From the IMG/VR virus record IMGVR_UViG_3300000439_000004, positions 1-64,000 of that record: a stretch of DNA of 64,000 bases. The stretch is one strand, 5' to 3'. The number at the start of each line of letters is the position of its first letter. Position 1 is the first letter of the stretch. Source of the DNA: a virus (Duplodnaviria; Caudoviricetes). The translations under genes and the position numbers were made by a program. The notes beneath the pieces were generated by a model that did not search any database, had not been told where the DNA came from, and saw only the letters and a list, made by a program, of their open reading frames with translations. Shown here one piece after another: positions 1 to 64,000 of this stretch.

Positions 1-345
1 AAACTCACTTTTTGGAGGTATTTCGTCAAAACGTTCTACCATTAGGTAGTGGGTTTGTTCAGTCTTAGTGTCCACCAAAACACACTTACTAACGTGTTTT
101 TTACCCCTTAATTCCCCACTCTCAAAATCACCTTCCAACCCTTCTTTTTTCTCATTAGATTGAACTCTTTTTTCGTAATCGTTACCTATTAGGTAATTAC
201 AACTACTTCTTTTAATAACCTTATCAAAAAAAGGGTTATTTGTTTTGTTCATTCTTACTTTAGTTTCCATTGTGATATTTACAAAGGTACTTTTTTCAAC
301 TCCCATTAAAAGGGTTTCTAACTGTGTTTGTGTAATCTGTGTCAT
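1..345 (-). CDS. Hypothetical protein, partial (runs off window start)
   Basis: ATG at 345 (MTQITQTQLETLLMGVEKSTFVNIT...), frame open to position 1; preceded by TATCTTTG promoter; not in ORF track. Confidence 0.7.
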   Translation of the reverse strand, partial: MTQITQTQLETLLMGVEKSTFVNITMETKVRMNKTNNPFFDKVIKRSSCNYLIGNDYEKRVQSNEKKEGLEGDFESGELRGKKHVSKCVLVDTKTEQTHYLMVERFDEIPPKSEF

Positions 346-402
346 ATACTTATGTTTTAGGATACAAAGATACAATTTTATTTTGACATTATTGGTATAA
401 AG

Positions 403-522
403 TTATCCACATGTTATCCACACTGGTTCTGGGGTCACAGGACTGGAACCTGAGTTTGAATAAGTTTTGGCAGTATTAAATTATGTTCCACGTGAAACGT
501 TTTTAAATCTTACTGCCAAAAC
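403..522. promoter_or_regulatory. Origin/partition module 1: two DnaA boxes + parS flanked by inverted repeat
   Basis: TTATCCACA at 403-411 and 414-422; TGTTCCACGTGAAACG at 484-499; GTTTTGGCAGTA 464-475 / TACTGCCAAAAC 511-522. Confidence 0.8.
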
Positions 523-633
523 AATTCATGATCCAGAATTCCAGATCACGTCAGTCCACTCAAGTTTTCTTGGACAAAAAAAATCCCCATCTTTCGATGA
601 GGACTTTCCTATTTATCAACTATTACCAAAAGT

Positions 634-1398
634 TTAAAATCTTAGGTTTAACTTATCATCACCACGACTTTTGAAGTTGTAAATATCTTCAATCATTTGA
701 CGATATGTACTTTTATCTCCACAAAGTTTCATCTTACTTGGGTTTAGTAACATTTTGTGATAAAAACGTGAAAAATCAAATTCGGGTTTCTTTTCCACTA
801 TTGTCATTAATGTACGGACAAAAACGGAACGATTATAACCCTTTTCAAAATAAGGTTTCAATGATAGGATATTATTACCCCATTCTTTACCCTTTTCGTA
901 AGATAATACTTGGAATTTACCTTCGGCGAAGTCCATCTTGTTTATGTATCGTGTACCACTATTCAATAGTAACATAATACACTCACTCAAACTGAACATC
1001 GGAAATTCTTTACGGAATTGTTCCAACTGTGTGTAATTGTCATTACCTTGATTTGACAATCCATTAATGTAATCCCCTTTACCCCAATCTTTACTATGTT
1101 GGTTATACTTACGGGCGGAGTTGAATATCCCTTTTGGTGTATTCGGTATTGAATGGTCAATAATGTAATGAATACCACAACCAACCAATCTTGACGATTC
1201 TAATCTATGTTGCCCATCAACAACAAAGTATTTTGAAGTAACAATAATTGGGGATACCAATAACCCATCCTCTTTCATTGAGGTTGATATTCTTTTGATA
1301 CGATTTTTTGATAAGGGTGTATCGAACCTTCTGTTTACATCTGAAAATTTGAACATATCCAAATTTTTCGTGAAAAGTACCTGTGGTGTTTTAACCAT
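634..1398 (-). CDS. ParB/Srx-like N-terminal domain protein
   Basis: SPIIVT..YFVVDGQHRL motif typical of ParB N-domain; lies between parS modules. Confidence 0.7.
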   Translation of the reverse strand: MVKTPQVLFTKNLDMFKFSDVNRRFDTPLSKNRIKRISTSMKEDGLLVSPIIVTSKYFVVDGQHRLESSRLVGCGIHYIIDHSIPNTPKGIFNSARKYNQHSKDWGKGDYINGLSNQGNDNYTQLEQFRKEFPMFSLSECIMLLLNSGTRYINKMDFAEGKFQVLSYEKGKEWGNNILSLKPYFEKGYNRSVFVRTLMTIVEKKPEFDFSRFYHKMLLNPSKMKLCGDKSTYRQMIEDIYNFKSRGDDKLNLRF

Positions 1399-1532
1399 TT
1401 TTAATGTTGTTCAGATTTTCTCCTGTCCCCGATTTTTGGTAATAAACAAATAAATAATATCAATGTCTTTCTTTCATTGACGATACAAAAGTACAACCTA
1501 CATACTTACCGGACAAATTTATTTCATTAAAG

Positions 1533-1652
1533 TTATCCACACGTTATCCACACTGGTTCTGGAGTCGAGGAACCTGGTTCCATGGTAGAATATGTTTTGG
1601 CAGTATTAAATTATGTTCCACGTGAAACGTTTTTAAATCTTACTGCCAAAAC
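1533..1652. promoter_or_regulatory. Origin/partition module 2
   Basis: TTATCCACA 1533-1541 and 1544-1552; parS-like 1614-1629; inverted repeat 1594-1605/1641-1652. Confidence 0.8.
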
Positions 1653-1758
1653 ATATTTCGGGGTCTTCAGTGCACTGAGGGGACTCAAGTTTTATTGGAC
1701 AAAAAAAATCCCGATGTAGAAACATCAGGATTAAACGATTGCTTGTATATGAAAAATT

Positions 1759-2136
1759 TTAATCTATTCCAATTTTACTCATATCAATTAAGAAAAACTC
1801 GTGATTGTTTGTTTCACGTTGTGACACTTTAATACGTTCTATGGTATTTGATACCAACACTTTAAAACGTCTTTCTTCTTCTTTAAAAAGGATTGTTAAA
1901 GTCGCGGAGGTAGTTAATACTCCATCCCATTTTCTTTTCAACAATTCAAACATTCGTTCAGATACTTTTATATGTGTATCATTTTCAGATGACACTAACA
2001 CACTTGTAATCTTTAAAATGTCGGGTTGAAACTCCCTTGAAAAATGTTCCAACTTCTTTTCCTCAATAGGTTTCTTACCCATTGAATTGATAATTTCTTC
2101 TACTGACTTTTCTTCTCTTGTTTTAATAAATTTCAT
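1759..2136 (-). CDS. Hypothetical early protein
   Basis: ORF with upstream repeated promoter cassette. Confidence 0.6.
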   Translation of the reverse strand: MKFIKTREEKSVEEIINSMGKKPIEEKKLEHFSREFQPDILKITSVLVSSENDTHIKVSERMFELLKRKWDGVLTTSATLTILFKEEERRFKVLVSNTIERIKVSQRETNNHEFFLIDMSKIGID

Positions 2137-2371
2137 ATATTTTAATTTTAGACCACAAAAGTAAGGTTTTTATATTTACCAAACAAATTTATTTTTGAAT
2201 CTTATCTCAAAGTGAAAACATAAAATGATAATAATCAAAGTTCTATTAGGATGTTCATACAATAAACCAAACATCACACCAAACCAAAAAATCATAATAC
2301 TAAAATACTTACTTTTAAAAATTTTTTTTGTGTTCATATACTCGTTTTTTAATTGTTAGAAAATATCTTGA

Positions 2372-2698
2372 TTACTCAAAATCAAACAAAGGTTTAAGTA
2401 CTTCAAAATCTTCTTTTGATACGTTATTAAATTCCATTTGGTCAGGTGTTAATGATACAATAACCATATCACCCCATATCATTGTATTACAAAATACAAC
2501 ATAATTATTGTATTTGTACATATTTTGGTCAACGTCATGAAAAATGGTAAATAGTTTACCACTTGGAGATTGAACCCTAAGACCTGTTATATTTTCAACA
2601 TTTTTACCTACCAATTCAAAAATGTCACCATGTACACCAGAAAAATGTCTGTGTTCGATTTGTTTTGTTTTTGTGTTAACATGAATAATCTTTTTCAT
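2372..2698 (-). CDS. Hypothetical early protein
   Basis: ORF with upstream repeated promoter cassette. Confidence 0.6.
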   Translation of the reverse strand: MKKIIHVNTKTKQIEHRHFSGVHGDIFELVGKNVENITGLRVQSPSGKLFTIFHDVDQNMYKYNNYVVFCNTMIWGDMVIVSLTPDQMEFNNVSKEDFEVLKPLFDFE

Positions 2699-2758
2699 AT
2701 AATTTAATTTTAGGTTACAAAAATAATAGTTTTATACTTACCAAACAAATATAATTTG

Positions 2759-2968
2759 TTAATTTCTTGTTAATGGATTAATATATCTACCATCATTTTC
2801 TTTTTCTTTCCAAAAACTTTTATGTGTTTCTTCATTTAAACATAACGGACACGTTACTTTATTTATATCTGTACTTCTTTTAATATGTGCAGAACCATTC
2901 AAACATCTAACATTTGAATAGTTTTTGATTGGTAAGAAATGTGTTTGTGTTAAATAATCATTATTCAT
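2759..2968 (-). CDS. Small hypothetical protein (CxxC)
   Basis: ORF with TATCTTTG promoter cassette. Confidence 0.55.
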   Translation of the reverse strand: MNNDYLTQTHFLPIKNYSNVRCLNGSAHIKRSTDINKVTCPLCLNEETHKSFWKEKENDGRYINPLTRN

Positions 2969-3025
2969 ATACTTTAATTTTAGAATACAAAGATAAGGGT
3001 TTATCTAATACCATATAAGATAAAG

Positions 3026-3133
3026 TTATCCACATTTCTTCTGAGGTCAAGGACCTGTTCACACTGGGAATAATTGTTTTGGCAGTATTATATAACTGTT
3101 CCACGTGAAACAAATATGTAATACTGCCAAAAC
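3026..3133. promoter_or_regulatory. Origin/partition module 3
   Basis: TTATCCACA 3026-3034; consensus parS TGTTCCACGTGAAACA 3097-3112; inverted repeat 3076-3087/3122-3133. Confidence 0.8.
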
Positions 3134-3239
3134 AATTTCAATCTTAAGCAAGCTCCGACTCTGGATCTTAAGTACAAAAAAAATCCCCACATTTCTGTGA
3201 GGACTATATTCGGTTTTTACACAAACCGTAACTAACTTC

Positions 3240-3437
3240 TTATGAACTCGTTGATGGTTTAACCATATTAAACGATTTGTAATACTCTTCTCTTGTCAAT
3301 GGTTTTCGGTATATACAATCGGGACATTTATAACCACCTGTAATACCAATACCACTTTTCCATTCACCTATTGTGGACATACGACCACAACTACATTTTG
3401 CATGTGAACTCGGACTTAAATTATTTCTATTTGACAT
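3240..3437 (-). CDS. Small Cys-rich hypothetical protein
   Basis: CxC...CxxC; last gene of a three-gene operon. Confidence 0.55.
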   Translation of the reverse strand: MSNRNNLSPSSHAKCSCGRMSTIGEWKSGIGITGGYKCPDCIYRKPLTREEYYKSFNMVKPSTSS

Positions 3438-3440
3438 ATA

Positions 3441-3644
3441 TTATTTTATTTCATGTTTAATACAACCAAAATTTTCACCTGTTTTTACAGTGATAGATAA
3501 ACCTGAATCATCAGAAACTTCTACATCTACACCAATATCATCATCCTTAAAACTATATCCATAATAAAAATCAATAAGTCCACATTGACCCATATTGGTA
3601 TTTTTAAACCTTGTCCAATATACACAAGTTTTACAATTATTCAT
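3441..3644 (-). CDS. Small Cys-rich hypothetical protein
   Basis: CKTC..GQC..FGCIKH; tightly packed operon. Confidence 0.6.
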   Translation of the reverse strand: MNNCKTCVYWTRFKNTNMGQCGLIDFYYGYSFKDDDIGVDVEVSDDSGLSITVKTGENFGCIKHEIK

Positions 3645-3655
3645 ATACTATCGTT

Positions 3656-3850
3656 TTATATTATTGAAATTGTTGAGATTATTTTACCCGAAAATTGTAA
3701 TCTACATTTTCTTACTTCATCGGAATAATACTTTTCTCTAAGAGTTTCAACAACAAATTTATCGTGTTGATTTTTAAAGATTGATAAAATATGTTGAGGA
3801 TTAACATACTTTATTTCATTATTCCCTATTTTTAACTCAATCATTTCCAT
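3656..3850 (-). CDS. Small hypothetical protein
   Basis: ORF with promoter cassette. Confidence 0.55.
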   Translation of the reverse strand: MEMIELKIGNNEIKYVNPQHILSIFKNQHDKFVVETLREKYYSDEVRKCRLQFSGKIISTISII

Positions 3851-3921
3851 ATACTTTAATTTTAGGATACAAAGATAAGAGGTTTATAATTACCAAACAA
3901 ATATAATTTGTTAAAATTATA

Positions 3922-4062
3922 TTAATGTGGTCCACAATTATAAATTCTACCACTATAATAATCAGTTATTTTATAGTTCGCAGGACAACAACTCCCACCT
4001 CTATAACCCACACAACTTGTTAATAACATCCCAACCAAAACAACTAATAAAATCTTTTTCAT
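3922..4062 (-). CDS. Small lipoprotein (46 aa)
   Basis: MKKILLVVLVGMLLTS-CVGYRGGSCCPANYKITDYYSGRIYNCGPH; lipobox LTS-C; promoter cassette at 4063-4089; not in ORF track. Confidence 0.7.
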   Translation of the reverse strand: MKKILLVVLVGMLLTSCVGYRGGSCCPANYKITDYYSGRIYNCGPH

Positions 4063-4119
4063 TTACTTTAATTTTAGGATACAAAGATAATACTTTTTAT
4101 AATACCATACAACATAAAG

Positions 4120-4242
4120 TTATCCACATATTATTCACATACCTTCAGATGACGAAAGACCTGTTCTCACGGGGAATAATTGTTTTGGCAGTAGATATAA
4201 AAATAAATGTTCCACGTGGAACACCTCCCCCACTGCCAAAAC
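4120..4242. promoter_or_regulatory. Origin/partition module 4
   Basis: TTATCCACA 4120-4128, TTATTCACA 4131-4139; perfect palindrome TGTTCCACGTGGAACA 4208-4223; inverted repeat 4182-4193/4232-4242. Confidence 0.8.
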
Positions 4243-4487
4243 TTATTTATACCCTCCCCCTTATCCTCTCATCACCCCTCCCTCCCTTAAAATCCCCCCT
4301 CCCCCCTACCGTATCCCCCCTTATATAAGGGGTATTTTGATGTCTGTACACCCCCATCAGTTACGTGAGTGAAATTTTTCCGGAAAAAATCTGGAAGTTG
4401 ACTTTTTTATCCTATAAATGAAAAAAAAATTTTCCAGAATTTTTTGGAAATTTGTGATTATTTCTTATATTTGAAAAAAAAATTAAT

Positions 4488-4682
4488 ATGGGAAAAAAGA
4501 TTACATGGGTAGAAACATTTTCTACTACGGCATTTTATAGTGCTAAGATTACGGATGAACAGGCGAAATTATTTGAGACGGATCGTGAGAGGTTTTTTGA
4601 TGAGGTAGAGTTTAGGGATAATCAGGAATTGGTTAGGGAGAAGATTAGTGATTATGGTCCTGAGAATTTTGAGATTGAGTAA
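4488..4682 (+). CDS. Hypothetical protein
   Basis: ORF with upstream TATATTTG and downstream hairpin. Confidence 0.6.
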   Translation: MGKKITWVETFSTTAFYSAKITDEQAKLFETDRERFFDEVEFRDNQELVREKISDYGPENFEIE

Positions 4683-4686
4683 GTTT

Positions 4687-4715
4687 AAAACCCACAATAA
4701 AATGTGGGTTTTTTT
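4687..4715. terminator. Bidirectional intrinsic terminator
   Basis: AAAACCCACA-ATAAAA-TGTGGGTTTT; near-identical copy at 6085-6115. Confidence 0.75.
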
Positions 4716-5652
4716 ATACATATTTTAATTCTATTTCTTTATTGTCAACATATGTTCCTTTTTGATATATTTCACCATTATAATATGTTTCAAAGGGTCC
4801 ATTTCTTTTATTGTCAAGATATGTTCCTTTTTGATATATTTCACCATTATTTTTATATGATTCAAAGGGTCCATTTTTTTGTCCGTTGACATATTTTACT
4901 TTTTCATGTAAATGATTGTTTATATATATTTCAACTGTTCCATGTTTTTCATCATCAAGATATGTTCCTTTTTGATATATTTCACCATTATAATATGTTT
5001 CAAAGGGTCCATTTATTTTATTGTCAACATATGTTCCTTTTAAAGATATTAATCCATTTTTATCATAATCTATAAATGGTCCATTTCTTTCTCCATTAAT
5101 AAATGTTCCTTTTTCCGATATTTTTCCATCATCATAATATATTTCAAATGGTCCATTTTTTTCTCCATTAACATATGTTCCCTTCATATATATTGAACCA
5201 TTATCTCTATAATGTATAAATGGTCCATTATATGTAATATTATCTTCTCCTAATGTTGCTGACATAAAAGGATATTCATTAGGACGATATGTTAAATAAA
5301 AATCAACTAATCCATCTTTATGATCATTTTTATATATTCCTTTTTCTTTTAAACGATTTTCATTATATATTTCAAATGGTCCATTTTTTTTACCATTAAC
5401 GTATGTACCTTTTTCTTTTAATTCTTGTTTATGACGATCATAAATATAATATTGTCCTTCTCTTTTATCGTTTTTATAGGTAAAAATACTACCATCTTTA
5501 TTTATCCACCTACCTTGCATTCCGTTTTCATCTTCATATCCTTCATTATCTTTTGGTTGTAACATATTTTTTAATTCTTTGCGTATTTTATCCATTGGAT
5601 AATGATCTGGACGATTTTTTGAGATGAATCTTATTATTTCTATTGGGTTCAT
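4714..5652 (-). CDS. MORN-variant repeat protein
   Basis: Many NGPFETYYNGEIYQKGTY repeats; DNA-level direct repeats (e.g. 4751-4804 and 4961-5014). Confidence 0.8.
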   Translation of the reverse strand: MNPIEIIRFISKNRPDHYPMDKIRKELKNMLQPKDNEGYEDENGMQGRWINKDGSIFTYKNDKREGQYYIYDRHKQELKEKGTYVNGKKNGPFEIYNENRLKEKGIYKNDHKDGLVDFYLTYRPNEYPFMSATLGEDNITYNGPFIHYRDNGSIYMKGTYVNGEKNGPFEIYYDDGKISEKGTFINGERNGPFIDYDKNGLISLKGTYVDNKINGPFETYYNGEIYQKGTYLDDEKHGTVEIYINNHLHEKVKYVNGQKNGPFESYKNNGEIYQKGTYLDNKRNGPFETYYNGEIYQKGTYVDNKEIELKYV

Positions 5653-5655
5653 AAT

Positions 5656-5970
5656 TTATAAAGCTTGTTGGTTATTTTTATCCATAAATTGGTTTGATTC
5701 AAAATGTATTTGATATGGTGATAATGGGTCACTCAGATTATATATTGTGAAATATGAAGAATTTGGATATAAGTCTAGATAATGTTTAAAGTGATAATAT
5801 CCTCCCATTGTGCAAATTTGTATTGATGCGCCTTGGTCTCTTCCTGCGCAATTTGCTAGGATTGTTTTATAAACTTTCCATGCGTTTTCATCATCTTTTA
5901 ATTTATTTGGGGTTTCGAATATTTGATACCCGTCGCAGATTCCCATATATTTAATTCCGACATTTTCCAA
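5656..5970 (-). CDS. Hypothetical protein, probably 5'-truncated
   Basis: PYQIHFESNQFMD C-terminus; frame open upstream to TAA at 6055-6057. Confidence 0.5.
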   Translation of the reverse strand: MENVGIKYMGICDGYQIFETPNKLKDDENAWKVYKTILANCAGRDQGASIQICTMGGYYHFKHYLDLYPNSSYFTIYNLSDPLSPYQIHFESNQFMDKNNQQAL

Positions 5971-6128
5971 TTTTTCGATATCATTTGTGGAAACATAATT
6001 TTTTTTATCATCTTTTTTAATACCTGATGTTAGTTTAACATTTTTTTCAGCAATTTAAACCATTAAATTTTTCAAAATAAAATAAAAACCTCACAATAAA
6101 ATGTGAGGTTTTTTTATATTTATGATAT

Positions 6129-6986
6129 ATGAAAATAATAATAAGTGAAAATCAGTTAAGGGGGATTATAAATGAGCAGACGGATATAAAAGGGTGTCAG
6201 CAATTATTTTCCAATGATGTGTTTACTCAAGCGAAAAAATATTGGGAGGATTGGTTAAAGAATCCGGTAACAATTGAGAAGATTGCAAAGAATAATGGTA
6301 TTAGTGTTGATGTTGTGATGAATGAATATATTCCGAAGTGGGTGGGTATATTGGATAGGGTAACGATGACTTATGATTCTAAGGGTCAAAATGATTATGC
6401 CACATCAACACGTGGTGATTATAAGATACATGTTAATTGTGATGTTTATATGAGATATGGTAATAAGGTGGACCAGAGTCCATTAAATATATTGGTTCAT
6501 GAGATTCAGCATCAGTTATCATTTATATTGCCATTAAATCCTGACAGTATGATAACGGGATTAACTAGGAATAGTCAGATGAAATCGATTAGTATTTTCA
6601 ACAGGGGGGATATTATTAATAATGCTGTGGGGAGTATTAAGAGGACATTTAATTTGAGTGGTGGTGATGATGAGTTAAAACATTATGTAATGTATTATTT
6701 GGGTATTGGTAATAGGGGTGATGCGTTTAGTAATAAGTATGTTTTTAATACTAGTGAGATAAGTTCTAGGGTTCAGTCAATAAGGGAGAAGTATGGGATA
6801 AAACCTGGTGAGAGTATTGATCCGATGATATTTAAGGATGTATTTTTTGGTAGGGTAAAAAATAGTGATATGCAGTATATGATTGTGTTATGGGCTAGAG
6901 ATGGTTTTCCTGATTTTGTAAAATTTTTGGCTGGGTTAGATAGTTTGGCGATGGGAAAAAATAACATTAAATATGATATGGTTTAA
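6129..6986 (+). CDS. HExxH-containing protein with shared N-terminal leader
   Basis: MKIIISENQLRGIINE leader; LVHEIQH. Confidence 0.65.
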   Translation: MKIIISENQLRGIINEQTDIKGCQQLFSNDVFTQAKKYWEDWLKNPVTIEKIAKNNGISVDVVMNEYIPKWVGILDRVTMTYDSKGQNDYATSTRGDYKIHVNCDVYMRYGNKVDQSPLNILVHEIQHQLSFILPLNPDSMITGLTRNSQMKSISIFNRGDIINNAVGSIKRTFNLSGGDDELKHYVMYYLGIGNRGDAFSNKYVFNTSEISSRVQSIREKYGIKPGESIDPMIFKDVFFGRVKNSDMQYMIVLWARDGFPDFVKFLAGLDSLAMGKNNIKYDMV

Positions 6987-7351
6987 GTTTAAAAAATGGA
7001 ATTTTTTGGTTAAAGTGTTAGTTTGGAGATCATAAAAACACTAGAAAGTTGGTTTTTTTATTTGTGGGTATTGTTTATATTTATTGGTATGAAAAGAATT
7101 TTAAAACAATTTTTGGTATCAATAAAGAAGGGATTAAGATCATATGGTCATTCCTTGATTGAATCAACTAGGTATGTTGGGGATAAGACACCCATAAATA
7201 AATTAAATAAAACTTATTAATTATGAAAGAGAAAATTAACACAATTGTGTCGGTATTAATCGGTATAACGATGTTTTTGATTAACTGGTATGTAACACAT
7301 TAAATCCCACCGTTTGGTGGGTTTTTTATTTTATAATGATATTTATATGTT

Positions 7352-7789
7352 ATGAATAAGAAAATTAAAATTACGGAATCGCAACTAAAGGTGTTGCTAG
7401 AACAAATGGACGATATATCTGAACCATTTATTGATAATTCAAGTGTTGAGAATGATGATTATGATGATTATCAGGAAAGACATCATGGGTTGAAAGACAT
7501 TGACATTGATAGTGAATTGGATGAGAATTATTATGATGATGTTAAAGGTATGATGATGGTGGATAAGAGTGATAGACATCGTGTTGATGATAAGATTAAA
7601 CATGATGACATAGGTACTGGAAGGATTCATCACATATTTAAATCACCGGAGGGGGATTATCTTTATGGGATTAAATTTGATAGTGGTCAATTAGGAAAGT
7701 TTAAGGGTCATGAGATAAAGGAATGTGGATATGTTCCAATGAATGAATCTGTTGAAAAAATAAAAGGTATTTTTAGAAGATTTGTATAA
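7352..7789 (+). CDS. Hypothetical protein with shared leader
   Basis: MNKKIKITESQLKVLLE. Confidence 0.65.
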   Translation: MNKKIKITESQLKVLLEQMDDISEPFIDNSSVENDDYDDYQERHHGLKDIDIDSELDENYYDDVKGMMMVDKSDRHRVDDKIKHDDIGTGRIHHIFKSPEGDYLYGIKFDSGQLGKFKGHEIKECGYVPMNESVEKIKGIFRRFV

Positions 7790-8112
7790 TGAAAATTTTT
7801 GATTTAATCATTGAGGGTAAGGAGGATAAGTTTCAGGAGTTTTCTGGTGCTAGATTAAAAGGTGCGACAAAGATTGCTGATGGTGCTAAGGAGAAGGGTG
7901 GACCTTCTATGTTAACGTATCATCATTTTCACGTTAAGTTACCTTATTATAAGAGAGCGTCTGAAGGTAAGTTTGATTTGGAGAAATCTAAGAAGGAGTA
8001 TAAGGAACATTTGGATAAGTTATGTTCAATGGAGAAGTTAAGTCAGATTGAGTTTCAGAAATTGGTTGGAAGAATTGAGGTATTGGGTGAATTAATAATT
8101 AAACATAGTTAA
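7789..8112 (+). CDS. Hypothetical protein
   Basis: Translationally coupled ORF; MKIFDLIIE. Confidence 0.65.
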   Translation: MKIFDLIIEGKEDKFQEFSGARLKGATKIADGAKEKGGPSMLTYHHFHVKLPYYKRASEGKFDLEKSKKEYKEHLDKLCSMEKLSQIEFQKLVGRIEVLGELIIKHS

Positions 8113-8115
8113 GTA

Positions 8116-8628
8116 ATGAAAATAATATTAAGTGAGGAACAATTAAAACATGTGATTAGTGAATCATATTTTAGTATATATAATCATAACGATATAGATG
8201 CGTTCATAGAAAATGATAACTTTAAGGAGGATCATTCAAATGATGAAAGAAAATTTTTATTCATTGAATTGGAAAAAGTTAAAAATCAATTTAAAAAATA
8301 TTTGGATTCGTCTAATGAGGAAAAATTAACATTTAGAAATGTAATGAAAGAATTACATTTATGGGTTAATAGATTAAAATGGATTAGATTAATTATTGAA
8401 CCTGAATTTATGATTACCAATAATAAACAAGGAAACGGAAGAATATATAATATATTAAGAATATTTGGTATAAATCCTATGACAGGATTGAAAGAAAGGA
8501 AAATAAGTAAAATGGTTGGTAATAATATAAATAATCCTAATGGACCTGAAAAATATACTGTTGATTACGCAAAAAAACTTTTAGTTAAAGAACTTTGGGA
8601 AGATTATAAACAAACATATAAAATATAA
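8116..8628 (+). CDS. Hypothetical protein with shared leader
   Basis: MKIILSEEQLKHVISE. Confidence 0.65.
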   Translation: MKIILSEEQLKHVISESYFSIYNHNDIDAFIENDNFKEDHSNDERKFLFIELEKVKNQFKKYLDSSNEEKLTFRNVMKELHLWVNRLKWIRLIIEPEFMITNNKQGNGRIYNILRIFGINPMTGLKERKISKMVGNNINNPNGPEKYTVDYAKKLLVKELWEDYKQTYKI

Positions 8629-9206
8629 TGAAAATAATATTAAGTGAGGAACAATTAAGGGGTATTTTATCTGAATTGGTTACTAGAAGAAAAGATCCTT
8701 TTAGTATGGAGGGAACTCAACATATGATATATGATTCAAAGAAGAATCCCAATATTGTATTTAAGGTTGGTCATCCTCACTTTGTTGATGAATGGTTGCC
8801 AATATTTAAAAAATATCCACAATATTTTCCGAATATATATAGGGTTGGTATTTTAAAAGACCGACATGATTATAAGTATGTTGAGATGGACAAATTGAAT
8901 ACCAAGAGAGTTAAAGAGGAGTGGTCTGAGATGACATTACTATTAACTGATGCTGGTTTGATTGATGAGGATAATAATATAAATGATGTGTTTATTAACT
9001 GTATATTGGATGAGGAATATGATAATAGGGTGATAAGTACAATCCAAAATATGGATAGGGGTGTATATCAGTTATTTGTTAAATGGTTAAATTTTTTACA
9101 TAAACTTAATAGTGTTGTTGCACCAATTAAGGGAAGTACTTTAGATATTCACGATGGAAATTTTGGATATGACAAAGAAGGAAATATAAAATGTTTTGAT
9201 ATATAA
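8628..9206 (+). CDS. Protein-kinase-like protein with shared leader
   Basis: VFKV lysine, LDIHDGNFG catalytic loop, IKCFD; MKIILSEEQL leader. Confidence 0.6.
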   Translation: MKIILSEEQLRGILSELVTRRKDPFSMEGTQHMIYDSKKNPNIVFKVGHPHFVDEWLPIFKKYPQYFPNIYRVGILKDRHDYKYVEMDKLNTKRVKEEWSEMTLLLTDAGLIDEDNNINDVFINCILDEEYDNRVISTIQNMDRGVYQLFVKWLNFLHKLNSVVAPIKGSTLDIHDGNFGYDKEGNIKCFDI

Positions 9207-9225
9207 ACCCTCAAATGAGGGTTTT

Positions 9226-9711
9226 TTAATGCTCTGTAATTTTACCTTGAAGTAATATTAGATCAGAAATTAAAGTATTATTTGTTTCTGGGATATATGC
9301 TGCAACTTTAGGTAATGAATCAAATTTATTTATATTATTAAAACTAACCATTTTTTTTGGTGTGTAGGAATATTTTGGTTCAATTGATTTTTTAATTAGT
9401 TTATCAATCATTTTTGAAATTTCTTTTTCACGTTCAATAACTCTATTTGTGCATTCTTCTTGATTTTGAATGATTGTTTGGTTAAGGGTATATATTTTAA
9501 TATTGGCAGAATCCATATTTTTATTAAGACGTATTATTTCTTTATCTTGGTTATCTATTCTTGTTTTTAGTTCTTTGGTACCGGGATCAAGGGTTTTTAT
9601 AATAATTGGACCTAATGTAATAATTACAAGAACGATGGATAATATGATTAATGCTGTTATTCTTTGTTTAACAGAAAACTTAGATAATATTTGTGAAAAG
9701 TATTTGATCAT
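9226..9711 (-). CDS. Membrane-anchored coiled-coil protein
   Basis: N-terminal TM segment followed by heptad repeats. Confidence 0.6.
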   Translation of the reverse strand: MIKYFSQILSKFSVKQRITALIILSIVLVIITLGPIIIKTLDPGTKELKTRIDNQDKEIIRLNKNMDSANIKIYTLNQTIIQNQEECTNRVIEREKEISKMIDKLIKKSIEPKYSYTPKKMVSFNNINKFDSLPKVAAYIPETNNTLISDLILLQGKITEH

Positions 9712-9762
9712 ACTACATAAATATTCAATTTTTTGATATATTTATAATATAAAAGAGAGATT

Positions 9763-9996
9763 ATGGCTTTACAATCGGCAGCAACATCAAATGCAGCATC
9801 TTTGGCAACAAGAACTGGGTGTACATATGTTAATTCATTAATTACTGGTGCAACTGCATTGGGTATAAATTTCGTTAGAATAGATAATCAGTATGTTGAT
9901 TCTACTGTATTAGGTTTATTACAAGCAAATGGTTATCAGGTAACTACTAGTTATAATGATATTGGGACATATGCTTCTTATTTAGTTACTTGGTAA
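9763..9996 (+). CDS. Small hypothetical protein
   Basis: ORF with upstream TATTTATA motif. Confidence 0.6.
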   Translation: MALQSAATSNAASLATRTGCTYVNSLITGATALGINFVRIDNQYVDSTVLGLLQANGYQVTTSYNDIGTYASYLVTW

Positions 9997-9998
9997 GG

Positions 9999-10448
9999 AT
10001 GAAGAAAAAAATATTTGATAATAAAACGGACAAGATACTATATAGGGTATTGAATGAATCTATAATAAGTTACAATCCAGAAATGATTGATAAGTTTGTT
10101 ATGGAAGCTGGTAATGATTTATCATCATTTAAAAACATTTTAAATTCTCATTTGGGTAAAGTAAGTAATGTAAGTATTCAGAATATTATTGATGATAGAT
10201 CACTATATATTCAGTTACATGAAAAGATGGAAACTAACCATAGGATTATGTCAGGTAAGCATTCAAAATATTTTAATATTATTGATATGTATGATGTTCG
10301 TGAAATGCCTGATAATGTTAGGAAATTGGAATTGATTACGGATGATATAGATAGGATATTAAATGAATATGGTATTTTACCTGGTTATTTAGATGATCTA
10401 ATAGAGATGTCCAAAAAGATAGAAAAGATGATAGGAAACCCCCAATAA
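9999..10448 (+). CDS. Hypothetical protein
   Basis: ORF-track 9990..10448; ATG at 9999 preferred. Confidence 0.6.
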   Translation: MKKKIFDNKTDKILYRVLNESIISYNPEMIDKFVMEAGNDLSSFKNILNSHLGKVSNVSIQNIIDDRSLYIQLHEKMETNHRIMSGKHSKYFNIIDMYDVREMPDNVRKLELITDDIDRILNEYGILPGYLDDLIEMSKKIEKMIGNPQ

Positions 10449-10486
10449 TGGGGGTTTTTTATTATGTATTAAAGTATTTATATATT

Positions 10487-10765
10487 ATGAAAATTATAAT
10501 CACAGAAGAACAATTAAAAGGAATAATCAATGAGGAATTTAATGATGATGATTTATTTGTTAAGGGATGTGTATTAAAGGGATTTAATTTACAACTATAT
10601 AAAAAGGGGTTTAGTAAATCATATACAACTGAGAATGACATTGTGACAGATCATCTTATTATCCGAATAAATGAATGGATTAAAAAGGAGTTTCCATATT
10701 CACCTGTATTTGTTAAAAAAGAATTGGGGTATAATAAAATACAATTTTTTAAAAAAATAAATTAA
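10487..10765 (+). CDS. Hypothetical protein with shared leader
   Basis: MKIIITEEQLKGIINE; TATTTAT at about 10475. Confidence 0.6.
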   Translation: MKIIITEEQLKGIINEEFNDDDLFVKGCVLKGFNLQLYKKGFSKSYTTENDIVTDHLIIRINEWIKKEFPYSPVFVKKELGYNKIQFFKKIN

Positions 10766-10766
10766 T

Positions 10767-11048
10767 ATGACGATAGGGGATTTATGTGAATTTAAGATAA
10801 ATTTTGAGGATGCTGATTTTTGGTTAATTAGGAAGGGGGATAAGATGAGTGTTGGTAAACCGACAAATGAATTTAATCCTGAACATATTGGGGTTAAGGT
10901 GATTGCTAGGGATATATTAGATCCAAAATATTTATATTATATGTTTATGTATTTGAATCAAAATGGTGAACTTAGTAAATTATCATCAGGTACATTAAAA
11001 TTGCAACATATAAGAATATCAGACATTAAAAATATTGAAATAGGATAA
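10767..11048 (+). CDS. Type I R-M specificity-subunit-like small protein
   Basis: ILDPKYLYY...SGT..HIRISDIKNI resembles HsdS TRD C-terminal part. Confidence 0.45.
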   Translation: MTIGDLCEFKINFEDADFWLIRKGDKMSVGKPTNEFNPEHIGVKVIARDILDPKYLYYMFMYLNQNGELSKLSSGTLKLQHIRISDIKNIEIG

Positions 11049-11329
11049 TGAAAATAATATTAACAGAAGAACAAATTAAAAATTTAATTACTGAAACAAT
11101 TAAAGATGGTTATGTATTATGTGATAATTGTAAATGGAAATGGAGTTTAAAAGATGGTGGTAAGGATAAATATAAATGTCATAAGTGTGGGCATGACAAT
11201 GATCCAAAAAATGAGAGGTTTTTGAAATGTAGGGAATGTAATAAAAAATTTACGCAAACAATACATAAGGGTAAAAAGTCATTACCGATATGTACATATT
11301 GTGGTGCACATAATACTCAATATAAATAA
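11048..11329 (+). CDS. Double zinc-ribbon protein with shared leader
   Basis: Four CxxC motifs; MKIILTEEQIKNLITE. Confidence 0.65.
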   Translation: MKIILTEEQIKNLITETIKDGYVLCDNCKWKWSLKDGGKDKYKCHKCGHDNDPKNERFLKCRECNKKFTQTIHKGKKSLPICTYCGAHNTQYK

Positions 11330-11404
11330 ATTATAAAAATGTGGATAACAAAAAAGGGAAGTATTTAACACTTCCCTTTTTTTATGACCTTGTGAATTAT
11401 TTAT

Positions 11405-12217
11405 TTAATATTTTGTTCCGCAATTTGGACAAAATTTATGTGAATCTTTTTTCTTTTTTGTTCCACATTCAGTGCAGAAAACTTTAATATCTTCTTTCTC
11501 CAAAAGTTTTTGTGATAATGGTAAAATTTTCCATTTTGATGTATATGACTCCCAACTATTAAAACTTGAGTTATTGTATGTAAAACTTTGTTTTGAATCA
11601 GAACCTTTTTCAATTCTACCAGTTTCAATTGAATCATTTGTTGATAATGATTTTTTGGTATCACTTAATGTACCTGTAAATGGTAAACTACTATTTGTAC
11701 TGGTAAATGTTGCATTTGAACCAACAATATTGGTATTAGTAGATGTGAATGTTGAAAGATTTCCGGAACCTAAAGTTGTTGTATTATATGTTATTCTCCT
11801 ATCATATGTACCATTATTATATGAACCACCATTTAATATTAAAGAATTACCATAATATGTTGGTGTAACATATTCATGATAGAATTTAACTTGTACTGAA
11901 CCATTATCGACTATTGCTTTTTGAACTTCATTACTTGAACCTTCAACATTATAAGTTTCAAATAAGAATTTTTTTGCAACGTCTAAGTATCTTTCAAGAT
12001 AAATTCTTTCACCAGGACGTAATATAATACCGTTTCCTATTGAATTTCCGTTTAATTCGATCTTTGCTAAGACTTTTGATTTTGTGGGGTTAAATAGTTC
12101 TATTTCGAACTCATCACCGTTGTTTAGGTATACGGTGTCATTGTACTGCTTTAAGCGTTGTTTTCCTTTTGAAACAAACGCAGTGGGAGAAGCATACCCA
12201 TTGATTGTTGTATTCAT
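11405..12217 (-). CDS. Hypothetical protein with C-terminal zinc ribbon
   Basis: FCTECG...KFCPNCG. Confidence 0.7.
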   Translation of the reverse strand: MNTTINGYASPTAFVSKGKQRLKQYNDTVYLNNGDEFEIELFNPTKSKVLAKIELNGNSIGNGIILRPGERIYLERYLDVAKKFLFETYNVEGSSNEVQKAIVDNGSVQVKFYHEYVTPTYYGNSLILNGGSYNNGTYDRRITYNTTTLGSGNLSTFTSTNTNIVGSNATFTSTNSSLPFTGTLSDTKKSLSTNDSIETGRIEKGSDSKQSFTYNNSSFNSWESYTSKWKILPLSQKLLEKEDIKVFCTECGTKKKKDSHKFCPNCGTKY

Positions 12218-12366
12218 TTCCTTATATTTTTTTTTGTATTTGATTCCCTATTTGTTGGTATTAATTCCAACTCAAATGTATCTAAGTACACTAGGACATC
12301 AATCACAAGGTCTTTTATAAATATAGAAAATTTCATAAAATAATAAATATTTATTTAAAAAAAGTT

Positions 12367-13206
12367 ATGTTATTAAAAAAAGGGTCAACAGGAGATGACG
12401 TTAAAAAACTCCAAACAAAATTAGGATTAACTGCTGATGGTTCTTTTGGACCTGGTACAGAAGCTGCGGTTATTAAATGGCAATCAGATAATGGTTTAAC
12501 TGCTGATGGTGTTGTTGGTGATGGTACTTGGGGAAAAATGTTTGGTACTGTTACTGAATCTTCACCGATTGTTTCTAGTGGGTCATTAGATTTAAACAAA
12601 TTAAAAGGTAAAGTTCCTCAATCTATTTTTGATGTTTTACCTGATGCATTTGCGAAATACGATATTAACACTCCATTAAGAGCGTCACATTTCTTAGGAC
12701 AAATTGCACATGAAAGTGGTGATTTCACTATTAAGACTGAGAGTATGAATTATTCAACACCTTCACGTATTGTTGATATTTGGCCATCTCGTTTTAATTT
12801 GGATGGATCTGGTAATAAGAAAAATGCTAATGGTTATATTAAAAACCAAGAGTTATTAGCTGAAGCGGTATATGGTGGTAGAATGGGTAATAATAATCCT
12901 GGTGATGGTTTCCGTTTCCGTGGTGGTGGATTTCTTCAATTAACTGGTAAAGAAGCATATCAAGGATATGCAAAATATCTTGGTAAGAGTGTTGAAGAAA
13001 CTGCAGATTTATTACGTACAGAAAACAAATATGCATTAGATGCCGCTTGTTGGGAATATGTGATTAATATGAAATTAAATCCTGTTGCTGATTTAGGTTT
13101 AACAGAGGAAGTTATTGTTAGAATAACTAAAAAAATCAATGGTGGAATAATTGGTTTAGATGATAGGAGAAGTAAAGTAAAACATTACTATTCAATATTG
13201 GGATAA
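12367..13206 (+). CDS. Endolysin: peptidoglycan-binding domain + GH19 catalytic domain
   Basis: GSTGDDVKKLQ..ADGSFGPGT PG-binding repeat; FLGQIAHES, FRGGGFLQLTGK, ITKKINGG. Confidence 0.9.
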   Translation: MLLKKGSTGDDVKKLQTKLGLTADGSFGPGTEAAVIKWQSDNGLTADGVVGDGTWGKMFGTVTESSPIVSSGSLDLNKLKGKVPQSIFDVLPDAFAKYDINTPLRASHFLGQIAHESGDFTIKTESMNYSTPSRIVDIWPSRFNLDGSGNKKNANGYIKNQELLAEAVYGGRMGNNNPGDGFRFRGGGFLQLTGKEAYQGYAKYLGKSVEETADLLRTENKYALDAACWEYVINMKLNPVADLGLTEEVIVRITKKINGGIIGLDDRRSKVKHYYSILG

Positions 13207-13239
13207 AAAAAAGGAGAGTTAAACACTCCTTTTTTATTT

Positions 13240-15111
13240 TTAGTATCTTCTTCTTTTACTTTCTCTTATATCCGTTAAATCATCATCATTTTCCGGATTT
13301 CTTTCAATATTAGGGTCTGTTGTTAATTTTGGATTATACTTTTTAATTGTTTCATCATTACTTTTGAATTTAGGTTCAATTTCATTCCATTTTTTACCGG
13401 TTAAAAAATATCTTTTTATTGGTCTGTGTAAAATTGGCCATATTGCAACAAAATTAGTTTCATCATTTGGATCGTTTGTTTTACTATAAATTTCGACATT
13501 ATATGTTGTATTACTTTCAATATCCATACGTGGTATTATTTTTAGAATTTTATATCCACCATCTGGTGAAAAATTATTACCATCAACTGATACCCATTTA
13601 AATGTTTTTGAATTAAATAAACCAACATGACAACCTTGGTTTAATTTTTTACCTTTTTCTTTAAACATTATTAAATGGTGTTTTGATAGTTCAATACTTT
13701 TACAAACAACTTCATAATTTGTTTTAATGATATTAGCAACAATATCTGCAACACCATGTTCTATATGTAATTGGTCTTTTAGTCTATGTTCCAATTCTTT
13801 TAAGAAGTTACTTTCTAAAATTGCAAGATAAAGTTCTTGTGTTTGAAATCTTTCTAGGTATTCATTATTTTCCTTTTGTGATTTATTAATGTATTGTAAT
13901 CTTTGTTCATCATCCATTGATTTCCATGAAATACCTTTTGTTATATATCTACCAGCAGCAATATAATTTGTTTTTTCTTCTGGTTCTCTTTTTGAAAATT
14001 CATATGGACTAGTGGGATCTTCATTCATTAATTGAATTACATTAATTTCTGTTTTATCACCTAATTCTGAAATATTAAATGGTACTTTTTTAAATAAAGA
14101 ATAAACCTTTTCACCATTTTCCAAATCGTTATTTAATTTAGTGTATATTTCTAATAATTTTTCTAAAGTGATTGTTGGTTCAGGATATGGGTTTGAAAGA
14201 TTGGATAATCTACCAAAATCATTAATATCTTTATGTTCAGTTGCTTGGAAAGCCGATATATAATATAAATTATCTAATGAAATTGTTTTATCTGTATTTC
14301 TATTTAATTCTTCACCTTTAAATGGGTTTTTATCTTCATCTAAAATAAAATAAAATGTTCTATTAGTTTTTGGATTTTCGACTCTATATGATGTCCACAT
14401 ATTATCATCACCAGTTCTTGTTATACACCATTTTTGGAAACCACCGGTACGTTCATTATAATTTTTTTGTGATTTATTTAATTTTTCAGCAACAAACCCT
14501 TCATAATAACCAAAACTTTTAGATTCTGCAACATTTTTTATTGAAAAGATTTTAAATCCGTTACTATCGTCATATATTTTTCCAAAATTACCTTTCCATA
14601 ATTTTTCATATGAATCGTTAATTTTATCGTCATTAATGATCCAATTATTTGTTTTAAATTCATTAATCATTTTTTTAAATTCATCAACATTGTTTTCAAC
14701 CTTAAATAAATCAGATTTATATAATTTACTTAAAAATTTTATTTCATCTAATGTATAACTTAATATGTCTTTTAATGGTTTATTAAATTCTGGGAATCTT
14801 CTTTTAAAAGTTAATATTTGAGGAACGTCAACTTCTCTTTCTATCATTTTAATTCCAGGTTTTAATATTTTTTTGTTTTCAGCATCATAAGTAAATGCAT
14901 TTTCTCCTGAAATTGTTTCACCATCTTTATTAACAAAAAATTTCTTTTTAACTTTTTCATTAAAACCACTACTTTTACTATCAAACCAATCTTTAATTTT
15001 TTGTATTTCTTCTTTATCTGCAACACCCCATTTTGTACTTAATTGTTGAAAAAGTTTGTTACTAATTTCAGCTTCAACAATAATATTATAAACCAATTCC
15101 TGTATTTTCAT
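13240..15111 (-). CDS. Large hypothetical protein
   Basis: Long ORF; probable start MKIQELVYNIIVE at 15111; KWCIT..W.SY...TFYFILD segment. Confidence 0.65.
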   Translation of the reverse strand: MKIQELVYNIIVEAEISNKLFQQLSTKWGVADKEEIQKIKDWFDSKSSGFNEKVKKKFFVNKDGETISGENAFTYDAENKKILKPGIKMIEREVDVPQILTFKRRFPEFNKPLKDILSYTLDEIKFLSKLYKSDLFKVENNVDEFKKMINEFKTNNWIINDDKINDSYEKLWKGNFGKIYDDSNGFKIFSIKNVAESKSFGYYEGFVAEKLNKSQKNYNERTGGFQKWCITRTGDDNMWTSYRVENPKTNRTFYFILDEDKNPFKGEELNRNTDKTISLDNLYYISAFQATEHKDINDFGRLSNLSNPYPEPTITLEKLLEIYTKLNNDLENGEKVYSLFKKVPFNISELGDKTEINVIQLMNEDPTSPYEFSKREPEEKTNYIAAGRYITKGISWKSMDDEQRLQYINKSQKENNEYLERFQTQELYLAILESNFLKELEHRLKDQLHIEHGVADIVANIIKTNYEVVCKSIELSKHHLIMFKEKGKKLNQGCHVGLFNSKTFKWVSVDGNNFSPDGGYKILKIIPRMDIESNTTYNVEIYSKTNDPNDETNFVAIWPILHRPIKRYFLTGKKWNEIEPKFKSNDETIKKYNPKLTTDPNIERNPENDDDLTDIRESKRRRY

Positions 15112-15171
15112 AATAATATAAATATAACAATAAATATTGTATTTGTATATAAAATCAACTATATATGTAAT

Positions 15172-15741
15172 ATGCAAGAAGAATTAATCACAAAAGTTGG
15201 ATATTATTCCATATATCAAATTAAAACATTAAAATCAATAAAATATAAAGTCGATAGTGGTAAAACATTATATCTTAAAAAATATAAAAAGTATGTTATA
15301 AATCCTTATAGAGATGAAAAGGAATTTGATAACATTGAGGATGCTAAGAAATATATTAAAAGTAAATTAAGTAAAAAAACAAAAGAAAAATATAAGAAGA
15401 TTGCAAAGTTACCAAAATCACTTTATTTGGTATTAATTAGGGAAGAATCTTCGGATACTTTATTTGTTAAGGTTGGAATTACGTCTAAACGTTTTATCGT
15501 TAGAAGATTTAGTAAGGTATATGGATATGATGGTTATAAAGTTGAAACCATATTGAGGAGAATAGATACACCTGATGCCGAAAAATTGGAAAAAGAGATT
15601 AAAGATAAGTTAAATAAAAAGAGGTCAGTAAAAAAATACCGACCTCTTTTAGAGTCATTCTCAGGATATTCTGAATGTTTTGATTATTTGGGGTTGAATG
15701 AAATACTTGATGTGTTTGATAATTTAACTAAAAATGCTTAA
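15172..15741 (+). CDS. GIY-YIG/T5orf172-like protein
   Basis: LYLVLI..FVKVGITS..RRF; probable start MQEE. Confidence 0.5.
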   Translation: MQEELITKVGYYSIYQIKTLKSIKYKVDSGKTLYLKKYKKYVINPYRDEKEFDNIEDAKKYIKSKLSKKTKEKYKKIAKLPKSLYLVLIREESSDTLFVKVGITSKRFIVRRFSKVYGYDGYKVETILRRIDTPDAEKLEKEIKDKLNKKRSVKKYRPLLESFSGYSECFDYLGLNEILDVFDNLTKNA

Positions 15742-16079
15742 TTAATTTGTTTAACTACGAAATTTGGTACGAATTGTAATAATGTTTTACCAAAGTAAAC
15801 ATTTTCAATTGTTCCTTTTTTATCAATTGTGACCATTCCTTGACCAATTGTTGGAACTTTCGCTAAAGGACCAGCTTTAAAATTTTTACCCATTTCTGTT
15901 GATAAATAAAGGTATCCATCTTTTTTAATTTCACCTTGGAAGTTAGTTTTACGATTATCAAATGCAAATGTGAATTTACCTGTTGGTTGATGTTGTTCGG
16001 TAATTTTAGTTTTATGTTCTTGAATTATGTTATCAAGAATATTTTTCATTTGGCTTTCTGTGAATATATATTTTTTCAT
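15738..16079 (-). CDS. Hypothetical protein with shared leader
   Basis: MKKYIFTESQMKNILDNIIQE. Confidence 0.6.
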   Translation of the reverse strand: MKKYIFTESQMKNILDNIIQEHKTKITEQHQPTGKFTFAFDNRKTNFQGEIKKDGYLYLSTEMGKNFKAGPLAKVPTIGQGMVTIDKKGTIENVYFGKTLLQFVPNFVVKQIN

Positions 16080-16096
16080 AATAATAAATATGTCGA

Positions 16097-16717
16097 TTAT
16101 TTGGATTGTAAAAAAACAGATAAATAACCTGCTAATCTATACGATCTATCCATTAAGAAAAGTTTTTCCTTTTCTGTTAATTTTTTTGGTTCTCTAAAAT
16201 CAATACCTAAAGTTCCAATACATTTGTTTGTTGCAATATCATATAATGCAATTACATATGATGATCTTGTTCCTGTTGCTTCTGCTGCTGGTTTTAAACC
16301 AAAAGTTGCAATTGTATCATCTAAAAAATCAGGAATGAATATGTAACCATTATTAACAAGTTCTGTCATTGCCTTACAATAAAGTGAAAGGGGAATATCT
16401 TTAAATAAATAAATTGCGGAACTAACACCAGGTTTAGTGTCTTCATAGGTTATTGAGAATTTTTGTATTGATTTGTTTGAATGTAAAAAATGACCACCAT
16501 TATGAAATTGAGTAATCCATATCCTATCACCATCCAATTCTTCTCTCATTGATGATAAATCATCTATAATTATTATATTTTTATCAATGTCTTTTTTTAC
16601 TATATCATAATCTTTAAAAACCTTTCTTTTGATGTGTTCAAATATAAATGGTCCTATTAAACTTGTTATAACTGCGGCACTAATAGTACCAATAATTTCC
16701 CATACGTGTCCACTCAT
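16097..16717 (-). CDS. TM + GAF-like domain protein (possible holin)
   Basis: N-terminal TM helix, DRIWITQFHNG, IGTLGIDF GAF-like strands. Confidence 0.45.
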   Translation of the reverse strand: MSGHVWEIIGTISAAVITSLIGPFIFEHIKRKVFKDYDIVKKDIDKNIIIIDDLSSMREELDGDRIWITQFHNGGHFLHSNKSIQKFSITYEDTKPGVSSAIYLFKDIPLSLYCKAMTELVNNGYIFIPDFLDDTIATFGLKPAAEATGTRSSYVIALYDIATNKCIGTLGIDFREPKKLTEKEKLFLMDRSYRLAGYLSVFLQSK

Positions 16718-16805
16718 TATTGTAAGTAATTTTTATATCAAATAAATATATTAAGATTTTTCTTTTTCCACTTTTTTAATTATTATTGTACAATAAAAAT
16801 ACGTT

Positions 16806-17360
16806 ATGAGTTTGATTATTAATTTTTTTGGTGGACCTGGTATAGGTAAAAGTACACAAGCAGCTGGATTATTTACAAAAATGAAAAAATCACATATGGA
16901 TGTGGAATTAACATATGAGTTTCCAAAGGTGGTTGCATGGGAAGAAAATCATTCTGCAATTAAAGATCAGTTTTATATTACTGCAAATCAACATAGAAAT
17001 ATCAGTAGGTTATATGGTAAAGTAAAATATATTATAGTTGATTCACCAATTATTCTTGGAATGGTTTATAAGGATAGATATAGTGTAGAACCAGAATATC
17101 CAGCAATGTTTTATGATGAAAGTTTTGATCATTTTGTTTTAAATTTATTTAAAAAATATAATAACTTAAATATATTTTTAAATAGAGATGATAGTTCCTA
17201 TGATGAGAATGGTAGATTTCAAGATTTAAACGAATCAAAAGAAATTGATGAAGATATTAAAAATAAATTAATTACACATAAAATACCATTTATTGAATTT
17301 AAAGTTGAAACAAATACAAGTTCTGATATATTTAAATATATAAAAGAACAAAAAATATGA
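16806..17360 (+). CDS. P-loop (NadR/AAA_28-like) kinase
   Basis: GGPGIGKST Walker A; IIVDSP. Confidence 0.75.
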   Translation: MSLIINFFGGPGIGKSTQAAGLFTKMKKSHMDVELTYEFPKVVAWEENHSAIKDQFYITANQHRNISRLYGKVKYIIVDSPIILGMVYKDRYSVEPEYPAMFYDESFDHFVLNLFKKYNNLNIFLNRDDSSYDENGRFQDLNESKEIDEDIKNKLITHKIPFIEFKVETNTSSDIFKYIKEQKI

Positions 17361-18028
17361 AAAAAATTTTATTATTAATTGTGGTATTAGTATTCTCTTT
17401 TGGATTTGCCACACGAATAAATGAAGAAGTTATTAAATTAGTCCACACAAATTACACTAGTTTTTACAGTAAAGAGTTACATTATCCATTATTAGTAGAA
17501 TGGTGGGAAACTACCGCTAAAGATGCTTGTCCTAATCAATTACCTCGTAAAGATCAATTTGGTCCTGATCCATACTTAAAACTTGAAACAAATCTACAAA
17601 AGGACTATGACTTAGCAAATAAAACCCATAAAGAAAAGGGTTTAAAAGGTTTTGATAGAGGTCATATGTCACCTGCAGCAAGTAACGAATGTTCAGGTAA
17701 TGAAGTTTTAAGTGAATGTTTTTATTTTTCAAATATGGCACCACAATATCATTCATTAAACGCTGGTGATTGGAAAACATTGGAAACATTAACAAGGGAT
17801 ATTGCAGTGAAACAAGATTCGGTTGAAGTTTGGGCTGGTTCTATTGGTGTTGCTGAAAAATTTGGTTCATTATCAATTCCAACAAAATGTTGGAAAGTAA
17901 TCTATATAGTTAAGACAAAGGAATATCAGGCTTATATTTTTAATAATACTCCCGATAAACCAACAGGTCTTGAATCACATAAAGTTAAGGTTGAAGATGT
18001 TGAGAAATTAACTGGATTTAAATTTTAA
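17357..18028 (+). CDS. Secreted DNA/RNA non-specific endonuclease
   Basis: Signal peptide; FDRGHM, FYFSNMAPQ..LN.G.W. Confidence 0.9.
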   Translation: MKKILLLIVVLVFSFGFATRINEEVIKLVHTNYTSFYSKELHYPLLVEWWETTAKDACPNQLPRKDQFGPDPYLKLETNLQKDYDLANKTHKEKGLKGFDRGHMSPAASNECSGNEVLSECFYFSNMAPQYHSLNAGDWKTLETLTRDIAVKQDSVEVWAGSIGVAEKFGSLSIPTKCWKVIYIVKTKEYQAYIFNNTPDKPTGLESHKVKVEDVEKLTGFKF

Positions 18029-18070
18029 TTATTAAAAAATTATCCTTATATTTGTATAAAAATAAAAGTT

Positions 18071-18274
18071 ATGATTTTAAATAAGGAATTAATTAATCTT
18101 AATAATAAGTTATATTACATATACCGTAAGGTAAATAAGAACTCAATAAACGAAGGATATTTAAGTGATGTAAAAGAATATTGGGATTGTCCGATGGTTG
18201 TTAAACATAATCAAAATCAAGACATTCTTCTTTTCTTACGAGAAATACCTGATGCTGAAATAGTGAAAGATTAG
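18071..18274 (+). CDS. Hypothetical protein
   Basis: ORF with TATATTTG promoter; ends TAG TAA. Confidence 0.55.
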   Translation: MILNKELINLNNKLYYIYRKVNKNSINEGYLSDVKEYWDCPMVVKHNQNQDILLFLREIPDAEIVKD

Positions 18275-18291
18275 TAAAAAACCCCAATATT

Positions 18292-18660
18292 TTATTGGGG
18301 TTGGTTATTTTCTGTAGTGTCAGTTTTAACAACTTTCATTGGTTTTTTAAATGGTTTTGATAATTCATTTACAGTATCAAAATTATTTGATATATCTCGT
18401 AATATTGCTGCAAGTTCAAAATTTTCATGTTCCTCATTTTTTTTCATAAGAATTAAAATGAAACTTTTTATTTCATCATCATTAAATTTTCCTCTTGATT
18501 TAATAAGATTTTTCATTAGTTTTAGAACAATGTATTGTACTTTAACCCTTTTTTCAGGTACCACACTAAAATATGTATTAACTGTAACGTTAGACAAAAT
18601 TCCATTAGTTACATTATCTAAAAATAAAATATATGTTGGGTGATTTACGTTTACGTTCAT
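18292..18660 (-). CDS. Hypothetical protein (UVR-like ENFELAA motif)
   Basis: ENFELAAILRD. Confidence 0.55.
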   Translation of the reverse strand: MNVNVNHPTYILFLDNVTNGILSNVTVNTYFSVVPEKRVKVQYIVLKLMKNLIKSRGKFNDDEIKSFILILMKKNEEHENFELAAILRDISNNFDTVNELSKPFKKPMKVVKTDTTENNQPQ

Positions 18661-18728
18661 TGTTTTCTGTTTAATATAAATACTTTATCAGATAATAAAA
18701 AGGGGGAATTTAATTCCCCTTTTTATTT

Positions 18729-19103
18729 TTATTTTCCCCATTTACCTTTTTTAACTAATTGGGCGATAATTGAATATGTGGATAAATCTTGGTAAGTATC
18801 ATCAACCGATTCTCCAACATTATCTTGTGCATTTAAAACAATCATCTGTTTAATTCTCTGAATTTTATCATTCATTCGGAAAAATAAACCCATTTGTGAT
18901 AATTTAATATCTTCTGGTTTTGATAAATCTTTCCCTAAAGAAATGTTATCAGGTCCATAATTGGATTGTTTTTTACAAAACAATTCATATTGTTCCCTCA
19001 TAATTTTTTTAAACTCCCTGGTCATTTCTGGATATTTTGCTTCAATCTCTAATACAACCGGATCTGTGGGTTGTTTTACCTGTACTTTGTTCTCTTCTGA
19101 CAT
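18729..19103 (-). CDS. Nucleotide-modification-associated (Nmad1/DUF1599-like) protein
   Basis: KQSNYG..RMNDKIQR..ESVDDTYQDLSTYSII. Confidence 0.7.
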   Translation of the reverse strand: MSEENKVQVKQPTDPVVLEIEAKYPEMTREFKKIMREQYELFCKKQSNYGPDNISLGKDLSKPEDIKLSQMGLFFRMNDKIQRIKQMIVLNAQDNVGESVDDTYQDLSTYSIIAQLVKKGKWGK

Positions 19104-19173
19104 AATTTTTTTGTTTTTTCAAATATAATCAAAATTCTTCAGTTTTCCAAATATTTATATAAAAACATTTAAA

Positions 19174-19422
19174 ATGGCATCAGACAAATATAAACAAATG
19201 CAAGCAACCGGTGAGAAAACAAAAACCGACATGCCGAAACACAAACAACTAATTCAAATGTTATCATTTAGAGTTGTACCAGCATATTTCAAAGAAATTG
19301 AAAAGGTTGCAAATCATAAAAAAATGACAGTATCTAAACTTATTCGTTCATACATTAAAGAAGGTATGAAAAGAGATAAAGAAATTACTGGTTCAGAAGG
19401 TAATGAATTCAGGGTAGATTAA
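19174..19422 (+). CDS. Ribbon-helix-helix-like protein
   Basis: MLSFRV....EKVA...MTVSKLIR. Confidence 0.55.
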   Translation: MASDKYKQMQATGEKTKTDMPKHKQLIQMLSFRVVPAYFKEIEKVANHKKMTVSKLIRSYIKEGMKRDKEITGSEGNEFRVD

Positions 19423-20442
19423 TTATTTATTAAATCTATTAAAAGAGTTTTGGGTGATAAATACATATTCTGAATTACCAATAAAATCTTCTATACTTTT
19501 TTTGTTTTGATATGACATACATGATTTTAAATACGATTCAAAATTTTCAGTCCAACCTTTTATAGTGTATTCCACTTTATTGTATTTTTTTATACCTTCA
19601 GATGTTTTTATATTAGTTTTACCCCATGACTTTTGTACTTCTTTAGTACTCATACCTCTATATTCTTTAAAAACAAGTTCACCGTAATTAAATCTTTCTA
19701 AAGATTCTGCATAATTTATTTTTTTATATTCACCATTAATATACTGATAATTATCGCCACAAGATTCAATTGATTTGTTTATAATACCACCAAGCATTAC
19801 AAAATCGGCACCTAAGTTATAGGCTTTAAATATTTCATCAAAATTCTTAAACCCACCATCAGCGACAATTTTGGTTGAGGAGTCATTTGAAATTTTAATA
19901 TCGTAACATTCTTTAATTAATGAACCCATAGGATAATGGATTGAAGTATTCGCTGAGGTGGTGCATACTTGACCTCCACCAATTCCACATCTTACAAAGT
20001 CGACATTTATTTCACAATATAATCTAAAAGTTTCCGGATTTGCTATATTACCCACCATTAATTCTATATCAAATATTTCTTTAATTTTCTTCGCTAAGTT
20101 AAAAACTCTTATTGAATGTGCATTAGCAACATCAATAAGAACCCTATTTGGTAATATCCCATAATTTTTTATTATTATTTCTAATTCATCTAAACCGTAA
20201 GATATAAAACATTCATCATCATATTCTTTTTTATTTGTTGGATTTGTTCTTGGTATGCAAACTATATACCCTAAATTAGTGAAAATTTGATAATTTTCTT
20301 TATTAACAACAGTATCCATTGGTGCCACCATCAATGGTAATTTCCCATTTTTTAATATGTTTATTTCATTTCTACTTGAAATGTCACTCATCGTACACGG
20401 AATTAACGATATATCGTTAAAATCAAATTTAATATTTTTCAT
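19423..20442 (-). CDS. IMP dehydrogenase/GMP reductase family protein
   Basis: APMDTV, IDVANAH, GIGGGQVCTT, VADGG, YRGMST. Confidence 0.85.
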   Translation of the reverse strand: MKNIKFDFNDISLIPCTMSDISSRNEINILKNGKLPLMVAPMDTVVNKENYQIFTNLGYIVCIPRTNPTNKKEYDDECFISYGLDELEIIIKNYGILPNRVLIDVANAHSIRVFNLAKKIKEIFDIELMVGNIANPETFRLYCEINVDFVRCGIGGGQVCTTSANTSIHYPMGSLIKECYDIKISNDSSTKIVADGGFKNFDEIFKAYNLGADFVMLGGIINKSIESCGDNYQYINGEYKKINYAESLERFNYGELVFKEYRGMSTKEVQKSWGKTNIKTSEGIKKYNKVEYTIKGWTENFESYLKSCMSYQNKKSIEDFIGNSEYVFITQNSFNRFNK

Positions 20443-20505
20443 GTTTTCTATATTTTAAAAGTCATATGACCATTTGTTAGATATTTACAAATATAATGAA
20501 AAAAT

Positions 20506-21201
20506 ATGATAATACAAAATAAAGTATCAATAAGAATTGTTCCATTAAACATTAATAAATTAAAAATAAAATATCCAAATATTAAATATAACGATATCGT
20601 TGAAATAAATATAAATGATTTATCTATAAATAGCCCAATTGAGATTGATTGCATGTGTGAACTTTGTGGTGAAACTAAAAAATTACAATATAGAAAATAT
20701 ATTTTAAATAAAAATAGGAGACAGTATTATTCCTGCAAAAAATGTAAAAATAAAAAAACATCTTTAACTAAAAAAGAAAGATATGGTGATGAGTTATATA
20801 ATAACCCAAAGCAAATGATAAAAACAAAAGAAAAATTGGGAATTTATATTCCTTTAGAAATGGTAAGTGACTTTAAAAAATATCGAAAAATAGTTAATAG
20901 ATTTACATATAGATCAAAAAAAATATTATTCAATAATTGGAGTGGAATTGATTATTACGATAATGAAATGATTAAAGATAATTTAAAACTATCATCCAAT
21001 AGTATGAAATATCCCACAGTAGACCATATAATATCAATTCATGAGGGGTTTTTAAAAAATATTATCCCGTCAATTATAGGTGACATAAACAATTTATGTA
21101 TAACAAAAAGAGAGATAAATTTATTAAAAAGAAATAAAATAGGATTTATCTTTGATAAATCAAAACTATTTATATATTATGGAAAGAAATGTTATCAATG
21201 A
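20506..21201 (+). CDS. Putative homing endonuclease (HNH-like)
   Basis: CELCG/CKKC; PTVDHIISIHEGF..NNL..N. Confidence 0.6.
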   Translation: MIIQNKVSIRIVPLNINKLKIKYPNIKYNDIVEININDLSINSPIEIDCMCELCGETKKLQYRKYILNKNRRQYYSCKKCKNKKTSLTKKERYGDELYNNPKQMIKTKEKLGIYIPLEMVSDFKKYRKIVNRFTYRSKKILFNNWSGIDYYDNEMIKDNLKLSSNSMKYPTVDHIISIHEGFLKNIIPSIIGDINNLCITKREINLLKRNKIGFIFDKSKLFIYYGKKCYQ

Positions 21202-21508
21202 GGAACAAGTTAGAAACATATTAGATAAAATATTATCTGAACAAACATCAAAGGTTTCAAGAAATGAATTTAGTAGAGTTCAATTTAAAATTGAAGAATT
21301 ACAAAACTCATTAAATGAAACCGTTAAAGAATTGCGTAAATTGGAAGATTCGATACCATCAGGATTAAAAAGTATTACTAATGGTAGAATTAATTCAATA
21401 TCTAGTTATTTAGGTAATTCACAAAAAGTATTAATTCAACTTAAAGATAAAGTTAAATCACACAAGAGAAATTCATTTTCCCAACAAGTAGATGAAAAAA
21501 AGAAATAA
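21179..21508 (+). CDS. Coiled-coil protein with shared leader
   Basis: MERNVINEEQVRNILDKILSE. Confidence 0.6.
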   Translation: MERNVINEEQVRNILDKILSEQTSKVSRNEFSRVQFKIEELQNSLNETVKELRKLEDSIPSGLKSITNGRINSISSYLGNSQKVLIQLKDKVKSHKRNSFSQQVDEKKK

Positions 21509-21859
21509 TTATTCCAAACTTTTTTTCATTTTTTTAACATGTTCTTTTCCTTCTTCTGTAAGAAAATATACTTCTTCGGTATTTTCATCTGAATAAGATT
21601 GTACATATCCTTGTTCTTGTAAAGATTTTAAAACAGATGTTGCGACAGATTCTTTCATACATTGTTCAAATTCATCTTGATCAAATATACCATCTTCATT
21701 ATCTAGTTTACCTTCAATAAATTTTTCAGTTAGTTTATCACGGAAATATTCTCTAGCATATTCTAGATTATTTATTTCATATTCTTCGTAGAATTCTTCT
21801 AAGTTTTGGATTATTTCATCTGCAATTTCTATAACTTTTGGTTGATAAACTTTACCCAT
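21509..21859 (-). CDS. Hypothetical protein (winged-helix-like C-terminus)
   Basis: LQEQGYV...YFLTEEG. Confidence 0.6.
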   Translation of the reverse strand: MGKVYQPKVIEIADEIIQNLEEFYEEYEINNLEYAREYFRDKLTEKFIEGKLDNEDGIFDQDEFEQCMKESVATSVLKSLQEQGYVQSYSDENTEEVYFLTEEGKEHVKKMKKSLE

Positions 21860-21976
21860 ATTATATATTTTTTTACAAATATAGTATATGATTTTGATTT
21901 AAACAAATTTTTACTTATATTTATAAAAAACGGTATTGATACCATAAATTTATTAACCCCCTTTACATGGACTCTG

Positions 21977-22222
21977 ATGGTAAAAAGAAAAATACAATCA
22001 CTAAAAGATACAAGAAAGAGAATAACTTTCTTCAAAGATACATCACTAATGTTGGCAATGTTTTTTCTTCCTTTTGGATACGACGCGTTGTTCAAACTGA
22101 TAATGGATCTAACTGGTTCATATTGGGCAGCAGATACAGTTTTCTATTGTATTTCAGGGTGTTTTTGGTTGTCTTATATTTTATTATCGAGATCCTTAAA
22201 TAAAAAAAACCTATCTGAATAG
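21977..22222 (+). CDS. Small membrane protein
   Basis: Two hydrophobic segments; probable start MVKRK. Confidence 0.5.
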   Translation: MVKRKIQSLKDTRKRITFFKDTSLMLAMFFLPFGYDALFKLIMDLTGSYWAADTVFYCISGCFWLSYILLSRSLNKKNLSE

Positions 22223-22243
22223 ATAGGTTTTTTAATATACATT

Positions 22244-22513
22244 TTATTCATTGATCAGATTGAATCCCCAAGATTTAATTTGTGAAATCCAAAATTCCTC
22301 ATTCAAATCAATTTCAGTTTCAATTTCATCAATAATTTCTACAATTGGTTTTAAACCTAACTCTAATAGACTTTGAATCCAAACATGTAAACGTTTAATT
22401 TTGTTTTCTGATTCCGATATATGTAATTCTAAAACATCAGAAATATCATTAGTGTTTCCAACATATTTGATTTCATTTGAAATTGGGTCCATTAGTGTGT
22501 AGATATAATTCAT
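22244..22513 (-). CDS. Minimal GIY-YIG domain protein
   Basis: YIYTLMDP..IKYVG..E.FWI..LIN. Confidence 0.6.
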   Translation of the reverse strand: MNYIYTLMDPISNEIKYVGNTNDISDVLELHISESENKIKRLHVWIQSLLELGLKPIVEIIDEIETEIDLNEEFWISQIKSWGFNLINE

Positions 22514-22516
22514 AAA

Positions 22517-22654
22517 TCAATTATCTTTCTTTTTGTCTGGTTTTTGTAATCCTTTATTTTCTTCTATTTTTTTATCTTGTTCTTTCTTAACAGCATTCTT
22601 ATGTTTTTCTTGAATTGCTTTCTTTTCTTCCTCTGACATTTTTAATATGCTCAT
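22517..22654 (-). CDS. Small hypothetical protein (45 aa)
   Basis: MSILKMSEEEKKAIQEKHK...; not in ORF track. Confidence 0.5.
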   Translation of the reverse strand: MSILKMSEEEKKAIQEKHKNAVKKEQDKKIEENKGLQKPDKKKDN

Positions 22655-22703
22655 AATATTTTTTTTATTAAATATACAATAATTATGAAAAATTATAAAG
22701 TAT

Positions 22704-23030
22704 TTATATTTTATTTCTTAATATATTATCTAATATTTTAAAACATTCAGTAAAACCTTCACATTCAATATCATATCTAGTTTCTTTACTATCTCCACTA
22801 TACCCAAAAACTATTCCATTACTTAATGAAATGGAATAAACCCAGTGATTAATATAAAACATTTCGGTGGTTAAAAATACTCCATCTTTATCAAAAAAAT
22901 AATATAATTTTTTTATATCATATAAGGATAAAGTTGAGACACTAACAAGTCCGACATTTGGAAACATTTTATCTACAAAATGTTTAAATGCAACTGGGTA
23001 TAAAAATTCTATAACGTACCAATCAATCAT
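22704..23030 (-). CDS. Hypothetical protein
   Basis: ORF track. Confidence 0.55.
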   Translation of the reverse strand: MIDWYVIEFLYPVAFKHFVDKMFPNVGLVSVSTLSLYDIKKLYYFFDKDGVFLTTEMFYINHWVYSISLSNGIVFGYSGDSKETRYDIECEGFTECFKILDNILRNKI

Positions 23031-23094
23031 AATCGTATAAATATTTTAATAATAATTTGTATTTTCAAAAAAATCAATATAATTATCATTTGAA

Positions 23095-23328
23095 ATGAAT
23101 ATAATCGACTATTATTACGAAAGTAGAAATTTAAATGTAGAATTCTCAACAATTGATGATGGGGATAAGTTTTATAGAACATTAAATTTATCGTTTGACG
23201 ATATTCAATATTATTCACCAACCATAATAATTGAAAAAGATTTATATGATATTGATGAGGATTTCGTAATTGACTTAATAAATCAATATTTAAAAGAGAA
23301 TGATCTTCCTGAAGAAGAAAGTTTGTGA
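23095..23328 (+). CDS. Acidic hypothetical protein
   Basis: ORF track. Confidence 0.55.
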   Translation: MNIIDYYYESRNLNVEFSTIDDGDKFYRTLNLSFDDIQYYSPTIIIEKDLYDIDEDFVIDLINQYLKENDLPEEESL

Positions 23329-23340
23329 TATTTATATAGT

Positions 23341-23721
23341 ATGGAATTTCTATCAGACGAAAAAAAGAAACTTTTACATACGTTTACAAAGTTTGTAAAA
23401 GAAAAATTGGAACTTGAATCAGTTCCTACTATTGTTATTCAAAATGGTAATAATGGTTTAAAGACTACTGCAAATTACGATTATACCAAAGAAAATAAAA
23501 TCATTAAGGTTAACGCAAAAAATAGGGCATTGGTTGATGTTATGAGAAGTCTTGCACATGAGATGACTCACCATAAACAATTTGAAGAGGGTAGATTAAC
23601 AAATTCAAATGAAGATGGTGCAGATGGTAGTGATATTGAAAATGAAGCACATGCTGTTGCAGGTTTAATTATGAGAAAATTTAGTAATATTCACCCAAAA
23701 GTTTATGATGAAATTAAATAA
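23341..23721 (+). CDS. HExxH metallopeptidase-like protein
   Basis: LAHEMTHHKQ...ENEA. Confidence 0.6.
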   Translation: MEFLSDEKKKLLHTFTKFVKEKLELESVPTIVIQNGNNGLKTTANYDYTKENKIIKVNAKNRALVDVMRSLAHEMTHHKQFEEGRLTNSNEDGADGSDIENEAHAVAGLIMRKFSNIHPKVYDEIK

Positions 23722-23777
23722 TAAACTTTTTTTTTTAAAACTCCACAAAATGGAGTTTTTTTTATATTTATATACAT

Positions 23778-24038
23778 ATGAAATTAGTAATAACTGAGAA
23801 ACAGCTGGAACTATTGTTGTCCAAATATACGAAAGACGAATTGGATGAACAAGATGCAGCATCTGCCGCACCAACTGCGGGAACATCAGACAAACAATCT
23901 GGCGGTCAAGGTTATCCAGATGTTACAAAATGGGAAAGTGGTGTTACTAGAGGACCTGGTAATCCAGTTGGTAATACAAAATGGTCAGATACCGTTGGTT
24001 CAAAATTAACAAGGGGTAAAGCAAATCCTTTAACATAA
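23778..24038 (+). CDS. Small protein with shared leader and two internal repeats
   Basis: MKLVITEKQL; KW....TRG..NP twice. Confidence 0.65.
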   Translation: MKLVITEKQLELLLSKYTKDELDEQDAASAAPTAGTSDKQSGGQGYPDVTKWESGVTRGPGNPVGNTKWSDTVGSKLTRGKANPLT

Positions 24039-24062
24039 TTTCAAATATTTATAAATAAAAAA

Positions 24063-25310
24063 ATGACAAATAAAAGAATTTTAGTAACTGAATCTGAAAG
24101 AAATAATATATTAGGTTTATATGGTGTTAATCATAAACCGGAATATGTTATTTTAGATTGGTTATCTCCAAATGAAGATTATGCAATTTTTTTAGATGAA
24201 TTGTTTGATATTAAAAACCAAACAAAATTAGGAAACATTTGGGAAAATTTTGATAATTTTAAATTTTTCATCAAACATAGTTTCGACACCGCAAAAAATA
24301 TTCCAACAGACATTAAGGAATCAGTTAATGAATCTTTAAATAATTTATTATTAACAGAATCAACACAGGATTTTACAAGATTAAAACCATTTATAAAAGA
24401 TATTATTATAAATGAAGGTTTTGGTGATTGGATGTCAAGTGCTGGTGAATGGTTAAAAGATACTGCAAAGGGAGCAATAAGTGGTACTGGCGATTTTTTA
24501 TCAAAATCATATCAAGGTGTTAAAGGACTTATTAATGGTATTAGTCAAGGTCAATGGTCTGATGTTTTAAATTTAATTGGGAAAGGTGCATTATTTGTTG
24601 CTAGAAAAATAAGGTCAGCTTTATATAATCCAATTGGATTAATTCTTGATGCTATTTTAGTTGCTACGGGTATCGGTAAAGGTGCTCAGGTGGTTGTTTG
24701 GGGGGTTGTTGTTGCGTTGGATATTTATGAATTAATGACAGGTAAATTTGAAGATCCAAATGAAAATTATTTAACGAGACTTCTTTTTACAGGTATTGAT
24801 TGTATTGGTTTAGTCACTGCTGGAGCAGCAGCAAAAGAATCAGAAGGTATTATTGGTGATATTATTAGAAAATTTGGAACATCGACTGAAGGTTTGTCAA
24901 ATGCGGTAAAAACTAATGGTATGTTTAAAAGTATATTAGAAAAAATAAATAGCGTTGCTGGTTCTGTTTCATCTAAAATGAGTAGTATTGCAAGTTTCCT
25001 TGAAAAAAAATCACCAATGTTATATAAATTCGTCTCGTCAATATTAGGTGGATTAAATAAATTCATTCAAAAAATTATTGATTTAGTTAGTGGTATTTTA
25101 GGTATTGGTAAAAAAGTAATTTCAGCACCTGGTAAAATGATAGAAAAAGGTTTAGGTGGTGGTAAATTAGGTAAAGGAGCAAAAGCCGGTTTTAATACGG
25201 GGGCACTTGTAACTGGTTTGGGTACATATGGAAAAGGTAATGAAATTCAAAATGCAAAAGAACTTGAAAATGTTTTTACCAATTCTAATTCAGATTTTGA
25301 TGGTGTTTAA
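24063..25310 (+). CDS. Putative virion membrane-interacting protein
   Basis: Leader MTNKRILVTESER; Gly-rich hydrophobic helices. Confidence 0.6.
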   Translation: MTNKRILVTESERNNILGLYGVNHKPEYVILDWLSPNEDYAIFLDELFDIKNQTKLGNIWENFDNFKFFIKHSFDTAKNIPTDIKESVNESLNNLLLTESTQDFTRLKPFIKDIIINEGFGDWMSSAGEWLKDTAKGAISGTGDFLSKSYQGVKGLINGISQGQWSDVLNLIGKGALFVARKIRSALYNPIGLILDAILVATGIGKGAQVVVWGVVVALDIYELMTGKFEDPNENYLTRLLFTGIDCIGLVTAGAAAKESEGIIGDIIRKFGTSTEGLSNAVKTNGMFKSILEKINSVAGSVSSKMSSIASFLEKKSPMLYKFVSSILGGLNKFIQKIIDLVSGILGIGKKVISAPGKMIEKGLGGGKLGKGAKAGFNTGALVTGLGTYGKGNEIQNAKELENVFTNSNSDFDGV

Positions 25311-25333
25311 AAAAAATATAAAAAAATAAAAAA

Positions 25334-27337
25334 ATGGAAAAAAAAATAATAAATGAAATTAAGACTATTAAATTGATGATGAACTCAATTAATGGTAATA
25401 AAATTAATATTTTAGAGTCATATCCAATTGATACCGACATTGATGAGGCGTTAGGTGATACTATCGCCAAAGATTTAGAAAATATTCATGACTTATCAAG
25501 TGTAGGTGGAACTCTTCGTTCTGCATTTGAGGATATGGAAAGGGCAATTATGAATTCACCAGAAGGTGCAATAAAAATAGGAACTAAAGAATTAAAAACT
25601 GCAGATGAAATTTTTACCGCAATAAAAGATGGTAGTTTAAAAGGTAAAGAATTAGGTAGGGTTGAAAAGGGACTTTTAAAATCAAGAAATACACCATTTT
25701 CATTAAGAAAAACAATTATATCTGATTTTACAAAAAATAAAAATATATTAAAAGATTTAAGTGATCATTGTAAAAATACGAAAGATATTAAAATATATTT
25801 AGATGGGAAAGGATATGCACCAGAATCTATAAATGGTATTATTTCCGATTTAAAAAGTAAAAACTATATAGGTGATAAAGGTGTATTTACATATGAAGTT
25901 GGTTCATCAACTAAAGTATCTACGGGGACAAACACAAGTAATATTAGTGGTGTTAAAAAATATACACAAGACCAATTTCAAAAATTAAAAGATTTTTTCA
26001 AAGGTGGAAAAAGAAGTTGGAAAGAAACATTGATATGGGCAGCAGGTATTGGTATTGGTGCGACCGCTTTATGGTATATGTTGAGTGATAGTGGTCAAAA
26101 ACCAGATGATATGCCAACAACACCACCAACTGATTCAAATTGGGCTCCGTGTATACAAAAATTAATTAATGATAAAATTGGTATAGTTGCAACATCACCA
26201 TCTGGTGAAGTTAGTGTTAAAGTAACAAACGAACAATATCCAAAAGGAATTCAATTTTATTCAGGAGGTAGAGTATTTGATATTGCTACAGGTAAAAAAG
26301 GAACATACAATTGTAAAAATGGACAAATTGTTAGTGAACAAGCGTCAAGTAATAACTCAGGATTATATGGTGATGTTAATATTATGATTGATTTGTTAGA
26401 TTTTCCTTGTACAACCAATGATTTAAGAAAAGCAAAGGCATTACTACAAAAATATGTTTCAAATGGTCAAGGTCAAAGATTTTTAGATTTATATCAAGAC
26501 TCAGGTTTAGGTGGTGGTGATTTAAATAAATCTTTAAAATACCTTTATGTTACAGAACCAGAATCAGTTGATAATAGAAATCAAATGTATTCAATGATTA
26601 AACAAATCCAAAGTGGACAATCATCTTCAAATCAAGGGTCTGGTAATGGTCTTAACGACATTAACATTATTTGGGATGGAGAAAATAGTGGAGGAGGAAA
26701 TAGTGGTGGAGGAAGTTCCAAAGGAAGTGGTGTGAAATATCATGATTGTAATGGTCAACCTTTTCCTTTAGAATATGGATGTATATCAGATAAAGTTAAA
26801 GATATTCAAGGTTGTTTAGGTATAACCCCAACAAAAGGTTATTTTGGACCAAAAACAAAAGGGGTAATAAATGCAAATGTAATTGAAAAAGACACTTATG
26901 ATAAAATAATGTCTAAATGTAACCCTAGTGGATCAACAACTGCAACTACTAGTCCAACAACTGCAACAACAATTACAAATAAAGTACCTGACAATACAAT
27001 AACAGGACCTGGTGAAAATCCTGAAATTGATAATACAACTAAATTTGGAGATAAAGGAACAGATCCAGCAACTGGTAAACCAGCAACATGGGATGGTACA
27101 AAATGGGTGGAAGATGTTGATCAAAATCAAGGAAAACAACTTTATGATAGTTTGATACAACAAGGAAAATTAAAAATAGAAAACAACATGTTTGCAAATA
27201 GAATAAAAGAAAAAGGTGATTTAACTACCGATCAATTAAATATGATTGATAGTTATTTACTTCCATTAGGTTACACCAGATTTAAACAAAAATTAGATAA
27301 AAGTTATGGTGTGAAATATGTTTGGAGAAAAAAATAA
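25334..27337 (+). CDS. Large putative virion protein (TM, degenerate PG-binding motif)
   Basis: TM WAAGIGIGATALW; VKDIQGCLG..GYFGPKT. Confidence 0.6.
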   Translation: MEKKIINEIKTIKLMMNSINGNKINILESYPIDTDIDEALGDTIAKDLENIHDLSSVGGTLRSAFEDMERAIMNSPEGAIKIGTKELKTADEIFTAIKDGSLKGKELGRVEKGLLKSRNTPFSLRKTIISDFTKNKNILKDLSDHCKNTKDIKIYLDGKGYAPESINGIISDLKSKNYIGDKGVFTYEVGSSTKVSTGTNTSNISGVKKYTQDQFQKLKDFFKGGKRSWKETLIWAAGIGIGATALWYMLSDSGQKPDDMPTTPPTDSNWAPCIQKLINDKIGIVATSPSGEVSVKVTNEQYPKGIQFYSGGRVFDIATGKKGTYNCKNGQIVSEQASSNNSGLYGDVNIMIDLLDFPCTTNDLRKAKALLQKYVSNGQGQRFLDLYQDSGLGGGDLNKSLKYLYVTEPESVDNRNQMYSMIKQIQSGQSSSNQGSGNGLNDINIIWDGENSGGGNSGGGSSKGSGVKYHDCNGQPFPLEYGCISDKVKDIQGCLGITPTKGYFGPKTKGVINANVIEKDTYDKIMSKCNPSGSTTATTSPTTATTITNKVPDNTITGPGENPEIDNTTKFGDKGTDPATGKPATWDGTKWVEDVDQNQGKQLYDSLIQQGKLKIENNMFANRIKEKGDLTTDQLNMIDSYLLPLGYTRFKQKLDKSYGVKYVWRKK

Positions 27338-27361
27338 TAAAAAATAATAAAAAAAAATATA

Positions 27362-28333
27362 ATGGAAAATAAGTTTATATTATCAGAAGGAGAGAAAATA
27401 AGAATATTAAATCTTCATGTAAATGCAACAAAAAAGAATTATTTAAATGAGGTAGATAATTCTTATTATCAAAAAACAAATCCAAATAATATAAATACAT
27501 ACCCACCATGTGTTCAAAATATCATAAGAAAAAATGGTATTGAAAATGAAAATAATCAATATTATGTAAGAGGTGAAAATGAAAACGCAGATAAGGTATT
27601 TTATAATAATAAAAAATATTATAATACCACAACTAGTAAATTTGGAACATATAGTTGTGATGGTGAAAATATTATACCAGATCCTCCACCAGGAACTGCA
27701 ACTCAAACAAAACCTGCAACAGACCCAAATAGAATTCAAAATATTGCAAATGCGTTCAATTCATTACAAAATGGTACAATTGTAAGTCCTGGTAGTTCAG
27801 TAAATGGGATGGAATGGACAAATTATGTCAAAAAATATAATATAACTAGTGATGAAACTCGTCAAGCAGAAACACTTGCAAAAACATTGAAAAACAAACC
27901 AGCAAAACTACAATCAAAAGTAGATAATTTTAATGATGTTTTACAAGGAAAACAATATTTACATTTTGGTTCTAATGGAGATGCGGTTAAAACTCTTCAA
28001 ATGAAATTAAAATTACAACTTCCTCAAAATCAATATGGTCATTTTGGAAATGTAACTAAACAAGCGGTAATAAATTTTCAAACAAATAATAATTTAAAAG
28101 ATAAAAGTGGTATTGTAGGTCCTGAAACAGCAAATGCATTACAAAATCAAGATAGTAATCAAACAACACCAACATACGCAGATACACAAAATTTAAATAA
28201 GGCTTTAAGTGCACATAAATACAATTATAAGTCACCTCAAGGAAATACACAACTCAATAACCCATTACAAACAAATACCGTAACACCACAAACAAATACA
28301 CAAGTAAATCAAAATACAACAAAAACAAATTAA
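27362..28333 (+). CDS. Peptidoglycan-binding domain protein with leader
   Basis: GSNGDAVKTLQ..GHFGNVTKQAVINFQ..GIVGPET. Confidence 0.7.
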   Translation: MENKFILSEGEKIRILNLHVNATKKNYLNEVDNSYYQKTNPNNINTYPPCVQNIIRKNGIENENNQYYVRGENENADKVFYNNKKYYNTTTSKFGTYSCDGENIIPDPPPGTATQTKPATDPNRIQNIANAFNSLQNGTIVSPGSSVNGMEWTNYVKKYNITSDETRQAETLAKTLKNKPAKLQSKVDNFNDVLQGKQYLHFGSNGDAVKTLQMKLKLQLPQNQYGHFGNVTKQAVINFQTNNNLKDKSGIVGPETANALQNQDSNQTTPTYADTQNLNKALSAHKYNYKSPQGNTQLNNPLQTNTVTPQTNTQVNQNTTKTN

Positions 28334-28544
28334 AAGAAAATTAGCATGGGATAGTACACAAATAGTTAATGGTTTACCTAGTTTATTAGATATGAATACA
28401 AAAGAAAGTTATTCTGCTGATAAATCAGGGGTTTATAAAGACTCAAAAGGTAATATTATAGGAAGTTTTCAAGATTTAATGAACAAATAAATAGACATAA
28501 AAAAACCCATCAAAAAATGATGGGTTTTTTATTTTAGAAACAAG

Positions 28545-28944
28545 TGGATCTAACCGGAGTCGAACCGGTGTCTTCAGAACTTAACAATAAGTGACTACAC
28601 GTTTATTCAATTATTCACAATTGACAAATAGATGGTTTCATATGACTTACCAACAAACACACTTAATTTCCTTATTTTAAGGAGTTTTAAACTTTGCCAA
28701 CGTACTCCGATACGTTTCGGGTGTATCAACCCTTGATTACTTCTGTTCCTAGGTTATATGTAATTCGACCCGGTGTAGATTCACCTCTTAGGCTACTGCT
28801 ACGTTAGAAGTTGCAAGAATTCCTGCAATTTCCATGTTTTTGTAAACGTTGCCGTTTAATTGTTTAAATCAGTTTTTAAAGAGTTAACTCAGCTCTTACG
28901 TGCCACTCATCCCTAACATTCTAAATCAAAACCAAAATAGACCC
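28545..28944 (-). ncRNA. ssrA: tmRNA
   Basis: 5' GGGTCTATTTTGGTTTTGA, 3' GACACCGGTTCGACTCCGGTTAGATCCA; G3.U70 acceptor pair; tag ORF 28853-28788 GNVYKNMEIAGILATSNVAVA*. Confidence 0.92.
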
Positions 28945-28999
28945 ATATTTTAAAGAACTATTGCAAATATAAGAAGAAAATTTGAAATAAAAAAATTAT

Positions 29000-29293
29000 T
29001 TATTTTTTTTTCTTATAAGGACCTCTTTTCTTATGAACAATCTCTTTTACCTCAGATTTAATATCTGTAATTTGACTATTCACTTCATTTTTAATTTCTT
29101 TTACTTCTTCTTTTACTTCAGATTTAATGTCAGTAATTTGATCATTAACAGATTCTTTAATCTCTTTTACCTCAGATTTAATATCTGTGATTTGATCATT
29201 AACCGCAACCTCAAGTTCATTTATTTCATTAATTTTATCTTGGATACTTCCACCACCCAATAATTTTTTAATTAATTCAATAATCTTTTTCAT
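29000..29293 (-). CDS. Coiled-coil repeat protein
   Basis: Three VN(D/S)QITDIKSEVKE repeats. Confidence 0.6.
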   Translation of the reverse strand: MKKIIELIKKLLGGGSIQDKINEINELEVAVNDQITDIKSEVKEIKESVNDQITDIKSEVKEEVKEIKNEVNSQITDIKSEVKEIVHKKRGPYKKKK

Positions 29294-29417
29294 AGTGTTT
29301 TTAATATAAATATAGTTTATTATACAATTGTCACAACCAACTCCCCATAAACCTCATTTAAGTCAATTATAATGGGGTTTATTCTTTGGTCTATATCTTT
29401 CATCACAAATGGAAGAA

Positions 29418-29738
29418 TTAACGAAATACGTGTCTGAATAAGATGTTTTTTATTTCTTCCGGTAATACTCTATCTGTAATAAATTCAAAATCAGATATTT
29501 TATTTGTACTTTTATATAAATATGGTTCATATTTAAAAATGTCTACTTCAATTATTACTATTTCTTTTCCCCAACATAAACCAATTTGTTCTTTAATAAT
29601 TTTATAAACGTTATTTGTTAAAAACACGTAGTTTTGTTTAATCGACCAATGAGTTATTCCTCTTTTATAATTAGGTAAAATACCTTTTTCTAAAATTGAA
29701 TCAATATTTTCTATTTTGGTTATGTGATATAAAATCAT
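29418..29738 (-). CDS. ADP-ribosyltransferase/Tpt1-like fold protein
   Basis: LYHITK..NIDSILEKGILP...VFLT. Confidence 0.55.
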   Translation of the reverse strand: MILYHITKIENIDSILEKGILPNYKRGITHWSIKQNYVFLTNNVYKIIKEQIGLCWGKEIVIIEVDIFKYEPYLYKSTNKISDFEFITDRVLPEEIKNILFRHVFR

Positions 29739-29807
29739 ATTATATAATAATCATAAATATAAGTAATAATATTCATATATCCAATTTTTTCCATTATATT
29801 TATTTTA

Positions 29808-30493
29808 TGAAGGAAACAAACACAACAAAAATCAGTATAACTATATCAAGACCCCTCATTGAAAAAATTAAAGAAGGAAATTATAATCGTAATCAACTAC
29901 TTATTAGTTCATTAAAAGATTTACCTAATAAAAATGTTATTTATGGTCTTTCAGATCCGATATCTAATCAAATTAGATATATTGGAAAAGCGGTTGACTT
30001 ATACACAAGAATTAGAAATCATTATAAAGAATCACGTTTAAAATATGTAACACATAAAAATACTTGGATTAAATCTCTTTTAAATGAAGGATTAAGAGTT
30101 AATGTAATTATATTAGAGGTATTAAATAATGAGGAATTACTCAATGAATCAGAAATAAAATGGATAAAATATTACCGAGAAATCGGTAATGATCTAACAA
30201 ATGGTACTAATGGTGGTGACGGTGGAAAAATGTCACCTGAATCATTGTTAAAAATGTCTGAAAGTAAACGTGGTAAAACACATTCCGAAGAGACTAAATT
30301 AAAGATGAGTTTATCTAAAAAAGGACATACTCTTAGTGATGAAACAAAAAATAAAATAGGTAAAAAACATAAAGGGAAGATTGTTTCAGAAGAATCTAAA
30401 GAAAAAATGAGACAATCTAGATTAAATTATATTAATCGTAAACAACAAATTTTAAAAATTGACCATCCCTTTCAATTAAATCAAGAACAATAG
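29808..30493 (+). CDS. GIY-YIG homing endonuclease with NUMOD3 repeats
   Basis: VIYGLSDP..IRYIGK; HSEETKLKMS repeats. Confidence 0.8.
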
Positions 30494-31166
30494 GATTATT
30501 TTTTGGTTTATATTGTTCCGTACATATTGATGAATTTATAAATAAAGTATCATCAATTTCCTTTATACCTCTTGCACAATGTATATGTCCAAAACAGTTT
30601 ATAATTGGTTTAAGTTGATTAACCTTATACCGTAAAAATTCACACCCTACACTTTGATTCATTAATGTATAATCTAAAATTCCGTAAGGAGGCGAGTGTG
30701 TAATTAATATATCAGTATCTTCCGGTATTTGATTCCATTTATCCTGAATATCCACACCATTTCTTGGTAAGTTGAATGCCCAATTAAAAAACTCTGGTTG
30801 CCAAGGTGAACCATATACTTTAATTGGTTTAGAAAACTCATCAGAATTAATTATATATTCACTATCTTCTAAGTAAATACAATTTAACTTTGGTAACTTT
30901 CCTTCTTCAACCAAACGATCTAACCAAGGTAAATCATTACCATGTCTTATCCTATTATCTTCAAATCCAAAATCATGATTACCAGCAATAAATATTTTAT
31001 GTTGATAACCTTCTAAATCATTAAACCATTTAACAAATTCAATAATTTCTGATTCTGTTCCGATATTGGTTACATCTCCAGAATGTATTAACACATCACC
31101 TTTTGGTAAAGGTGATAACATTACATTGTGTAAACTATGCGTGTCAGAAAAAAATACCAGTCTCAT
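30432..31166 (-). CDS. Calcineurin-like metallophosphoesterase
   Basis: SDTH, HSGD, AGNHD, THSPP, FGHIH. Confidence 0.88.
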   Translation of the reverse strand: MRLVFFSDTHSLHNVMLSPLPKGDVLIHSGDVTNIGTESEIIEFVKWFNDLEGYQHKIFIAGNHDFGFEDNRIRHGNDLPWLDRLVEEGKLPKLNCIYLEDSEYIINSDEFSKPIKVYGSPWQPEFFNWAFNLPRNGVDIQDKWNQIPEDTDILITHSPPYGILDYTLMNQSVGCEFLRYKVNQLKPIINCFGHIHCARGIKEIDDTLFINSSICTEQYKPKNNPIVLDLIERDGQFLKFVVYD

Positions 31167-31268
31167 ATCTTAAGTAAAAAAGGTTAGAGTAATTAAACCC
31201 TAACCTTTTGAGGCCGTAAATATATTTACATTTCTCCACCACTTTGTTTTTCTAAACAAAGAAAATAA

Positions 31269-31437
31269 TTAAGATAATTTAGAATTGGAATAGGCACCAA
31301 TAATAGTCATACGGTTAAAAACTAAAGCCTAAGGTTTGACCAGCTACCTCTTTTACGATATAGCGTTTCACAACATTTCAGACCGTTTTTCTATAACGGT
31401 AACCCTATACTACATCTGCTAGACCTAAATCACCTTA
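31269..31437 (-). ncRNA. Unidentified structured ncRNA candidate
   Basis: Terminal stem TTAAGGTGATTTAG/CTAAATTATCTTAA, internal hairpins, boxA directly upstream. Confidence 0.5.
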
Positions 31438-41171: not shown

Positions 41172-41855
41172 TTATTTCATCTTATTTCTTCCTTTATACC
41201 AACCTTGTGGTATTTCAGTTTCTTTCTTAATTTTCTTATTCTCAATACCATTTGTAATCCACATCGTTCCAAATTGTGAATTTAATGAACCTTTTTGATT
41301 AATTGAACTCTTTTCTCCAATTATCTTTTTTGTTTTATCATTATGTTTTTTTCCTTTAAAAGTTTTAGAACGATCAAAATTTGAATTTATTTGTCCATTT
41401 ATTATTTTTTTATTCCGTTCTTTTTTTTGGTCTTCAGTTAAATTATTATAATATTTTTTTACAATAATTGAACGAAAATCTTCACCATATTTTTCTCTTA
41501 AAATTAAATCACATTTTTTCCTACCTTTTTTTAATTGTTCTTTTGTTAAAAATCTATCACCTTGACCTCCAGTACCTCCTATTCCAAGATTCATACACAT
41601 TTTATCCTTCAATAATTCTTCATTAACTAATTCTCTTTCTTTTTTATATAATGATTCTCTATCTGAAAAATATTCAAGTATTTCACATTTAAAAATTTCT
41701 TTTCCATACTTGTTTATAGAATACCATAATCGTTTTCCAGAACCAATATAACCATCATTTAAATCATTTGTACTATGAATACCAATATAAAATTTTCCAT
41801 TAATAATATTAGTTGTTTTATAAATGTAATGATATTGTTTTTCTTTTCTTGACAT
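41172..41855 (-). CDS. GIY-YIG homing endonuclease (Seg-like)
   Basis: YIYKTTNIINGKFYIG..GYIGSG. Confidence 0.85.
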   Translation of the reverse strand: MSRKEKQYHYIYKTTNIINGKFYIGIHSTNDLNDGYIGSGKRLWYSINKYGKEIFKCEILEYFSDRESLYKKERELVNEELLKDKMCMNLGIGGTGGQGDRFLTKEQLKKGRKKCDLILREKYGEDFRSIIVKKYYNNLTEDQKKERNKKIINGQINSNFDRSKTFKGKKHNDKTKKIIGEKSSINQKGSLNSQFGTMWITNGIENKKIKKETEIPQGWYKGRNKMK

Positions 41856-41904
41856 AAATATAATTTATATATAAATATCAAAAAAAGGTACAAAAGTTCA
41901 AATG

Positions 41905-41980
41905 AGCATCGTGTCGGGCTCGAACCGACTAATTCCACCGACTTGGAAGGACGGGATGCAACCAGTTACACCTACGATGC
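41905..41980 (-). tRNA. tRNA-Gly(TCC)
   Basis: Cloverleaf; loop CT TCC AA; U73. Confidence 0.8.
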
Positions 41981-41982
41981 GT

Positions 41983-42624
41983 TTATTTTTTATATCTATA
42001 TTTTCTACCATGTCCTTTATTCAATGCACCATATGTTGGTGTTAATGAATGATGATTAGGACATAATAACATTAAATTTTCTAAAGTATTATTTTCTGAA
42101 TTACCATCAATATGTTCTAATTGAATAGGGACTTTTCCTGTAACTGGATTAATTTCGTTCCATCCACATTTCATACATTTATCCCCATATTTTTTTATTA
42201 AAAATTTTTTATATGATTTTTCAGAAAATGTTATATCACCGTTTTCAATTTTTTCAAAAATTGAATTTTGTTTATGTTCACCTTGACATTTATTAGAACA
42301 ATAATTTTTTTTTATTTTAATTTCTTTATTACAATTTAAACAATTATTTTTTTGATATTCATTTTTAAATCTAATTTTATTATTATATGTTGCCGAACAA
42401 CTATGATTACAAAAAAGTTTTTTATTACTAATTTCTTTATTACAATTTAAACAATGATTAATTTCAGTTTTTATAAAATCAGTACTTTTATATCCTAATC
42501 TATATAGTTTAGTTCTTATTGAAGATGATTCTCTTCCCAATTCAAAACTAATTTCTTTGTAAGATTTACCTTTTTTTATTAATTCAATTAAATTATCAAT
42601 TTCATTTTGTTTCCATATATTCAT
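41983..42624 (-). CDS. HNH homing endonuclease
   Basis: LEHIDGNSENNTLENLMLLCPNHH. Confidence 0.85.
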   Translation of the reverse strand: MNIWKQNEIDNLIELIKKGKSYKEISFELGRESSSIRTKLYRLGYKSTDFIKTEINHCLNCNKEISNKKLFCNHSCSATYNNKIRFKNEYQKNNCLNCNKEIKIKKNYCSNKCQGEHKQNSIFEKIENGDITFSEKSYKKFLIKKYGDKCMKCGWNEINPVTGKVPIQLEHIDGNSENNTLENLMLLCPNHHSLTPTYGALNKGHGRKYRYKK

Positions 42625-42684
42625 ATATTATAAATATAATAAAATGAGCGATAAATGTAAATTGAAAAAAAAAATAATTTAAAG

Positions 42685-42756
42685 AGCGATAAAGAAGATT
42701 CGAACTTCCATATCCGAATTGGTAATCCGGAGTAATAACCATTATACTATTATCGC
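42685..42756 (-). tRNA. tRNA-Gly(ACC)
   Basis: GCG..CGC U73 Gly body; CCGGA TT ACC AA TTCGG. Confidence 0.75.
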
Positions 42757-42819
42757 ATAGGTACCATACTTACCATTGCAATGGTTGTTGAGGTAATGGT
42801 TACCTTTATCAACATTCTG

Positions 42820-42892
42820 TAGTTCCGACCAGAATCGAACTGGTGAGTTGACCTTGTAAGGGTCACATATTAAACCGCTATATGACGGAACT
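42820..42892 (-). tRNA. tRNA-Val(TAC)
   Basis: Cloverleaf; loop CT TAC AA. Confidence 0.85.
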
Positions 42893-42964
42893 AAAGAGGG
42901 TTCGCATTTTAAGAGTGCGATACCATCACCTTCTCTGAAGGTTATTCACTATACCTACAAACAG

Positions 42965-43053
42965 TGGATACAATGGGAGTCGAACCCACACACATCCGAA
43001 TTAGACCATTCTTGCTTCGCTCGGTACTTATACCCAAATTTAGTTATATACCC
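42965..43053 (-). ncRNA. tRNA-like RNA with 19-nt anticodon loop
   Basis: Acceptor GGGTATA/TGTATCC, CCGAG-CGAAGCAAGAATGGTCTAA-TTCGG, T-loop TTCGACT. Confidence 0.6.
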
Positions 43054-43144
43054 CCTTGGACTTACCTGAACCAATTTGTCATTACCTCATGTATTGCTCG
43101 AGATGCACGAGTTAGATTCATTCAAGGGGTATATAACGATGATG

Positions 43145-43218
43145 TTGATCCTACCGGTCTCGAACCGATCACCTAATGATTATGAGTCATTTGCTCTAAC
43201 CAACTGAGCTAAGGATCA
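43145..43218 (-). tRNA. tRNA(CAT), probably Ile2
   Basis: Cloverleaf with Ile-type D arm; loop CT CAT AA. Confidence 0.8.
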
Positions 43219-43294
43219 ATATAAAACAATTACCCACTCCTCACTACGGTCACCACTACAAGTCATGCTCAGGTTGTACCAGTAGGTAATTCTT

Positions 43295-43828
43295 TTATCT
43301 TTTTAATGTGATTGTTGTGAATAAATAATCATCATTAGTTTCAATCAAAATATCTTCTTCTTTCAAACTATAAGAACAACAATCAGAACTCCATAAACAG
43401 TCAATTAAACCTCGTTTAAATTCATTCATATCTTTTACATTTAAAGGTGACAGATGTGATTGAATTGTTGGGGGATAATATTTATCATCCAACATTTTTT
43501 GATATGTTCTAAGATTATTCCATTCTTCTTTTGTTGCTTCCTTTTTTTCTTCTTCTGTTCCTCTAAAGTTCCAAACTTTATTAAACCATATATCATTTAA
43601 TCTTTTAAGTTCGTTTGTTTCTTCTTCTGAAACTTGAATAGTGTTTCTGGTTGTAATATCATCACAACTTAATGTTGGTAATGTTCTGTAAACTATATAT
43701 TCACCAACATATTGACCAAGTTGATATTCCAAAGAAAGTTCTTCAATTTGTTTTTTTCTTCTTTGTCTACCAATTTCAATTTCTTCCGGCGAACGTTTCA
43801 TAATACGTTCTAAAACACTTGATTTCAT
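43295..43828 (-). CDS. Hypothetical protein inside tRNA operon
   Basis: ORF track. Confidence 0.65.
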   Translation of the reverse strand: MKSSVLERIMKRSPEEIEIGRQRRKKQIEELSLEYQLGQYVGEYIVYRTLPTLSCDDITTRNTIQVSEEETNELKRLNDIWFNKVWNFRGTEEEKKEATKEEWNNLRTYQKMLDDKYYPPTIQSHLSPLNVKDMNEFKRGLIDCLWSSDCCSYSLKEEDILIETNDDYLFTTITLKR

Positions 43829-43857
43829 AAATAAAAAATTTAATTTTTAAAAAATTG

Positions 43858-43942
43858 TGGGACGTGATGGGGTCGAACCATCCGAGTCATTAAGACAAAC
43901 GATTTACAGTCGTTTCTGCTACCACTTACAGGATAACGTCCC
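43858..43942 (-). tRNA. tRNA-Tyr(GTA)
   Basis: Cloverleaf with variable arm. Confidence 0.85.
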
Positions 43943-44046
43943 GAATTTAGGAAAACAGAAGATGGGCGAGTGGACATCTGTTTTTATAATTGGCATTACT
44001 TATTTCACCTCCGATAGTGATACTACCTTTCCCCAATTAACCTTTG

Positions 44047-44121
44047 TACTTATAGTCGGATTCGAACCGACACTACTATGTTCCTAAGACATATGACTCC
44101 TTCCAATTGGTCTATACAAGT
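44047..44121 (-). tRNA. tRNA-Leu(TAG), short variable loop
   Basis: Loop CT TAG GA; A73. Confidence 0.8.
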
Positions 44122-44131
44122 GTATTTATTG

Positions 44132-44215
44132 TGATCAAAGAAAGACTCGAACTTTCACGTCTTTACGGACACCGGGTTTTGAATCCAGCGCGTCTACCAA
44201 TTACGCCATTTGACC
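44132..44215 (-). tRNA. tRNA-Leu(CAA)
   Basis: Leu body; loop TT CAA AA. Confidence 0.88.
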
Positions 44216-44222
44216 ATAAATG

Positions 44223-44295
44223 CTCCCACAGAGGGTCACGATCCCCCGACCTCAATCTTAACAGGATTTTGCTCTACCAACTGAGCTATGTGGGA
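44223..44295 (-). tRNA. tRNA-Asn(GTT)
   Basis: Cloverleaf; G73. Confidence 0.85.
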
Positions 44296-44323
44296 ATTTT
44301 AAAAAGGTACAAAAGTTCAAATG

Positions 44324-44414
44324 TTGGGGTGACGAGACTCGAACTCGCATTTTCGGATATTAACCTACTTTCTAGTTCCCAAAACTAGTCGTCTTCCATT
44401 GACTTCACACCCCA
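44324..44414 (-). tRNA. tRNA-Pro(TGG), long variable region
   Basis: CTAGT TT TGG GA ACTAG. Confidence 0.75.
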
Positions 44415-44425
44415 ATATAAAAATG

Positions 44426-44497
44426 TAGTCCTGAGTGGGATCGAACCACTATGTATTGTTTAGAAAACAATTATTCTATCCATTGAATTACAAGACC
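44426..44497 (-). tRNA. tRNA-Arg(TCT)
   Basis: Cloverleaf; loop TT TCT AA. Confidence 0.85.
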
Positions 44498-44614
44498 ATT
44501 TAACATACATCAATATAATCAGGAATTGTATCCATAACAATTATAAATCATGTATGTTTTTTGTGCCCTAGGCGGGGGTCGAACCCGCACCCCCATTGCT
44601 GGGGACGGGATTTT

Positions 44615-45559
44615 CTTACCACTATAATTTTCATTACCATTTTATAATGTTTGTGGTCTGGACTTTCTCTTTACCATGTCAGTTATTCCATATAATTCAC
44701 ACCATTTATGTACAGCTTTATCTGAAACATTATAATGTTTACCAACTTGAACAAATGATCCATATATTTCAAATGATTTTAATAAATCAGGAACTTTAGG
44801 TATATTTGTTCTTGAGTGTTCTCTATAACACTCAGTTGAACAATATTTACTTTCATTCCGACTAAAAATAAAATCATTATTACAATGTAAACATTTTTTT
44901 GTTTTAACTGATTTAGGTATATCGTGTAAAGTCTCTGCACCTTCTCTATTTTTAATAGAGCTTGGCTCAGGATTAACAGTTAAGTCTTCCCTGAATTTAC
45001 GATATTCTACATCTCTCTTTTCAGAAAGTGCACTCAATTTATTTTTACTACGAAAATTTGATGTCATTGAATGACAGTTAGGGCAAAGTATTTCTAAGTT
45101 TTCAATACGATTATCCATATTATTACCATTTATATGATTAAGTTCTAATTTAATAGGTTGATTTAACCAAATTGTATTTTCACATCTTTCACATTTATAT
45201 TCTTTAATATTTTCTTTAATTAATCGTTTTCTTAATGAATTAGTATTTGAATATGTAGAATTTTCTACTAAAATTTCAGATAAAGATTGTTTTTTAGAAA
45301 ATGTCTTATATCTTGTACCAGTATTCCATCCTTTTCCTGTAAAATGATTAATATTAATATTATTTTTTTTTAACATAATATTAATAGTTTTATAATTACC
45401 ACCAACAGGTCTAATACTTAATTCTCTGCAAACTTGTGCAATACTTAATGATTTACTAACTGCAATTTCTAATTCTTCTTTTGTGTATTTATGTTTCATA
45501 TATAATAAATATATCGAACTAACACAAAAGTTAATTAAATTAATCGTGTATCACTTTTT
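44615..45559 (-). mobile_element. Group I intron (IC3-like) with HNH ORF
   Basis: P AAATTCAGGGAA, Q AATCCTGAG, R GTGCAGAGACT, S AAGAGAAAGTCC, terminal G; insertion after U34. Confidence 0.88.
44642..45499 (-). CDS. Intron-encoded HNH endonuclease
   Basis: LELNHINGNNMDNRIENLEILCPNCH. Confidence 0.85.
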   Translation of the reverse strand: MKHKYTKEELEIAVSKSLSIAQVCRELSIRPVGGNYKTINIMLKKNNININHFTGKGWNTGTRYKTFSKKQSLSEILVENSTYSNTNSLRKRLIKENIKEYKCERCENTIWLNQPIKLELNHINGNNMDNRIENLEILCPNCHSMTSNFRSKNKLSALSEKRDVEYRKFREDLTVNPEPSSIKNREGAETLHDIPKSVKTKKCLHCNNDFIFSRNESKYCSTECYREHSRTNIPKVPDLLKSFEIYGSFVQVGKHYNVSDKAVHKWCELYGITDMVKRKSRPQTL

Positions 45560-45657
45560 AAGTCCCGCGTGTCTACCTAGTTTCACCACCAGGGCAACTT
45601 ATTCCACAATGTCAAAGAAATTTAATTTTTATTTTTTCTTATGATATTTATATACAT

Positions 45658-46347
45658 ATGAAACATACATATACACCAGAAGAATATAATAACTCAACAC
45701 CAGAAACCGACATTCCACTTATTTGTGTTGGTTGTGATCATATATTCTATGTAAAAAAGAAAACCATAGAAAATAATAAATGGGGTCATAGAACATTTGA
45801 TTTTTGTAATTCCGAATGTCGCAGAGAACATAGAAAAAAAAATATTATGATAACCACCAATTGTACTAATTGTAATACTGTTATAACAAAACTATATTCA
45901 GCAAGTAAACGACATAAAAATACATTTTGTAGTCATTCATGTTCTACGATATATTTAAATTCACATAAAACATTTGGTTATAAACGTTCTAAATTGGAAA
46001 TTTGGATAGAAGAACAATTAACACAAATTTATCCAGAACTGTTAATTAACTATAATAAAAAAGATATTATTAATTCAGAATTAGATATTTATATACCATC
46101 TCTTTCACTAGCATTTGAATTAAACGGTATCTTTCATTATGAACCTGTTTTTAGTAATGAAAGATTAATATCAACACAAATTAACGATTCTTTAAAATTT
46201 AAAAAATGTATTGAAAATAACATATCATTATGTGTTATTGATACATCACAACAAAAATATGTTAAACCATCCACAAGTCAAAAATATTTAGATATTATAA
46301 CTAAAATAATTAATGAAAATTTAATATTAAAAAACAATATTAACTAA
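45658..46347 (+). CDS. Putative PD-(D/E)xK/Vsr-like homing endonuclease with Zn fingers
   Basis: RSKLE..ELDIYIPSLSLAFELNGIFHY. Confidence 0.7.
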   Translation: MKHTYTPEEYNNSTPETDIPLICVGCDHIFYVKKKTIENNKWGHRTFDFCNSECRREHRKKNIMITTNCTNCNTVITKLYSASKRHKNTFCSHSCSTIYLNSHKTFGYKRSKLEIWIEEQLTQIYPELLINYNKKDIINSELDIYIPSLSLAFELNGIFHYEPVFSNERLISTQINDSLKFKKCIENNISLCVIDTSQQKYVKPSTSQKYLDIITKIINENLILKNNIN

Positions 46348-46375
46348 TTATACAACAATGTAAAAGAACTAAAAC

Positions 46376-46415
46376 AAAAAACCCGAACTTATTTTTTTAT
46401 TAGTAAGTTCGGGTT
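46376..46415 (-). terminator. Attenuator terminator of left tRNA operon
   Basis: AACCCGAACTTA...TAAGTTCGGGTT-TTTT. Confidence 0.85.
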
Positions 46416-46439
46416 ATATTTTTTAGAAATTAATCTATT

Positions 46440-46541
46440 TTATATTTTATATTCCGAACATACTATACTTTGCACATTTCCTCTATTGCCGTTATATAAC
46501 GGGTTAGGGTTAAGTGTTAGTATGTTCGTCAATAATTTCAT
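46440..46541 (-). CDS. Leader peptide of left tRNA operon (33 aa)
   Basis: MKLLTNILTLNPNPLYNGNRGNVQSIVCSEYKI*, between promoter TATATTTG (46560-46567) and terminator. Confidence 0.8.
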   Translation of the reverse strand: MKLLTNILTLNPNPLYNGNRGNVQSIVCSEYKI

Positions 46542-46827
46542 CTTACTAATAATTATATGCAAATATACGAAAAGTTTTTCAAACTACAAAATATTTTTAT
46601 TTTTTTTTTATTATACTTTGTTTTCGTACTTTGATGAGGCAAATATAAGTGAAATATTTGGAATAATAAAATGTTTTTTAAAATATTTATTTATAAATGA
46701 AAATAATCAGAAAGATATTATGTTTTGTAGGTTTTCATCGTTATATTGATTGTGATGAATGTGATCTAAAAAACAAAGTATCAATTATGGTTAAATGTGA
46801 GATTTGTGGGAAAATTAGTGGTAATGG

Positions 46828-47415
46828 TTAAAGATCATAATTGTCTAATCTATCATTTGATTTTACTTGTAAAACATTTACTATCTTTTTCATATTATAC
46901 AAGACCATCATTTTTTCTCCAAACCCAAACGCATTACCAACAATTTCGTAATCAATATTATTATCAATTAAAAATTGACGTAGTTTAGAAGTATTAGTTC
47001 CTTTTATTGCTTTATGATTTAAAATAATATTATTGAATATTTCAGCATCTACCATTCCATTTTCTGTGTATCTTTCCAAACGTTCCATAACAATTTTTCT
47101 TAAACCTTTTATAACATAGGTGTTTATAAATTCATGAACATTTTTTTCTGGTATTGATGAATTGGTAATATCATTTCCCAATTCAACTGTTATGATATAA
47201 AGTTTTCTACTACCTTTTGAATATTTTTTTGCAATATTATATTTTGTAATAAGATATAAACCAGGTCCATATTCATATCGACCATTTTTTTGTGCAATTA
47301 TTTCATTATAATCATCAAGATTACCACCATGCCAAAAGTTTTTTGTGTTTGGTATATTTGGTAGTGTTATTGTATTTTCGTTTAATATTTCGTTTAATAT
47401 ATTATATATTTTCAT
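46828..47415 (-). CDS. ADP-ribosyltransferase-like protein with leader
   Basis: FWHGG...YGPGLYL; MKIYNILNEILNE. Confidence 0.5.
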   Translation of the reverse strand: MKIYNILNEILNENTITLPNIPNTKNFWHGGNLDDYNEIIAQKNGRYEYGPGLYLITKYNIAKKYSKGSRKLYIITVELGNDITNSSIPEKNVHEFINTYVIKGLRKIVMERLERYTENGMVDAEIFNNIILNHKAIKGTNTSKLRQFLIDNNIDYEIVGNAFGFGEKMMVLYNMKKIVNVLQVKSNDRLDNYDL

Positions 47416-47416
47416 G

Positions 47417-48139
47417 TTAGTCCCAATAATTTACATCTTGTTGAAAAAATTCTTTATTATCTTTATATAAGTATCCGTTAATTAATAATTTAATCATTCC
47501 AAAATAACCCATTTTTTTAAATCTTCTATCATCCTGACCAATATAATGTTTTGATATTCTAAATTTCTTTGGGTTATATTGTTTTGATAACCAGTAATCT
47601 TCTGAGTGATGTAATGTTTTATCAAAACCACCTAATTCATTGAATACACATGTTTTTGTTAAAAAAAACATTCCAACTGCAAATGGTGTGGTTAAAGATA
47701 ATAGATAATTTATTGGATTAAATAGACTGAACATAATACTTGTTCTTATATCTTTACCATACGATTTAACTTTACAGGTTAATAAATCTAATTTATAATG
47801 ATACATATCGAATAAAGAATCATTAATAATTTTTGGGTCATCCAAAACAGTATCAGCATCCAAAAATAATGTATATTTTGTATTAACCATTGATGCACCT
47901 TTATTTCTCGCAAAAGAAACAGATCCTCCATTAATTAATTCAATTCTTATGATGTCTTTAAATTTTGTTTGTAGATCACTTACAATCATTCTAGTTTTAT
48001 CTGTGGAAAATGCATCAGCAATAATAACTCTAGTTCCAATTATATTTTTTTGTCTAACAATAGAGTTGATTGTTCTTTCAATATAATTTTCCTCATTTTT
48101 ACAAGGAATGACGATTGTTAATTTATATCTTATATTCAT
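47417..48139 (-). CDS. Glycosyltransferase family 2
   Basis: IVIPCKNEE, DAFSTD.T, FLDAD, GGFD..SED. Confidence 0.88.
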   Translation of the reverse strand: MNIRYKLTIVIPCKNEENYIERTINSIVRQKNIIGTRVIIADAFSTDKTRMIVSDLQTKFKDIIRIELINGGSVSFARNKGASMVNTKYTLFLDADTVLDDPKIINDSLFDMYHYKLDLLTCKVKSYGKDIRTSIMFSLFNPINYLLSLTTPFAVGMFFLTKTCVFNELGGFDKTLHHSEDYWLSKQYNPKKFRISKHYIGQDDRRFKKMGYFGMIKLLINGYLYKDNKEFFQQDVNYWD

Positions 48140-48815
48140 GTACTTCGTATTTTCCGTTTAAAAGTGTTATGTATGAGTTATTTTCAATCCAATCACCACA
48201 ATTCAAATATCTTACACCATCAACTATTCTATCTTCAGGTTTATGTATATGTCCACAAATAACTGTATCACATTTATGTTTTTTTGCTTGTCTTACCAAT
48301 TCCACTTCATATTGTGTAATATATTTAACAGCTTCTTTTACTTTTTGTTTTAAGAATTTTGATAAACTTCTTTTATAACCCATTTTTTTTAATCTCTTAT
48401 CAATGCTGATAGCCAAATCATAACCTACTGAACCAAGAACCCCCAACCATTTTAATTTAACAACCCCATCATAAAGATCACCATGAGTTATAAATGTATT
48501 TTCAAAAACATATTCATTATGAACTTCAATATTACCAAAAGAAAATTCACCATATTCTCTTAAAAAGTCATCGTGGTTACCGGGAATATAAATTACTTTG
48601 ATATTGTTTTTTGAATAGGATAGGATTTTTCTTAATACGTTTGTGTGGGATTGTGGCCATCTAAATCTTCTTTTTAATAACCAACCATCAATTATGTCAC
48701 CAACAAGAAATAATGTTTTGGGTTCATATTCTTTTAAAAGTTTTAAAACATGTTCAGCATTTGAACCTTTTGAACCCAGATGTACATCGGAGATAAATAA
48801 TGCGTCTACTTTCAT
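48123..48815 (-). CDS. LpxH-like metallophosphoesterase
   Basis: ISDVHLG, VGDIID, PGNHD, THGD, CGHIH, NCGDW. Confidence 0.85.
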   Translation of the reverse strand: MKVDALFISDVHLGSKGSNAEHVLKLLKEYEPKTLFLVGDIIDGWLLKRRFRWPQSHTNVLRKILSYSKNNIKVIYIPGNHDDFLREYGEFSFGNIEVHNEYVFENTFITHGDLYDGVVKLKWLGVLGSVGYDLAISIDKRLKKMGYKRSLSKFLKQKVKEAVKYITQYEVELVRQAKKHKCDTVICGHIHKPEDRIVDGVRYLNCGDWIENNSYITLLNGKYEVHEYKI

Positions 48816-48829
48816 TTTTATAAATATTT

Positions 48830-49282
48830 ATGAATATGATTAAAATTATAAATTTAATTAACGAAATTATTTCTGAAACAAAAATATTATATTTTGCATA
48901 TGGTTCCAATATGGATGTTGAAAGAATGAAAAAAAGATGTCCTGATGCAAAAAAATTATCTGATGGAACTTTACATGGTTGGGATGCATTTTTTGATGAG
49001 GATGGTGTTGCATCAATTAAAAAATCAACAAAAAATGATTATGTAAATGGTGTGGTTTGGGAAATTAAAAAATCAGATATAAAAATATTGGATAAAAAAG
49101 AAGGTGTTAAAGTTGGTGATTATAAAGAAAGTCATGTTAATGTTAAAACACCTGATGGAATAAAAAAATGTTTGGTTTATATTGCATTAGATAAAAAACC
49201 TGGTAAACCAAAAAAAGAATATGTTAAATTAGTTAAAAAGGGAGAAAAGGAAAATAAAATAAAAAACACATTTACAAAATAA
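48830..49282 (+). CDS. Gamma-glutamylcyclotransferase family protein
   Basis: YFAYGSNM..LDKKEG. Confidence 0.85.
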   Translation: MNMIKIINLINEIISETKILYFAYGSNMDVERMKKRCPDAKKLSDGTLHGWDAFFDEDGVASIKKSTKNDYVNGVVWEIKKSDIKILDKKEGVKVGDYKESHVNVKTPDGIKKCLVYIALDKKPGKPKKEYVKLVKKGEKENKIKNTFTK

Positions 49283-49305
49283 AATATTTTATTTAAAATT
49301 AAAAT

Positions 49306-49659
49306 ATGGGTTATGTGTATCTTTTAATGTCAACCGATTCTGATGGTTTTAGGGAATTATTTAAAATTGGAATAACAAAAACATCTGTTGAAAAACGGAT
49401 AAAATCTTTAACCACGGGTAATCCAAATAAAATAACATTGATAAATTCTTATAATTCAAAAAACTATAAGGAAATTGAGAAGTGGTTACATTCAAGATAT
49501 TCATTAAGTAAAACACAATCAGAAAATGAATGGTTTTTTTTAAGTGATGATGAAGTAATTAATTTTATTGATACATGTAAAAAAATTGAAGGTACAATAG
49601 AATTAATTAAATCTACCAGTACCTTCAATTCATACCCAGAACAGAAATTTCATCTGTAA
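49306..49659 (+). CDS. T5orf172/GIY-YIG domain protein
   Basis: GYVYLL..FKIGIT..KR..L.TGNP..EWF. Confidence 0.8.
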   Translation: MGYVYLLMSTDSDGFRELFKIGITKTSVEKRIKSLTTGNPNKITLINSYNSKNYKEIEKWLHSRYSLSKTQSENEWFFLSDDEVINFIDTCKKIEGTIELIKSTSTFNSYPEQKFHL

Positions 49660-49660
49660 C

Positions 49661-49961
49661 TAATTTTCTAAGCCCTACGTGCAGGATTTTCACTACCTCG
49701 TATTAGTGTTTGATCGGACGTACTCGGTATCTAACGATACTTCCTGAATATTTCCCCATATTGAGATGATATGAGTAGTCATTATTGTTTTTGCTATTTG
49801 AAAAACCTACTGGGCATCCCCAATTAAAAACGTCAACCGTTACTGGGAGAAAGGACGATTTTCCAGCTTTATTCCCAAGAGACTGGCGTTTAAGGATGTC
49901 CAGTCTAATACCCTATCCATTGTTTAAGTCTTGGATTAAAGACTATGGAGGATCTCACCTC
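49661..49961 (-). ncRNA. Unidentified structured ncRNA(s) at the end of the tRNA operon
   Basis: GC-richer non-coding stretch with a long imperfect hairpin at 49809-49904. Confidence 0.5.
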
Positions 49962-49963
49962 TT

Positions 49964-50039
49964 TGGAGCCAAAGACAGGGTTCGAACCTGCGACCTGATC
50001 ATTACAAATGACCGGCTCTACCAACTGAGCTACTTGGGC
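49964..50039 (-). tRNA. tRNA-Thr(TGT)
   Basis: Cloverleaf with encoded CCA. Confidence 0.9.
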
Positions 50040-50244
50040 GTTTGACACCTTTATTTATCCAACTTACAGGTGTCGTAGCTGTCCCTTTTCAGGTTAGGAA
50101 TAGACTTCATGGGTTACTATTTATTCCCGCTTTCAGTAGATAGTCAATCTAAATAGAACATTGTCCTATAATCAGTCCTATATGGTCATCACTCCATTTC
50201 TCATCGTATAAGGCATACTATCCGTTGTCATGTTTCGGATCGTG

Positions 50245-50316
50245 TAGCGGGGAGTGGGTTCGAACCACTGACCTAAAGGTTATGAGCCTTCCGAGCTACC
50301 GCTGCTCTACCCCGCA
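50245..50316 (-). tRNA. tRNA-fMet(CAT)
   Basis: 1:72 mismatch, GAGC/GCTC D stem. Confidence 0.85.
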
Positions 50317-50324
50317 ATCTCTAT

Positions 50325-50774
50325 TTATGTAAAACTATTAATTATTTCTTTAACAGTATTTGCATCTGACATACCAGGAAAAGATTTATTAAATAATCCA
50401 ATTGCTTTTCCAATTTTCTTATTAATATTGGATTCATCACTTAAAGAATCCAATATCTTTTTTATTTCAATTTCCATTTCTTCTTTTGTTAAAGGTTTTG
50501 GCATATATTTTTCCAAAACTAACATTTCATTTTTTTCATTTTCAGACAAATCTAAACGATTACCTTTGATGAATTCATCATAAGATTGTTTTCTTTGTTT
50601 GATACAATTTGAAATTACCTTCAAAATACTTTCTTCAGTTAATTCTTGATTAGAATTTAACTTTTCTGATTCAGTAATTTTTGATTTTAAACTACTCAAA
50701 GCATTTTTTGTTACTTGATCTTTTGCTTTCATTGCAACAACAAAATCATTTTGTATTTGTTCTTTTAATTTCAT
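50325..50774 (-). CDS. GatB/YqeY domain protein
   Basis: MKLKEQIQND...AMKAKD..IKQRKQS..E..VLEKYMP. Confidence 0.85.
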   Translation of the reverse strand: MKLKEQIQNDFVVAMKAKDQVTKNALSSLKSKITESEKLNSNQELTEESILKVISNCIKQRKQSYDEFIKGNRLDLSENEKNEMLVLEKYMPKPLTKEEMEIEIKKILDSLSDESNINKKIGKAIGLFNKSFPGMSDANTVKEIINSFT

Positions 50775-50841
50775 TTCTTTATGTTTTTTAATTTAACAAT
50801 GCAAATATAGATAAAAATTTTTAAATAAAAAAAAATATTTG

Positions 50842-50999
50842 TTCCGTAACCAGGAATCGAACCTGGGATCTCCGCCACATGCACGGCGGTGAGATTTAGC
50901 CTTTCTTCACTTGATATGAGTAACTTTTGTTTTTGCGTTGCTCACCGCTCGAACATATAAACTCATTCATCCGATTTGCTTCCACTTCTCTACTACGGG
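50842..50999 (-). ncRNA. Giant tRNA-like RNA with expanded D region
   Basis: Acceptor CCCGTAG/TTACGGA, CCGCC-GTGCATGT-GGCGG, T arm CCAGG TTCGATT CCTGG. Confidence 0.55.
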
Positions 51000-51009
51000 A
51001 AAGTTATAG

Positions 51010-51082
51010 TTGCTACGTCTGGGAATCGAACCCAGTTATTTTGGCTTATGAGACCAACGAAATACCTTACCTCCCACCAGCT
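51010..51082 (-). tRNA. tRNA(CAT), Met-type, irregular acceptor
   Basis: TTGGT CT CAT AA GCCAA; good T arm. Confidence 0.65.
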
Positions 51083-51095
51083 ATTTATTGTACTT

Positions 51096-51172
51096 TGGTA
51101 GCGTATATTGGATTTGAACCAATGAATGTATCCTTATGAGAGATATGTGTTCGACCACTTCACCAATACGCC
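51096..51172 (-). tRNA. tRNA-Met(CAT)
   Basis: Cloverleaf with CCA. Confidence 0.85.
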
Positions 51173-51255
51173 AAAAGAGCCCCGATATTTTCATAAGTAC
51201 TTAATCTTCATTTACCTGGCTCGGGGCCACACTGGTAAATTACTTCCTTACTTTG

Positions 51256-51346
51256 CGGAGAAGATAGGACTCGAACCTACACACCAGCTCATCACCGATG
51301 ACCCGTTTTCAAGACGAGGCCGATACCAATTTCGGTTTACTTCTCC
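51256..51346 (-). tRNA. tRNA-Ser(TGA)
   Basis: Long variable arm; G73. Confidence 0.88.
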
Positions 51347-51375
51347 ATTAAAACAAATACAAAAAAGTCCAAAAG

Positions 51376-51452
51376 GGTGATTAACCAGGTATGATCTGGC
51401 ACTCTTCTGCTCCACAAACAGACGCTTTAATTCCATTTAAGCGATAACCACC
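51376..51452 (-). tRNA. tRNA-His(GTG)
   Basis: G-1:C73; loop TT GTG GA. Confidence 0.8.
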
Positions 51453-51463
51453 ATGTATATATG

Positions 51464-51611
51464 TGTTGATAATGGGATTTGAACCCACAAGTTGGTGACT
51501 AAATCAACAATTATTTTCATTGTCATCTGGTTTACTAAAACAGGAAATCCATAAATGGTCCAAATATTTTCCTCAAACAGTAATCATGTTTACCAATTCC
51601 ATCACATCAAC
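51464..51611 (-). ncRNA. Giant tRNA-like RNA (Leu-type body, ~70-nt anticodon-arm insertion)
   Basis: Acceptor GTTGATG/TATCAAC, D arm ATG GAATTGGTAAA CAT, T arm GTGGG TTCAAAT CCCAT. Confidence 0.6.
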
Positions 51612-51707
51612 AATATAAAAAATAAACATTGCTATCAGGGTTTAAATGTCGCTCGGAATGACTTACTGACACCAACTGATTTTACAGTTTCTTAGTTTAT
51701 TTTTTTG

Positions 51708-51788
51708 AGGCCAAGGTCAGATTCGAACTGACGTGTTTAATATATCGGGTTTGCAATCCGACCTCTTCAACCACTCGAGCACTTGACC
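51708..51788 (-). tRNA. tRNA-Cys(GCA)
   Basis: Loop TT GCA AA; U73. Confidence 0.85.
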
Positions 51789-51801
51789 ATGTTTTTTTTA
51801 G

Positions 51802-51875
51802 AAGTCTCAGAGGGATTTGAACCCATCAACCTCTCGTTTCGTAGACGAGTGCTCTTCCAATTGAGCTATGAGACC
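51802..51875 (-). tRNA. tRNA-Arg(ACG)
   Basis: Loop CT ACG AA. Confidence 0.85.
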
Positions 51876-51880
51876 AATTG

Positions 51881-51962
51881 CACACCACACCCGACTCGAA
51901 CAGGTATTGAGAAACTCTCACGATTTTGGAGATCGCTGCATTACCAATTATGCTAGTGATGT
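51881..51962 (-). tRNA. tRNA-Trp(CCA), extended variable arm
   Basis: Loop CT CCA AA; G73. Confidence 0.8.
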
Positions 51963-52042
51963 GTTTTTATTTTATTTCTTGTAATTGTTTTCTTAAATCT
52001 TGAATTTTTGTTAAGTAACCTGATACTGATATTTCAGCAGTG

Positions 52043-52234
52043 TTAGATATTTTTTGTTTCAGATTTGTTTTCATTTCTTCTTTTTTTATATAAATGATAA
52101 TCAAATCCTACTTCATTACATAATTTTTTTATTTTTTCACAATTTCTATATTTATCATCATTATATAATTTTCTAGCACCATCATTTAATGATACACAAT
52201 TATTTAAAAAATTTAAAATTTCATCTTTATTCAT
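52043..52234 (-). pseudogene. Truncated homing-endonuclease N-terminal fragment
   Basis: MNKDEILNFLNNCVSLND.. resembles N-termini of neighbouring HNH genes; no nuclease domain. Confidence 0.4.
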
Positions 52235-52296
52235 ATAAATAAATATATGAAAATGTGGTTTAAATGTAAATGGAACCACAATAAAAAAAATTTTTG

Positions 52297-52370
52297 TGTC
52301 AACAACCAGATTCGAACTGGTAACTACTAGGTGCTTCAAACCTAAGCTCTACCATTGGAGCTATGTTGAC
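52297..52370 (-). tRNA. tRNA-Phe(GAA)
   Basis: TAGGT TT GAA GC ACCTA. Confidence 0.85.
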
Positions 52371-52455
52371 ATTTTTATCCATATTTCAAAGAACATATAT
52401 CGTTTCCGATTGTTCAGCAAAGATAATAATATTTTTGATTCTACCAAATTTATTT

Positions 52456-53223
52456 TTATTGAATATTTTTATTATATTTTTTATCCCACATTTCTATTCG
52501 TTCTAATAATTGATTGTATGTTAAAATAGATTTTTTGTTTTTAGAAACATTTTCATTATGTATCATTAATTTACAATTTGCCGGATGTGATAATAATTTA
52601 GGATTAATACCTTTATTAAAACCATCTTTAACTGATAACATATGATCCCTACTTACACCACTTAAATTATTACCTCTATTTTTAGGTTTATACCAACCAT
52701 ATTTTTCAATTAACGAAAAATCAAATTCATTTGGATAATCATTCAAACTAAATTTAAAATTGGTTTCTTGTTTATATTTGGCAAATTCAGTCATATCTTT
52801 TTGATTGTTTTGTTTTTTACAATTATCTGAACAAAATTTTTTACGTATTTTTTTTTCTATTAGAATATCACAATTTTTACATTTAATAGTTTTATTTACT
52901 AATTTATTCTTATGTGATATAGACATTCTTTTTTTTGTTTCATTTGTAACTACTCTACCTATATTAGTAAATGAAGTGGAACATGACTGAGAACAAAATG
53001 AATTTCTTCTTTTTTCGTAACTTAAAATTTTATTACATTTTGGATTTAAACAAAATTTTAATTTTTTTTCATAAAGTTCTTTTGTTTTTTCAGTTAACCC
53101 ATTGCCATTTTTACTATAATCTCTTAAATTTTTATTTACATGATAATTTCTACATTTAAAAGAACAATAAATTCTATTGTTTTCAATTTCTTTGTTACAC
53201 TCAATATTTTTACATTTATTCAT
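52456..53223 (-). CDS. Putative HNH-like homing endonuclease
   Basis: Zn-finger repeats; SRDHMLSV..HPANC..N. Confidence 0.7.
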   Translation of the reverse strand: MNKCKNIECNKEIENNRIYCSFKCRNYHVNKNLRDYSKNGNGLTEKTKELYEKKLKFCLNPKCNKILSYEKRRNSFCSQSCSTSFTNIGRVVTNETKKRMSISHKNKLVNKTIKCKNCDILIEKKIRKKFCSDNCKKQNNQKDMTEFAKYKQETNFKFSLNDYPNEFDFSLIEKYGWYKPKNRGNNLSGVSRDHMLSVKDGFNKGINPKLLSHPANCKLMIHNENVSKNKKSILTYNQLLERIEMWDKKYNKNIQ

Positions 53224-53278
53224 ATTTATAAATATTAATAAAATGGAAAAAAGTAAAGACGAATTAAAAACAATTTAG

Positions 53279-53355
53279 TGGAAGTTACGGTGAACGATAC
53301 CGTCTGATTTCCGCATTGCAAGTGCGGTGACCACACCAATGCAGTCCCAACCCCC
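53279..53355 (-). tRNA. tRNA-Ala(TGC)
   Basis: G3.U70; CCGCA CT TGC AA TGCGG. Confidence 0.8.
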
Positions 53356-53435
53356 ATTTAATTCCCCATATTTCAAAGATCAGATGCTCATCCACTAGAG
53401 CTTCACCCCCATTTTTTTTAAAGAACTATATAAAC

Positions 53436-53467
53436 AAAAAAACCTCGGAAGGTTATTCCGAGGTTTT
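53436..53467 (-). terminator. Attenuator terminator of right tRNA operon
   Basis: AAAACCTCGGAA-TAACC-TTCCGAGGTTTTTTT. Confidence 0.85.
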
Positions 53468-53491
53468 CACTTATAATGTTAAAATTAAAAT

Positions 53492-53593
53492 TTAACTTAA
53501 ATCAGTATCAACAACTCGGAACATAATAATATCACGCTCATCCGCCCATTTTGAACAGATTGTAAACGACATCGTATGTTTGAATTGTTTCAT
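53492..53593 (-). CDS. Leader peptide of right tRNA operon (33 aa)
   Basis: MKQFKHTMSFTICSKWADERDIIMFRVVDTDLS*, between promoter TATATTTG (53656-53663) and terminator. Confidence 0.8.
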   Translation of the reverse strand: MKQFKHTMSFTICSKWADERDIIMFRVVDTDLS

Positions 53594-53815
53594 TGAAATT
53601 CTTTTATTTTTTTTACTTTATAATACCTCAGATACTATTTTCTCCGATTGTATTGCAAATATAGATATAAATATTGGAATAAACAAGAAAAGTTCAAAGT
53701 TTTTTAAAAATATTTTTTTTTATTTTATTTTTCCATATTTTTTTAAGATGTTTATATTGTGAAATTAAAAGATTAATAATTCAATCTTTTCTGAATTTTT
53801 AATATATTTATTAAT

Positions 53816-54622
53816 ATGAAAAAAACATTTTTATATATTAAAGAAACGCCATTAGGATTAAAATATTTAGGTAAAACAACACAAGATCCTTACACATATA
53901 AAGGTAGTGGTATATATTGGAATAATCATTTGAAAAAAAATAATTTTACAATAAATGACATAAAAACTACGATACTACTTGAAACCACAGATCGTAATGA
54001 ATTAAAAGAAATGGGATTATATTATAGTGAGTTATATAATGTTGTAGACAATAAAAAGTGGGCAAATTTAAAACCTGAAATTGGTGATGGTGGAAGTGGT
54101 AAAATGAAAGATGAGGTTAAAGAAAAAATAAAAAAAACAATGAAAGGTAAAAAATTAATATGGTCTGAGGAAACAATTAAAAAAAGAAATGAAAAATTAA
54201 AAGGTAGAAAAATGCCACCATGTTCAGAGGAAACTAAATTAAAAATAAGTTTGGCCAATAAACTATGGGAACATAAACCATTAACTGAAGAAACAAAAAG
54301 AAAAATTTCTGAATCAAATAAAGGTAAAATAGTCTCTAATGAGACTAAAATAAAAATCTCAATTAAACGAAAAGGAAAAAAACATACAGAAGAAACAAAA
54401 AACAAACTTTCAGAAGTTAATAAAGGTAAAATTGTTAGTGAAACAACAAAAATAAAAATGTCAAAAAATAAAAATAATGTCAAAAAAGTATTGGATGTTA
54501 AAACAAATTTTATATATGATACAATTAAGGATGCTGCCAATTCAATAAATATGAAACACACTACATTATGTGCAATGTTAAGAGGACAAAATAAAAATAA
54601 AACAAATTTAATATATTTATAA
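53816..54622 (+). CDS. GIY-YIG homing endonuclease with NUMOD3 repeats
   Basis: FLYIK..KYLGKT..YKGSG; EETKxKIS repeats. Confidence 0.85.
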   Translation: MKKTFLYIKETPLGLKYLGKTTQDPYTYKGSGIYWNNHLKKNNFTINDIKTTILLETTDRNELKEMGLYYSELYNVVDNKKWANLKPEIGDGGSGKMKDEVKEKIKKTMKGKKLIWSEETIKKRNEKLKGRKMPPCSEETKLKISLANKLWEHKPLTEETKRKISESNKGKIVSNETKIKISIKRKGKKHTEETKNKLSEVNKGKIVSETTKIKMSKNKNNVKKVLDVKTNFIYDTIKDAANSINMKHTTLCAMLRGQNKNKTNLIYL

Positions 54623-54634
54623 TAAAATAAAATT

Positions 54635-54910
54635 ATGTCAGAAAATTTAAGTTTTAAATCGTGGATTCAGGATCTCTTCAAAGATGAGAGAGGTTCTACA
54701 TCAATTAAACCGGTTGTTGCTTTGATTGGTGCTCTTTTCTTATGTGGAACAATGTTAGCTAATTCATTTAGTGCTGAGAATATCAAACCATCAAATGATT
54801 TGGTTAATGCTGTAATGGTAATTACTGCAATTGGTATGGGTGCAGATACTTTGGATAAGTTCTCATCAAAAAAGAAAGATGAATCTACTGACACACCACC
54901 AGTAAATTAA
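54635..54910 (+). CDS. Small two-TM membrane protein (possible holin)
   Basis: Two hydrophobic helices, charged C-terminus. Confidence 0.55.
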   Translation: MSENLSFKSWIQDLFKDERGSTSIKPVVALIGALFLCGTMLANSFSAENIKPSNDLVNAVMVITAIGMGADTLDKFSSKKKDESTDTPPVN

Positions 54911-54922
54911 AAAAGGGGAGAA

Positions 54923-55246
54923 TTAATTCTCCCCTTTTATTTTTATTAATTGATTATGTAAATCTCTTATTTCAGTACATTTTTCAAATAATTCATTTTG
55001 TTGATAATATGGTAAAAGATCATCTATAAGAATGTTTATTTTCATCTTATCAAATTTAAATTCAGTGTCCCATTCAAGATTTTGAATTTTTGCCCTAACT
55101 AATAAATTAACATTCTCAATAGATATATCTTCAAGTTGTTTAAAACATTCGATGATTTCATTATATATTTTTTCAATATTATTATCATAGAAGTCTTTAA
55201 AATCTCCATGGTTTTCATCAATGGTTATTGTTTTTTCAAAATTCAT
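54923..55246 (-). CDS. Hypothetical protein
   Basis: ORF track. Confidence 0.6.
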   Translation of the reverse strand: MNFEKTITIDENHGDFKDFYDNNIEKIYNEIIECFKQLEDISIENVNLLVRAKIQNLEWDTEFKFDKMKINILIDDLLPYYQQNELFEKCTEIRDLHNQLIKIKGEN

Positions 55247-55247
55247 T

Positions 55248-55721
55248 TTAATCTTTTATTGTATGTTTTATCTGTACTCTTATACAGGTTTGAGGTTTTC
55301 TACAATTTTTAAAGAAATTATTAACGAAACCAATGATATTTCCAGCACCGATTGGATTTGCGGAATGTGTATAAACTGTTGGAAAAACAAATTTTTGGAA
55401 TGGATTATCAATAAACACACCTTCTTCTGTTGGATGCGGTATTTGTAATCTATTTTCAAAATAATAATTTATCAACCATTTTGCACAATCAAGACCGGTT
55501 TTTTCTTTAATATTATCATAATTAAGTGTATAATTCGGACCAACATTGTTAAAATATTCTTCCATTGCGGTATCACCTAAATCATGATCCAAAGAAATTA
55601 TTTCAATATTATTCAAACCAATTTCTTTTATTTTTTCAACAAACTCATCATAGTTTCTTACTACAATCCAACCTTCTTCTGTGGGGGTTCTCACATCATC
55701 TAAATAAATTTTATTCATCAA
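55248..55721 (-). CDS. Cyclic-phosphate-processing receiver-domain protein
   Basis: IYLDDVR..ISLDHDLG..TG.D..HSANP.G. Confidence 0.8.
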   Translation of the reverse strand: MMNKIYLDDVRTPTEEGWIVVRNYDEFVEKIKEIGLNNIEIISLDHDLGDTAMEEYFNNVGPNYTLNYDNIKEKTGLDCAKWLINYYFENRLQIPHPTEEGVFIDNPFQKFVFPTVYTHSANPIGAGNIIGFVNNFFKNCRKPQTCIRVQIKHTIKD

Positions 55722-56812
55722 TATTATTTTTAAACGGTTTTGAATATTTTGGGTATATATAATCCCATATTATGTTATCATAATTTTGTCTATCATACAT
55801 TTTAAACAAAATTGGTCTTAAATGTTTTTCTTGCATTAAAACCCATTCTGCGTATGTTTTTCTTATTGGTAATTCTCCATCATAAGATTCGTAGATATTA
55901 TCAAACAATTTACCAGCATATTCTTTTATTGAATGGAAATTATATCTCAAATCTCTAACAGTATCTTTCACCCATTTATAGAAGTCATCTGGTACTTTTT
56001 CCAATATTTCATCTAATGGTTTATCTTCTTTCAAATATTCCCATAAATCACGATTAGAGATGTTTGTTAATATTCTATGTAATCTACAATATTCATCACC
56101 CTTTATCTTCATTCTAAAACCATTCTTAAAACGAATAACAAATCCTTCTGCATCATTTGATATAATTAATTTTAATTTATCAAAATCATTGAATCCGTCA
56201 TATTTTTTAACAATCTTAAAACCTAAATTTGTCATTAGGTTTTTGAATCTTATACCACCATCATAATCTTCATCGTTATAAAGATTTATTTCTTCACCTG
56301 TTTTAGTTTCGATAATTCCAAGTAATATTAAATCTTCGTAATCGTAATTACAAACAATTTTATTTTCAGGATATATGATTTCAAATAGATAAGTGTGACC
56401 TTTTGGTAGTCTATTATAATCGTATTCCTTTAATAGTTCAGTACCTTTGATTGATTGTTCTGAAGTAAATGAACCACGAGTAGATAATACCCATTCGTCT
56501 TTATAATTAAATAAAATACCCAATGAACCATCCATTTTTTCAAACACTTCAAATGATTCGTTTGGTATTATTTCTGGTGATATTTCCAAATATTCTTCAT
56601 AGTTGAAGAACTTATTAAATGGACGAGCGATAATGTCACCATCTGAATTTGTTACAAGTCCACGGCATTGTCTTGTCACATCATCCCATAAACGATCATA
56701 TTGGACTTTTGGTGAATAATTCCATGTAGTCAAATCCAGAACTGGATGAGTTTGTTTTAATAACAAACCATCATTGTGGTATTTTTCTAATAATTCAGTT
56801 GTAATTAACATT
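55711..56812 (-). CDS. T4 Rnl1-like RNA ligase
   Basis: CRGLV, RPFNKFFN, EKMDGSL, EGFV, MKIKG; probable start MLITT. Confidence 0.88.
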
Positions 56813-56867
56813 ATTTTTTTATTTAAGTTTTCAAATATAGTTGTAATATTTGAAACTACCAAATAAA

Positions 56868-57290
56868 TTACAACTTTACCTCAAAACGGTTACGCATTTT
56901 TTCTATTGTTTCATCAGGTACATTGTGTTCGTTAACACCACCATGACGATTTTCTACAATTACAGAATGAACTCTATAATTATATCTTTCTGCCATTTCA
57001 TAATATGTTTTCATTTCCCATTCTTGAGTGAATGTATTGGAAACAACAATTTTTGAAAGTTCATTTTTCATTTTATTTGCACATCTAACTTGACAATCGT
57101 TATGTGCTTCTTTTATTTTTGTTGCATCAAAATTATAATTACCTTTTTCATCCATGAAATAATCATCGGCAGATAAAACATCAGTTGTATCGCTAGTCAT
57201 CCATTTTAATATAACATGTCCTAATGTTGTTTTCCCGCTACCTGGTATTCCTCTTAATAATATTAAGTCTCCTTTGAATTTATTTTCCAT
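56868..57290 (-). CDS. P-loop polynucleotide-kinase-like protein (AAA_33)
   Basis: RGIPGSGKTT, SADDYF, VSNTF, HNVP. Confidence 0.85.
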   Translation of the reverse strand: MENKFKGDLILLRGIPGSGKTTLGHVILKWMTSDTTDVLSADDYFMDEKGNYNFDATKIKEAHNDCQVRCANKMKNELSKIVVSNTFTQEWEMKTYYEMAERYNYRVHSVIVENRHGGVNEHNVPDETIEKMRNRFEVKL

Positions 57291-57346
57291 GTTCTTTTAT
57301 AAATAAATAGTTAAAAAAATTGGGGTCAAATTAATGACCCCGTTTT

Positions 57347-57511
57347 TTACTTCTTGATGATAGTATCAGGTGTGTGAGTTGAATCACTTGTTTTAATACT
57401 ATCAACCTTTACAGTTGTTGAGTCTGTTGTTCCATTTGTGGTTGACCCAGTTCCACATGCAGTCATTGCAACGGTTGCAATAAGAGCAATTACTAAAATA
57501 ATTTTATTCAT
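57347..57511 (-). CDS. Small lipoprotein (54 aa)
   Basis: MNKIILVIALIATVAMTA-CGTGSTTNGTTDSTTVKVDSIKTSDSTHTPDTIIKK; not in ORF track. Confidence 0.75.
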   Translation of the reverse strand: MNKIILVIALIATVAMTACGTGSTTNGTTDSTTVKVDSIKTSDSTHTPDTIIKK

Positions 57512-57547
57512 AGTGCAAATATAAATAAAATATTCTATACTTCCAAA

Positions 57548-58768
57548 TTATTTTTTGGAGATGGTTAATTTGTCTGTTTTATAACGTATTGTTATTTGAC
57601 CATCTTCAATAACATTACCTCTTAAAATTTCTTCACTCAAGAAGTCTTCGCAAAGGTTTTGTATGATCCTTTTGATTGGTCTTGCACCATATTCTTCTTG
57701 GGTATTTAATTCAAAAATCTTATTTGTTACACTTTCATCAAATTTAATTTTATAACCCTTTTCTTTCAAACGATCATTTAATTTATTCAATTCGATAGAA
57801 ATAATTGATTTGATTGTTTCATCATTCAATGGATTGAATAATATTAAATCATCAATACGATTTAAGAATTCAGGTTTGAATTGTTGTTTCAATGATTTTT
57901 GAATCATTGTTTTTCTAACCTCATATCCTTGTTTTTCACTAGTGGCAGTTTTAAACCCTACACCACCACCAAAATCAGATACTTTCTTTGCCCCAACATT
58001 TGATGTCATGATAATGATGGTATTTGTGAAATTAACTTTTCTTCCAAAAGAATCTGTCAAATGACCTTCATCTAATATCTGAAGAAGTAAATTAAACACA
58101 TCAGGGTGAGCTTTCTCAATTTCATCAAATAATATAACTGAGAATGGGTTGTTTTTAACTTTTTCTGTTAATTGACCACCTTCATCATATCCAACATATC
58201 CGGGAGGAGAACCAATTAGTTTTGATACATTGTGTTTTTCCATAAATTCCGTCATATCAATCCTTATCATTTTATTTGGATCACCAAATAATATTTCCGC
58301 AATTGATTTTGCCAGATATGTGTTATGTGATAATATACCATTAGTATAATACCTTCTATTAGAACCTTCTATTAATTCAAGGTCATACATAATTTCCTCA
58401 TAACCTAAATTAGATATTTCTAACACTTCAGATTCAATCAATTTACCATCATTATCCGATACCATCACAAATGAACCAAATTTTAAGTCTTTAACAAATA
58501 CTTCGGTTAAACCAATTGGTTCAAATGTAGTTTCATCATAATCAATAAGAAAAATAATATGATTATCTGCACATTTAAGTTCTTTGCCGTCTTTTAATTT
58601 AAGATGATAAACTTCGTATGGTATTGTTTCATGAAGGGATTCTATATCAACAAACCCATCATCAGTTAAAACTTCATACTCACTAATTTTAGTTGTTTTA
58701 GTGATCTTTTTTAATGAATCAAGTTCATTTTTTACAATTAAGTTGTTTAATTTTTCTTTTTTTATCAT
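57548..58768 (-). CDS. Split-intein C part (149 aa) + ClpB/C NBD2 C-extein
   Basis: CADNH block B, YDL..YYTNGILSHN-T; then RIDMTEF..GSPPGYVGY..LFDEIEKAH. Confidence 0.9.
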   Translation of the reverse strand: MIKKEKLNNLIVKNELDSLKKITKTTKISEYEVLTDDGFVDIESLHETIPYEVYHLKLKDGKELKCADNHIIFLIDYDETTFEPIGLTEVFVKDLKFGSFVMVSDNDGKLIESEVLEISNLGYEEIMYDLELIEGSNRRYYTNGILSHNTYLAKSIAEILFGDPNKMIRIDMTEFMEKHNVSKLIGSPPGYVGYDEGGQLTEKVKNNPFSVILFDEIEKAHPDVFNLLLQILDEGHLTDSFGRKVNFTNTIIIMTSNVGAKKVSDFGGGVGFKTATSEKQGYEVRKTMIQKSLKQQFKPEFLNRIDDLILFNPLNDETIKSIISIELNKLNDRLKEKGYKIKFDESVTNKIFELNTQEEYGARPIKRIIQNLCEDFLSEEILRGNVIEDGQITIRYKTDKLTISKK

Positions 58769-58794
58769 TTGTTTAATTTTTTACAAATATACGT

Positions 58795-64000: not shown

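Follow-up and report, generated by a model that had tools for sequence, protein, structure and literature searches.

DnaA boxes and parS-bearing hairpins in a probable PeSL-like control-cassette array of a T4-type jumbo phage

Why would a T4-type phage carry, side by side and in several copies, the DnaA box and the chromosomal parS of bacteria? The window, a 64,000-nucleotide stretch of viral DNA (IMGVR_UViG_3300000439_000004:1-64000), opens with four modules (402-522, 1532-1652, 3025-3133 and 4119-4242), each combining one or two DnaA-box 9-mers with a 15-16/16 match to parS that lies within an inverted repeat with 12-bp arms. A first-pass annotation had read these modules as a chromosome-like origin around a ParB-like gene; inspection of the sequence found the modules themselves just as it had described them. 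On balance we think it probable that they are the head-proximal members of a PeSL-like array of control cassettes in the hyperplastic early region of a T4-type jumbo phage with Bacteroidota-type promoters.

Repeated cassettes, shuffled between strains at repeated promoters

The exact box TTATCCACA lies at positions 403, 414, 1533, 1544, 3026 and 4120, and the variant TTATTCACA at 4131; tandem boxes have an 11-bp period. Across the 162,180-bp record the exact 9-mer has 14 copies, on both strands, six of them inside the first 4.2 kb in a single orientation. Counting across this record, along the lines that had been proposed, confines both composite motifs to the four modules: the extended box AAGTTATCCACA occurs only there in the whole record, the combination of arm and parS is found four times in 162 kb (none in a backward control), and the record contains no further module copies. 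A search for parS with up to three mismatches gave 13 strand-matches, as compared with 2.78 +/- 2.06 in shuffled sequence, and none of 100 shuffles reached 13; the matches with at most two mismatches are the four module sites exclusively. The motifs had been correctly named as DnaA boxes and chromosomal parS, and the matches are genuine and non-random.

Table 1. Coordinates of predicted features around the four modules
Feature	Position	Strand	Details
-7 promoter element, Bacteroidota-type TATCTTTGTATC	361..372	-	gene leaving the window at its left end (169-aa product in L085/L086)
Module 1 DnaA-box pair	402..422	-	TGTGGATAAC twice, 11-bp period; proximal box end 30 nt before -7 element
Module 1 hairpin	464..522		arms 464-475/511-522; inner parS TGTTCCACGTGAAACG 484-499 (15/16); -14.1 kcal/mol as single-stranded DNA, z -5.2
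Intrinsic terminator, ParB-like gene	574..609	-	GNRA-looped stem and T8
ParB/Srx-fold protein, 254 aa	634..1398	-	DGQHR motif; single-gene cassette; family virus-only
-7 element, ParB-like gene promoter	1482..1493	-	-33 TTTG 20 nt upstream
Module 2 tandem DnaA-box pair	1532..1552	-	proximal box end 39 nt before -7 element
Module 2 hairpin	1594..1652		arms 1594-1605/1641-1652; inner parS TGTTCCACGTGAAACG 1614-1629 (15/16); -17.2 kcal/mol, z -7.5
Intrinsic terminator of 125-aa gene 1759-2136	1699..1734	-
Strain-specific insert	2776..3838		carries module 3 with four small genes; missing from L085 and L086
Module 3 single DnaA box	3025..3034	-	end 30 nt before -7 element 2984-2995
Module 3 hairpin	3076..3133		arms 3076-3087/3122-3133; 66-bp near-perfect palindrome; parS TGTTCCACGTGAAACA 3097-3112 (16/16); -19.8 kcal/mol, z -7.9
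Intrinsic terminator of gene 3240-3437	3174..3209	-
Module 4 -7 element	4078..4089	-	gene 3922-4062
Module 4 boxes	4119..4139	-	exact box 4119-4128; weaker TTATTCACA 4131-4139
Module 4 hairpin	4182..4242		arms 4182-4193/4232-4242; parS TGTTCCACGTGGAACA 4208-4223, perfectly palindromic; first cassette of leftward array
Array head, divergent, gene-free	4243..4487		see text

All genes in 1-5970 lie on the minus strand, with the exception of a small plus-strand ORF at 4488-4682, and every module has the terminator of a leftward gene on one side and the promoter of the next such gene on the other (Table 1). In the direction of transcription, each junction is predicted to begin with an intrinsic terminator, which ends the small gene upstream; about 45 nt on comes a sequence-conserved hairpin with arms of 11-12 bp and a centre that varies in length, then, some 45 nt further, one or two DnaA boxes (TGTGGATAAC) in an 11-bp register, and lastly a predicted promoter of the host sigma-A type. 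The terminator stems show compensatory changes among copies. At E<=0.01, seven of ten scanned window ORFs matched no known family; matches of the remainder were below Pfam cut-offs, the sole exception being phrog_12305 (1.8e-20) for the product of 634-1398, which bears out the earlier description of that gene as ParB-like (ParB-fold).

Two other samples of the same phage, L085 and L086, served as a strain comparison, and in both the array extends past the left end of the window. The insert at 2776-3838 is flanked by promoter repeats that are 85% identical (2687-2775 and 3839-3927), its breakpoint lies inside this duplicated repeat, and there are additional cassette swaps among the strains. The strains differ by cassette exchange at repeated promoters, in the manner of PeSLs, the promoter-early stem-loop cassettes of T4-type phages (Arbiol et al. 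2010, PMC2839356; Comeau et al. 2014, PMC4122927). These reports describe composite terminator/promoter repeats amid small ORFans, in hyperplastic T4-type regions and with host-sigma promoters, and near relatives whose insertions, deletions and replacements are joined in the repeated units. The same combination is found here: a T4-type genome (Gp23 at 1.4e-63, gp32 at 3.3e-11), predicted promoter-terminator units upstream of ORFans, and indels joined at repeats. In contrast to those PeSLs, each terminator here is followed by a second hairpin, conserved in sequence; more than half of the promoters have DnaA boxes upstream in helical register; some hairpins hold parS 16-mers; and the promoter type, TTTG/TAnnTTTG, is that of Bacteroidota. 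We limit the analogy to the cassette logic, since classical PeSLs, so far as described there, have neither the second hairpin nor the host-factor sites.

DnaA boxes are linked to promoters across the clade

The window, L085 and L086 together contain 23 distinct promoters, of which 13 are boxed. The distance from the proximal box end to the -7 element is 29-30 nt in ten of the 13 and 39 nt in the other three, values that differ by one helical turn; a -33 TTTG is present at 6 of the 13 boxed promoters, as against all ten unboxed ones. We extended the comparison to 158 related loci (1.55 Mb), in which TGTGGATAA occurs 65 times, with TAnnTTTG 15-80 nt downstream in 29 cases. When TGTGGATAA was taken in reverse orientation, only 7 of 65 had such a promoter, and for 200 composition-matched 9-mers the figure was 214 of 4335 (4.9%). 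We conclude that the association of box and promoter is orientation-specific across the clade.

Promoter-proximal DnaA boxes at which DnaA acts as a transcription factor are familiar from E. coli dnaA and nrdAB, from the B. subtilis DnaA regulon and from the stimulation of lambda pR. The phage boxes resemble these in being consensus 9-mers at a set promoter distance and in forming same-orientation tandems 2 bp apart (11-bp period), a tandem spacing shared with the DnaA arrays at oriC of E. coli. They differ in belonging to a lytic-type phage, in serving at least 12 promoters per array, and in that their putative reader is possibly a phage protein. The boxes are probably promoter-proximal sites recognised by a DnaA-type reading head, and host DnaA in the role of a transcription factor is the simplest candidate. 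DnaA bound there would couple some early promoters to the host initiator, and could be titrated at high phage copy number.

Hairpins, parS sites and their candidate readers

The inverted repeat around each parS had been left unexplained, with the suggestion that it might bind a third protein. It does appear to be a separate, generic element; a dimer site on duplex DNA fits less well. L085 has nine copies of the hairpin and L086 has 12, whose inner parts measure 9, 22 or 36-49 nt, and since the arm sequence is constant while its spacing ranges from 9 to 49 nt, a hairpin is the better fit. In the L085 and L086 copies, parS is restricted to hairpins with a long inner part. The parts are found in free combination: parS stands without a box at L085 84-148, and the boxes at L085 5638 and 6415 and at L086 5252, 6243 and 7150 have no parS. 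One 22-nt inner part is found in both orientations. At the equivalent position, relatives have lineage-specific stems of their own (TTGTTTGGCA, TTGTTTCGCA, TTTGTCTGGA, TTCTGTCGCA, TGATTGGCA and AGTCTAACTGC). Counts of G-T and A-C in the stems (outward 49 vs 40, inward 49 vs 56) show no strand bias, so they are equally compatible with action as RNA or as DNA. The hairpin itself is a third, independent element, one that probably acts when folded or through a lineage-specific phage factor that recognises it.

A different view of the same hairpins would make them sites of cassette exchange, akin to integron attC sites or MITEs, with the likeness to DnaA boxes and parS having no role in protein binding. 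There is one hairpin per cassette, its arms conserved and its centre variable, and the inverted 22-nt inner part, the whole-cassette differences among strains and a tyrosine recombinase in the relative G002 (4.9e-36) would all be expected. However, the sole breakpoint that was mapped falls within a promoter repeat, outside the hairpins, and searches for a tyrosine recombinase found none in G000, the record of this phage with about half of its genome, or in the hairpin-bearing G001 (93% complete). The core words of attC sites are RYYYAAC and GTTRRRY, and the hairpin arms match neither. Moreover, parS at 14-16/16 in at least five distinct junctions and boxes at 9/9 at 13 promoters are far above chance. 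We regard exchange through the hairpins as most improbable.

On the control-cassette reading, the parS 16-mers (four in the window, at 15-16/16, with L085 and L086 having five apiece) may be optional cargo in the hairpins of the first four or five cassettes, where they would load ParB, most simply that of the host, at the head of the early array. The array itself encodes two ParB-fold proteins. The product of 634-1398 has no recognisable parS-reading HTH or HTH_ParB match, and its match to Pfam GmrSD_N (3.1e-4) is weak and under the family cut-off. The second, HTH-bearing ParB (L086:12274-13053) belongs to this array too, about 7.4-8.2 kb beyond the left end of the window. It has ParB_N (24.3 bits) and HTH_ParB (23.4 bits, cut-off 22.6) domains, matches phrog_1033 at 9.8e-35, and aligns to Spo0J (1vz0, 3.9e-5) and KorB (8qa8, 3.1e-4; structure 1r71 was matched too). 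By eye, its recognition helix is nearer that of KorB than that of Spo0J, which indicates a target other than canonical parS.

These proteins, together with a phage DnaA domain IV protein, could read the same anatomy in place of host factors: the HTH-ParB or the 254-aa protein would regulate the early array globally, as KorB does, by binding parS or the arms, and the domain IV protein would bind the boxes. The domains and alignments of the HTH-ParB are in keeping with this, as are the lineage-specific stems, such as a co-evolving phage factor would leave, and a stand-alone DnaA C-domain ORF in G001 (133 aa, 1.3e-21). ParA (PF13614, PF01656) had zero matches in the 162-kb record, about 52% of the genome, and none among the ten larger L086 ORFs scanned, in line with regulator-type ParBs. 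Plasmid RK2 provides the precedent, with global regulation by KorB at its OB operators; shared with it are a ParB-family protein without cognate ParA beside many promoters with repeated sites, and an HTH that aligns, whereas no fixed-spacing palindromic operator was identified here, where arm spacing is 9-49 nt. Several observations count against phage readers. G002, a complete relative, has one perfect parS and lacks an HTH_ParB gene, while G003 (a complete genome, its ParB 58% identical to the phage HTH-ParB) and G004, two relatives only, have ParB relatives and no parS at up to one mismatch; the 158 other loci with genes of the 254-aa family have no parS; G001 and G002 have hairpins yet lack HTH_ParB; and the KorB-like helix suggests a non-canonical site. 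The DnaA C-domain was not found in the 162-kb record, and G001, which bears one, has just two box-promoter pairs in 310 kb. Because the record covers about 52% of the genome, a DnaA domain IV protein, as in G001, may still be encoded elsewhere in it. Overall, we judge phage readers at both sites to be unlikely. For parS, the perfect site of G002 without HTH_ParB and the ParB relatives of G003 and G004 without parS make host ParB the candidate reader, with the phage's own HTH-ParB as one that could serve instead.

Skew, the array head and the origin

The modules had been taken for a bidirectional origin joined to a centromere, with replication from the DnaA boxes and segregation as a plasmid prophage via ParB-parS (and SMC). 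In favour of this are true DnaA boxes and four or five parS concentrated within about 4 kb, two ParB-fold genes in the same array, a local skew minimum at 6 kb, and the divergent, gene-free stretch at 4243-4487. In this array head the minus strand is rich in G-runs at 4243-4330, and the G-rich portion has a conserved counterpart in L086 1-100. The head also has a 16-bp palindrome (CCCCTTATATAAGGGG) and, within an AT-rich stretch at 4380-4487, direct repeats that are themselves AT-rich (4392-4484); it could harbour a T4-style (R-loop) origin.

The skew, however, does not bear the chromosome-like reading out. A cumulative minimum was expected at 4.3-4.45 kb; the local minimum is at 6 kb and the global one at 61 kb. 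Similarly, the C-rich tract does end near 4330, as had been noted by eye, but the sign changes at 5-6 kb. Over 162 bins, GC skew correlates with the coding strand at r=0.83, and all five local minima (6, 23, 61, 106 and 117 kb) fall at minus-to-plus gene switches. The inflection near the modules is one of these five, and a skew switch of the oriC type, independent of gene orientation, was not found in the record. We likewise rejected an oriC-type box cluster: the boxes are single or paired, each boxed promoter having its own set. They extend over 3.7 kb here and continue leftward in L085 and L086, and they stand at a fixed distance upstream of promoters and not in one cluster by an unwinding element. 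The genome is of the T4 type, and such phages supply their own replisome. Neither ParA, an integrase nor the DnaA C-domain was found in the 162-kb record, and the number and placement of parS differ among strains, one module lying on the strain-specific insert. The sites do resemble chromosomal ParABS centromeres (parS TGTTNCACGTGAAACA near oriC) in their 15-16/16 match and in having several copies within a few kb. They differ from those, and from the partition systems of plasmid prophages such as P1 and N15, in that ParA was not found in the 162-kb record, parS sits in a hairpin in strain-variable number, and the phage is T4-type; other members of the HTH-ParB family also have no parS nearby. 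We therefore set aside the mini-chromosome interpretation as very unlikely, and infer from these patterns that the parS sites form neither a replication origin nor a plasmid-type partition locus. Host DnaA or ParB may nonetheless be engaged or titrated by the phage, as had also been suggested.

If host proteins read these sites, a lytic T4-type jumbo phage might make the head of its early array mimic the origin-proximal chromosome of its host, as a place where host DnaA and ParB-CTP dock; we offer this as a tentative possibility, less probable than the cassette array itself. Were it true, host DnaA would be a helical-register sensor or activator at 12 or more early promoters and, after phage replication, an initiator sink would form, while host ParB-CTP clamps would load at four or five parS inside a phage-specific hairpin. 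The early array would then be insulated or silenced, or the host chromosome would be deprived of initiator and segregation proteins, and a hairpin "slot" that accepts host sites would represent a new kind of modular cis-element.

The modules and their strain context

Inspection of the sequence showed four modules at 403-4243 exactly as the first-pass annotation had described them, each with one or two DnaA-box 9-mers and a parS inside an inverted repeat with 12-bp arms. The window covers the opening 64 kb of a linear IMG/VR virus record of 162,180 bp (GC content ~28%, CheckV completeness ~52%). At up to three mismatches there are 13 parS matches, compared with 2.78 +/- 2.06 in shuffled sequence, and 13 was reached by 0 of 100 shuffles; matches with two or fewer mismatches are the four module sites only. 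The arm plus parS combination occurs four times, versus zero in a backward control. Over the whole record, AAGTTATCCACA, the arm word TTTTGGCAGT and GTTCCACGTG are confined to the modules, and the exact 9-mer has 14 occurrences, 6 of which, all in the same orientation, lie within the first 4.2 kb. We conclude that the motifs are real.

Two metagenome contigs from other strains of the same phage, L085 and L086, encode an identical 254-aa protein (ParB1) and match window positions 1-2775 at 97% and 99% identity, respectively. They reach 6.7 and 9.4 kb past the left end of the window, and the cassette array continues there. Both lack a segment containing module 3 and four small genes, the joint of which lies in a repeated promoter unit. 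Instead, they carry ~1.7 kb of other cassettes, including two further parS hairpins, before the equivalent of module 4. A further junction also differs: where L085 has a parS hairpin, L086 has one whose inner part is 22 nt long. Such cassette shuffling is described for the promoter-early stem-loop (PeSL) cassettes of T4-type phages; the likeness lies in shuffling between strains with the joint in a repeated promoter unit (PMC2839356; PMC4122927).

Features of the array and of related phages (window coordinates unless a contig or genome is named)
Feature	Coordinates	Details
Module 1	402-522	exact box TTATCCACA at 403, 414; parS 16-mer at 484
Module 2	1532-1652	TTATCCACA at 1533, 1544; parS at 1614
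Module 3	3025-3133	TTATCCACA at 3026; parS at 3097
Module 4	4119-4242	TTATCCACA at 4120; TTATTCACA at 4131; parS at 4208
ParB1	634-1398	254 aa
Promoter repeat, two copies	2687-2775, 3839-3927	89 nt; 85% identical
Segment missing from L085 and L086	2776-3838	module 3 and four small genes
Palindrome at unboxed promoters	2744-2760, 3896-3912	17 bp, AACAAATTATATTTGTT, spanning the -33 region
G-run-rich tract	4243-4330 (minus); L086 1-100	several G5-G6 runs, G-quadruplex-like; kept in the other strain
Perfect 16-bp palindrome		CCCCTTATATAAGGGG; within 4243-4487, at the head of the leftward array together with the G-rich tract, in a genome of 28% GC
AT-rich direct repeats, two	4392-4484	73% alike; TTTCC(G/A)GAA-A/T-run-TGGAA; ahead of the plus-strand gene 4488-4682
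MORN-type repeat protein	4714-5652 (minus)	312 aa; repeats encoded by 69-72-nt DNA repeats; FHA match above family cut-off, with no single stretch passing alone
parS without box	L085 84-148	
Boxes without parS	L085 5638, 6415; L086 5252, 6243, 7150	
ParB2	L086:12274-13053	259 aa; same early array, ~7.4-8.2 kb past the left edge of the window
DUF932 protein; weak DpnD/PcfM-like match	L086:8099-8965; L086:9237-9503	phage early array
DnaA C-terminal domain	L284 (G001:C1:83398-83595, minus)	stand-alone DNA-reading domain; 133-aa ORF
Perfect parS of G002 (n=1)	L297 (G002:C1:57500-61000) 1718-1733	immediately past a terminator, flanked by two genes of the plus strand
Tyrosine recombinase	G002:C1:187797-188246	273-aa ORF

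DnaA boxes at promoters

All genes in 1-5970 lie on the minus strand, with the single exception of a small plus-strand ORF (4488-4682). On the minus strand, every module comes after an intrinsic terminator, a GNRA-looped stem followed by a T8 run, and the stems carry compensatory changes between copies (for example ...CATC GAAA GATG..., ...CAAC GAAA GTTG... and ...CACC GAAA GGTG...). The terminator is followed, after ~45 nt, by the inverted repeat and, after another ~45 nt, by the box or boxes and a Bacteroidota-type promoter, whose -7 word stands ~27 nt upstream of the start codon. TTTG and TAnnTTTG, the -33 and -7 elements of such promoters, are terms in use in published papers.

Over the three strain versions there are 23 distinct promoters, 13 of which carry a box. 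Ten of the 13 have their proximal box ending 29-30 nt ahead of the -7 word; in the other three the gap is 39 nt, one helical turn further. Where there is a second box, it is exact or weaker and stands 11 bp upstream of the first, with the same orientation. All 10 unboxed promoters have a -33 TTTG spaced at 20 nt, compared with 6 of the 13 boxed ones. Across 158 related-phage loci (1.55 Mb, L085 and L086 excluded), TGTGGATAA occurs 65 times, with TAnnTTTG 15-80 nt downstream in 29 cases, compared with 7 of 65 in reverse orientation and 214 of 4335 (4.9%) for 200 composition-matched 9-mers. Because the box-to-promoter spacing is fixed and the association of box and promoter is clade-wide, the module boxes have the look of promoter-proximal regulator sites rather than of an origin cluster, and the box is a putative promoter element. 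The palindrome AACAAATTATATTTGTT of two unboxed promoters may be an operator, or merely the clade's upstream promoter consensus.

The first-pass annotation had instead proposed a chromosome-like origin from which the phage replicates and segregates as a mini-chromosome, with a skew shift near 4.4 kb and a cumulative minimum expected at 4.3-4.45 kb. That position is not borne out: the gene-strand and skew switch nearest the modules is at 5970/6129, and the cumulative skew has a local minimum at 6 kb that is one of five (6, 23, 61, 106 and 117 kb), each at a minus-to-plus gene-strand switch, with the global minimum at 61 kb. GC skew per 1-kb bin follows net coding strand across the record (r=0.83, n=162). 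By its gene content, the phage is of T4 type, with matches to the Gp23 major capsid protein (1.4e-63) and gp32 (3.3e-11) and an Rnl1-like ligase; T4-type phages bring their own replisome. We detected no match in the 162-kb record (~52% complete) to the DnaA C-domain, to ParB_N or HTH_ParB, to either of two ParA families (PF13614, PF01656), or to Phage_integrase. Given a skew that tracks the coding strand and a T4-type genome with no DnaA C-domain, ParA or integrase match in 162 kb, the data do not support reading the modules as an origin or the phage as a mini-chromosome.

The hairpin and its parS cargo

Hairpins with the same arms number 12 in L086 and 9 in L085. Their inner parts fall into three size classes: 9 nt, with four kinds; 22 nt, with three kinds of which two are reverse complements of each other; and 36-49 nt. 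Only this long class holds parS. Since the arms recur around all three size classes, the inverted repeat that had been left unexplained is a generic post-terminator hairpin, with parS as its cargo. The first-pass suggestion that it may bind a third protein is partly right: the hairpin is an element separate from parS. The arm sequence is kept while arm spacing varies from 9 to 49 nt, which argues for a hairpin that acts in folded form, or through independent arm sites, and against a dimer on duplex half-sites. Folded as single-stranded DNA, six hairpins gave -12.4 to -19.8 kcal/mol (z -4.9 to -7.9). Counts of G-T versus A-C pairs in the stems showed no bias toward action as RNA or DNA, and Rfam returned nothing at gathering score, with only sub-threshold miRNA-like matches on long hairpins. 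The arms with any loop were found in 2 viral and 8 prokaryote contigs, every one a single unrelated hairpin, which gives no indication of a REP-like source in the host.

Many related loci have their own hairpin stems in the same cassette grammar (TTGTTTGGCA, TTGTTTCGCA, TTTGTCTGGA, TTCTGTCGCA, TGATTGGCA and AGTCTAACTGC), with loops of 9 to 61 nt. Among 94 distinct hairpins, 37 have GTATTAC or GTATGAC in the loop in sense orientation and another 10 have it in antisense, 47 in total (L007, L009, L100, L105, L123, L124, L135, L136, L085 and L086); the 7-mer also recurs within promoter spacers (GGTATTACAT). Integron-like cassette exchange is unsupported: a tyrosine recombinase is encoded by the relative G002 (T4-type, 310 kb, terminal repeats), with none in the relative G001 or in the 162 kb (~52% of the genome) of this phage.

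Candidate readers of the sites

ParB1 has a ParB/Srx fold with a DGQHR motif (phrog_12305, 1.8e-20). Its family profile reaches only the N-domain of ParB structure 4umk (E 0.0019), the protein has no HTH match, and its nearest Atlas clusters are viral. The gene is one cassette of the array, hairpin-flanked like the others. We identified 244 homologues in the protein collection and examined 160 loci (80 viral, 80 metagenomic), many with the same cassette grammar; L085 and L086 excepted, none combines parS (<=2 mismatches) with box clusters. A blastn search of window 1-6000 against 50,697 phage records gave no match, a search for the module pattern returned 0 viral contigs, and a single-protein locus search found none. 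Exact parS occurs in at least 119 stretches of viral contigs; an outer inverted repeat or nearby box accompanies it at only four loci among the matches listed, so the composite does not appear widespread among these contigs.

The second ParB, ParB2, scores above the cut-off for HTH_ParB (23.4 bits), just below it for ParB_N (24.3 bits), and matches phrog_1033 (9.8e-35). It has the canonical architecture and a DGHRR motif, aligns to Spo0J (1vz0) and KorB (8qa8), with a recognition helix nearer, by eye, to that of KorB, and is flanked by short-loop hairpins; we saw no LGKGL-type ParA-binding motif in it. A search for relatives of ParB2 found only two viral loci and none in genome contigs. Homologues of ParB1 (P0002, P0003) and of ParB2 (P0123-P0131) reach 69-90% identity; one ParB2 homologue has the source name 'Ferruginibacter sp.' MAG, the sole hint at a host. 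Two genomes with ParB2 relatives, G003 (complete, 58% identity) and G004, have no parS at <=1 mismatch, while G002, a complete 310-kb relative with hairpins and a perfect parS, has no HTH_ParB gene that we could find. These genomes weakly favour host ParB as the reader of parS. For the boxes, the related 310-kb phage G001 encodes a stand-alone DnaA C-terminal domain and has only two box-promoter pairs; G002 has neither. Other genes of the early array include one for a DUF932 protein and one with a weak DpnD/PcfM-like match, both of types that occur in conjugative plasmids, within their leading regions.

These sequences are best read as a PeSL-like array of early regulatory cassettes, which would have acquired DnaA boxes in the role of promoter elements and parS as cargo of the hairpins; we infer that host proteins may bind both. 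In searches of a largely open-access literature, we found no account of T4-type phages with DnaA boxes at their promoters or with parS of the host type. Should host DnaA and ParB bind here, a virulent-type phage would read or drain the two proteins behind the timing of replication and segregation in bacteria, and host takeover would proceed through cis-sites alone, with no phage protein needed. The array also offers a grammar for the early promoters of Bacteroidota jumbo phages not yet in culture, in which a terminator is followed by a lineage-specific hairpin, a box that is optional, and the promoter; it could be used in annotation and in building expression tools.

Follow-up and report, generated by a model that had tools for sequence, protein, structure and literature searches.

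The window (the whole stretch of DNA analysed, i.e., 64,000 nucleotides of IMG/VR virus record IMGVR_UViG_3300000439_000004; Duplodnaviria, Caudoviricetes) carries on its minus strand a unit, only ~180 nt long from promoter to terminator, that heads the left tRNA array. The unit starts with a Bacteroidota-type promoter (46590-46560; TTTG-N19-TATATTTG), in which a -33 TTTG (46590-46587) is separated by a 19-nt spacer from a -7 box, TATATTTG (46567-46560). This motif is present in 23 copies in the window vs. 3.8 ± 1.6 in shuffled sequences, 21 of the 23 being on the minus strand, and the -7 box of this particular copy is kept in relatives. The ATG of a leader ORF (46541-46440, minus strand; MKLLTNILTLNPNPLYNGNRGNVQSIVCSEYKI) lies 19 nt downstream of the -7 box; the ORF runs from 46541 through 33 codons to a TAA at 46442-46440.

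Four segments of the minus-strand transcript can form three alternative helices. Region 1 (R1), the protector, is CGAACATACTA at 46528-46518 and coincides with codons 5-8 of the leader. Region 2 (R2), TAGTATGTTCGG at 46465-46454, can pair either with R1 or, as an antiterminator, with region 3 (R3), which is the 5' arm of an intrinsic terminator (CCCGAACTTACTA, 46413-46401). Region 4, TAAGTTCGGG at 46391-46375, comprises the 3' arm and the T run. The pairing of R1 with R2 (46465-46455) is perfect (11/11 bp); R2 matches R3 (CCGAACTTACTA, 46412-46401) at 11 of 12 positions, and the terminator helix 3:4 pairs at 10/10 bp. The terminator itself, CCCGAACTTA/TAAGTTCGGG followed by U6, has a stem of 10–12 bp, and the leader stop codon is placed 11 nt past R2 and ~25 nt ahead of R3. 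A further hairpin, CCGTT-ATAT-AACGG (46502-46489, minus strand), lies inside the 1:2 loop and is present in the minimum free energy (MFE) fold; relatives carry compensatory changes at two of the five base pairs. It is possible, by inference, that this is an RNA polymerase pause hairpin. A dispersed, genome-wide repeat was rejected as the source of the three similar segments, since the 11-mer, with at most one mismatch allowed, is found at only three sites (R1, R2, and R3) in the 162-kb, 27.6% GC genome and is thus unique to the leader locus.

A boxA-like box (copy 1, GTTCTTTTACATTGTTG, 46369-46353, minus strand) follows the terminator and differs by a G-to-T change from the family consensus GTTCTTTGACA, which we take to be boxA-like, being close to known boxA consensus sequences. 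Beyond it, a plus-strand gene of ~690 nt (45658-46347) encodes a 229-residue homing endonuclease (phrog_559 and phrog_3339, HNH/homing endonuclease) that converges on the leader and separates the left terminator from the first tRNA. The terminator is bidirectional, as it also ends this convergent gene. A second, intact boxA-like box (copy 2, TTTCTTTGACATTGTGG, 45620-45604, minus strand) lies on the other side of the inserted gene, directly upstream of tRNA-Leu(UAA). This tRNA, the first of the left array (45595-44563, minus strand), consists of two exons (45595-45560 and 44614-44563) split by a 945-nt intron containing an HNH ORF (44642-45499). The remaining left array (44497-40676, minus strand), in which additional homing-endonuclease genes are scattered, contains Arg(TCT), Pro(TGG), Asn(GTT), Leu(CAA), Leu(TAG), Tyr(GTA), a CAT tRNA, Val(TAC), Gly(ACC), Gly(TCC), Thr(TGT), Gln(TTG), and Ser(GCT). 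ARAGORN missed Leu(UAA) and Gly(TCC) at default settings and found them only with an intron search and a lowered threshold.

The initial annotation had described a host-type promoter, a 33-codon ORF, three mutually exclusive helices, a terminator, and a boxA at these positions, and all of these hold. Its claim that the tRNA operon comes after the terminator and boxA holds in part: the homing-endonuclease gene intervenes and the first tRNA is split by an intron. It had also listed Ile2(CAT) among the array tRNAs; a CAT tRNA is indeed present, and its identity as Ile2 is an inference.

The distance from the terminator to tRNA-Leu in the window, convergent gene included, is about 780 nt. The uninterrupted state of the locus is seen in an IMG/VR contig (L012) that carries the same leader with 93.6% identity over 342 nt; its ORF differs from that of the window by one synonymous and two C-terminal changes. 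In L012, tRNA-Leu(UAA) starts 32 nt past the terminator, with neither an intron nor an inserted homing-endonuclease gene, and is followed by Arg, Pro, Asn, Leu, Leu, Tyr, and more tRNAs. Copy 2 of the boxA-like box in the window is nearly identical to the L012 box located between the terminator and tRNA-Leu. From this uninterrupted state we therefore conclude that, in the window, a homing-endonuclease gene has entered a unit that otherwise runs compactly from promoter through leader, terminator, and boxA to the tRNA array, with the parts of the switch left intact. No consensus promoter is found in the segment 45596-45657, just ahead of tRNA-Leu; a promoter-like match at 46282-46252, within the interval between the terminator and tRNA-Leu, could bypass the switch.

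The leader belongs to a family. Relatives were collected by means of a protein encoded at the opposite end of the array, with the leader itself ignored in the selection; 19 loci (12 distinct sequences) have a homologous element immediately ahead of Leu(UAA) or, in two lineages, ahead of Pro. Independently of R2 and of the ORF, neither of which was required, an IMG/VR scan with the terminator motif alone returned 116 stretches, 88 of them unique. Most of these 88 sites precede tRNA arrays, the tRNAs, where present, are always on the same strand, and the box GTTCTTTGACA is usual between terminator and tRNAs. The R2 core GTTCGG occurs no more than 70 nt upstream of the terminator in 49 of the 88 sites, mostly at 28–60 nt; these 49, together with four sites in which GTTCGG is 72–82 nt upstream, have a spanning ATG-initiated ORF of 22–39 codons, with one exception. 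Overall, ~50 distinct homologous leaders were obtained from IMG/VR contigs, every one ahead of a same-strand tRNA array. In L012 and most relatives, 20–140 nt separate the terminator from the first tRNA, with a boxA-like box inside this interval and no promoter motif.

Other searches delimit the family. No cultured member was found, GenBank phages giving only generic tRNA matches, and among 185,579 prokaryote species genomes scanned, the combination of R2 and the terminator was matched 18 times, never with tRNAs following. A protein search with the 40-residue, TTG-extended leader peptide found no called homologue. Relatives of the upstream 195-residue protein (L001–L011) were considered as possible leader relatives and rejected, as they show no synteny and no leader. 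A gapped pattern of R2 plus CCGAAC was likewise discarded; its matches are mostly chance occurrences in coding DNA, L012 alone being real.

The reading frame of the leader is maintained. In 50 distinct leaders, the ATG frame contains no stop codon between the ATG and R2, compared with 148 and 139 stops in the other two frames; in shuffled leader sequences, the mean probability of an open frame is 0.13. Leader lengths differ in steps of 3 nt, so that the distances from ATG to R2 cluster at 82/85/88 and 76/79. Stop placement is also constrained: the stop codon is 3–18 nt past R2 in 38 of 50 leaders and 22–32 nt ahead of the terminator (R3) in 48 of 50. This feature, observed in the sequences, fits a terminating ribosome that would mask R2 and leave R3 exposed, an action that is itself inferred from sequence. 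The conserved R2 core behaves differently from a protein-coding motif. GTTCGG is invariant in relatives and falls in all three reading frames; therefore, its invariance must act on the RNA rather than on the peptide. Part of the peptide (NGNGYGVQP) is conserved. Between array classes, the leader peptides are wholly different, with the RNA architecture retained.

Folding and covariation support the alternative helices. The free leader transcript folds as 1:2 plus 3:4 at -41.9 kcal/mol (z = -5.4 vs. shuffles), and the duplex energies in the window are -15.8, -15.0, and -17.9 kcal/mol for 1:2, 2:3, and 3:4, respectively. Across the family, the mean energy of the 1:2 duplex is -11.9 kcal/mol when the 5' segment of a leader is matched with its own R2 zone and -7.95 kcal/mol when partners are swapped. 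On a 25-sequence alignment, the specified helix 1:2 is 78% paired and shows two-sided changes in 6 of its 14 pairs, for example UA in 12 sequences vs. AU in 9, or AU in 11 vs. GC in 8. The covariation score of the whole specified structure, which comprises 1:2, the internal hairpin, and the terminator, is 0.149, against 0.086 ± 0.008 in shuffled alignments, none of 500 of which reach it; controls in which the structure is slid along the alignment score 0.06 or less. In single-sequence MFE folds of relatives, the beginning of the ORF is base-paired with the R2 zone in 39 of 41 cases, and the terminator forms in all 41. It should be noted that RNAalifold, run on the leader alignment, predicts the terminator (3:4) only and no helix 1:2; support for the latter rests on pairs that we specified ourselves and on the energy controls. 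In the window, L012, and L152, the register of helix 1:2 is shifted by 9 nt.

The antiterminator helix is best assessed in leaders of right arrays. In the Leu-class relatives, 2:3 mostly consists of just the 6-bp core, which is invariant, so that covariation is unobservable. Right-array leaders possess four types of terminator stem, CCTCGGAA, CCCTGAGA, CCTCGGGA, and CCCCGGGA, and the matching R2 sequences are, in the same order, GTTCCGAG; GTCTCAG or GTCTCGG; GTCTCGA or TCCCGAGG; and TCCCG. The mean energy of R2:R3 duplexes is -12.1 kcal/mol within a type and -8.3 kcal/mol across types, and the true assignment of R2 to R3 types is the best of the 24 possible permutations. Duplex energies were used here in place of pair counts, as the MAFFT alignment of right-array leaders places R2 in differing registers. 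The initial annotation had invoked the mutually exclusive 1:2/2:3/3:4 logic of trp- and his-type attenuators; covariation in 1:2, together with the way in which R2 follows R3, supports it. Equilibrium folding of the full transcript retains the terminator at every position of a simulated ribosome mask, whereas a nascent transcript without region 4 and with the ribosome on codon 8 folds into 2:3. Because the terminator wins at equilibrium, the antiterminator must act kinetically, as in classical attenuators.

The codons of the leader match the tRNAs encoded downstream. The initial annotation had claimed that codons 3-27 of the leader belong to the codon families served by the operon tRNAs, and this holds: all 25 codons are readable by left-array tRNAs, against a genome background of 0.543 (P ~2e-7), and all 14 left-array anticodons are sampled by the left leader. 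Among 319 small ORFs in the genome, the leader alone reaches 22 or more decodable codons, and a full 25/25 match to the left array is attained by 13 of 38,434 25-codon windows in long ORFs.

The match extends to the family. The array was defined as all same-strand tRNAs within 4 kb, with liberal wobble rules, and the background was treated alike. In 28 leaders with at least 8 downstream tRNAs, each leader's own array can decode 574 of the 718 codons before R2 (80%), vs. 45% expected; from R2 onward, the fraction is 62 of 183 (34%). The match amounts to 83% up to five codons ahead of R2 and to 61% in the last four, a drop consistent with the pattern predicted by the ribosome footprint. Conversely, 284 of 291 array anticodons (98%) are sampled in the leaders, where 183 would be expected. 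When arrays were permuted among the 14 peptide clusters, none of 200,000 permutations reached the observed match. Leaders within a class, the Leu class included, share descent, and independent comparisons therefore number ~5–6 array classes instead of 50.

Each array class has its own codon set. Leaders of Leu(UAA)-led arrays (MKNLNNILGITSRPLNNGNGYLVQP...) use codons for N, L, T, P, Y, G, V, and Q, together with AGA, ATA, and AGT, while those of Phe-led arrays (MKLVNKQIVKHVIQFCQNWYIRLF...) use codons for K, H, F, C, and W, together with CGY, ATY, and CTY; in one member of the Phe class (L074), the amino-acid set of the leader equals the 12 tRNA species in the compact first block of the array. 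Lys/Trp arrays are headed by leaders with ...FKHTSFSKSFKWFSHKF..., and Gly(TCC)-led arrays by leaders with ...NGCDWQQEP..., which matches the Gly, Cys, Asp, Trp, Gln, and Glu tRNAs of the array. The correspondence holds at the level of isoacceptors. Thus, for Arg, AGA goes with Arg(TCT) and CGY with Arg(ACG); for Ile, ATA goes with CAT or TAT and ATY with Ile(GAT); for Leu, TTR goes with Leu(TAA) and CTY with Leu(TAG); for Ser, AGY or TCN is used according to the array. The initial annotation had proposed that leader codons should covary with operon tRNA content across related phages, and they do so, by array class. Two outcomes that it had named as refuting, namely a leader ORF that is not conserved and a codon match no better than in random ORFs, did not occur: the ORF is conserved and open in ~50 relatives, and the match is far above random.

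A second leader in the window (53593-53438, minus strand) precedes the right array; its ATG is at 53593, its peptide is MKQFKHTMSFTICSKWADERDIIMFRVVDTDLS, its stop codon occupies 53494-53492, and its R2 is TTCCGAG (53521-53515). The terminator, CCTCGGAA/TTCCGAGG, is followed by a boxA-like box ahead of the right array. Scored against the left tRNA set, the left leader reaches 25/26 and the right leader 5/23. The right leader scores 12/23 on the right-array tRNAs called by ARAGORN, and 22/23 when the Ala, Ile(GAT), Lys, Asp, and Glu tRNAs that relatives carry in their right arrays are included. Since the two leaders of one genome use complementary codon sets, an explanation by general codon usage is excluded. 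A scan with the right-leader terminator stem returned 17 stretches, nearly all of them unrelated terminators; one contig (L168) is the sole true relative.

We consider it likely (probability about 0.8) that the leader is a ribosome-mediated transcription attenuator gating the phage tRNA array, with translation-dependent read-through being an inference. The anatomy, its conservation, the 1:2 and 2:3 covariation, the placement of the stop codon, and the match of codons to arrays are shown. The coupling of stalling to read-through, the role of boxA, and feedback are inferred, as expression, Term-seq, and ribosome-profiling data are lacking. The leader would act as a sampler: that it has at least one codon for each tRNA encoded downstream in the window is shown; that it senses these tRNAs is inferred. 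The claim of the initial annotation that stalling on a depleted tRNA switches on replacement tRNAs likewise remains an inference, as does the nature of the natural signal, presumed to be tRNA depletion caused by starvation or by anticodon nucleases.

The proposed mechanism is as follows. A transcript would start at the host-type promoter, its first 100 nt encoding the 33-codon peptide. If no ribosome is loaded, 1:2 would pair, the 3:4 terminator would form, and transcription would end. Smooth translation to the stop codon would place the ribosome over R2, and the terminator would form again. When a sampled tRNA is scarce, the ribosome would linger somewhere between codon ~3 and ~5 codons before R2, keeping R1 from R2; the freed R2 would then pair with R3 ahead of the synthesis of region 4, and the polymerase would read through. 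Having passed the boxA-like box, it would probably assemble an rrn-type antitermination complex and transcribe the tRNAs. The tRNAs so produced would let ribosomes decode the leader faster and would close the switch, which would amount to feedback control of the tRNA supply.

Several alternatives deserve consideration. The one that survives best concerns this genome only: the left switch may be a relic, uncoupled from its array by the homing-endonuclease insertion. This remains possible, given the ~780 nt and the convergent gene before tRNA-Leu, the G-to-T change in the adjacent boxA, and the promoter-like sequence at 46282-46252. Against it, the leader, helices, and codon set are intact, with 93.6% identity to the uninterrupted L012 copy; an intact boxA copy lies right before tRNA-Leu, with no consensus promoter in 45596-45657; and the terminator, working in both directions, insulates the leader from the convergent gene.

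A second alternative retains the RNA switch and changes its natural signal to amino-acid starvation, i.e., tRNA charging rather than tRNA amount. In its favor, the anatomy would be identical, and a stall does not reveal whether the tRNA is absent or merely uncharged, as is established for the trp and his attenuators. However, tRNA output does not relieve amino-acid starvation, the codon match exists at the level of isoacceptors (Arg, Ile, Leu, and Ser) and not merely of amino acids, and 98% of array anticodons are sampled. We deem this alternative unlikely.

We give still less credence to the possibility that the element senses translational capacity or coupling in general, in which case read-through would be set by leader translation of any kind and codon content would have no specific meaning. 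Without translation, 1:2 plus 3:4 would halt a stable-RNA operon, which would be a sensible outcome on its own. However, each array class has a specific codon set, the two leaders of this genome use complementary sets, and the match is confined to the stretch in which stalling would free R2.

Finally, a separate gene for a small protein or small RNA, ended by an ordinary terminator that merely happens to precede an array transcribed from elsewhere or by leak, would suit the ~180-nt unit, the conserved NGNGYGVQP, and the convergent gene after the terminator in the window, but is very hard to reconcile with the short terminator-to-tRNA gap of 20–140 nt that has a boxA-like box and no promoter motif in L012 and most relatives, with peptides that differ by class while the RNA architecture and GTTCGG, in three frames, are kept, and with the absence of any homologous called protein in our search.

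If the leader is an attenuator of tRNA arrays, as we prefer to read it, a bolder reading becomes possible, in which each array is an inducible counter-measure whose leader watches, codon by codon, the very tRNAs that the array can replace. In this scenario, depletion of one sampled tRNA by the host, be it through an anticodon nuclease, another tRNA-targeting defence, or host shut-off, would turn the array on, and restoration of the tRNA pool would turn it off. If this is true, several arrays with their own leaders would serve as separate alarms for separate tRNA sets.

The element resembles the classical attenuators, whose anatomy is textbook knowledge (trpL, hisL, leuL, and pheL of E. coli and Salmonella), in its promoter-proximal short ORF, in the 1:2/2:3/3:4 helices, in a stop codon placed for coverage of R2, and in an intrinsic terminator before the regulated genes. 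It differs from them in regulating tRNAs rather than biosynthetic enzymes and in lacking a run of a single codon, having instead one to few codons for each of 10–15 tRNA species. Moreover, it occurs on phage contigs with Bacteroidota-type promoters, and its output would feed back directly on decoding speed. Multivalent attenuators are known, the ilvGMEDA leader sensing Ile, Leu, and Val and the thr leader sensing Thr and Ile. Here too one leader serves several amino acids or tRNAs; however, those leaders sense two or three related amino acids, whereas the phage leader samples 8–15 unrelated tRNA species with a codon set that equals the gene content of the operon (284/291 anticodons). The pheST attenuator of E. 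coli, with its pheM leader, controls an aminoacyl-tRNA synthetase and senses a single codon type. It is similar in placing a gene of the translation apparatus under leader-peptide attenuation; the phage target is the tRNAs themselves. T-box riboswitches are also attenuators that report tRNA status; they bind uncharged tRNA directly and need no translation, whereas the phage element has a conserved ORF. A cmscan search of the whole window against Rfam at gathering thresholds reported tRNA and tmRNA only, and no T-box.

The initial annotation knew of no description of multi-codon attenuators controlling phage tRNA arrays, and we found no description of leader-peptide attenuation of phage tRNA genes in the full-text literature searched. 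How large phage tRNA sets are regulated is largely unknown, and the reasons for which phages carry tRNA genes are debated, the proposals being a match to codon usage, a substitute for a degraded host pool, and escape from tRNA-targeting defence. If the proposed switch is real, it would show that each tRNA set has its supply monitored and kept constant, and the leader would indicate which tRNAs are important for the phage, and at what time, which would make the question testable. It would also extend textbook attenuation to stable-RNA genes, to a sensor with 10–15 inputs, and to Bacteroidota-type hosts. In addition, the leaders could be used as compact natural reporters that show how available specific tRNAs are.

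The boxA-like boxes add a further element to this arrangement. In the E. coli system, rrn-type antitermination at boxA proceeds via NusB/NusE (PMC4807359). Unlike the rrn boxA, the phage box is downstream of the regulated terminator, and antitermination, for which there are no binding data, would load only past the switch. GWTCTTTRAMA, a putative boxA consensus, occurs 7 times in the window vs. 1.4 expected. The boxA-like box also precedes tmRNA, tRNA-Phe, and other stable-RNA genes in the window.

A second attenuator-type leader is located ahead of the right tRNA array (53438-53662, minus strand) and encodes the peptide MKQFKHTMSFTICSKWADERDIIMFRVVDTDLS. Its terminator, CCTCGGAA/TTCCGAGG, differs from that of the left leader and is followed by a boxA-like box, while region 2, TTCCGAG, is a copy of the terminator's own 3' arm. 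Homologues of this leader in related phages have codons read by tRNAs that their own arrays encode, for Ala, Ile, Phe, Lys, Trp, Arg(ACG), Cys, His, Met, Asp, Ser(TGA), and Glu. Several tRNA-like sequences of the window were missed or oddly called by ARAGORN (53275-53350, 42965-43053, 36268-36339, and 51011-51081, all on the minus strand); these may provide the right-leader codons that have no called tRNA, i.e., those for Ala, Lys, Asp, Glu, and Ile.

The left-type terminator is also present in a class of IMG/VR leaders that lack an exact GTTCGG upstream (L053, L055, L063, L076, L083, L113, L126, and others). The L053-type ORF, MKTTNKHMNICNPSIQWSFNVYRTLKSHIRAFSFMS, samples about 15 amino acids and itself contains a region 3-like segment, ACCCGAGC. 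A gap of 15 nt separates the terminator from the start of tRNA-Thr(TGT), and the boxA-like box lies beyond this tRNA. From sequence alone, the switch geometry of this class appears to be different.

Conserved bacterial leaders from Paraburkholderia/Burkholderia (L181, L184, L185, L189, and L194-L196) and from Verrucomicrobiota MAGs (L190 and L192) have GTTCGGCAAC ahead of a ACCCGAAC/GTTCGGG terminator, and region 2 is again a copy of region 4. No tRNAs are found downstream of these leaders, which are probably unrelated attenuators of another operon.

The 11 nt directly 5' of the left leader ATG (46542-46552, minus strand), TTATTAGTAAG, are a perfect complement of CTTACTAATAA, which covers the 3' portion of region 3 together with the terminator loop (46397-46407, minus strand). 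This complementarity is limited to the window and its close relative L012, the terminator loops of which contain an additional TTACTAAT. The TTATTAGTAAG:CTTACTAATAA duplex may represent a fourth pairing option that could mask the ribosome-loading site of the leader; this is a possibility inferred from the sequence only.

BoxA-like boxes matching GWTCTTTRAMA are over-represented in the window (7 observed vs 1.4 expected) and lie immediately upstream of tmRNA, tRNA-Phe, and other stable-RNA genes; minus-strand boxes are at 28948-28958, 36575-36585, 52384-52394, 53371-53381, and 53416-53426. A 255-aa endonuclease-like ORF lies between the right leader and tRNA-Phe, and downstream of this ORF the tRNA-Phe gene has a promoter motif of its own (52448-52418). 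Two copies of the boxA-like box TTCTTTKACATTGTKG, one on each side within 45604-46369, bracket a plus-strand homing-endonuclease gene (45658-46347), which shares the left leader's terminator as its own. The layout resembles that left by an insertion within or next to boxA that duplicated the flank, a reading inferred from the sequence.

The anticodon loop of tRNA-Leu(UAA) (44563-45595, minus strand) is interrupted by a 945-nt intron, in which the ORF at 44642-45499 encodes a 285-aa HNH endonuclease. Rfam group I intron models gave no match to the intron at gathering score. The relative L012 carries this tRNA species in intron-free form.

Among the sequences without a normal ARAGORN call, one is Ala(TGC)-like and lies past the right terminator, a second is a tRNA-like RNA of 89 nt whose anticodon loop is enlarged, and two further tRNA matches were seen by Rfam only. 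The phage also encodes, all on the minus strand, a Gly tRNA with anticodon ACC (A34; 42684-42756), a tmRNA (28544-28944), and a stand-alone, amber-reading CTA tRNA (35257-35328) with its own promoter motif (35370-35339).

Follow-up and report, generated by a model that had tools for sequence, protein, structure and literature searches.

A likely leader-peptide transcription attenuator with a codon checklist before a phage tRNA gene block

Genes and features at the locus

The window, by which is meant the whole 64-kb stretch of DNA analysed (64,000 nucleotides), is the first part of a single 162,180-bp contig with 27.6% G+C, which has the appearance of a large phage. Its tRNA-related genes were found to comprise a tmRNA, an amber-suppressor tRNA and 21 further tRNA genes, arranged in two blocks and all on the minus strand. 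Endonuclease genes are interspersed among the tRNAs, and a T4 Rnl1-type RNA ligase and a YqeY-like gene are also encoded. The promoters of the genome are of the Bacteroidota type (TTTG ... TAnnTTTG), and TATATTTGCA occurs nine times in the 162-kb genome, on the minus strand every time, upstream of the tmRNA, of tRNA units and of genes. The right tRNA block is headed by a module that reads, along the minus strand, Bacteroidota-type promoter, 33-codon ORF, intrinsic terminator, boxA-like motif and tRNA genes. Its features, those downstream of it and the corresponding left module are as follows.

53656-53686, minus: Bacteroidota-type promoter, with TTG at 53686-53684 and the -7 box TATATTTG at 53663-53656; read from the sequence, with no experimental start site
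53594-53650, minus: presumed 5' untranslated leader of about 57 nt, inferred from the promoter position; AATTTCA precedes the ATG
53492-53593, minus: leader ORF of 33 codons plus stop, MKQFKHTMSFTICSKWADERDIIMFRVVDTDLS, taken from the ORF list; translation inferred
53567-53589, minus: region 1 (protector), including AACATACGATGTC; pairs with region 2 in the minimum-free-energy fold
53534-53578, minus: putative sensing core, codons 6-20, HTMSFTICSKWADER; conserved across the class A leaders described below
53541-53559, minus: central hairpin UCUGUUCA-AAA-UGGGCGGA, codons 12-18, inside the core; from RNAalifold
53510-53533, minus: region 2, with the antiterminator core GTTCCGAG; pairs with region 1 or with the terminator 5' arm
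53432-53468, minus: intrinsic terminator and U-run; stem 53468-53438 of 13 pairs, arms AAAACCUCGGAA / UUCCGAGGUUUU
53415-53426, minus: boxA-like motif GTTCTTTAAAAA from a motif scan; function inferred only
53370-53410, minus: truncated stretch resembling a tRNA 5' half, running into a second boxA-like motif (53381-53370); from sequence, a weak fold and the motif scan, with no tRNA call
53275-53352, minus: degenerate tRNA-Ala(UGC)-like gene, the first gene past the terminator; from blastn and a partial cloverleaf fold
52456-53223, minus: Cys-rich ORF of 255 aa between the tRNA-Ala-like gene and tRNA-Phe, from the ORF list
52383-52447, minus: internal promoter-like site (TTTG at 52447-52444, TATCTTTG at 52425-52418) and boxA-like GTTCTTTGAAAT (52394-52383), before tRNA-Phe
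49964-52370, minus: tRNA block Phe, Trp, Arg(ACG), Cys, His, Ser(TGA), Met, a YqeY gene with its own promoter-like site (50809), Met, Thr(TGT)
46380-46567, minus: left module heading the left tRNA block, with its promoter at 46567, ORF at 46541-46440 and terminator at 46415-46380

The terminator hairpin alone was calculated at -17.1 kcal/mol and is one of 15 terminator-like sites in the scanned 16.5-kb stretch, where 4.8 were expected. The antiterminator core GTTCCGAG (53522-53515) is complementary to CTCGGAAT (53462-53455) in the terminator 5' arm, with an RNAduplex energy of -12.6 kcal/mol, and no non-cognate terminator arm paired with the GTTCCGAG segment as strongly as the cognate one. In the minimum-free-energy fold of the window's leader, the protector AACATACGATGTC (53580-53568) pairs with GATATTATTATGTT (53533-53520). 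The right leader folds 4.2 standard deviations better than its shuffles (z-score -4.2). It matched no Rfam family, the sole match being a weak MicC-like one confined to the terminator.

The boxA-like motif GTTCTTTRAMAT was found 19 times in the window against 6.7 expected. Seven of these matches lie before tRNA or tmRNA genes or after the two leader terminators, the sites including those that precede the tmRNA (28958), tRNA-Phe (52394) and the 5' exon of a split tRNA-Leu (45620), and those that follow the two terminators. The motif is also present in relatives. The boxA of rrn operons is GCUCUUUAACAA in E. coli and GUUCUUUGA in Bacillus, and it is resembled by the GTTCTTT(A/G)A motif that stands early in the long untranslated RNA operons here. 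Unlike the boxA/Nus elements of rRNA operons, the phage motif lies behind a putative attenuator and before phage tRNA and tmRNA genes; binding of Nus factors (NusB/NusE) and resistance to termination can be inferred at most.

The left module is a paralogue of the right one. Both leaders have 33 codons and a gap of 23-24 nt from stop codon to terminator, while the peptides and the terminators differ, and close to the 3' end of either leader the 3' arm of that leader's own terminator is found in a second copy. The RNA words AACAUAC and UAUGUUC occur in both leaders but in different reading frames. An alignment of the two leaders of this genome with MAFFT gave no meaningful register and was set aside.

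Downstream of the right terminator, the tRNA-Ala-like gene matches annotated tRNA-Ala genes of phages at 86% identity across 58 nt (blastn). Its anticodon loop reads CUUGCAA (UUGCAA) and a G3:U70 pair is readable, and it was missed by both ARAGORN and Rfam (no tRNA score). At this position, relatives carry either a tRNA-Ala or a tRNA-like gene of the same kind. The distance from the terminator to tRNA-Phe is 1.1 kb and includes the 255-aa ORF, for which Pfam gave no confident family and which relatives do not have at that place; there, Ile or Phe comes next directly. The first transcribed bases predicted for the promoter-like site at 52425 (ACAATCGGA) are similar to those of the leader promoter.

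A preliminary description, made before any database search, had listed the promoter, ORF, terminator, antiterminator, protector and boxA at this locus, and all were found where it had put them, on the minus strand. The proposed complementarity between the antiterminator and the terminator 5' arm held, as did the protector pairing in the fold of this one leader. The downstream genes for Phe, Trp, Arg(ACG), Cys, His, Ser(TGA), two Met and Thr(TGT) were likewise confirmed, while the claim of a tRNA-Ala held in part only, the gene at about 53352-53275 being degenerate. The two 33-codon leaders had been said to cover all 20 amino acids between them, and this was borne out by reading their sequences. 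Its caution that internal promoters at about 52420 and 50805 may bypass the leader still stands for this phage, the boxes being present at 52425-52418 and 50809.

Relatives of the leader and the match of codons to tRNAs

Homologues of the neighbouring RNA ligase are only about 40% identical, and their loci show leader-terminator modules directly before tRNA arrays. A search with the back-translated pattern HTMSF[TI]ICSKW returned 32 viral contigs, all uncultured, whose leaders are referred to as class A. These contigs form one lineage, and most were found by a pattern that fixes the peptide. Every one of them has an ATG ORF of 29-34 codons with a terminator 20-29 nt past the stop, and a same-strand tRNA array follows in 31; the remaining contig ends 74 nt past the stop. 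The start context AAATTCA-ATG is common to 20 of 21 aligned class A leaders. Viral contigs were also scanned with the terminator core alone (ACCTCG...CGAGGTTTTTT), blind to the peptide, which yielded 116 stretches. Among 148 loci in total, 27 terminator-core matches lie no more than 1.5 kb upstream of same-strand tRNA genes, and a short ORF was found directly upstream in 15 of the 15 inspected. Three leaders first found by the terminator pattern (L140, L076 and L114) have the same peptide core as the window's right leader. In relatives, a TATATTTG box lies downstream of the class B terminator, which counts against the attenuator reading given below. The leader was found in no cultured relative by blastn and tblastn against 50,697 phage records, where the nearest RNA ligase matches were 33-37% identical, and the class A pattern had no match in a set of one genome per prokaryote species.

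The conserved array behind the class A leader reads (Ala) Ile(gat) Phe Lys (Val/Glu) Trp Arg(acg) Cys His Met Thr Asp Ser(tga) Glu. It is followed by the second leader and then by Leu(taa) Arg(tct) Pro Asn Leu(tag) Tyr (Ile tat) Met Val Thr Gly Gly Gln Ser(gct). The core HTMSFTICSKWADER uses 13 different amino acids in its 15 codons, a set identical to the 13 tRNA specificities that the conserved first block encodes. Not one of 486,071 background windows of 15 residues, taken from the phages' own long ORFs, had at least 13 different residues that were all inside that set. The genome of the window's phage has no tRNA gene for Ile(GAT), Lys, Asp or Glu anywhere, and blastn with the relatives' tRNAs against the window revealed no hidden genes for these four. 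It had been predicted from the unmatched codons that relatives would carry the four behind orthologous leaders. This held: among 16 distinct complete first blocks, Ile(gat) was present in 16, Lys in 15, Glu in 13 and Asp in 11. The outcome that would have spoken against the attenuator, namely orthologues losing the ORF or the antiterminator pairing, was not seen, as ORF and terminator are kept in 32/32 contigs and the pairing is treated in the next section.

The match was then found to extend beyond this lineage. A blind scan for a short ORF, a terminator and tRNA genes gave 17 leader families whose nucleotide sequences look unrelated. When a tRNA was present in the array, its amino acid was present in the leader in 138 of 143 cases, against 98 of 180 when the array lacked the tRNA (odds ratio 23, p = 1.4e-19). 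In 100,000 permutations of the arrays among the leaders, the observed overlap score was never reached. Against a null model of windows drawn from the phages' own ORFs and proteins, most families gave a joint probability below 0.01, and the combined per-family p was 5e-20. The rare residues W, C and H occur in the leader when, and nearly only when, the array has the matching tRNA; Trp codons, for example, are present in 8 of the 9 leaders whose array includes a Trp tRNA and in none of the 8 whose array lacks one. Split-box codons (Ser, Arg, Leu, Ile) agree with the array anticodons at 70 codons versus 25, as had been claimed for the partition of Ser TCN/AGY, Arg CGN/AGR and Ile ATY/ATA between leaders. 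Across families, codons upstream of region 2 match the array more often (241/334) than those of the tail (83/163; p = 5.6e-6).

Individual leaders illustrate the same correspondence. Met aside, the leader covers its array completely in L025 (15/15), L124 (15/15) and L104 (13/13). A 26-codon leader with nine Lys codons precedes tRNAs for Lys, Lys and Lys, and a leader rich in Ser and Arg, MKMVNTNTSSSRSSNSSKIRS, precedes tRNAs for Arg, Ser, Arg and Ser. In L076, the Asp and Glu tRNAs are in the other block; its class A leader is without D and E (KWTAIRH), and its other leader has gained both. The left leader of the window matches its own array at 19 of the 21 codons before its predicted switch point. 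Its two exceptions are the Lys codon 2 and one ATA codon, the latter possibly readable by a CAT tRNA called Met by ARAGORN. Taken alone, the window's right leader gives more modest figures, with 17 of 32 codons matching its own array against 10.9 expected, and 8 of 8 array amino acids covered (joint P 0.003).

An alternative to a translated leader is an element that acts as an untranslated RNA, binding a tRNA or protein directly or serving as a processing signal, with an incidental reading frame. Some data favor it. RNAalifold analysis of 21 leaders gave the terminator and the central hairpin (53559-53541) as the only conserved helices, and the hairpin was kept in L076 despite changes that alter the peptide. 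This conserved hairpin lies inside the core, so part of the core conservation is at the RNA level; the third codon positions of the class A core are mostly conserved as well. A role as a polymerase pause hairpin is possible and is no more than a guess. There is also no direct evidence for translation of the ORF. Against this alternative, ATG, frame and a length of 29-34 codons are kept in all 32 contigs, and the amino acid sets track the arrays across families of unrelated nucleotide sequence. In addition, two class B leaders (L156 and L170) differ within the sensing window by 7 synonymous changes and 3 that keep the amino acid set, and past it by 5 replacements and no synonymous change, free replacement thus being confined to the tail. 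Such a pattern would be expected if selection acted on the identity of the codons in a window that is translated. Identity as a T-box riboswitch was considered and rejected, no T-box family being among the Rfam matches at either the gathering or the E-value threshold, and no other Rfam family was matched by the leader. The untranslated-RNA reading was consequently deemed very improbable, and the leader is treated below as a translated one, translation itself being inferred.

The predicted switch between antiterminator and terminator

The equilibrium fold of the full transcript, with a masked ribosome placed at each codon in turn, always favored the terminator (P = 0.95) and was uninformative for a kinetic switch. 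Since the terminator wins at equilibrium wherever the ribosome sits, any switch must be kinetic, which folding cannot show. Classical attenuators also favor the terminator at whole-transcript equilibrium. A second approach, in which truncated RNA was folded with pairs across the ribosome allowed, was confounded in two ways, as the 5' UTR sequence UCUGAGGU made long-range pairs with the arm and regions 1 and 2 paired again around the ribosome. It was replaced by a test in which only the RNA ahead of the ribosome was folded, with a leading edge of 13 nt and up to the terminator loop. In this test, all 21 distinct class A leaders behaved alike: region 2 sequestered the terminator 5' arm as long as the A site was no further than codon 20-21, and the arm was free from about codon 23. 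The predicted class A switch point is thus immediately past the conserved core, and that of the left leader was predicted at codons 23-25.

Region 2 appears to be matched specifically to its own terminator. Its duplexes averaged -10.3 kcal/mol with the cognate arm, -7.3 with non-cognate arms and -5.9 +/- 2.1 when shuffled. The duplex begins in codon 24-25 in 18 of 20 distinct class A leaders, and the segment varies together with the arm, as seen in the compensatory pairs TCCCGAGG/CCTCGGGA, TCTCGAGG/CCTCGAGA, AGTCTCAG/CTGAGACT and TTCCGAG/CTCGGAA. The last of these is specific to the window's phage. The terminator stem also shows compensatory changes, at three pairs across the family (RNAalifold). 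Of the three helices whose covariation had been proposed as a check, terminator and region 2/arm accordingly covary, while the protector, although present in the minimum-free-energy fold of the window's leader, does not appear among the conserved helices of the family consensus. When leaders of relatives were folded at equilibrium without a ribosome, region 2 was in many of them already paired with the 5' arm, and the protector was often outcompeted. As the protector is neither conserved nor reliably formed, the state without translation is uncertain.

These data bear on the possibility that the ORF simply encodes a small protein, is followed by a terminator of its own and has nothing to do with the downstream tRNA genes. 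A short ORF with a terminator is common in phage genomes, which is all that speaks for it. The codon-to-tRNA statistics, the covariation of the terminator 3'-arm copy within the ORF with the 5' arm and the constant position immediately before tRNA arrays speak against it, and this explanation is extremely unlikely.

A further possibility is that the leader responds to the overall state of translation, be it ribosome availability or elongation stress of any kind, and is not tuned to particular tRNAs; its agreement with the array would then merely mirror the codon habits of the phage. In support of this, any slowing of the ribosome in codons 2-21 is predicted to have the same structural outcome, and each amino acid is represented just one to three times. 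Opposed to it are the match itself, which stands out against windows from the phages' own ORFs, the complementary sets held by the two leaders of one genome, each tracking its own block, the Asp/Glu swap in L076 and the near restriction of W, C and H to leaders whose array has the tRNA. General sensing was therefore judged unlikely.

In the window's phage, the module possibly is partly eroded or bypassed. This impression rests on the loss of four sensed tRNAs, the degenerate tRNA-Ala-like gene, the inserted 255-aa ORF and the promoter-like sites at 52447-52383 and 50809 with their boxA-like motifs. The sites at 52425 and 50809 could conceivably feed most of the block and skip the attenuator, though they are consensus matches only. 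The corresponding rival explanation is that the attenuator works by descent and is bypassed or decaying here, with most transcription from Phe to Thr starting at these internal sites and the leader controlling little beyond the tRNA-Ala-like gene and the inserted ORF. It is favored by the promoter-like boxes and boxA-like motifs, by the absence of 4 of the 13 sensed tRNAs from the whole genome, by the degenerate state of the first gene past the terminator and by an insertion that relatives do not have at that place. Against it, the ORF, region 2 and the terminator are all intact, the phage-specific compensatory change TTCCGAG/CTCGGAA argues for ongoing selection, and the internal promoters rest on matches to a consensus. 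The balance tips against this explanation, which in any case is compatible with a functional attenuator in the family.

Interpretation as a checklist attenuator and relation to known systems

What has been established computationally is the anatomy of the module, its conservation across the family, the match of codons to tRNAs, the way region 2 covaries with the terminator and the point at which the switch is predicted. From these, the module is likely to be a ribosome-mediated (leader-peptide) transcription attenuator before a phage tRNA block, with a leader that serves as a "checklist" of one to three codons per tRNA. That the ORF is translated, in which direction the module responds, that the pairings compete kinetically and what triggers the response physiologically are all inferred, and there are no expression data. 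The preliminary description had proposed an attenuator, and the comparative data support this interpretation, leader translation and the termination response remaining inferences.

Several criteria for an attenuator are met. A short ORF lies between the promoter and the regulated genes, and an intrinsic terminator lies between the ORF and the genes. There is an alternative antiterminator whose upstream strand a finishing ribosome can cover, which is met computationally only. The regulatory codons correspond to the tRNAs of the block, in a variant form with one to three codons each and no runs.

The following mechanism is proposed. Host RNA polymerase would start at the TATATTTG promoter and a ribosome would translate the 33-codon ORF. 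While the ribosomal A site is in codons 2 to about 21, region 2 (GUUCCGAG, codons 24-27) would be exposed and would pair with the emerging terminator 5' arm. Slow decoding of any checklist codon would thus let the polymerase pass the terminator, meet the boxA-like element and continue into the tRNA genes. If all codons are read fast, the ribosome at codons 23 and beyond or at the stop would cover region 2, the terminator would form and a short leader RNA would be released. The presumed outcome is feedback, the tRNA genes being transcribed when the pool of the tRNAs they encode runs short. Such a shortage could arise early in infection or from depletion or cleavage of host tRNAs.

Multivalent leader-peptide attenuators are known from E. 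coli thrL (Thr, Ile) and ilvL/ivbL (Ile, Leu, Val), alongside trpL, hisL, pheL and leuL. Amino acid operon attenuators (for pheL, see PMC3082878) share with the phage module, as it is predicted to work, a promoter, a short translated ORF and region 2:3 pairing that competes with a 3:4 intrinsic terminator, and they read the supply of charged tRNA via ribosome speed. The phage module differs in that it would control tRNA genes, not enzymes. Where those leaders contain runs of codons for one to three amino acids, the phage leader names 11-16 different ones, each only once or a few times. Its list coincides with the set of tRNAs in the operon that follows, and a boxA-like element lies past the terminator, both unlike the amino acid operon attenuators. 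Leader-peptide attenuation of a gene of the translation apparatus is known from the pheM leader of the E. coli pheST operon (Phe-tRNA synthetase), which, unlike the phage leader, responds to a single amino acid through consecutive Phe codons and governs a protein-coding gene. T-box riboswitches also attenuate transcription and report the state of a particular tRNA, whereas their leaders are untranslated and bind uncharged tRNA through one specifier codon and the T-box sequence.

The number of codons per amino acid deserves separate mention. Each amino acid has only one to three codons, unlike the runs in the his, phe and leu leaders, and this is an observation against the main reading. The his leader has been used to measure the reading speed of single codons (PMC4046918), and a single-codon response of attenuators is plausible for that reason.

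A search of open-access full-text literature, with subscription journals outside its scope, revealed no description of such control. The principle of leader-peptide attenuation is known; the target (tRNA genes) and the checklist design set the phage module apart. Why phages carry tRNA genes and how these are controlled are open questions, and the ideas put forward include compensation for codon usage, replacement of degraded host tRNAs and escape from anticodon nucleases.

A bolder reading is that a tRNA homeostat operates in large phages that infect Bacteroidota-like and other hosts. Each block would be gated by a translated checklist that polls its whole tRNA set, one codon each, and would be turned on when any tRNA limits, for example after the action of host anticodon nucleases or tRNA depletion defences, and checklist and block would co-evolve. 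Such co-evolution is suggested by the Asp/Glu swap in L076, and we lean, if only slightly, toward this reading. To our knowledge, no feedback control of tRNA genes by tRNA supply has been known, and the phage attenuator, if true, would be the first. It would also widen leader-peptide attenuation from one to three sensed amino acids to 13-16. The leader would then provide a compact natural part for sensing decoding speed and, for the phages that carry it, a read-out at the sequence level of which tRNAs the phage "cares about".

Exchange of Asp and Glu codons between leaders

In locus L076, a viral contig in which the two modules have their ORFs at oriented positions 3181 and 7357, the tRNAs for Asp and Glu were located in the block headed by the class B leader, the second of the two leaders. 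The class A leader of L076, a member of the right-leader family, contains KWTAIRH and lacks both D and E; both residues are found in its class B leader (QETPNSVNGYDVPEVY). L076 represents a natural swap, in which the D and E codons sit in the leader of the block that holds the Asp and Glu tRNAs.

tRNA genes and associated promoters in the window

The tRNA-Leu(UAA) gene of the window (44564-45595, minus strand) is apparently in two pieces, and no call was made for it by either ARAGORN or Rfam.

45595 to about 45556, minus strand: 5' part of tRNA-Leu(UAA), ending in the anticodon loop CUUAAAA
44642..45499, minus strand: HNH endonuclease ORF
about 44612 to 44564, minus strand: 3' part of tRNA-Leu(UAA), comprising the variable arm, T arm and acceptor

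The ORF lies within the approximately 950 nt separating the two parts, and this insert is likely to be an intron with a homing endonuclease. Other genes of the tRNA blocks and their surroundings were as follows.

50325-50809, minus strand: YqeY-like protein gene (Pfam E = 3e-32), with its promoter
42684-42756, minus strand: tRNA-Gly, anticodon ACC (A at position 34), called by ARAGORN
36268-36339, minus strand: tRNA gene, called by Rfam only

The YqeY-like gene is situated inside a tRNA block, flanked by two tRNA-Met(CAT) genes, and has its own TATATTTGCA promoter. In place of tRNA-Gly(ACC), the relatives carry Gly(gcc) and Gly(tcc). In the stretch 36340-36598 (minus strand), a further TATATTTGCA promoter is followed immediately by the boxA-like motif AGTTCTTTAAAATAT and then by about 245 nt of unassigned sequence preceding the tRNA gene at 36268-36339. 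A structured RNA of unknown kind could be present here, or the tRNA could have a long leader. At 28945-28971 (minus strand), the tmRNA gene has the TATATTTGCA promoter too, and its 15-nt 5' leader is boxA-like (AGTTCTTTAAAATAT) and abuts the mature 5' end.

Sequences around the leader terminators

Within its 5' UTR, the right leader carries the following element.

53621-53632, minus strand: UCUGAGGU

In equilibrium folds it also pairs with the terminator 5' arm, which may reflect chance or an additional layer of control, neither being favored.

The relatives L140, L149, L152, L156 and others share a conserved tRNA-like gene immediately 3' of the class A terminator. Its anticodon loop is UUGCAA, its D stem has 3 pairs and its acceptor stem is imperfect. 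ARAGORN made no call for it in these loci; in other relatives a canonical tRNA-Ala(tgc) takes this position.

In the distant relative L018 (7230-7340), the order is promoter, terminator and tRNA-Lys with no leader ORF between, the sensing part being gone and the terminator retained.

For class B, the region from tRNA-Glu to tRNA-Leu(taa) was inspected in seven relatives (L140, L149, L153, L156, L160, L164 and L170). A TATATTTG box was present 3' of the terminator, 6-8 nt ahead of GTTCTTTGACAT, in six of them, and the T-run of the terminator yields TTTG, which precedes the box by about 19 nt. TTTG and TATATTTG may together constitute a second promoter overlapping the class B terminator in relatives which, if real, would bypass the attenuator, the proposed leader-peptide switch.
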